Source: Octopus bimaculoides (Eukaryota). From it: DNA of 38,665 nt. The stretch is taken from the NCBI RefSeq assembly GCF_001194135.2, contig NC_068986.1, positions 2,318,644 through 2,357,308 on the forward strand. Reading direction: 5' to 3'. This document shows positions 1 through 38,665 of the stretch, in pieces (positions within the stretch are counted from its first letter, which is position 1; the number at the start of each line of letters is the position of its first letter). The notes under the pieces are model-generated. The model had not been told where the DNA came from and made no database searches. It was given only the letters and a program-made list of their open reading frames with translations. The translations under genes and the position numbers were made by a program.

Positions 1-19
1 TATATATATATAGGGGTTG

Positions 20-590
20 GGAATAAGATTGTATTCTGGCTTGGAGTGATATATATTGCGGTTGGATATTAATGATATTATATTAGTATTGATTACATTG
101 AAAGTAGCAATTAGATATATGATGGCTGGGAATTCGATATATTTTGGATGAGAATCAAATGTTGTGGGTGAAGAGGCTTATTGAAATTGGAAATGAGATA
201 TATATTGGCTGTTAACTACAGATTTTGTGACTTAGAGATTATATTCTGGTTAAAAGTGAGATATATTGGGACTGGGAGTGAAATATACCGTAACTAAAAT
301 GAAATATATTGTGGCATAGAGAAGCTTAAAGTTTGGCTGTGGATTAGATATGTTGTGGCTACATACTGTGGCTGGGAATTAAATATACTGTGACTGGATG
401 TGAGATATTCTACGACTCGGAATTGGATGTATAGTGGCGGTAATTAAATATATTGTAACTGGGAATTAGATATTGTAGCTGAGAATGTGATATATTGAGG
501 CTGGGAATAAGATATATTTTGGCTGGGAATTGTATTTACTGTGGTTTAGAGTAAGAAATAATTTGGTTGGGAATCAGACATGTTGTAACT
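20..590. repeat. Degenerate ~22-bp minisatellite (consensus approx. GGCTGGGAATTAGATATATTGT)
   Basis: Recurrent variants such as ggctgggaattcgatatatttt, ggctgggaattaaatatactgt, actgggaattagatattgt and ggctgggaataagatatatttt at roughly 20-23 bp spacing. Confidence 0.75.
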
Positions 591-699
591 ATACTTCTGA
601 CCAGAAACGAGGGTTCATTTTCAAGCCTCATAATCAATAGGTAACCCATTATTCTGTAGATGAATATTTTATCATCTGTTGTTCAAAATATGCATTCAC

Positions 700-700
<1 letters not shown>

Positions 701-746
<46 letters not shown>

Positions 747-748
747 GC
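701..748. repeat. (GTT)n-(GCT)n microsatellite
   Basis: Seen directly in the sequence. Confidence 0.95.
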
Positions 749-859
749 TGCTGCTGCTGCTGCCGCTGTTTCGTTGTTTAGACCCATGTCGGCCCTGATT
801 GCTCAAAACTTACGACATATGTAGATCAACCAGTTATTCTAAATATATCTACTACTACA

Positions 860-960
860 ATCATCTAATGTATCCTTCACATTTTTAGAACGGTCAATGT
901 GACTCCAGAGAGAAGAGATTTGGCTGTTATTTCTAGTATATCGAACGTCTATTTAGAGGT
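860..960 (-). mobile_element. Dispersed repeat fragment; related pieces at ~24345-24470 (+) and ~36870-36950 (+)
   Basis: gagatttggctgttatttctag here is the reverse complement of the agaaat(c/a)(a/g)cagccaaa core in the other two copies; family not identified. Confidence 0.45.
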
Positions 961-1383
961 TCTGTTTGTCTCGCTTTTCAGTAATAGATTAAAGTGGAGC
1001 AAATATTTTATACATAAGAGTGAATTCATCTACACCAAACAGTTAAGAAGATAATATTAAGCATGATTCAAATCGAAATTTATGAAAGAACAACTAAGAG
1101 CGTAAAATAAATTATAGATTTATTCGGATTCCACCGATACGGATTTCCTTGCTCTTTTATCACTTATTTTAACTTCAAGTACTTGTTTACACGTTCAACA
1201 AGAAATTTCAAGTAGTTACATTCTGTTGTAATGATTTGTAAATTAAAGTTATTATTCGCTTCAGAAAAACAGAAATACTAATTTAATGTTCAGTCTTCTG
1301 CCATTTTTTACTTATTTCTTTCTCTTCTTAGTTCTCTTCCCTGTTTTAGTGTGTTGTCTCAATTATTATTATCTGATGATTAA

Positions 1384-1595
1384 AGACGGTAGCGTGTAGA
1401 AGCATTAGCATGCGGGGCGAAATGCTTAGCGGTATTTCGATTGTCTTTACGTCCTAAGTTCAAATTCCGCCGAGGTTGACTTTACCTTTTATCTTTTAGA
1501 GGTCGATAAAATAAGTAACGGTTGCACACTGGAGTTGATGCAATCGATTCAACTCTTTCCCCTGAAATTGCTAGCCAAATGCTAAAATCTGGAGA
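1384..1595 (+). mobile_element. tRNA-type SINE, family A (diverged copy)
   Basis: Matches the in-window family consensus ggcggtgagctggcagaa...gaaatgcttagc...gttcaaattccgccgaggtcgactttgcctttcatcctttcggggtcgataaa...gtcgatgtaatcgact; B-box-like GTTCAAATTCC present. Confidence 0.85.
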
Positions 1596-1615
1596 TGCTA
1601 AACTCTGAAGGTTAA

Positions 1616-1819
1616 AAGCAGTGAGTTAGCAGAAGCGTTAACAGGCAAAATGCTTAGTAACATTTCATTATGTTCTGAGCTCAAATTCTGAAGAGGTCGA
1701 TTTTGCCTTTAATCTTTTCGGTGTCAACAGAATAAGTACAAATTGAGTGAGCACTGGGGATCGATTTAATCGACTAGTCCCTCCACCAAAATGTCACGTT
1801 TTGTGCCCACAGCAGAAAG
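1616..1819 (+). mobile_element. tRNA-type SINE, family A (second of a head-to-tail pair)
   Basis: Same head and core as 4666-4840 and 14616-14826. Confidence 0.85.
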
Positions 1820-2384
1820 TATGACTACCTGAAAATTAGAGACTTACTAAGAACTCATAGTTTGCATTTTAACTGGAAACAAACATGTGCAAAAACTTAC
1901 CGATTCTACAAAGATATGTTTCCTTATATAAATACTAAAGGGATCCTATGCAGATAGAGTGTCAAACATTGACATCTGCTTCAGATAAGCAGAAAACTTC
2001 TTAATAAACTTTAAGAACGAAGCAATACCCTGCGCCCATTGAAGACCATGTGAAAAAACAATGTTTTGATGATTTCGTGATAACTGGAAACTGAAAGGGA
2101 GAGAAGGTATTTGATATCCTTATCAGTGAGCTGATCCACAGAAACAATAAATCCACAGAAACATAAATCCACAGAAACAACTTCACCAACAACAAAAAGA
2201 AAACATACACTGGAATATCTCCAGCAGACAGGCACACAAACATAACACCAACAAAACGCACCCACTCAAACTTTGTATTAAGAAGTACGAGCAAGAGAAA
2301 GAGCAAGAGAAAGAGAAGTTAGAAACAGAGAGAGAGAGGGGGGAGGTCTTCAGATCCAGCACTTTCGAAGAGCCACATAACACG

Positions 2385-3850
2385 AAAACTATGCAAATAG
2401 AATATTCTAGAGGCCAATAGACAGGGGTAGCATAAGTTGTCCATAATTCCAAGCCATCGGCTATTCAGGCTACAAATTTGTGATCTGTACGGGTTAACCT
2501 AAACACACAGGGGTTGACCTAAATACACAGGGACCCGGTTAATATTTGTAGAGAACGGATTAGAGAACTAGTTAAGAGGGAATTGACAAGGGTAATCGAT
2601 AGCAACAGATGGTGGTTAGCACTGAAAAAGACTGTAAGATTAGAATCGATAAGGTTTAATAAGGACATGGTGACAAAGAATTGTAGCAAAGAGGGTGAGC
2701 TACTTAGCTTAGAAAAGACATTGAGAATGACATTGGTCATTGGTGATTGGCCCTTGACCGATTCTTACACGCTAAACACGGAGGTTGCATTGTCAGAGCA
2801 AGGGTACGCTAAGGCAGGAAGAAACCAAAGGCTTTCGATTGACCTGTGTGGCAGAGGTGCAAAGCGGCAACAAAGCAACAATTCGGTTTTTAACGGAGCT
2901 CGTGCTACTCGATTCCAAGCAGATTTGTATAGCTTTTCAGTAGCACTTCGCTCAGTTGTTTGGGGAAGACGGTAGATTGGAGACTTCGGTGGCTTGCAGT
3001 GGCTCTCAGCTGAGGATGCAGTGCTCTGCAAAAAGCCGACTACAGCTGACGAAATAAGGTAAGTGATGACGGTGAAATCGCCATGGCTGGATGGTTTGCT
3101 CTACGGGCATCATATGCCATCATATGCCATCATATGCCAAACTTGCTCGAGAAGGGCTTCTTGGTAGATATCTACTGTGACTAACAGCAGAACGGGAGAA
3201 TAACCTCTTCCAAGAAAAACGCTATAGAGGTGCTGATGAGAAAGGATTCGAACAAGGGGAATGATTTTAGCAAATTCAGTCTCAAAACTCTGCTAAATAC
3301 AGAGTTGCAAGATTTTGGCCAAGGTGTTAGCGAAGAGTATGCGCTTGTCATCGACTCTCTGGTAGGTGAAGTACAGACATGCGCCATACCAGATAGATCT
3401 ATCCACAACAAACTCAATCTCACGCGATACATCATAGAAAGGGCGAGTAAAGAACCTGGCATGGATGAGGTTTTGATCACTCTAGATCGCTTGAAAGCGT
3501 TTGATACTTGGCAGCTGTCATCAAAGCGGCTGGTTGCGTCAGGGAGACACCCTCTTCCCACTTCTGTACATACTGACTCTAGGCCCTCTACTGCTGAAGT
3601 TAAAGGCAGCATCAATGAGCATCAAGCGGGAATTAGAACGTGGCAGATCCGTGTTTCAATATGCAAACGTCATCTAAATAGTGTCGGACACGAAACACAT
3701 TGTGATCGGCATTATTCTGACGAGACGTCGTTGGGCCAGCAGCTCGGCACCTGGAAGAGCAGGTCCATGAAGTCCAACAGTGTCGTGGGGCTCTAGTTGA
3801 ACGGATAGCTTAAATTGCTCGGGATTTGGTTTGGTCTCCACATTGTGCTG
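2385..3850 (+). mobile_element. Decayed L1/Tx1-clade non-LTR retrotransposon ORF2 fragment (end of endonuclease through RT), with frameshifts and deletions
   Basis: Translated remnants: GYS(G)YKFV (EN SDH region), GPG, RWWLALKKTVR, VRARVR, KSP.LDGL, KGNDFSKF..TLLNTEL.ILAKVL, QTCAIPDRSIHNKL...LD..KAFD, and a C-terminal piece resembling 23026-23325. Confidence 0.8.
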
Positions 3851-3861
3851 CCCTGTGTGAA

Positions 3862-4176
3862 TGTGCGTCGCTTAGTGGTTAGGGTACTCGGCTCTCAATC
3901 GTAAGGTCATAAGTTCAATTCTGGGCGACGCACTGTATCCTTGAGCAAGACGGTTTGTTTCAAATTGCTCCAGTCCACTCAGCTGACAAAAAAAGTTGTA
4001 CGTGTGTTTCAAAGGGCCAACCTTGTTACATTTTGTGTCACGCTGAGTATCCCTGAGAACTACGTTAAAGATGCACGTACTTGTGGTGTGCTCAGCCACT
4101 TGCACTTTAATTTAATGAGTAAGCTGTTCCGTTTATCGGATAAACTGGAATCCTTGTCGTAAGCGACGGAGTGCCA
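3862..4176 (+). mobile_element. tRNA-type SINE, family B
   Basis: A-box-like TAGTGGTTAGG and B-box-like AGTTCAATTC, followed by tgtatccttgagcaag and ccactcagctg; homologous copy at ~12765-12990. Confidence 0.75.
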
Positions 4177-4249
4177 TTTTATTGTCCTGCACCGTCCCCA
4201 CTGAGGATTTTTTTGTGAACTCTTAATGATGAATAAAGAAAACATTTAT

Positions 4250-4257
4250 TATCGTTA

Positions 4258-4310
<53 letters not shown>

Positions 4311-4311
4311 G
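4250..4311. repeat. (ATT/TAA)n microsatellite at the 3' end of a Dong-like element
   Basis: Seen directly in the sequence. Confidence 0.95.
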
Positions 4312-4590
4312 TTCAGTAGTTTTAGTTTTATAACGTGCTTTCACTTCACTACCGAGCGCAGCTCTGTGTGCCTTGGGTATGTGCTGTGGTTTGCTGTGAT
4401 GCTCTTATGGTTATTGTATTGAAAGTGTTTTGCGTAGGATGTGTGCAGTGCCTAGTAGTACAATTTTCCATATTTTATATATATTTGTAAGTCCTGGTGT
4501 TTTTGTTATGTATTTGTCTGAATATTTTTTTATTATACCTAAGGCACCTACTATGATAGGAATTGTTTCTGTTTTTAGATTCCACATTCT
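4312..4590 (-). mobile_element. 5'-truncated R4/Dong-like (RLE) retrotransposon, C-terminus plus 3' UTR
   Basis: MWNLKTETIPIIVGALGIIKK...KIVLLGTAHILRKTLSIQ* then a UTR running into (TAA)n; near-identical to 24050-24267; (TAA)n on both sides. Confidence 0.85.
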
Positions 4591-4665
4591 TATTATTATT
4601 ATTATTCTTATTATTATTATCATTACCATTATTATTATCATTATTATTATTATTATTACTACTAA

Positions 4666-4840
4666 GGCGGCCAGCTGGCCGAATCGTTAGCAGGCCGGGC
4701 GAAATGCTTAGCAATATTTCGTCCGTCGTTACGTTCTGAGTTCAAATTCCGCCGAGGTCGACTTTGCTTTTCCATCCTTTCGGGGTTGATAAATTAAGTA
4801 CCAGTTGCGTACTGGGATCGATCTAATCGACTGGCACCCT
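4666..4840 (+). mobile_element. tRNA-type SINE, family A (well-preserved copy)
   Basis: ggcggccagctggccgaatcgttagc...gttctgagttcaaattccgccgaggtcgac...gatcgatctaatcgact; begins directly after (ATT)n. Confidence 0.9.
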
Positions 4841-5228
4841 CATGTCAACTTTTTTTTGTTGTTTTTTTAAGTGAATTAAAGGATTCCGATTCTTATTTTC
4901 TGCAAGATGTGTAGGCCACAGCTAAATATATAACAATTGAAGATGGAATAATTACTAAAAATATTCCCAGGAAACTTGAATGCGTAGGAATCTGTTTTAG
5001 TTACTTTATGAATCATATTAACCTAGAAATCAACTCAGTACATGGCAAAGAGACAAGTCAAAGTCATAAAAACTGACACTGAACCTCATGGTAATGAGTG
5101 ATGTAATTAATTCATATTTAATTGTTGATGCAGAAACGATTATCAAGTCTTAATAGCACTGCGTGATAAATACATTTCATGTATCCAATCTTAAAGCTAT
5201 TTCAAATTCGAACGATAGTCACAGAGAT

Positions 5229-5255
5229 ACGCGCGCGCGCACGCACGCACACATA

Positions 5256-5298
<43 letters not shown>
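5229..5298. repeat. Compound (CG)(CA)(TG)(TA) microsatellite
   Basis: Seen directly in the sequence. Confidence 0.9.
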
Positions 5299-5301
<3 letters not shown>

Positions 5302-5436
5302 TGTTTGTTTTTTCTATTCAGTTATAATAAAACCAATTTTACACTAACTTGATGGGTTACTCTATTCTTTGGTAGAGTACAAATTTATCATTTTTAAACA
5401 AGAATGTTGTTGACAGTGACTTCGAAGTTTCGGCTA

Positions 5437-5439
<3 letters not shown>

Positions 5440-5486
<47 letters not shown>

Positions 5487-5630
5487 ACATACACATATAT
5501 GTATGTGCGTGTATATACATACATACATACATGCATACATACATGCATACATACGACGGGCCTCTTTCAGTTTCCGTCTACCAAATCCATTCTGAAGGCT
5601 TTGGCTGACTCAGGTTGTAGCAGAAGACAC
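5440..5630 (-). mobile_element. (TA)n/(CATA)n microsatellite joined to a partial family C SINE (5551-5630)
   Basis: acgacgggcctctttcagtttccgtctaccaaatcc matches 15610-15660. Confidence 0.75.
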
Positions 5631-6214
5631 TTGGGATTGAACGCGAAACCATGTATATATGTATCCATGTGTGTGTTTATGTGTATGTGTGTGCGCGCGT
5701 GTGCAAGTGTGTTTACATACATATATATATATATACGTACAATGAGGTGAATTTCGAGTGTAAGCAAGTATAAATACTATTGTATACAGAACGTAGATGG
5801 TTCACAATTTGTTGTAGATATATTTACATCCTACCTCCAAACTCATACAAACACACACATTTTCTGTTACCATTTTGCTGCTTTCAGCCATTAGACTGCA
5901 GCCATACTGGGATACCGCCGTCAAGTGATTTAAACGATTAAATTAACACCAGAAAATTTGCCTGCTATTTATTTAATCGTTCACGTATGATATGTAAATG
6001 AATATCAGTGCTCGATGTAAGAAGAGGTATAATATCAGAATATATTTCTGTTCAAGCCTATCGGTTGTAACTACGTGAGATAAAGACTGGGTCTTCATAA
6101 CAGCCTTACAGACCACCGAGAAATGCAATGTCCCAGGACCGATAGTGTTTATTGATAACTAACCAGTGCACACAAAGATATAAATTATCATTGTACCTCT
6201 AGACCTGTGACTAC

Positions 6215-6250
<36 letters not shown>

Positions 6251-6253
<3 letters not shown>

Positions 6254-6330
6254 GTTTCGAGCATGACTTTTCATCAGAAAGAGGATAGGTTCGGAGAGAA
6301 GGAAAAGAATAGTCCGAGGATTTAAATGTG
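6251..6330 (-). mobile_element. Penelope-like terminal fragment with a degenerate minimal hammerhead, abutting (TA)n
   Basis: Minus strand reads cctcttt CTGATGA aaagtcatgctc GAAAC GTA then (TA)n; the Penelope assignment is inferred from the known hammerhead-Penelope association. Confidence 0.55.
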
Positions 6331-6779
6331 AGCTTCTATAACTTTCGTCTTCCGGTAGTACAGTAGTCGTATAAGCTTGTTTAGCGTGTCCTATACTATC
6401 CCGTAATCTTTAAAAATCAAAATGCCAAAATTAACCTGGAACTTGTGGTTTCTCGTATTTAAATTTTGTGTTTATTATGTATGGAGTACCTATATTTTTG
6501 CTGATCCTACAGATAATGTATATATATAAATTATCTGTAGGATCACCTAACTGTCCGGATGTTTTGCGTTCTTGTCCCATTTTTGTATTTTTTATATATA
6601 TAAAAAATATAGCAGCGTACGGACACTTTGGTCTCTTACATGTAAGTATATATATCTAAATTTTGTACGACTCTATTATTCTTTCTATTCTTTCATTCTT
6701 TCCTTCTTGAATGTTGAAGTGAATCTAACGGTTTTTGTGTGTTTTTAAATGGCTTATAAACACATTCCACGCTGCAGTT

Positions 6780-6920
6780 NNNNNNNNNNNNNNNNNNNNN
6801 NNNNNNNNNNNNNNNNNNNNNNNNNNNNNNNNNNNNNNNNNNNNNNNNNNNNNNNNNNNNNNNNNNNNNNNNNNNNNNNNNNNNNNNNNNNNNNNNNNNN
6901 NNNNNNNNNNNNNNNNNNNN
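6780..6920. other. Assembly gap (N run)
   Basis: N run followed by (AC)n. Confidence 1.
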
Positions 6921-6976
<56 letters not shown>

Positions 6977-6984
6977 TATATAAT

Positions 6985-7210
6985 ATGTATGTATGTCTGT
7001 GTTTGTATTCTGCCATCGCTTGACAATCAGTGTTGATTTGTTTACTCTCCCACACATTAAGCTGTTCGGCAAGAAAGGCGATGGAATATATTTCAGATTT
7101 AAAAAAAAACATTAAGTAAGAAGTACTCTGGTCGACTTTTTTTTGACTAAACTCTATAAGGCAGTACTCCAGCACAACCGCAGTTCAATAACCGAAGCAA
7201 TGAAAAGGTA
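6985..7210 (+). mobile_element. 3' half of the family C/D SINE (diverged)
   Basis: gtctgtgtttgt...catcgcttgacaa...gtttact...gttcggcaa...gactaaa...ctccagcacaaccgcagttcaataaccgaagcaa matches 38035-38189. Confidence 0.7.
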
Positions 7211-7217
7211 ACATGTG

Positions 7218-7218
7218 T

Positions 7219-7262
<44 letters not shown>

Positions 7263-7301
7263 CGGGCAGACAGACAGACAGATACATACATACATACATA
7301 C

Positions 7302-7332
<31 letters not shown>

Positions 7333-7338
7333 TGTATG
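7218..7338. repeat. Compound (GATA)(GACA)(CATA)(TATG) tetranucleotide microsatellite
   Basis: Seen directly in the sequence. Confidence 0.95.
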
Positions 7339-7559
7339 TGGATCCAAGTATAAAGTATCAGGTAACCTTGAGCTCACCATGTTCCTAAAGGTCAGTAATG
7401 GTTCTCCTCGGTTACGTGTGGACGGCCATCATGTATGTATGTATGCATTTATGTATGTAAGCTTTATTACTATATATAGACACTGAGCCATGTTGGACCA
7501 CTGAACGCAACACGTTTTTTTTTTTTTTGTTTTTTTTTCATTCTCTATTTTTTTCTTCT

Positions 7560-7682
7560 TATTCTTTTCTGTAGGCTCGAAACGTAAAAGACTTTTCCAT
7601 TTTTCCCGAGCGTCAAACTAATAACTTGTTTGTTGTTCCTACATCTGTCTAAGTCTTTGTTTTTCTATAAATTTGAACTATA
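7560..7682 (+). mobile_element. Probable Penelope-like terminal fragment with a half hammerhead
   Basis: tcttttctg-taggctc GAAAC GTA aaagac followed by a T-rich tail; the CUGANGA strand is reduced to ctg. Confidence 0.4.
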
Positions 7683-9789
7683 CTCAGAATATATATTTAT
7701 GGCAGTTGTTTTCAATTCCATTTCAGATTACATATAAATCGCGTGTTTATTATGCATGCAGACTCAATTTCACCTAATCAGAACTTTGTGTTTACGTGAT
7801 AAATTCTAGAACTTTCCTTCCTCAACGAAGCTTTTAAATACAGAAACTTTTAACTCGAAAAGGCAGAGGGAATTCGGGTTTCGTTGAATCGGTCACGGAT
7901 GAATTTTCTCTCTCATAACTGTTTTCACAGTTTCATGCCTAAACCGGCGCGATTCTCTTAATAGCTATGTTCACAACTCTATACTCAACCCGGAGACGGA
8001 TGAAGGATGAACGTAATTGCAGCGATGTGAAAAATCAGACTAATTATCAGTTATTTGTCGAAGGACTCCGGCGCCTCAAATCACGATGTTCATATAAGAT
8101 TGACGATGTATTGCATGAAGCCTTGAAGATAAACTGACAACAAATCTTTGTCATAACCAACGCTACATATTCACGAAATGTTTCTTTTTTAATCTATAAA
8201 GATGCTTATAATGCGTAATGGCGTGTAGAATGAATTTTATAAGAACAAGGCTTTCTTGAACACTTATGATATTGTGCAATAATTTCATTTTACTAATTGG
8301 TTGGTATTTTTATTAACTTTCTTTTAAGGGGAAATAAATAATTATGTTAGTTTTGGGGAATTCTGTTACGGAATTTGGTGTTTTTCTATCGAGTGATTGT
8401 TTAATTCACGAGGATCCGTGAGATCTCAAGATTGGACCTCTAACCAACATCAGATCAAATTCAAAACTCCTTGACTTCAAGATTGTTCTTTAAATAATGT
8501 TTTCTGTTTTTGTTTTTCCTTTTTAACTCATTAATATGATTAATGAGAAGGTATTAGCTCCCAACCACAACTGTCCCCCATTTCTTAGAAGATACAGAGA
8601 GAGTGATCCAAAAAGGCGCTCTAATAGCACAGTGTAAGCCATTCTGAGCGCGAGCAAGAGATAGATAGGGAGGAAGATAAACAAAAAGGTATAAAGAGAG
8701 AGAGAGAGAAAGAGAAACAGTGATCCCAGTACTTGGTTGGTACTTTATTAATACAAGAAGGAAGAAAAACAAAATTGCCTCAGCAGGGTTTGAACTCTGT
8801 ATGCAAGCAACCGAAACAATTACCACGGAGCAAGTGTTGTGCCAATCAACCACACCACAAACTATAAATCTCTGCATTCCAAAGGTTATGACTATAAAGA
8901 AAAACCTAGTAAACAAATCTAGTCTGAATGTGCAATATTTTTTATGACACGTGTATGCTGCTAAATATAACACATGATAATAGAACGCGTACTAGAATAT
9001 TCTCACCAGTTTTGTTTGCGTGGGTGGCGGTTTTAGCTACTTTATCAGTCATTAAGATTAACCTAGAAATAAACAAAGCGCAGAGAGAAGAGAGAAGTGA
9101 GTCTTAAAAACGGAACCTGGGTGCCATATTTAATTGTTTGTGTTAGTTATGTGCAAGAATTGGTTTATTTTAGTTACCTAATTGTTTTACTTGATATTGC
9201 CTTTTTTGGCGCATTTTTCATTTCCCCTTTAGCTATTGCTGTACTTTCTTTGAGACCTGTTCCTCCGTTTTTCCTTCACCATCTTCTTTTCAATTATTAC
9301 AGTTGTCCTTCAAAGATCTCTATCGAGCTCTTCGCCTTTATTTTCAAATCTCCATTTCCCCCATGGTCTTTTATCCCTGACTTTTCTTTGATTTTTAACA
9401 CCAAGAATTTCTACAGCAACAAAAGCGGCACAGTATATAAGGCCGCTTACGTCTTATATTTCCAACACAGATTTACGTAAACTGCTACTCTGTCTTTCCT
9501 ACTTCACATACTTTCTCTTTTATTCTCCAAACCGGTAGTCTTTTTCTTTTACAATTCGTGTCTCATTTAGCCATTGTAGTGAACTCATTTCCTCTCAGTA
9601 ACATCCCTTCCTTCCACAAAATAAACTTTTTCCATCCTAGCTGTTATTTCTCTTCTGATGGTCTATTGGATGCTTTGTTATTTCCTGTTTGGTTTCTTAT
9701 TATTATTATTCTTATTATTATTATTATTATTATTCTTTTTCTGCTTCTTTTTTTTCTTCCAAGTACCACGTTCTTGATCTTTTACTATT

Positions 9790-9950
9790 TTGGATATCTC
9801 TTCCAGCTCCAACGAAGAAAGCCACTGTCTTTTCACGGTTAAATTTTATTTCTGTGACGGGGAACATGTCTTTCTCTGTTCACATTTTATACATCCTTTT
9901 CTTATATCCTGTTTTAACAGCCTCACTTCTGTAGTAAGATTCACTCAGTT
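9790..9950 (-). mobile_element. N-terminal ORF remnant of an R4/Dong-like element
   Basis: Minus strand frames give YYRSEAVKTGY..KRM....EKDMFPVTE and WLSSLELEEI, resembling the N-terminal GYRxRM...TEQRL...WLSxLELE motif recalled for this clade. Confidence 0.55.
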
Positions 9951-9974
9951 TTATTGTTATTTTGCAACCATCTC

Positions 9975-10035
<61 letters not shown>
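9975..10035. repeat. (TAA)n microsatellite
   Basis: Seen directly in the sequence. Confidence 0.95.
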
Positions 10036-10044
10036 CACCATCTT

Positions 10045-10690
10045 CATCATCTTCATTTTTTTTCTCCGTTTATTTTAGAGAAACATTGTCATCTGTTGGT
10101 ATTGATACATCGATTAGAAAGCATTTTTTTCTTGGTGATCTCTGACAACTATATCCGGCCTATTGGCCTTAATTTCTCTATGTGTGTGTATTGGCGTATC
10201 CCTGAGTATGGTTGCTTTCTCATTTCCTGTGACCTTTTCTGGCGTGTGTCTATACCATCTTTTCTCTGTTGTTATTCCATAGTGTTGGCATAGCTTCCAG
10301 TATATATAGGTCCCAACTCTGGCGTGTCTGTGAATATATTCCTTTTTATCCAGGACTGGGCAACCAAAGACAATATCATTCATTGTTTCTTTTCCACCAC
10401 CACATACTCTGCAGTTACTTGTATTTCTTTGCATTACATGTTTTTGGTTATTTATGGTGGGAAGGCTTTGATTTTGTGCTGCAATTAAAAATCCTTCAGT
10501 CTCTGCTTTGAGTCCTGAGCTTCTCAACCATTGCTGGGATTTTGTTTTGTCTATTTCTTTTCTGTTTAGTTTAACCCGGAATTTGCCATGAAGGGGCTTT
10601 TCTTGCCATCGATTTATGATGATCCGTTGCTGTTCTAGTTTTAGTTTGGATTTCAGTTGTTTTACATCTTTCGTTCTTTCTTCTTCTTAT
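10045..10690 (-). mobile_element. R4/Dong-like fragment: post-RT region, CCHC knuckle and start of the restriction-like endonuclease
   Basis: WQEKPLHGKF...QWLRSSGLKAETEGFLIAAQNQSL...CRVC...ETMNDIVFGCPVL..KEYIHRH...WYRHTPEKV..NEKATILRD.PI.T.REIKANRPDIVV. Confidence 0.9.
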
Positions 10691-10742
10691 TGTTATTATT
10701 ATCATCATCATCATCATGATAATTATATTATTATTATTATTA

Positions 10743-10818
<76 letters not shown>
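10691..10818. repeat. (CAT)n/(TAA)n microsatellite between two Dong-like fragments
   Basis: Seen directly in the sequence. Confidence 0.95.
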
Positions 10819-10819
<1 letters not shown>

Positions 10820-11680
10820 TCTCTTTATCACAGGTTTTGTTAGAACTCCTGGTGTCTTGCATGCGTAGCGGGCTTGCTATCTGCATCCTACGGTACCATG
10901 TTGTGCGTTCTTTTCGGCTATCTAATACTTTTCAGATTATTCTGGCTGTGCCAAGGAAGTAAACCTTTTCTTACAGTTCTTCTGGGCACTCTATTCCAAT
11001 TCCCTTTACATTCCACTTGATGCCTTCTGATACTGTTCCCAAGAATTCAACAATAATTGGCACTTACTTCAGCTTCTTCATTTTCCATAGCCGGGTTATT
11101 TCGTATTTAAGAGGGTTGTATTTATTTATCCTTTGGCCTTCCTTCTTGACTGTTCGTGGGTCAAAGGGGCATGCAACATCAACTATATAGCATATGTGGT
11201 GCATCTTGTCCACCACCACTCGATCCGGTCTGTTATGTTCTAGCACCTGATCTGTTTGGATTGGGAAATCGCAGAGAATTTTACTAGTCTCCGACTCCGT
11301 CACTCACTGCAGTTTGTGCTCACACCACGTCTTACCTCTCTCTAGCCCCCATTTTTTGCGCAGTTTCCAATGTAGCACTTACACTACCTGATCATGTCAC
11401 CACAACTTGAAGTGGTTTTAAGCAAGTCTGGGGCATTCGTTTGTGATATGAGCAATGGTTTCACCTACTCTATTGCAGATGTGACACGGCGGAGACACTT
11501 GTCCATTCCTAAGGTTGACCTTCCAGTTCGTAGCCAAAGCTTGGTCTTGCACTGCCAGCATAGTGCTCTCGGTCTCTCTATTTAGTGTTCCTTTCATCAG
11601 CGAATCCCACCTATTTTTTCCAGCAACTTCTGTTGTGAGTACATGGAATTGTGTAGTCCCTTCTTGCGTAATTCTTCTTC
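10820..11680 (-). mobile_element. R4/Dong-like fragment of a second subfamily, with intact 3' end
   Basis: WDSLMKGTLNRETESTMLAVQDQALATN, C-HIC...ETIAHIT.ECP, KILCDFPIQTDQVLEHNRPD.VVVDK...IVDVACPFD, LGTARII.KVL, then a UTR into (TAA)n. Confidence 0.85.
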
Positions 11681-11684
11681 GTTA

Positions 11685-12000
11685 AGACAATCTTTTGCAC
11701 TTCCTGTATGGATGGTAAGCCAGGAATCATTCTTGAATAATTTTCAGTTCCTTTTTTCATCATTCCAAGTACTCCAACAATCATTGGTATTGTAACCGTC
11801 TTGAGATGCCACATCTTTTCGATTTCGATTAGCAAATCTTTTATATTTTCTGAGCTTATCAAATTCTGAGATATTATGGTCACACGGTATGCTCATGTCA
11901 ATCAATAAACAGACTTTATTGTTTTGGTCTTTCACAACAATATCCGGTTTGTTTGCTTTGATGGTCCGGTCTGTACATACTGAACAGTCCCAAAGAATAG
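11685..12000 (-). mobile_element. R4/Dong-like RLE-domain fragment of a third subfamily
   Basis: ILWDCSVCTDRTIKANKPDIVVKD...LIDMSIPCD...KDLLIEIEKMWHLKTVTIPMIVGVLG...IQEVQKIVL. Confidence 0.85.
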
Positions 12001-12084
12001 TTACTATTATTATTATTGCTGTTGTTGTTGCTGTTGTTGTTGTTGTCATCATCGTCATCATCATCATCATCATCATTATTTGGT

Positions 12085-12440
12085 AAAATCGCTACAGCTT
12101 CGGATAAAATACTTTGGTGTTTCTTGTGGCTCTTTACGTACAGACTTCAAATCCCGCCAATGTTAGTTTTTCCTTTCATCCTTTTAGAGTAGATAGGATA
12201 AAGTACCGATCAAGTACTGGAGTGGATATATAATTTTCTGTCCCCACCTATGGCTTCGAAATGCCTAGCTGAGTTGCTTTGTAATAAATCATTTATGGTT
12301 TGAGATTCCGGACTGTAGGCAAAATGTCCTCTAGCATTTAATCACATCTCTTTGCATTCAAACCCCGCCAAGGCTGATTTTTACTTATATTTTTATGAAG
12401 GTTGATAAAATACATTCTGTCACGTACTGGGGGTGATACC
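12085..12440 (+). mobile_element. Two highly diverged family A SINEs in tandem
   Basis: ttcaaatcccgccaatgttag..cctttcatccttttagag..gataaagtacc and ttcaaaccccgccaaggctga..gttgataaaat..gtactggggg. Confidence 0.6.
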
Positions 12441-12764
12441 TGTATTAACTATTGTTATTGTAATGAAATTAAAATAAAAATTTGATTTGTATTTCCGAAA
12501 ATTATTGTTCGATGAATTAATTTCATCAATGGTTCATCTGAATATATTTCAGATTGCTTGTAAACAGTACCGTTCGTATTTTGTACATTCCATTGAGACG
12601 GAAACAGAATCAGTTTAAGGTGAATACACGACACATGATGAGCGTGGTTGAGTGTCGTAAAATAATAAGAACTTGCACCAGTACTACTCTTCTCAGCCAA
12701 GTTTTCAAGACATCATTTTAGATGAATGCAAACGTTATCTTATTTATTGAAGTGAAGTTGTATG

Positions 12765-12990
12765 ACCATGTGGTTAGGTTGTTGTTCTCACAATCATTAG
12801 ATCGTGAGTTCGATTCCTAGGCCGATTGGCACGTTGTGTCCTTGAGCAAAGGCATTCATTTCATATTGTTCTAGCCAACTCAGCTGAAAATGAACACGAA
12901 CCCAATACTGGTGCAGCCCTCTTTCCCTCTTGTCACATTCTGGGTGTTATATTGGGTCAACAAAGAGTGTGTCATGAAAATGTTCTTGTC
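12765..12990 (+). mobile_element. tRNA-type SINE, family B (diverged)
   Basis: gtggttagg...gagttcgattcc...gttgtgtccttgagcaa...ccaactcagctg, matching 3862-4176. Confidence 0.7.
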
Positions 12991-14413
12991 TTCATGCAAC
13001 TAGACAGACACCTAAAACAATTAGCGAAAGTATGGTACACGCTACCAAGCCATACTCGCTTTTGGATGACAGCAATGTTTTTACTATATTTATCTATTGT
13101 AAACTTCTCAGTTGGAACTGCTAAAGTCAATCTACAAACTGGATTTCAAACTCATTCAACTTTCAGAGAAAGTAAACTTAAAACTATAGAAATATAATAA
13201 TTAAATAACTAAATACATAAAAAAGTAAAAGATGACTCGTTAAATTTAGTGGAACTATTGATACCATCGATTTTTAATCATTCTATTTTGCTTTATTTCT
13301 TTCCTTCTTTCAGGATTATTTTCTTCTGAATTACTACTCATTTCGTTCTTGTTGTTGTTTTTAGCGCTTAAAGTCTGCTTCCAAACTATAATCCTATACT
13401 TCTATATCGAGTCAGTAGAAATATATCAGTTGAACAAGAGAATATTTACTTGTCAAACTGCGCCTGTTGTCGTAAGAAGTTTTCTAAGAATTCGAAAGGA
13501 ATTCGAAGCATGCTGTTTGATTCAAGACAAAATACAGAAAAGACGACGTGTTCAGAAAGGAAGGAAGAAGAGAAAAAAGAAAACAAAGAAGCGGGCGTTG
13601 CAGGCTTTTTTTTTAAATATAGGATGCTCAATACAATGAGATAAATACATCACCCCATCAACACCGTTTGATCAATAAACACGACATGGTGTCTTTTCTG
13701 AAACCAAAGAATTTTCCTCGTGTTTTTCGTCATCTCTCGAACTTTCAAAATACAAATACAAATTTTAAAAGCGGTGACTGACTTTATCTGTAGATAGTGA
13801 AGTGGTTTCGTTTAATGAATATGATATCAGAAAGGAGGAGAAAATGCTACTACTGAAATAGAAAGAATAATGGTACTTTTGATTTCTTGCGGAACCTTAC
13901 GTTGTAATGAGAATGATTTCCAACATAATTTATTTTACAATGGAATTTAAAATAAGAAATTTGCTTTTGTAAGTGTTATATTAGTCACATTACCATTGTT
14001 CAATCATAACTGGAGACGGTGGAATGGTTAAAACGGTTGTGTCGAATTGAAAGGTGTTATTCCCCCCTCTCCTGCACTATATGTTGAGTTCAGGAACTGC
14101 TGGGGTGGATGCCAGTTTACTCGTCGCCTCTTCCAGGCTATACAAATTGTCATCATTATTGCAAGTTTAATTTTCTCTAGGACTTAAAATTTCGCTTGGC
14201 GGTTTATGAAACCAATGAAGAATTAACATTTCTTCACTGGCTGAAAAAGCCAACGGATGAAATTTAAAGATTCTGTCAAAAATTAATTTTATCATAAATT
14301 TGACTCTACTCTCAGCATTGAATCGCCCAATCTGTAAATGTTCAATTATTGTTCTTAAATTTGCTTTAAAATAATAACTGTTAATAAACATTTAATATCA
14401 TTAATATTATTAA

Positions 14414-14606
14414 GTCTGCGAGCTAGCAGAAATGCTTAGATATATTTCGTCTGTCTTTACGTTCTGAGTTCAAATTCCGCCGAGTTCGATTTTGCTTTTC
14501 ATCCTTTCGGGGTCGATAAATTATGTACCAGTTGCATAGTGGGTCGGTTTAATCGACTGGCCTCCTCCCCAAAAATTTCAGGCCCTGTGCCTAGAGCAGA
14601 AAAGAA
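14414..14606 (+). mobile_element. Family A SINE with a deletion in the head
   Basis: Core gttctgagttcaaattccgccgag...gtcgataaatta and tail cctccccaaaaatttcaggccctgtgcctagagcagaaaag. Confidence 0.85.
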
Positions 14607-14615
14607 TATTATTAA

Positions 14616-14826
14616 GGCGGTGAGCTGGCAGAACTGTTAGCACGTCAGGCAAAATGCTTAGTGGTATTTCGTCCATCTTTATGTTCTGAGTTCAGATTCC
14701 GATGAGGTCGTCCTTGCCTTTCGTCATTTCGGGTTCGATAAAATATTACTAGTTGGATACTGGGGTCGATGTAATCGACTTCACATCTCCTTCGAAATTG
14801 CTGGCTTTCTTCCAAAATTCGAAAGC
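14616..14826 (+). mobile_element. Family A SINE directly behind the previous copy's tail
   Basis: ggcggtgagctggcagaactgttagcacgtcaggcaaaatgcttagtgg...gtcgatgtaatcgact. Confidence 0.9.
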
Positions 14827-15177
14827 AAATTTCTCAATATCTTTTTGCCATGGCTTAGCCAGAGGAGGGAGCACGGTTCCTATGATCTTTTCCAAAGGAA
14901 AGGAGTGAACTTTTCCTCATAGCGAAGTGTTGCCCAGATGCTTGTAACAGAAGTGATTCGGCTAATGGCACCCAAGAGCTAGGTGGTGGTGCTAAACCGA
15001 GCGATAGGTTATGTCTAACACCCAAGAATATGTAAGGTCCCTCTAGTAGGTTTCCCCACAGTCTCCATCTACCAAATTCTATTCAAAAAGCTTTGACCGA
15101 TCTGAGGCTATAATAGAGGACTTGAGATGTTGGTCAGTGGGATTGAAGCAAACTTCTAAATCACCCAGCCATCTACG

Positions 15178-15530
15178 GGGGTGACGCTTGTAGCAGGTCT
15201 TTCAGATCCCTCGTCGTCTCCCAGGGACGTTCTTCCGCTTTTAGAGCGCCCGAACTTCTCGAAACATTGCGTACGACCCATTGCCTCGTTGCTGTAAGTT
15301 TGCCGAAGAGTGCTCAATATCTCTGTGGCAGACATCTTAATGTTAACACAAAGTTCCAATTTTCTGTCCATGACAAAAATTGCAGAAACAAAAATTTGCA
15401 AAATAAACAGAGTGATGTTACTCGGCACACTGCCTCATGAAGGCCGCTGTTATCTCTCATTGTGCACGCAACCGTGTGCTGCCATCTGTTGGCATGCTGC
15501 AGAACTAGTCCGGGAACCTTTTGATACACA
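15178..15530 (-). mobile_element. Mariner transposon 5' remnant (TIR plus N-terminal HTH)
   Basis: MDRKLE..VNIK..SATEILSTLRQTYSNEAMGRTQCFE..RSKSGRTSL.DDE.S.RP.TS is a typical mariner HTH N-terminus; TIR-like gtgtatcaaaaggttcccggact lies upstream. Confidence 0.85.
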
Positions 15531-15532
15531 CA

Positions 15533-15776
15533 AGCATCGGTTGTCAAGCGATGTTGGGGCGACAAACACAGACTCACAAACATATACACACACATACATA
15601 TATATATATACGACGGGCTTCTTTTAGTTTCCATCTACCAAATCCACTCACAAGGCTTTGGTCGGCCCGAGGTTATAGTAGAAGACACTTGCCCAAGGTG
15701 CCATGCAGTGGAACTGAACCTGGAACCATGTGGTTGGTAAGCAAGCTACCTACTACAAAGCCACTCCTGCGCCTAT
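15533..15776 (-). mobile_element. tRNA-type SINE, family C (head plus internal microsatellite)
   Basis: Minus strand: ataggcgcaggagtggct...ggttccaggttcagttccact...ggcaccttgggcaagtgtcttc...agaagcccgtcg, then (TA/TG)n, then gtctgtgtttgtcgccccaacatcgcttgacaaccgatgct. Confidence 0.85.
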
Positions 15777-16049
15777 GTACATATAGTATAAGAGAGATGT
15801 TTGAAAAGATATGTTTCGTGATTTAAAAACAACCACTGTAATCTATAAAATCGTTACAGCATGATCAGGAACGAATATCTGCATATTAATTTGCTTATTT
15901 ATTCTTATGATGCAATATCGTCATAGAAAAGAGAAGTTTTTCTCCTTTTGCGTACACAACAGTGACTAGCATATTTTGCGCTTGAACCTGCCTAGACATA
16001 TTAAGAATAATTATGCAAATATTCGTATGTACCTTGAAAACAGCTGTGC

Positions 16050-16380
16050 ACAAGTCCTCGATAAACCTTTAGCTTCGGAGATTGCTTCAAAATGCGACCG
16101 GAAGTGTTGACACACCTGCACTTATTCATTTCGGACATCACCTGAACAATGGTGGCCTTCAGTGAAGGCATGGTATTGTGAGGATGTCGATTTGTCTCCC
16201 TTTCAATAACACACCTAAGTAGTTGTTCATGGAATTTAAATCTGGAGAGTTTGGAGGCCAGAAGCTAGGTGTTACGTGATCATAAAGATTGTCTGACCTC
16301 TATTCTTGATAACTGGGCTTGATTAGCGGCTGAGTCTTGTTGAAACACATATGACCTTCCACTTCGTTTTTCATCCATGT
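16050..16380 (-). mobile_element. Tc1/mariner-superfamily transposase C-terminal remnant
   Basis: YVFQQDSA, a decayed WPPNSPDLNP-like region, VIERETNRHPHNT..SLKATI, and FRSHFEAI.EAKG. Confidence 0.7.
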
Positions 16381-16540
16381 ATGCATGCATATACGCACGT
16401 ATGTATGTATATACGTACGTACGTATGTATGTATGTATGCATGTATGTATGTATGTATGTATGTATGAATGCATTATGTATGTATGTATGTATGTATGTA
16501 TGTATGAATGCATTATGTATGTATGTATGTATGCATGTAT
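16378..16540. repeat. (TATG)n compound microsatellite
   Basis: Seen directly in the sequence. Confidence 0.9.
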
Positions 16541-16820
16541 CCGGCTTCTATACAGTTTCCGCTAACCAAACCCATTCAGAGGTCATTGGTTAATTTCTTT
16601 GATGCTACTAAGGTGAAGAACTACCGGAAGTTGGATCCAGTCCGGAACTCCGTAGTCACTGGTTGAACGTCTTAATCACACAGACATTACCTATAGAATA
16701 AACTTACCTAAACTATTATAGCTCTATACCATATTCTTTTTGCCTGAGCACAAACGTGTTTTTGGTTCTCAACGAGACTAGTAAATAGGAAATGTGACGG
16801 TATTATAGTGACATAAAAAA

Positions 16821-16999
16821 GGCGGCTTAACGTTATTTCGTCTGTCTTTATGTTCTGAGTTCAAATTACGCCGAGGTCGACTTTGCCTTTCATCCTTTCG
16901 GGGTCGATAAATTAAGAACCAGTAGCGTACTGGGGTCGATCTAATCGACTGGTCTCTCCCCCAAAATTTCGAGCCTCGTGCTTAGATTAGAAAAGAATA
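16821..16999 (+). mobile_element. Family A SINE with a deletion in the head
   Basis: ggcggc...atttcgtctgtctttatgttctgagttcaaattacgccgaggtcgac...ccccaaaatttcgagcctcgtgcttagattagaaaag. Confidence 0.9.
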
Positions 17000-17393
17000 C
17001 AGTGACACGTGAAAAGGTTTCAAACAAGAGCTTTAAAAACAACGTCACACTCCGAAGCATGTTGAAAATTGATTTTTTTTGCACTCAAAGTTAACGCTTT
17101 ACCAAACCATTATACGCCCCAACCAAACAAAAAAGTGAAGGAGTGGTTAAAATGATTGAAACGCCCAAAATGTCTTTCTCAAAGTGTCGTTTTCTATTCA
17201 ATCCCTTATCTCATACTTTTAAGGTTCTGATATCAAATTTCACCTGACATGAGTTTACATTTCATCTCACAACGGAGTCGATAATAGAAGCAATGACCGC
17301 GCACGTTGTAATGACCCAGCACAAACAATGACCCTGCACATAGGTGTCGATGCATATCAATCGGTTATAACACAAACATCCCACTTTATGCGC

Positions 17394-17396
<3 letters not shown>

Positions 17397-17431
<35 letters not shown>

Positions 17432-17516
17432 GCATAGATGAATATATATACATATATACATATACATTAATTAATACAAACATATATAGATACGCTTATA
17501 TATATTTCTCCACATT

Positions 17517-17578
<62 letters not shown>
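17397..17578. repeat. (CA)n, (TA)n and (TG)n microsatellites
   Basis: Seen directly in the sequence. Confidence 0.9.
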
Positions 17579-17582
<4 letters not shown>

Positions 17583-17690
17583 TGCTTGGAGAAATACACT
17601 TACATATAAACATATATCGACAAAAACAGGTATATCAAATACCATACAACATAAACTCTTGCTTTATTAAAATTATATCACTCTCAAGAG

Positions 17691-17947
17691 CAGTGGCTCT
17701 CAACTAAGGTCCACATGGCCCTTGGGGTTCCACATGATATTTTGAAGTTAAAATTTATGTACAATAAATTCGTTATACTTCTCCAAAACACAAAGTGTCT
17801 TAATTTTAATTATAAAATTCCTAATAATATTTAATTATTAGAATATAATTGGACTTTTTTAAACATCAAATATTTATTAGGGTCCAGTCGAGTAAAATAG
17901 GAATCAAAAGGGTCCATAGATTTTTTTTAAATGGTTGAGAACCACTG
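17691..17947. mobile_element. hAT (Charlie-like) MITE
   Basis: Terminal inverted repeats CAGTGGCTCTCAAC / GTTGAGAACCACTG; flanking 8-mers ctcaagag and atttagag (5/8 identical, consistent with a decayed 8-bp TSD). Confidence 0.8.
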
Positions 17948-18037
17948 ATTTAGAGGATGGATTATAATTAACAGATTAAGACCAACACCACTTAAGAATA
18001 GAATATAATCTTAAAATTCAAGAATTTTGTAATGTTG

Positions 18038-18310
18038 ACGTACATACATACATGCACACATATATACATATATACATACATTAACATACATACGTACATA
18101 CACACATACGTACATATATATACACACACACACACATACATACACACACACTCACACACTCACACATACATACATATATAAATATACAAAGATTCATACA
18201 TACATGCATACATCCGTGCATGTATGCATGCATACATACATACATACATATATGCATGCATACATACATACATACATACATACGTACATACATACATACG
18301 CACATACATA
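18038..18310. repeat. Compound (CATA)/(CA)/(TA) microsatellite
   Basis: Seen directly in the sequence. Confidence 0.9.
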
Positions 18311-20339
18311 CGGCACCTATTTAGTTAATTATCTTTCGATTTACTTGCTATCTCCTCTTCATGCCTCATCTTCTCCTTCATCTTTGTCTTTCTTTGACGA
18401 ACTATTCGCCTAGAATATATTTGTCAACACGTACTGTCTCGCAGACAAAAGGGTTCTCATGTTTGGCTCATTGCTATGGAAACAGGCATGAATGTGTCTG
18501 TGGTTTACGATTGGCTAAAATTACCCAAAATTCGCAAACTTTCAAAGCTAATAACACTTTATTCATTGATTTATGGCGATAATTAATTTCATGGCATTAA
18601 TTAGTATATAAAACTACATCATTACACCGAATATGAAACTAATTTGAACACTAATTCAGCATATTAAAAATTAAAAGCCAAACAGAAAAGATCCCTACTC
18701 CATCTCCCTGCATTCACATCATGGATTCGCAAAATATCCAACTAGACAAAGCAAATGAAGGCAAATATAAATCCAAGGGATTTAAACGCACAGAAAAGAA
18801 AACTGACAAGAATATTTTTCAGCAAACATACATTTTCAAAGAGGGAAAAATAACTACATTTCTATAGACACTAACAGTGATGTGAACAATTTGAACGACA
18901 TGTTAAGCAACAACAAGTCTATCCTCGAATCATTAGGCCGTCAGATATATTAATTATGGTCCTTCAGGTTCTGAGCTTACATCCTGCTAAGAACCACTTT
19001 GCATTTTATCCTTGTGAGTGCGATGAAAAATAAAATACCATACCGGTAAATAGAAACAGATCTTTATACATACATTCATGCACACTCTTACACACGTACT
19101 TCCTTCACACACACGCGCACGCATTATCGCTCAGGATTGGGGTTCCTCTACATCTTCTCTTGCCACCTTATAGGTTAGTAAGAAGAGTGATGAGTGAGTT
19201 TAAATACATTCATATACATGTATGTATATGTGTCGGGTTACACATACACACACGATGGGCTTCTTCAGTTTTCATTAACTTTCGATAAATCTGCGACTAC
19301 AGCAGAAGAAACTTGTTCAAAGTGTCACATAAACGGAACAGTTTCACATAGAGTTCACATGATTTACAACACAGTGTAAATCTTTTTCTTTTCTTTTTTT
19401 TTAACATTCACTCCTGAAAAAAAAAAGCTACGCATTGTACCAATATCAGATATCTGTTTTAAAAAAAAGAGACGGTAGCATTTAGTCTCGTCTATGATCA
19501 ACTCTGAATATCGCCTTAGATTATCGCATAAAAATATTTTAACACTTTGTAGTGATATCAGAGAAGACTTCTCGCCACCAGATGTCATTGTTACAAAATA
19601 TGTACTGCCATTGTTCCGCTGTAATGTTTTCAGTTAACATCCGGTTTACGATAATAAACCAAAAATAAGTAAAAAGAGACATTATACTATAACTCTTTAT
19701 ATCTCCCTATTTTACTTCAATTATTTCTCAAACGAAATAAAGACAAAATAGTAAAATATGCAATATATTCAAAATGGAAGTTTCCAAGTATTTTTCTATC
19801 TTGCTTTCCTGTCTTATTTCCTAGTTTCTTTCTCTCTTACGTTCATTCATATTTCTTTCTAATCATTTTTGTTATCGTTTTTCCCTCGTGATTTTTGCTC
19901 GTTATACTTTCTTTTTCTTGTATGAATTGTTTAGAATCATATTTTAGTTTCTCATTCACTTTTATTCGTCACTTTCATTAATCTAATTGATATGCTGAGC
20001 AGATATGATTGTGTAGGATAGGAGATAGCATGGGGAGAAACAGACAGGCAGACAGGTTCGGTGATACATGACAGAGAGAGACTTTGTGTATTAATGTGTC
20101 ATGCATGACTATTTAAATATCGATACAATATTAATATAATATATATATATATGCTCACGTGTGTATATAGGTGTGTGTGCGTGTGTGGAGCGTGTGTATG
20201 TGTGCATAGAAAGAAAGAGAGAGAGAGAAAGAGAGAGAGAGAAAGAGAGAGTGGGAGAGAAGGAGAGAGAATGTGCAGTTATATAATCGCCAATATATCA
20301 GTTTAGTTTCAGATTTTCACTCACAAACACATAAACATA

Positions 20340-20441
20340 CATACACGCATGCGTGTATGTATGTATTATGCTTGTATGTATGCATGCATGCATGTACGTA
20401 TGTATGTATGTATGTATCTAAGTACGTGTCGATGTGTGTAC

Positions 20442-20503
<62 letters not shown>
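20340..20503. repeat. (TATG)n/(TA)n microsatellite
   Basis: Seen directly in the sequence. Confidence 0.9.
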
Positions 20504-20506
<3 letters not shown>

Positions 20507-20794
20507 TCGTGTGAGTTAGAGGTTGAGAAACCAACTAAGGGATAGTACCTATCCAATATACTGCTGGTAGTGTACCCAGTTATTCATAGTCAAGTGTTAG
20601 TTATTGCATAGCAATCTCGCAATTGAGTATTATATATGGGGGGAGGGGTAAAAAAAGTGATTTACCCATGATTTATACGGCAAATAAGAAAACGGAGAGG
20701 ATATGAAATCGACAGACATCAGCCAGTAAACATTCAAGTATGTCTATTTATTCAGTTGTATGAGTGATACAGATTAACGAGTGGAAAAAGCTGG

Positions 20795-20933
20795 TACTAG
20801 TTCCTTACAGCTGTTTCTGCTAGGAGGCAACAAAATCTTCCAGGTTATCTCTATCACTTCAATGTTATGCAGGGATGAACAGACAAGGCTTGGATAATGG
20901 ATGGGCCCCTAGGCTTCTTCAGAGGGTCTAAGT
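20795..20933 (-). ncRNA. Type I hammerhead ribozyme motif with extended stem II loop, probably in a Penelope-like terminal repeat
   Basis: Minus strand: acttagaccct CTGAAGA agcctagggg...cctcctagca GAAAC AGCT GTA aggaactagt; stem I CCT/AGG with distal extension, stem II about 8 bp, palindromic ACAGCTGT in stem III. Confidence 0.7.
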
Positions 20934-22239
20934 AGTTGGTGTGGCTAACACATATAAAAGTCAGTTAAGAATAGATAAGGTGTGCTTATCCTTTTAAATA
21001 GAGTAAGGATAAGAGCAAAAACAAGAATACAAGTGAAATTACAACAGAGTACAATAATGTGGGCATAGCAAGGGGAAATAAGGTACAGACTTCCCATAAA
21101 GTATTAATAAAATCCATGGTATTTCCTCCAGTGGTGGGTAGGTGAATAAAGTCAGTTTCAGGAGGAATTTTTGCAGGAGGGATAATTTTAGGTAGTAGTT
21201 CACATTGTGTTTCCATATAACTTTAGTGGTAGGTTTGACGGTATGGTCCATGTTACAGGGGTGAAAATTTATATGTAGAATGCCAGTTAGTAGTTGTAGC
21301 GTTGCAGAGGGTATAGCATAAGCAACTTATAATGAACCCATCATGGGAAATTTAGTACATGAGTGTATCAATGAGAGAAAACTAGGTGAGGCTAAGATGT
21401 GATGTAAGTTTTCGTTGCTTTTTAGCCGATCAACTAATTTCGAAACCCCTATGTGTAGTGGGGTTGGGTCAGTCCTACAACCCAATTGGTCAGCTCTTAT
21501 TTAAAAACAATGGCGAGGTCCTGTTTCGTTGATGGCTATCAATTAAATCAAAGGCCAGCAGAACAAGTAAACGAACAAAATAAAACAAATAAAACGAATA
21601 AAACAAGTAAAACAACTAAAGTAACTAAAACCATATTTAGGATGAGAATCATATAGAACAAAGTAAGAAAATAATATAAACGTATAAATAAATAAATAAA
21701 TGAATAAATAAACAAACAAATAACGATGGGTACATACGTACGAATATAAATAACAATAACAGTAATAACAATACAATCGTAACAACGGTAATGACAATAA
21801 CAATAATAATACAGGGGCGTTTCGGGCAAAATTTTCCCTGGGGATTTCTAACGGTGCAGTTCGTAGTGAATGCGGTGAGTGTTTTCTTTTAGTATATCTT
21901 GGGTAACGTATCTAATTAGCGATTATTTTAGTAAACAAATAAACAAAAATAAATAAACTAAAACGTAGGCATAAGAAACAGATCAGATAAGATAAAATAA
22001 TAGTAAATATATATATAAGAGTATGTATAAGTACAATTTTAAACATCAATAAATAACAACAACAATAATATTATAATAACAACATCAACAATAATATATG
22101 TTCTTGTTACTTTTAGTTTAGGGGGCTATCTATCGAAGGAATGGCTAATACTAGTGGAGAGTGTTTTCATTATAATATATCTAGGGTGTATGTTTAATCA
22201 GCGAATATTTTAATATGAGAGGAGGTGGATTGGGAATCT

Positions 22240-23330
22240 TTAGGCTGACGAAAAACAAATGAAGAATTCATAAACAGGGACAAAAAAAGGACCAGAATGG
22301 ACAAGAGCTAATTGTTTGCAAGGGCGTTAGATATCTAGGTGTTGTGCTTACCTGTGCTAAAACGTATACTAGTATGATATAGAATATTAAATATTCAAGG
22401 AGTAACAACGTGCCTGTAGAGTTTATCTCTACAGTGTAGCGACCCCTGGTAGCACTGCCAGGCCAAGGACATCTGCAAATTATCCATGATAGATCCCGAC
22501 CGGAAAGTACTCCGGAACAAACTAGCCAGTTCGTTCTCGTCGGCGCCCAGAGTCTCCCCGAGAACGTTGTCGCACTTCCTCGCCATTAATCCTCTATAAA
22601 TTTCTAAAGTGGAACATCTACCGATCTCATTGCCCGACTATTTGAGGGCCGTGAGCGTCTGACGACAGTCTAGGTGCCAGGTGCCCAGTCTCAGTCTTTT
22701 CTTCACCCAGGACTGCAGCTCCATCAAGGAGACGAGCTGCGGAAAGACGAGCCTCATAAACGGAACCCACACACGCTCATCGTCCAGAAATCGTTGCAGG
22801 TGACGTAAGCTGGATGCGTATCTGCGCATTAGGAGCCACGGTATACCTAATCCGCCACTCAGAGAAGGCTGGCAACAGAGTGACCGCCTGACCATTAGAA
22901 CGCATCCCTTCCACAAGAATTTAAATTAAAGACGCTCCAACCTAGTCAAGCAGTGACCGAGTCAAGGCACGGCAATCAGGCGATAAATGATAACGGAGGC
23001 GGTGTAGACATTCGTCACCTCTGTCTCACCTTTTCTGGACACCTTCCTCCTTTCTGGTTAAGACTAGCCACCCTGTCGCCACCTCGTCCCAGTTCTTATC
23101 AACCTGGAAGTTAGGACCAAAGTAGACCCCGAGCAGGATAACTGGTCCGTCGGTCCAGCGTCCGACGGCGCCGTCCGATGGCCTCGTCCTGCCTGTCTGG
23201 GAGCCCAACCGCAAACCCACCGATTTGTCGGCGTTGATTTTAGTTCCTGCAACCGATTCATATTCCTTTACGATGGTGCTGACCGTCTCCACTTCGGACA
23301 CGTCAGTCCTTTCTACCATAGACACAAGAT
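22240..23330 (-). mobile_element. L1/Tx1-clade ORF2 3' part (late RT to zf-RVT-like region) with deletions, plus probable 3' UTR
   Basis: YESVAGTKINADKSVGLRLG...GRWTDGPVILLGVYFGP; LAWQCYQGSLHCRDKLYRH. Confidence 0.8.
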
Positions 23331-23339
23331 CTGAAATTT

Positions 23340-23440
23340 GGTGGGAGAAGACTAGTCGATTTTATCGATCCCACTGTTTCGCTGGTACTTATTTCATCGA
23401 CGCCGAAAGGATAAAAAGCAAAGTCGACCTCAGCGATATT
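23340..23440 (-). mobile_element. Partial family A SINE
   Basis: Reverse complement of gctgaggtcgactttgctttttatcctttcggcgtcgatgaaataagtaccag...gggatcgataaaatcgact. Confidence 0.8.
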
Positions 23441-23445
23441 TGAAT

Positions 23446-23481
<36 letters not shown>

Positions 23482-23519
23482 TTGAGGAGGAGGAGGAGGA
23501 GGAGGATAACGGTAACAAA

Positions 23520-24267
23520 AAAATTGACAAAGTAAAATCCCAACGATAGTTGAAAATCTCAAGACTCAAAACAGAGACTGAAGAATTTTTAATTGCAGCA
23601 AGAAAGTTTAAAGCCTTCCCACCAGAAATCATCAAAAGCACATAATGAAAACCAAAATACAACTGCAGAATATGAGGTGATGGGGAAGAAACAGTAAATC
23701 ATACTGTCTGTGGCTGCCCAGTCCTGGCTTAGAAGGATTATATTTACAGATATGACAAAGTTGGGACCTATATACACTGGAAGCTATCCCAACACCATGG
23801 AATGACAACAGAGAAAGGATAGTATAAGCACACCCCAGAAAAGATCTCATAAAATGACAAAGCAACCATACTCTGAGATATACCAATACACGCTGATAGA
23901 GAAATTAAGGCTAATAAGCCGGATATAGTTATCAGAGATCAAGAAAAAATGCCTTCTAATTGATGTATCACTACCAATAGACGACAATGTATCTCTAAAG
24001 AAACGGAGAAACTCTCAAAATACAAGGATCTGGAAATAGAGGTAACTCGAATGTGGAGCCTAAGAACAGAAACAATCCCAATAATAATCGGTGCATTAGG
24101 TGTAATTAAAAAACATACAGACAAAAACATAACCAAAACACCAGAACTTATAAATGTATATAACATACAGATAATCGCGTTACTAGGCACGGCACATATC
24201 CTATGTAAAGCACTTTCAATACAGTGAAAATAAGAGCATCACAACAAACTACAGCACATACCCAAGA
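23520..24267 (+). mobile_element. R4/Dong-like fragment with deletions (post-RT region, RLE domain, C-terminus, partial 3' UTR)
   Basis: LKTETEEFLIAA, YIHWKL, WYKHTP, DIPIHADREIKANKPDIVI, KYKDLEIEVTRMWSLRTETIPIIIGALG, LLGTAHIL; preceded by (GAT)n(GAG)n. Confidence 0.85.
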
Positions 24268-24327
24268 TACAACGGGAATTAGTACAACCGGAATTAGTAC
24301 AACCGGAATTAGTACAACCGCAATTGA
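24268..24327. repeat. 15-bp tandem repeat TACAACCGGAATTAG, about 4 copies
   Basis: Units start at 24268, 24283, 24298 and 24313; the two middle units are identical. Confidence 0.9.
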
Positions 24328-24869
24328 TTCTACTGTTTACATAAATACAAGTCAGCGCGCTTCTGTTTGGTTGCTCAACCTGAGAGAAATCACAGCCAAA
24401 CCTCCCTTAATTTACACCCCAACCTTTTCCTTAAAGGAGAAAAGATACATTTTGTAACGTAATCCTAGATAGACTATTCCTGCAACAAACAGTCGATGAC
24501 TGGAACTCCTTTGATTATCGACTTGCTTGATAAGAGGTGATTTGGGATTAAACCACAACAAACTTTACTAAAACTCAACAGATAAATACATACAAATACT
24601 TATATAATTAATATTGTTTGATCTTTTGCGGAGTGGCGTAATTAGCTCCTCTATTAACAAAGGTTGTTAATTCTTTTAGATAAGCGTAATAAACTTAGTG
24701 TTCACTCACGCTTTCAAATTTATATTCGCTGTTTTGCAACTCATTTCGTTTTGTCTAGACTTCATTTCTTTTTTTCACTAATTTCATATTTTTTTTCCCC
24801 TCTTCATATTTTGCTATTACTTTTCACAACTACAAAAATGCCTTCGTATATATACATGTGTGTGTGTGT

Positions 24870-24910
<41 letters not shown>

Positions 24911-24952
24911 TAGGTATGTATATACGTATAGATCTACATATATATATATATA

Positions 24953-25211
24953 NNNNNNNNNNNNNNNNNNNNNNNNNNNNNNNNNNNNNNNNNNNNNNNN
25001 NNNNNNNNNNNNNNNNNNNNNNNNNNNNNNNNNNNNNNNNNNNNNNNNNNNNNNNNNNNNNNNNNNNNNNNNNNNNNNNNNNNNNNNNNNNNNNNNNNNN
25101 NNNNNNNNNNNNNNNNNNNNNNNNNNNNNNNNNNNNNNNNNNNNNNNNNNNNNNNNNNNNNNNNNNNNNNNNNNNNNNNNNNNNNNNNNNNNNNNNNNNN
25201 NNNNNNNNNNN
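24953..25211. other. Assembly gap between (TA)n and (AAT)n
   Basis: N run. Confidence 1.
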
Positions 25212-25283
<72 letters not shown>

Positions 25284-25390
25284 AAGAAGAAGAAGAAGAA
25301 GAAGAAGAAGAAGAAGAAGAAGAAGAAGAAGAAGAAAAAGAAGAAGAAGAAGAAGAAGAAGAAGAAGAAGAAGAAGAAGAAGAAGAAGAA
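25212..25390. repeat. (AAT)n-(GAA)n microsatellite
   Basis: Seen directly in the sequence. Confidence 0.95.
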
Positions 25391-25734
25391 TAGGCAGTGG
25401 TTCTCATGGCTTCTGATCCTAACTGATTGGAAGTGTTAACATGTACATATTTTCTCTTGGTGTAAAAGATGGGCTGCAGCAAGTATTCTGCCCAATATAA
25501 GAGATTTGCTTGTCTGTTGTTTAACCTTAAACCAGTTGAGCATGTTCCTTAATGGATAATGTTATATGCATCTCTGATCACGAGCAGGAGTAGTGGGGAA
25601 GCATCACAGCTATGTGTTGAGACTGAATTCTTTGGATCTTGAATAATTCACCTTCGTTCATCATCCTTAAACAACCCTTATTCACGGACCTTTTGAGCGT
25701 GCCTGGTTACTCGACCTGAATAAATTTCTAATTG

Positions 25735-25919
25735 GGCCCCACCTGCAAGGTCATGCGCTGTTTATCTTGATATGAGATCACCATGTCGCGCACATATGGT
25801 TTTGAAGCATGTGGCTGGTGTACCCTTATCAGACGGGCAGACATGATGGGTATATTGGGCTCGGTATATTTGTACCCCAGTATCACTTTGATGGCATGCA
25901 CTGCTCTCTCACTCAATGA

Positions 25920-25953
<34 letters not shown>

Positions 25954-25995
25954 GGTGGTGGTGGTGGTGGTGGTGGTGGTAATGATGATGATTAC
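25735..25995 (+). mobile_element. Probable 3' end of a non-LTR retroelement, ending in a (GAT)n(GGT)n tail
   Basis: ...ccccagtatcactttgatggcatgcactgctctctcactcaat runs into trinucleotide repeats; recognised from memory as a cephalopod dispersed repeat, family uncertain. Confidence 0.4.
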
Positions 25996-26169
25996 GCTGT
26001 TTTCTTCTTTATTGGCCACACGGATCGTACCATACAAATAGAAACGTTACACATGAGGTGGTGACCACAACGTGTGGGAATAGACAGCATAAAGTTATAT
26101 AAAATACAAAGGGAGGAGTAAACACGTTTATAAAATAAGTATGGGGAAATTTGGTGTGGCTTATAAGCT

Positions 26170-26790
26170 CACAAGCAAAGTTTACAACGGCGGATCCTGA
26201 AATGGAGGATCTTGAAATGGAGAAGGATACTGAGATGTAGGTAAATTAGCCTTGCAACAAGAACAACACATCCTTATAGTTTCTCCATCCCTATTTTTTT
26301 GCATAACAGTTCTCACTGGTTTTGAACATTGAACCAATAGATATCACACTTTCCGAAGAATCCTCATGTGTCTGATCGTAGTTAAAGGTTGCTAGTCTCC
26401 ACTCTTCACGAGAAAAAAACCTCATTTGCTCTGATGTTTCCTGTTTTGTGGAGGGAACATTTCTGAATAAGTTACTTCGAAGTCGTGCAGTTTATACCTG
26501 TTCACTTGGGTGGGCTTTTCTATCAGCTTGAAACTCCAACCACCGTCGTTTCTGCTCTGGTGTCTCATGTTTCCTCAAGTAGATTTGTCTATTGGTTTGA
26601 AACTCCAATCTCTGTCGCTTCTGCTCTGGTAACTTTTGTTCTCTCAAACGGGATTGTCTGGTTGTTTCAAATAGGCCTTGCTTCTCGTTGCTTTTTGTAT
26701 CTCCACAGCATTTCGTATTCTCTGAGACTGGAGCCTGTCTAGCTTTTCTTCTTGAGTTTCCCTAGCCTTTCGACTTCTGGAGCGCCGGGC
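26170..26790 (-). mobile_element. Helitron RepHel N-terminal remnant with 23-aa (STPR-like) repeats and Cys-rich motif; probable 5' end near 27295
   Basis: ETQEEKLDRLQSQRIRNA; LPEQKRQRLEFQTNRQIYLRKHE-TPEQKRRWLEFQADRK (69-bp period); ATFNYD...ISIGSM.KTSENCYAKK; GETIRMCCSCCKANLP; DPP. Confidence 0.75.
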
Positions 26791-27376
26791 TTAAGATGAT
26801 TGAAAAGTATTATATTATCTTCTACGAATCATATTCAATGTTCTAAAGTATAACGTTTAAAAAATCCAAAATAAATCCCGTAACATCTAATTCATTTTTT
26901 GTTGTTTCTAAATTCAATTATGTGGTTTTATTTCATCCAGCTACCGTGCTTCATAAAAATCAGTCCAGTATAGCAATTATAGGTGTAACTATGAGGACTC
27001 CCCTCTCTCCTCGCCTCCGTTTTCGGGGTGGGGGGAAGAGGCGTTGGCTAGTAAGTCGGGTTGAAAACAAACGAAAAAACGTAGAAAAGAATAAAAATTT
27101 CCGAAGCTGGGAAAATCTGAGGGTCCTCCACACACACTTCACCCCTCACCCCAAACCTGTTTTCGGAATAAAGTCCGTTGCAAGTATGTCGGAAGTCAGA
27201 TTAGTTGAAAACACACGGAAAATGTTAATTATTACCAATTTTATTTAGCGTTATTAACGACCAACATACAAACAATATTCCTTTTTATAGGTATTATATA
27301 TTGCTGCTGCTGCTGCTGTTGCTGCTGTTGTTGTCGTCTCTGCTGCTGTTGCTTTTACAGTTGTTGTTATTATTAA

Positions 27377-27610
27377 GGGGGTTAGCTGGCAGAAGCGTTA
27401 ACACGCCGGACGAAATGCTTAGCGATATTTCGTCTGTCTTTACGTTCTGGGTTCAAATTCCGCTCAGGTCGACTTTGCCTTTCATCCTTTCGGGGTTCAT
27501 AAATTAAGTAACAGTTACGCACTGGGGTCGATGTAATCGACTTAAATCCCTTTTTCTGTCCTTGTTTGTCCCCTCTGTGTTTAGCCCCTTGTGGGCAATA
27601 AAGAAATAAG
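27377..27610 (+). mobile_element. Family A SINE with an alternative 3' tail ending ...ccccttgtgggcaataaagaaat
   Basis: Head and core as in other copies; the tail differs from the cccc..aaaatttcaggcct..agaaaag tail. Confidence 0.85.
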
Positions 27611-27649
27611 AAACGTTAACACAGCTGCTGCTGCTGTTGTTGTTATTAA

Positions 27650-27845
27650 GGTGGTTAGCTGGCAGAAATAGTAACACACCAGACAAAATGCTTAGCAGCA
27701 TTCCGAGTTCAAATTCCACCCAGGTCAACTTTGCCTTTCATCCTTTCGGGGTCGATGAAACAAACACCAATTGAGCAATGGAGTCGATGTAATCGACCGG
27801 CCCCCTCCCCTACAAAATTTCAGGCCTTGTACTTACAGCAGAAAG
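27650..27845 (+). mobile_element. Family A SINE with the standard tail, followed by (AGT)n
   Basis: gtggttagctggcagaa...gttcaaattccacccaggtcaac...ccctacaaaatttcaggccttgtacttacagcagaaag. Confidence 0.85.
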
Positions 27846-28030
27846 TAGTAGTAGTAATAGTAGTAGTAATAGTAGTAGTAGTAGTGAGAAAAATACGTTA
27901 AGTAGTCCCTTTCTTGGGACAAAAATAATAGGGTACATCGTAAAGGCGAGACGAGGGCTAACGAAGACATTCAAGGAAAAACACTCATAGCTAAAAAGAA
28001 TGTCCAAATCTGTGTTTCCAAAATGTTCAG

Positions 28031-28096
28031 TATTGACAAATATGTTTAAGGTTAACAAATGTGCTTAGGGTTAACAAATGTGCTTAGGGTTAACAC
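28031..28096. repeat. 19-bp tandem repeat GTTAACAAATGTGCTTAGG (2 exact plus 2 partial copies)
   Basis: Exact units at 28051-28069 and 28070-28088. Confidence 0.85.
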
Positions 28097-29084
28097 AAAG
28101 TGTGTTTGAATTCTTAAACGATGTTTGCAGATCCTAATAATGCTTGTTTTTTTTTTAACATGTCTCTTGCCTCTGTCTATAAATAATTTGTCAGTTGTGC
28201 TAATTATTTTAAGTGAGAAGCTAAACCCATCCTTAACTGCCAAAATGTTTTTAATTAATTAGCTGGGTCAGTAGTAATATCTTAGCTTTTCAAGTTACTT
28301 TTATACAATTTGAAATCTTTTGGTATTTGCTACATCGATAAAGGCAGCAAAGTGGCCGAGTCCGGCTTATTTCCCTTCATCAGCTCGGAATAATTGTTCG
28401 GCGAGAGGTGAATTTTTTATTAAGATAATTAATATCGTACATAGGAGGGGGACAAAACAGGACAATACAAACAATTATTGTTATGAGTTCGTATGATACT
28501 TAGTTTTTAAAAATATTGAATAATATATAATTAAAATTTGATCATATAGCATGTCTTTGTAGCCGTTCACCACGTTGACCTAAAGGCCATCAATATGTTC
28601 GTTTCGGGTGCTGCTTTAGGTTCAGACTCCAAAGTCTAAGCAAATTTCCTGTGAAGATTTTATTGCTATGGATATAATCAACTTACTGCTTTTTTAACTC
28701 CGAAATGAACAAGGGTAAGCAGCAGACAAACTTTTAAATTATGTTAGTAAGGAACATTAATAACTACCTTCATATATTGCTCCCTAACCTTCAATAATCC
28801 CTATAAACCTCTCTCTTCTAGGAGTGTGTAGTCGCTGGCTGGTAGACATATTGTGTAATAATGTGGCGTTTCTAATACATTTCTCGTGTTGTATTAACTC
28901 AAAAGTTCCTGGTACACAGTGCAAATAATGATTTTTATCGGTTGGCAAATATAAGCACTTATCAGAAAACAATTCGTTTGCTGAAATTATAAACAAGACC
29001 AGTAGCAGTTTTAGGTTCAAAAGGTCCATTTACTTCTCGTCGACGAAGTACACTTTTTTCTGTAGTATTTCACTCTCGGAGATC

Positions 29085-30060
29085 ATTCCCAGCTCGAATA
29101 TCAGTGGGGACACTCTATACCCCTGGAAGATTCCTCTCTTGATTTTCACCTCTCCTAGTACTTGCTTCTCTGCTGTCAATTCCGTTTTCTAGCTTGTCAT
29201 ATTCCGTATAAGGCTTCTCATATTCTCTGCTACTCCATACATTTCCATTGTTCTTATTATCCAGGAGTGTGTGATATCATATCGTACGCTTTGCAATAAT
29301 CAACCCATGCCATGTTCAGGTTTATATGTCTTCTGTTGCAGTTCCTGATAATTAGATTATCAATTAAGAGCTGATCCTTCGTTCCCCGGCTCCTTTTTCG
29401 GCACCCTTTCTGTTCAATGCGTAACAACCCACTTTTTACCAAGTATTTGTACAGTTCACTGGCCAAAGCACCTAATATTAGTTTCCACATTAGCGGAAGA
29501 TATGTTATTGGTCTAAAGTTGGATGCAGCATTTCCCTTTTCAGGATCCTTGGCACATAACATCTTTCCCTTTGTCATCCAGCTGGGTACTGTGCCTTCTT
29601 GCAAGCACTCATCTAGTTGTTGTGCTATTCTTTCATGGAGCCCTCTCTATTTCTTCATCCAATAACCCTGGACCCCATCCGGTGCTGGGCTCTTCCAATT
29701 TGGGAATTTTCCAAACTGCTTTTTTATCATTTCTGTAGTTATCTTTATGTCTTCTTGGATTTCATGCAACCACTCCGCTTCATCATTATGCTCTGCAGGT
29801 TGGTCCCAGATCCCTCTCCAGAATACCTTGCTTTCCTCTGCATCTGGTATCATTGTCACGTGTATTTGTCCATCTAGTTACTGAAAGAGTTTCTTCTGAT
29901 TCGCTTCAAACAATCTGTTTTGCCTGAACTGTTTTTTTTTTCTATTGTCATATCTTTCCAGTTTTGCTTTGATTGCTACTACTCTTTGTTTCAATTCTTC
30001 CAATATCACGTCATAACCCTTATCCCTTATTTTATGTTTTTTTCCAGCATTATTCTTATG
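29085..30060 (-). mobile_element. R4/Dong-like reverse transcriptase fragment, frameshifted
   Basis: [90 protein letters not shown]. Confidence 0.9.
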
Positions 30061-30129
30061 CTTCCGTTCTGTGACAAGAATGATCCATTATGAGCTCTAT
30101 GGAAATTGCGGTCTACAAAGAGCAAAGAC

Positions 30130-30560
30130 GTGGTATGACCAAATCTCAGAAGGAGTTACTGTGAATGAGGATTGCAAAAATTATGTGGGATACAATGACT
30201 CGGTGTGAGCATCGGATTAGACGTCTGAAAACCTGCTAATTGACAAAACATATCTGCTAATTGGCATAGCTTACCCTAATGACAACAGGATCGAAGAGAA
30301 AGAAGAAAAAGAGAACTATGATGAATTGAAGTGGGAAATACGCAAGTTGTGGGCAATGAAGAGAGTGGACGTGATACCAGTATTGATTGGCGCGCTTGGA
30401 GGTATCAGCACTCAACTATCAATGTGGCTCAAAAAGATTGGTGCAGATATAAAGATAGAACACCTACAAAAATCATCATTGCTTTGAACACCGAAGGGCT
30501 TTTGAAGCATGATCAGTAAATAAGTATCACCTTAGTCTGCTGGCTGTGGGTCCATCATAC
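30130..30560 (+). mobile_element. Decayed R4/Dong-like RLE and C-terminal fragment
   Basis: ENYDELKWEIRKLWAMKRVDVIPVLIGALGG...EHLQKSSLL...L.GF; preceded by a PEGV.VNE..KIMWD-like remnant. Confidence 0.75.
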
Positions 30561-30609
30561 CCAGCAGACAGCAAATAAACTGCTAGTAGCATGGAATAAT
30601 CAAGAGAAA

Positions 30610-30985
30610 CTCACATGGGATATGCCATTATACACAGACAAAAACAAAACTGCAACATAACCGACTAGATATCATTCTCCTACTGAAGGAGTCCAAATAA
30701 TGGACCTGCATCGATGTAGCATTACCTGCAAACTAGAATATTGCGAAGACAGAGGACGAGAAAGTCGGGAAGTACAGAGACCTAGGATCGGAAGTGAAAA
30801 GAATCCATGGGGCCTCAAAAGTCAGTATGGAGCCTAATGTGATTGGTGCACTTGGAACCATATCAAAAAGAGCAATATTTTGGCATCAAAAGCTGCAAAT
30901 ACCAAACTCCTGAAGAAGTATTCAGATGGCAATAATACTTAGAACAGCTCATGTGTTGAGGCAAGTGTTGCATCCCTAAGCTGTG
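30610..30985 (+). mobile_element. Decayed R4/Dong-like RLE and C-terminal fragment (another subfamily)
   Basis: LTWDMPLYTD, IDVALPA, EDEKVGKYRDL..EVKRI, VIGALGTISK, LRTAHVLRQVL. Confidence 0.75.
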
Positions 30986-31059
30986 CGATGAAGCTGAGAC
31001 GCGACATAGACATGAATAAATCAGGACAAGTTAAATGAATAAAGATGATGATGATGATG

Positions 31060-31420
31060 ATGATAATGGTGATTTCTTTATTCACTTCTAAGGGTTCATA
31101 GTAAAGCAGAGGGCAATACAGATGGTACATGACGGTGCAGGGCGACAGAGTGTAGGATTACATAAAACACATAAACAAGAGGCAAAACAGGAACAAAAAT
31201 AGAATATTTAAAACAAACAAAACTTCCTCTTGAGAGCTACTTGTGGAATCCGCACAAAAACACAGTCACCCTTACCACTTAAGCAAAGCACTCTCTCCAT
31301 TCTATACTGAACTGAGAGCAGGCCCGTTCATTCGGATTATACTTGTCACTCTTATCCATCCTTTAAAAAAATCACTGGGAAGCATCACTTTCCTCTCCTC
31401 CTTCATTAGAACAGTTGTTC
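31060..31420 (-). mobile_element. Probable 3' end of an L1/Tx1-like element with AATAAA and (ATC)n tail
   Basis: Minus strand EERKVMLPSDFFKGWIRVTSIIRMNGPALSSV*, then a T-rich UTR and ...cccttagaagtgaataaagaaatc followed by (ATC)n; assignment from recalled Tx1 termini. Confidence 0.5.
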
Positions 31421-31785
31421 TCCCCTGAAACAATCTTCACAGAAATATCATGTAAATTTTTCTTGCTTCCCTCTTATTATTTATGTAAAGGCAAAATAAT
31501 GATTCCACCCAAACAATTTACTTTCTTCGTCATAATGCTGGACAAGTTTTAAAAGTTTCAAAAATCGTCTCAAAAAAAGAAACATGAAATCACCGTTTAA
31601 GCCCACAGACCAAAATAGTAATTTAATATGAATCTGTAAAATTTAAGATTCATTATTTTTTTCCGTAGATAAACCTTCAGATTCTTCTTGATTTGTAATT
31701 GATTCCTGCTCCCAACTAAAATCCTTCTGCCTTACAAATAAAGATTATTTGAAACATTTAAAACTTATTTTTTCAACACCAAGGC

Positions 31786-31830
31786 GACGAGGAGATTCGC
31801 GGTGTGCTCAAGGTGTTCCGCGAAAATGTG
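31786..31830 (+). pseudogene. H4: Isolated histone H4 coding fragment (residues ~51-65)
   Basis: GAC GAG GAG ATT CGC GGT GTG CTC AAG GTG TTC CGC GAA AAT GTG = DEEIRGVLKVFRENV versus canonical H4 YEETRGVLKVFLENV (12/15 identical; each difference reachable by one substitution); H4 similarity stops on both sides. Confidence 0.8.
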
Positions 31831-33092
31831 AGCCTGATTAGATCACACACCTTTGACCTCAAACTGGTCGACTCATATTCGCTGTACTGCTTTCTGACTG
31901 ATGTCATTTTATTCATCTGCAAATTTTTATTGGCATTTTCCCCTTCGTCTCGTGTTCTTCGTGGACATTTTTATATAATTTACTTTTGTCCATCTATAAA
32001 TTTTGCATTTTCACGACAGATTAAACTTGTTGAAAAATGTTCAATTTTTCATCTTTTATACTTTGTGAGTTTTGTCTCAATATCAATGATTTGTGGGTGG
32101 AGGCAATAAAAAGAATAGATCGGCGTATACTGTTGCCTCCATAAACCCGGCATCTAATAGAATAGAATGGCGTTCTTAATGGTAATAATTTTATTATTAG
32201 TTGAACCTGGGAAAAATACAGGGTAGGGAAGGGGTAGCTTACAAATATTGCAGCTGAATCTGGAACTGAAACAAAAAATAAAGTTCAAATGAAATCATAT
32301 CCTTCCATTTAGACTCCAATTCCTCCTATGAAAAGAATTTCATACGAAACCTTCTTTATTTACTCCCTATAAAATAAAATATGGTGGATGATTGGAGAGG
32401 ATCGAAACACTCATGTTTGATGGAGATGTAACCGGTCAGTTACCTTCCTCTTGTGCTTTCCCAACTATAGCCAAATTGAAATTTAGGTATAGAGAAATAG
32501 GACGCGTTTTAACATGCCCAGTAACAGCCAAATAGGCAGTAGTATCCTCTCAGCTCAGTAATGCTTAGAGATAAATGGTGTGGTGGTTTTAGTGAGTTTA
32601 CTTTCTACAACTAAAAAGTGTAAATCTGTCGCCACTCGAGATAAAGTATACAGAATCTCTTTCCAAGTGGCTCTTGAAATCCAACACTCTTAAGTACCTG
32701 ATATCAGAAATTTCTCACCCCATTCCCAATATTCATGGCTTCTCTAAAGCTTTACCAACAAACTTTCCTTCTTTAAAATACACAAAATTTAAATTATTTT
32801 CCTCAGATGCAGCATAAACCATTGAGCATGATCTCAATTAAGCATGCACATGAGAAGGGAAAGAAGGTGTCCCTTCACATTTATTATCAACAAGCTGTCC
32901 AAGGGTTGCCTTGTCATCCCTTTACAGTGTCCCTGCTGTTTTTATTCATCCGATATCATCCAAAAGGCATCATTTGAATTTATATTCCAACAACAACTGC
33001 AATATTTTTAAGTTCCCACTTCTTGTCCTGTAATTTTCTAGATTCACTTAATTAAAAATAATATCACTCTTGCGTCCGCGTTTTTCCGGCTG

Positions 33093-33207
<115 letters not shown>

Positions 33208-33275
33208 TTCGTAATCTCTATTAACAAGCCCATTAATATTGATAATATTGTTTTTTTGTTGTTTTTTAGTATTGC

Positions 33276-33306
<31 letters not shown>

Positions 33307-33606
33307 TAACACAGATAATATCCTTCTTTGACTCTTTAAGTTGTGTCCTGTTCATATTCAGATTGCTCAAGTCGCTCAACAATTGGTTGGAATCAAAATG
33401 AAATATTCTACGAACCGGATACAAGTTTGTTTACTCTGTTTTGCTTACTTACATCCTTCCACTTTCCTTTTTCTCATTTCTCTCTCTTTCTCTTTCGCCT
33501 TCTTTCCCCTCACTCTTTCTTTCTCTCTCAATTTTCTTTTCTTTTCATTTCTTTTTTTTTTCTTCTTCCGCGTGTGTATGTCTGTATTTGTCTATGTTTG
33601 TATATA

Positions 33607-34720
33607 CAGGGTGCCCTAAATGAATGTATATACACACACTGATTATTATAAGGTCAGTGTTTATTTGAATACATTTCATTTACAAAATTTGACAGAATCT
33701 ACAGACAGTTTATTTTTTGTAATAATAACCTGTTTTCAAATTCATTAGCGTCCTGGCCCCAAAAATGCATATTACGCGAAGTAAATGGAATTGCAAACAC
33801 TAAGAAATACTCCGTTGTTTTTGTATGCATTCTCGTTTAATGGCTGCTTTCACTACGTCGACTCTTGTCCGTTTTGTAGCGTTAACTGTGTATTCTAGGT
33901 ATCTCCATTAAGAATCCAGAGGAGTGAGGTCCATAGGGTATTCTACTGGACCTCTTCGTCCAATCGACCTGGTTGGGCAAGTATCAGCAAACGAGGTCTT
34001 TACATTAATATGATAGTGCAAGTGTACCTCATCTTGCTGGAAATAAAACTCCACATTTTCAATGCATTTTGAATGCTTGACATAAATGATTGTCGCGGCA
34101 AATTCAAGTGATTAGGACCAGTCACAGAACCGTCAAAAAAGAATGGTCCATTTAATACTTTTGATAAGTTACACCTTACTGTAACTCCTAGTAAGTTTAC
34201 CTGATGTTACTCTGTAATATGCGGGGTCCCGAGTAAGTACAGTTGTAGTGGTTAAATGAGTCATTTAATTTAGATGTAGTCTCACCGCTCCAAGCAATCG
34301 TTGTTAGAAAGGAAACATTTTCTACGTCTTGCCAAGTACCACTCGCAAAACTCCACACTTCAATCTGGATCATCTGCACCGAAAGCATGAGAACACAGAA
34401 CATTCTTGGAATGTAATTTTTCGAATAACAGCGCTTCAAGTTGCGATGAACGCTTGATTTTGAAAGTTCAATCTCACAACTCCCTAAACACCCACAGATT
34501 TCTTTATAATTCTGTCAATACGTTTCTAGTACCCTTTTTTGTTTTGTGGGACTTGATGATGTCTGCAATCTCCCGAAACGTTTCCTGTAGACATTCAGAA
34601 CAGGTCCATCTGCTTCAAACTTATCTCTAATTCGAGTGATGACAAGTAACATAGGCGAATCTGTTACAAACTCTTTCTCTCCTAAACTGTCTTTGCGCTT
34701 CGACTGCGTTTTCACCCTTC
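33607..34720 (-). mobile_element. Decayed Tc1/mariner-superfamily transposon with HTH and DDE/D remnants
   Basis: ITRIRDKFEADG.V (HTH), IAWSGETTSKLN..FNHYNC.Y, GPFFFDGSVTG, FQQD, IGRRGPVE...DLTPLD; terminus TA-CAGGGTG at 33605-33613. Confidence 0.8.
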
Positions 34721-35551
34721 CGGTAGCAATTCAAGAAAATTTCCTTTGACGAGAACTAAGTCTGGCTCCCCTCATTATTTCTGCTGATTAGAATGACCAA
34801 TCACTTCTCTGGGAAAGCCTTGAAATCAATGTTACCATCTGGGGACTATCTCTGACCCAGTGGTAATAAAAAGACTCAAAGGAGGTCTGCAACCAAATAA
34901 CTTTACTCAAAATAACACTTTGCAACTGAATCAGTGGAGGCAAAAATGCCTCTCCTTTACTTGACAATTTATGCACCACATTGCAGAGATCACAATCTAA
35001 GTATATCTTAAAGCAAGCTCTTACACTGTTGTACCATTGAATTACAAATAAAGCTAATCTTGTATCCTCGGGTGACTCTACAGCTTCCAAGGTTACAGTT
35101 GTATTCGTCTTGGCTTAGGAAAATGATTAAAAATTCTAAATTGTGGGAGTTAAGCCCCCATTAAGGGCTTTTACTAACTTCTAAGAAGTTGGAATTTTGA
35201 GAATATTACTTCATTTGTGTCTAATATCAAATCAAATCAAATCAAGTTTATTGGCAGAAGAGCACAATGTGCTTAAGCCGTGTAAAAAATATTTATGATT
35301 AAAATTTCATCAACAGCAAAAATATATAAATTTTCATGGGGGTTACGGCCTCATTTCTGTCCCCTCACTTGCAAACATATACTGCATTACATCTGTCCTT
35401 ATGCATAGAATATAATTTCCAAATTTCATAGATCCATTCGGTAATTTTGATCCATGAAAAAAGAGAAGAGGGTTATTAATAAAATAAAATTGAAATTAAA
35501 ATTAAGAATAACATTCATAGTTTACTGTTATTTCTTGCATGCGCACGTGGT

Positions 35552-35678
35552 CCTTTCGTTCTGGAGGCATGGTAAGTTCAACTCGCTGTGATAGTAAATT
35601 ACTACTGGTAGTAATTTTCTATCGCACGTAATTTACTATCGCAGCGAGTTGAACTTACCATGCCTTCAGAACGAAAGG
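35552..35678. repeat. 51-bp inverted repeat with 25-nt spacer
   Basis: Arms 35552-35602 and 35628-35678 are complementary at 49/51 positions. Confidence 0.95.
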
Positions 35679-36106
35679 NNNNNNNNNNNNNNNNNNNNNN
35701 NNNNNNNNNNNNNNNNNNNNNNNNNNNNNNNNNNNNNNNNNNNNNNNNNNNNNNNNNNNNNNNNNNNNNNNNNNNNNNNNNNNNNNNNNNNNNNNNNNNN
35801 NNNNNNNNNNNNNNNNNNNNNNNNNNNNNNNNNNNNNNNNNNNNNNNNNNNNNNNNNNNNNNNNNNNNNNNNNNNNNNNNNNNNNNNNNNNNNNNNNNNN
35901 NNNNNNNNNNNNNNNNNNNNNNNNNNNNNNNNNNNNNNNNNNNNNNNNNNNNNNNNNNNNNNNNNNNNNNNNNNNNNNNNNNNNNNNNNNNNNNNNNNNN
36001 NNNNNNNNNNNNNNNNNNNNNNNNNNNNNNNNNNNNNNNNNNNNNNNNNNNNNNNNNNNNNNNNNNNNNNNNNNNNNNNNNNNNNNNNNNNNNNNNNNNN
36101 NNNNNN
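35679..36106. other. Assembly gap
   Basis: N run. Confidence 1.
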
Positions 36107-36319
36107 TATATATATATATATATTTCGGTTCGAATGGATTTTTATACGGCGCCGAGTTTACAACCATGTAAATAATAATGCATTTTTATATAAGCTTAAA
36201 GCTTATGGCAATCACCGTGCAATGACTAAGGAAAATAGTCTAATAAAGGGACATCTAAACCCTCGACGGAGAAAAGAAGACTTTCGTATCTCCGGTTCTA
36301 TAATTCTATTTTTATTTTT

Positions 36320-36507
36320 TGCTTGTTTTAGTTATGAGATTGCAGTCAAGCTGAGGCACCGCCTTGAATAATTTTTAGTCGAATGAATTGACCCCCAGCG
36401 CTAAATTTTTGTATAAGACTGGTACTTTTTTATAGAGTTCTTTAGCTGAACTGTTAATTTACGCAGACATAAACACACCAACACTGGTCATCAAGCGGCG
36501 GAGGGGG
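36320..36507 (-). mobile_element. 3' half of the family C/D SINE (diverged)
   Basis: gcttgttttag..tgcagtcaagctgaggcaccgcc..tagtcgaa..gacccc..taaacacaccaacac..tcaagcg is the reverse complement of 38035-38189. Confidence 0.75.
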
Positions 36508-37538
36508 ATCTATTCGATTTGACGGACAGATTTAACTTTTTATTTTTTTAACTAAACTCTTTGAAATTTTGGATACTGGTAGAATGTGTCACATAGAACG
36601 GGGTTTACTCGTAACGTTTTTGACATAAATTTGTATTTTAAAAGTTATTTCGTGTTAAAGTTGTCGTATTTGGGTAATTTTAACCAATCAATGACGTGTA
36701 TTTAGCTGAAGAAAATTACTGCTGCTGTTTGCGAACAACAACTTCCGGGTCCGTTGACAAAATGATGAGCATTCGACAACAGAAAATTTTAAACTGAAAA
36801 TCTCCCCTAACAAAACCATTTTGATACATATATGTGTAAAAAAATCACATCACGCAATCAAACCAATGAAAGAGCCTCTACCTGGTCGCTCGACACACTA
36901 CAAATAGCAGCCAAAGTATCCCCCTACTTAAATCACACGCCCATTGTATATAATGTATTATAGAGAGGGAGAGAGATAAACAGAAAAGAGATAGTATTGA
37001 TAGAAGAGTGCGCATCGTAGTTATTAAGACAAAACTTACTCGGAAAAGGATGCGTGGCGTTCGATCATATAATAATATAAATAATATATAAATATACATA
37101 TATGTACATACATATATGTACATACCTACATACATATGTATATATACATGCATATATGGGTATAGGACATCCCTCTCTTGTTCTTCATCCTTTTTGTTTT
37201 TCTCTCCCACACTTTCCCTATTCTTCTCCTCTCCCCTTCACCGTTCCCTCTCTCTCTCTCACTCTTCCTCCTTGACTCTCTCGTCACTGACAAGTCACGA
37301 AAGGGGATCTCTCTTTCTGTCCACTTCCTAAAGAAAAGACGTGCTTTTTCCTATCTCCTATCATGGCTCGTCTACCTACCGTTCATAATGATTTTTCTAT
37401 CGTCTTGGCTCAACAGCCCTCACCATTTGTTTTTACTGTCTTGCTCTCACTGTCCTGTTCTTGTTAACACTTTCACCCTCCGCAAAAAATCCCAAATTTT
37501 ATTTTATTTACTTTGCGGGTAGGACTGTTTCAACGAAG

Positions 37539-37602
37539 TCGCGTATTGTCCTTACCTTCGAAACGCGGAGTAGATGAAACAGGGACAACTGAAGAAGGGG
37601 TA
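37539..37602 (+). ncRNA. Candidate non-circularly permuted hammerhead ribozyme
   Basis: All core nucleotides present (CUGAAGA 37589-95, GAAA 37560-63, GUA 37543-45). Stem III: CGCGT/ACGCG. Stem I: TTGTCC/GGACAA, extendable. Stem II: TACCTT/GGGGTA with G-U pairs. Confidence 0.6.
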
Positions 37603-37634
37603 TATTCTTTATGTTGCATGTCTCGTTTCTCTGT

Positions 37635-38034
37635 NNNNNNNNNNNNNNNNNNNNNNNNNNNNNNNNNNNNNNNNNNNNNNNNNNNNNNNNNNNNNNNNNN
37701 NNNNNNNNNNNNNNNNNNNNNNNNNNNNNNNNNNNNNNNNNNNNNNNNNNNNNNNNNNNNNNNNNNNNNNNNNNNNNNNNNNNNNNNNNNNNNNNNNNNN
37801 NNNNNNNNNNNNNNNNNNNNNNNNNNNNNNNNNNNNNNNNNNNNNNNNNNNNNNNNNNNNNNNNNNNNNNNNNNNNNNNNNNNNNNNNNNNNNNNNNNNN
37901 NNNNNNNNNNNNNNNNNNNNNNNNNNNNNNNNNNNNNNNNNNNNNNNNNNNNNNNNNNNNNNNNNNNNNNNNNNNNNNNNNNNNNNNNNNNNNNNNNNNN
38001 NNNNNNNNNNNNNNNNNNNNNNNNNNNNNNNNNN
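37635..38034. other. Assembly gap
   Basis: N run. Confidence 1.
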
Positions 38035-38189
38035 CTGGTGTGTTTACGTCCCCGTAACTTTGCGGTTCGGCAAAAGTGACCGATAGAATAAGTACTAAGC
38101 TTACAAAGAATAAGTCCTGGGATTGATTTGTTCGACTAAAGGTGGTGCTCCAGTATGGCCGCAGTCAAATGACCGAAACGAGTAAAAAA
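38035..38189 (+). mobile_element. 3' half of the family C/D SINE (young-looking copy, 5' part in gap)
   Basis: ctggtgtgtttacgtccccgtaactttgcggttcggcaaaagtgaccgatagaataagtact...ggtgctccagtatggccgcagtcaaatgaccgaaacgagtaaaa. Confidence 0.85.
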
Positions 38190-38218
38190 TATAAAAAACT
38201 ATAAGAATATGTGTGTAT

Positions 38219-38280
<62 letters not shown>

Positions 38281-38297
38281 CGATAGATAGATAGATC

Positions 38298-38371
<74 letters not shown>

Positions 38372-38372
38372 C
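38219..38372. repeat. (GATA)n microsatellite
   Basis: Seen directly in the sequence. Confidence 0.95.
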
Positions 38373-38519
38373 ATATACCTATAGCAACCAGATATTCAGC
38401 AAACTTTATGTCTAAACAATATCATAGACGGAATGGTCGTGGCTTGAATGTCGTTGGTCATCAAAACTGGTTAAGACTAAAAAGTTACCTCTAAACCGTC
38501 ACCAACGCCGGCGTTGCCG

Positions 38520-38620
38520 TTGTCGTCGTCATCATCCTCATCAGTATCATCGTCATCATCATCATCATCGTTTTCATTATCGTCATCAAACGATAAGGTG
38601 AAATGCTGATATATTTTAAT

Positions 38621-38665
<45 letters not shown>
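38520..38665. repeat. (TCA/TCG)n degenerate and (CT)n microsatellites
   Basis: Seen directly in the sequence. Confidence 0.85.

What the first reader, a model, noticed from the sequence alone, without database searches (positions are those of the whole stretch)
37539..37602. Candidate hammerhead ribozyme with a non-circularly permuted strand order
Seen: all conserved core bases and three helices within 64 nt. Strand Z is CGCGU-A(37545)-UUGUCC. Strand Y is UACCUUC-GAAA-CGCG. Strand X is GGACAA-CUGAAGA-AGGGGUA. Stem III pairs 37540-44 with 37563-67 (5 Watson-Crick pairs plus a G.U). Stem I pairs 37546-51 with 37583-88 (6 pairs, extendable to 8). Stem II pairs 37553-58 with 37597-602 (two G.U, with A.C at its base). 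Established: hammerhead types I-III are circular permutations with order X-Y-Z. Here the order is Z-Y-X, which no circular permutation produces, and the standard type II fold fails because no stem I forms after the internal GTA at 37570. Inference: the Z-to-Y link joins the distal ends of stems I and II, which lie side by side in the active fold, and a ~14-16-nt linker spans stem III to stem I. A pseudoknotted monomer or a multimer is therefore plausible. I recall reports of natural non-circular hammerhead permutations from other animals but cannot check whether this element is known. It may belong to a Penelope-like repeat; downstream context is lost in the gap at 37635.
Basis: partly seen in the sequence, partly recalled or inferred. 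Interest (0 to 1): 0.85.

Follow-up and report, generated by a model that had tools for sequence, protein, structure and literature searches.

The report
Probable chance hammerhead-like motif, type-SGC order
The 64 bases do contain every piece of a hammerhead ribozyme in the rearranged "type-SGC" order first published in 2023, but this is a single unconserved copy with a weak second helix and no clamp helix, so it is most likely a chance motif rather than a working ribozyme.

Summary
37539-37602 (+) holds CUGAAGA, GAAA, a GUA cleavage site and three complementary strand pairs in the order Z-Y-X.

That order is already described. It is the "type-SGC" non-circular hammerhead permutation of Eckert et al. 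2023 (PMC10085705), known from 583 metatranscriptome and metagenome sequences and validated in vitro.

Stems I and III are solid (-6.3 and -6.8 kcal/mol). Stem II is weak. It has an A.C mismatch at 10.1/11.1 followed by two G.U pairs (-4.3 kcal/mol). The alternative register has one inserted nucleotide and a G-C base, as the published family does, but only 4 bp at 0.0 kcal/mol.

The fourth helix that clamps stems I and II is absent. Disrupting that helix abolished cleavage of SGC-3.

The native flanks fold into a competing nested structure (-40.4 kcal/mol, z -3.1) that sequesters almost every hammerhead strand.

I found no second copy in the window, no Rfam hit, no match to a covariance model of the published family, and no relative in the viral, metagenome or prokaryote collections. 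There is no Penelope-like or retrozyme context.

Chance expectation at this quality is about 1.5e-4 per window but about 4 per Gb in any block order.

Best reading: chance match (about 0.8). A real ribozyme is about 0.06. One in vitro cleavage assay plus a search of the source genome would settle it.

The parts
37539..37545 (+). Block S, first half: stem III 3' strand (U37539, C G C G, U37544 = U16.1) and A37545 = H17. The predicted cleavage site lies between 37545 and 37546.
   Evidence: It pairs with 37563-37568 (5 Watson-Crick pairs plus 1 G.U), -6.8 kcal/mol.
37546..37551 (+). Block S, second half: stem I 3' strand UUGUCC.
   Evidence: six Watson-Crick pairs with GGACAA 37583-37588; -6.3 kcal/mol.
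37552..37555 (+). S-to-G linker joining the distal ends of stems I and II.
   Evidence: Measured the same way, published type-SGC members give -2 to 2 nt, so linker length does not discriminate.
37553..37563 (+). Block G: stem II 3' strand UACCUUC (C37559 = 11.1) followed by GAAA (G12 to A15.1, 37560-37563).
37563..37568 (+). Stem III 5' strand ACGCGG.
37569..37582 (+). G-to-C linker (14 nt). Its 3' part, 37575-37582 (UGAAACAG), is the 3' strand of helix P0 and sits where the published family has the 5' strand of its fourth helix.
37583..37602 (+). Block C: stem I 5' strand GGACAA, core CUGAAGA (37589-95), and stem II 5' strand AGGGGUA. A37596 is either a 10.1 mismatch or an inserted nucleotide ahead of G37597 = G10.1.
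37525..37532 (+). Helix P0 5' strand CUGUUUCA. It forms 8 Watson-Crick pairs with 37575-37582. Together with stem III this gives an imperfect hairpin over 37525-37582.
   Evidence: -19.7 kcal/mol, 62% of the ensemble, z -2.0; duplex -9.4 kcal/mol, p about 0.01 against shuffled flanks.
37503..37517 (+). Upstream strand of a competing 15-bp helix that pairs with 37564-37578. It removes the stem III 5' strand and P0.
   Evidence: 140-nt MFE -40.4 kcal/mol, z -3.1, 1 of 200 shuffles as good.
37605..37616 (+). Downstream strand that pairs with the stem I 5' strand and the CUGAAGA core (37586-37596) in the competing fold.
37635..38034 (.). Assembly gap (400 N) hiding the downstream context.

Best explanation
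The element is a fortuitous juxtaposition, in non-coding repeat-rich animal-like DNA. It combines a small imperfect inverted repeat (37525-44 / 37563-82, which supplies 'stem III') with two short core words (GAAA, CUGAAGA). It also has a 3' segment whose two arms happen to complement the hairpin's apical loop. It satisfies the minimal pattern of a type-SGC hammerhead. Most likely it is not a selected self-cleaving ribozyme, and in its native context the RNA, if made at all, would fold into competing nested hairpins rather than the triple-crossing hammerhead fold. Shown: the motif exists, how rare it is by chance, which family features are missing, and that competing folds exist. Inferred: that it does not function.
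For: 1. Genome-scale chance. The rate is 6.9e-6 hits per CUGANGA site at this quality. That is about 4 per Gb in any order and about 0.3-0.6 per Gb in S-G-C order. Eckert et al. themselves expected false positives from such patterns and kept only candidates with covariation.

2. Stem II is marginal. The insertion register is 4 bp at 0.0 kcal/mol. Validated SGC-1 and SGC-3 have -7.1 and -4.8 kcal/mol. G10.1, C11.1 and the inserted U are invariant in the 16 published sequences.

3. There is no helix clamping stems I and II next to block C. The best here is 1-2 contiguous pairs, against 4-7 in all 12 published sequences recovered by the same script. Disrupting that helix abolished cleavage of SGC-3.

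4. Competing nested folds. The 37495-37634 MFE is -40.4 kcal/mol (z -3.1). It pairs away the stem I 3' strand, the stem II 3' strand, the stem III 5' strand, the stem I 5' strand and CUGAAGA. The three hammerhead helices sum to only -17.4 kcal/mol before loop penalties. Natural flanks already slow validated SGC ribozymes.

5. Single copy and no relatives. None in the window, none in viral contigs, metagenome contigs or genome contigs.

6. No family match. No Rfam hit at E<=10. A covariance model of the HRIMA-1 family, run with filters off, does not report the site at E<=10.

7. No ribozyme-bearing element around it.
Against: - For this single window the motif is improbable: 1.5e-4 for any order and about 1e-5 to 2.5e-5 for S-G-C.
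- All 13 invariant core nucleotides are present.
- In the alternative register the site reproduces the family's peculiar one-nucleotide insertion after CUGAnGA, with G10.1-C11.1.
- An 8-bp helix (P0, p about 0.01) abuts the stem I 5' strand exactly where the family's fourth helix starts.
- A lone pattern match of another permutation (GCS-1) did cleave in vitro.
- The source genome and its relatives could not be searched, so the absence of homologues is weak evidence.
Confidence: 0.8

Rival explanations
1. It is a functional type-SGC (non-circularly permuted) hammerhead ribozyme encoded in an animal genome. The hairpin 37525-37582 (P0 plus stem III) presents the stem I and stem II 3' strands in its apical loop. 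Block C (37583-37602) folds back onto that loop to build the core and cuts after A37545. P0 takes the spatial place of the family's fourth helix.
For: - Correct block order, complete core and strong stems I and III.
- The insertion register mirrors the published family: inserted nucleotide, G10.1-C11.1, 4-bp stem II and a 2-nt linker.
- P0 abuts stem I with 0-nt spacing, as helix 4 does in SGC-1 and SGC-3, with p about 0.01.
- Window-level chance is 1e-5 to 1.5e-4.
Against: - Stem II is 0 to -4.3 kcal/mol with a mismatch or G.U-rich pairs.
- Nothing clamps stem II to stem I apart from the short linker.
- A much more stable competing fold exists.
- No homologues and no covariation were found.
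- The covariance-model and Rfam searches were negative.
- There is no mobile-element or circular-RNA context.
- A RefSeq-wide search by the discoverers reported no animal example.
Confidence: 0.06
2. It is a decayed relic of a once-active permuted hammerhead, for example from an extinct retroelement or an integrated viroid-like RNA. On this view the stem II mismatch and G.U pairs, and the loss of the clamp helix, are post-inactivation mutations.
For: Core, stem I and stem III are intact while stem II shows transition-type defects: A.C, G.U, G.U. The window is full of decayed repeats.
Against: There is no other copy and no recognisable element around it. Nothing shows that stem II was ever better. 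The hypothesis is not distinguishable from chance with the data at hand.
Confidence: 0.05
3. The real feature is the structured or inverted-repeat region itself (37495-37634). It could be a hairpin-forming repeat fragment or a small structured RNA unrelated to catalysis, with the hammerhead words being incidental.
For: The + strand MFE is -40.4 kcal/mol, z -3.1, with 1 of 200 shuffles as good. The hairpin 37525-37582 has z -2.0. P0 has p about 0.01. All four non-Watson-Crick positions of the 15-bp helix are G.U on the + strand.
Against: The - strand also folds well (z -2.3), as expected of a plain DNA inverted repeat in A/T-rich sequence. There is no Rfam family, no second copy and no conservation data.
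Confidence: 0.07

Closest known systems
Type-SGC hammerhead ribozymes (HRIMA-1 motif and type-SGC variants; Eckert, Friedrich, Weinberg & Weinberg, NAR 2023, PMC10085705)
   Same: - Identical block order S-G-C.
- CUGAnGA, GAAA and U-H core.
- Stems I (5-6 bp) and III (5-7 bp).
- A short linker tying the distal ends of stems I and II.
- A possible single-nucleotide insertion between A9 and G10.1, followed by G10.1-C11.1.
- The same triple-crossing pseudoknot topology.
   Different: - No helix flanking block C that joins stems I and II. That helix is present in all family members examined and required in SGC-3.
- Stem II is 4 bp with two G.U pairs (0.0 kcal/mol), or 6 bp behind an A.C mismatch, instead of 5 strong pairs.
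- The inserted base is A, not U.
- The stem I sequence is unrelated to the conserved AUGUU/AACAU.
- A covariance model of the family does not detect it.
- The setting is animal-like chromosomal DNA, not metatranscriptome contigs carrying hairpin ribozymes.
- It is a single sequence without covariation.
GCS-1, the lone type-GCS pattern match in Caballeronia peredens (same paper)
   Same: It is a single sequence that fits a permuted-hammerhead descriptor, with no covariation and no meaningful genetic context. It is a precedent showing that such a match can still cleave slowly in vitro (0.014 per min).
   Different: The block order differs (G-C-S), it is bacterial, and it was tested experimentally. 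The authors themselves regard its biological relevance as unclear.
Classical type I/II/III hammerheads (Rfam hammerhead families), including Penelope-like-element minimal hammerheads that act as dimers
   Same: The same catalytic core words and the same three-helix logic.
   Different: - The order is not a circular permutation of C-G-S.
- No Rfam hammerhead model scores it even at E<=10.
- The type II reading fails at stem I.
- There is no PLE ORF, no tandem copy and no short palindromic stem III loop of the PLE kind.

Membership tests
Hammerhead ribozyme (any topology) | Conserved core: C3 U4 G5 A6 N7 G8 A9; G12 A13 A14 A15.1; U16.1 paired to A15.1; H17 not G | tested here: met
   CUGAAGA at 37589-95, GAAA at 37560-63, A37563-U37544, A37545.
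Hammerhead ribozyme (any topology) | G10.1-C11.1 pair closing a stable stem II | tested here: inconclusive
The pair is G37597-C37559 only if A37596 is an insertion, and the helix is then 4 bp at 0.0 kcal/mol. G10.1 and C11.1 are invariant in the 16 published SGC sequences.
Hammerhead ribozyme (any topology) | Stems I and III flanking the cleavage site | tested here: met
   Stem I has 6 Watson-Crick pairs (-6.3 kcal/mol). Stem III has 5 Watson-Crick pairs plus a G.U (-6.8 kcal/mol).
Hammerhead ribozyme (any topology) | Site-specific self-cleavage giving 2',3'-cyclic phosphate and 5'-OH ends | not testable with these tools
   This needs an in vitro transcription and cleavage assay.
Hammerhead ribozyme (any topology) | Conservation with compensatory changes in the helices | tested here: inconclusive
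   - No homologue in the window.
- None in viral contigs or genome contigs.
- The exact 23-mer is absent from metagenome contigs.
- A degenerate pattern gave at least 120 metagenome matches, and none has both stems I and II.
- The source genome and related animal genomes are not in any searchable collection.
Rfam hammerhead families (types I, II, III and variants) | Score against the curated covariance models | tested here: not met
   No hit at gathering score in the window, and none at E<=10 in 37300-37634. This is expected for a non-circular permutation.
Type-SGC hammerhead (Eckert et al. 2023) | Block order S (site) - G (GAAA) - C (CUGAnGA), with uninterrupted blocks | tested here: met
   S is 37539-51, G is 37553-68 and C is 37583-602. 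The descriptor scan labels the site SGC.
Type-SGC hammerhead (Eckert et al. 2023) | Short linker (typically about 3 nt) between the stem I and stem II strands | tested here: met
Published members measured with the same greedy script give -2 to 2 nt.
Type-SGC hammerhead (Eckert et al. 2023) | Fourth helix flanking block C that joins stems I and II (required for SGC-3 cleavage) | tested here: not met
   The best adjacent pairing is 1-2 contiguous pairs, against 4-7 in 12 of 12 recovered family members. The best distal duplex with the 3' tail is -10.0 kcal/mol, p = 0.14. The 32 nt after block C are known, so the gap does not hide an adjacent strand.
Type-SGC hammerhead (Eckert et al. 2023) | Sequence and structure similarity to the HRIMA-1 motif | tested here: not met
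   Model R1 was built from 16 published sequences with stem III and helix 4. Run over the whole window with filters off at E<=10, it gave 13 weak hits, none at 37539-37602.
Type-SGC hammerhead (Eckert et al. 2023) | Context: contigs of viroid-like or circular-RNA agents, often with hairpin ribozymes | tested here: not met
   The window is repeat-rich DNA with scaffold gaps, interspersed repeats and microsatellites. Rfam finds no other ribozyme.
Penelope-like-element hammerheads / retrozymes | Type I minimal hammerhead in tandem or LTR-like repeats, next to an RT/GIY-YIG ORF or in a ~170-400-nt tandem unit | tested here: not met
   There is no canonical hammerhead, no repeat of the segment and no ORF of 110 aa or more with a domain near it. 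The only domain match is a weak zf-RVT hit 27 kb away.

The most novel reading that the evidence does not exclude
This is a working type-SGC hammerhead in an animal chromosome, the first non-circularly permuted ribozyme outside environmental viroid-like RNAs. It would be a variant in which the clamp helix is replaced by helix P0 (37525-32/37575-82), which pairs the 5' leader with the G-to-C linker. The ribozyme would then be one long hairpin whose 3' tail invades its own apical loop.
Probability: 0.05. Interest if true: 0.7.

Novelty: not a real feature. Interest (0 to 1): 0.2.

Why it matters
If it were active, it would extend non-circular RNA permutations from environmental viroid-like RNAs to an animal genome. 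It would also show that the fourth helix of type-SGC ribozymes is dispensable or replaceable, which bears on how easily hammerheads arise de novo.

As it stands, the value of the case is cautionary. A complete hammerhead word set with two good helices turns up by chance a few times per gigabase once all six block orders are allowed. Single-copy pattern matches therefore need covariation or a cleavage assay before they are called ribozymes.

Tried and rejected
- Rfam 15 at gathering score on the whole window and at E<=10 around the site: nothing relevant.
- Type II reading through the internal GUA at 37570-72: stem I fails (G37573/A37588 and onward).
- Second copies in the window: a 28-mer with up to 3 mismatches, and blastn with word size 7, both found none.
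- Penelope-like or retroelement context: ORF lists and Pfam gave only a weak zf-RVT fragment at 10117-10527.
- Exact 23-mer and block C 20-mer in viral contigs, the 23-mer in metagenome contigs, and the 23-mer in genome contigs: all 0.
- Degenerate pattern keeping stem III and the cores but freeing stems I and II: 0 viral matches.
- Route to orthologous loci through the neighbouring 114-aa ORF: no exact record and no homologue.
- Covariance model of the published HRIMA-1 family: it does not detect the site.
- A clamp helix with the 3' tail: not better than shuffles.
- I first thought the 1-nt S-G linker was sterically disqualifying. I dropped that argument when validated family members gave equally short linkers under the same measurement.
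- I first counted helix P0 as evidence against the hammerhead fold. I now treat it as neutral, because in SGC-1 the fourth helix is likewise joined directly to the end of stem III.
- Literature searches for permuted hammerheads in animals or cephalopods found none.

Full report
**What is in the sequence.** The stretch 37539-37602 on the + strand reads UCGCGUAUUGUCCUUACCUUCGAAACGCGGAGUAGAUGAAACAGGGACAACUGAAGAAGGGGUA.
- Stem III is A37563-U37544, three further G-C/C-G pairs, G37567-C37540, and a G37568.U37539 wobble.
- Stem I is six Watson-Crick pairs between 37546-51 and 37583-88.
- Stem II runs from an A37596.C37559 mismatch through G.U, G.U, G-C, G-C, U-A and A-U.
- The core words are CUGAAGA (37589-95), GAAA (37560-63) and U37544-A37545.
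- The internal GUA at 37570-72 cannot start a type II hammerhead, because G37573, A37574 and U37575 face A37588, A37587 and C37586.
- The assembly gap begins at 37635 and runs to 38034.

**The order is already known.** Eckert, Friedrich, Weinberg and Weinberg (NAR 2023, PMC10085705) divide the hammerhead into three blocks. Block C is the stem I strand, CUGAnGA and the stem II strand. Block G is the stem II strand, GAAA and the stem III strand. Block S is the stem III strand, the cleavage site and the stem I strand.

The classical types I-III are CGS, GSC and SCG. The authors discovered and validated the non-circular order S-G-C ("type SGC") in 583 sequences from metatranscriptomes and metagenomes. 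They also reported two CSG sequences and one doubtful GCS sequence.

No paper in the library reports one in an animal or a cephalopod.

**How the candidate compares with the validated family.** I rebuilt SGC-1 and SGC-3 from the oligonucleotides in the paper's Supplementary Table 1. I also took 16 HRIMA-1 sequences from its Supplementary Figure 6.

In all 16, CUGAnGA is followed by an inserted U and then G10.1, and C11.1 precedes GAAA. Stem II is five mostly G-C pairs (-7.1 and -4.8 kcal/mol in SGC-1 and SGC-3). A fourth helix of 4-7 pairs flanks block C directly (-6.5 and -5.6 kcal/mol). Disrupting any of the four helices abolished cleavage of SGC-3, and compensatory changes restored it.

The candidate has two stem II registers.
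- In the alternative, A37596 is treated as the inserted nucleotide. This gives G37597-C37559, G.U, G.U and G37600-C37556. It reproduces the family's layout, but the helix is worth 0.0 kcal/mol.

Next to block C no clamp helix exists. The best is 1-2 contiguous pairs. The best duplex between the G-to-C linker and the 3' tail (-10.0 kcal/mol) is no better than shuffles (p = 0.14).

A covariance model built from the 16 published sequences was run over the whole window with filters off. It does not report the site at E<=10. Rfam reports nothing either.

Linker length does not discriminate. Published members measured greedily give -2 to 2 nt.

**Chance.** I wrote a descriptor that allows all six block orders, a span of at most 100 nt and at most one stem II mismatch. 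It finds only this site in the window.
- In 160 Mb of first-order Markov sequence it found 9 lax hits, or 4e-3 per window.
- In 1e7 simulated contexts with a planted CUGANGA, the candidate's quality (stem I >= 6, stem II >= 6 of 7, stem III >= 6) occurred at 6.9e-6 per site.
- With the window's 21 CUGANGA sites, that is 1.5e-4 per window for any order and roughly 1e-5 to 2.5e-5 for S-G-C alone.
- The insertion register was ten times rarer.

Extrapolated, this is about 4 chance hits per Gb in any order and about 0.3-0.6 per Gb in S-G-C order. The motif is unlikely in any one window. One instance somewhere in a multi-gigabase animal genome is expected. The discoverers of the class explicitly discarded such single matches as probable false positives unless covariation supported them.

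**Competing structure.**
- In isolation, 37522-37585 folds into a hairpin of stem III plus an 8-bp helix P0 (37525-32 with 37575-82). It is -19.7 kcal/mol, 62% of the ensemble, z -2.0.
- P0 is mildly unusual: p about 0.01 against shuffled flanks, and a perfect 8-mer complement appears in 0.6% of shuffles.
- P0 abuts the stem I strand where the family's fourth helix begins. I therefore treat it as neutral or weakly favourable rather than contrary.
- With the native flanks (37495-37634) the minimum-energy fold is -40.4 kcal/mol (z -3.1, 1 of 200 shuffles).
- That fold pairs away the stem I 3' strand, most of the stem II 3' strand, the stem III 5' strand, the stem I 5' strand and the whole CUGAAGA box.
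- The three hammerhead helices sum to -17.4 kcal/mol before any loop or pseudoknot penalty.
- Even validated type-SGC ribozymes are slow (0.007-0.19 per min at 25 mM Mg2+), and natural flanks slow them further.

**Relatives and context.**
- The segment is single-copy in the window.
- The exact core strings are absent from the viral, metagenome and prokaryote-genome collections.
- A degenerate pattern that fixes stem III and the core words but frees stems I and II gave no viral match.
- The same pattern gave at least 120 metagenome matches. None has both stems I and II, so they are background.
- The neighbouring 114-aa ORF has no record and no homologue, which closed the only route to orthologous loci.
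- The window is non-coding and repeat-rich: interspersed repeat copies, microsatellites and four N gaps.
- It has no tRNA and no ORF of 110 aa or more with a Pfam domain, except a weak zf-RVT fragment 27 kb away.
- There is nothing Penelope-like or retrozyme-like.
- I could not verify that the DNA is from a cephalopod.

**Verdict.** The sequence facts are right and the topology is that of a known, validated class. The instance nonetheless fails two properties that matter in that class: a stable G-C-based stem II and the clamp helix. It is embedded in flanks that favour other folds. It has no detectable relatives or supporting context. It is no rarer than chance allows at genome scale.
- Chance: 0.8.
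- Functional ribozyme: 0.06.
- Decayed relic: 0.05.
- An unrelated structured or inverted-repeat element: 0.07.

The lone GCS-1 match cleaved in vitro, so weak in vitro activity cannot be excluded. I would guess 10-20%. That alone would not show a biological role. One transcription-cleavage assay and a search of the source genome and its relatives would settle the question.

Noticed in passing
window 37495-37634 (+): The region folds unusually well as RNA (-40.4 kcal/mol, z -3.1). It includes a 15-bp helix, 37503-17 with 37564-78, whose four non-Watson-Crick positions are all G.U on the + strand. The - strand is also stable (z -2.3), so a plain imperfect inverted repeat is the simplest reading.
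   Followed up: partly
window 1368-1561, 1665-1782, 4650-4844, 12131-12195, 14378-14571, 14600-14793, 16769-16962, 27361-27554, 27693-27810: About nine copies (60-85% identity) of an interspersed repeat of roughly 180 nt containing GTTCTGAGTTCAAATTCCGCCGAGGTCGAC..CCTTTCGGGGTCGATA. It looks SINE-like, and several copies sit as adjacent pairs about 221-256 nt apart (families D12, D13, D15 and D19).
   Followed up: no
window 10117-10527 (-) and 10128-10416 / 23661-23949: An ORF fragment with a weak zf-RVT match (E 4e-4, below Pfam's cut-off) lies in a 289-nt segment that recurs inverted at 84% identity 13 kb away. These are probably decayed non-LTR retrotransposon copies. A second inverted pair is 4367-4589 / 24049-24271 (83%).
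   Followed up: no
window 6780-6920, 24953-25211, 35679-36106, 37635-38034: The window has four assembly gaps (runs of N). The top 'inverted repeats' I1-I4 (24922-25211 with 35846-36135) are largely N matched to N, so they are artefacts.
   Followed up: yes
window 87-574: A degenerate tandem array with a period of about 22 nt (..AATTAGATATATTGTGGCTGGGAAT..). Eleven 47-nt copies are in register (family D20), so it is a small satellite-like block at the window's start.
   Followed up: no
window 38220-38370, 7204-7260, 25212-25390, 37200-37300, 38627-38665: Long microsatellites are present: (GATA)n, (AAT)n running into (AAG)n, a CT-rich tract just upstream of the candidate, and (CT)n at the window end.
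   Followed up: no
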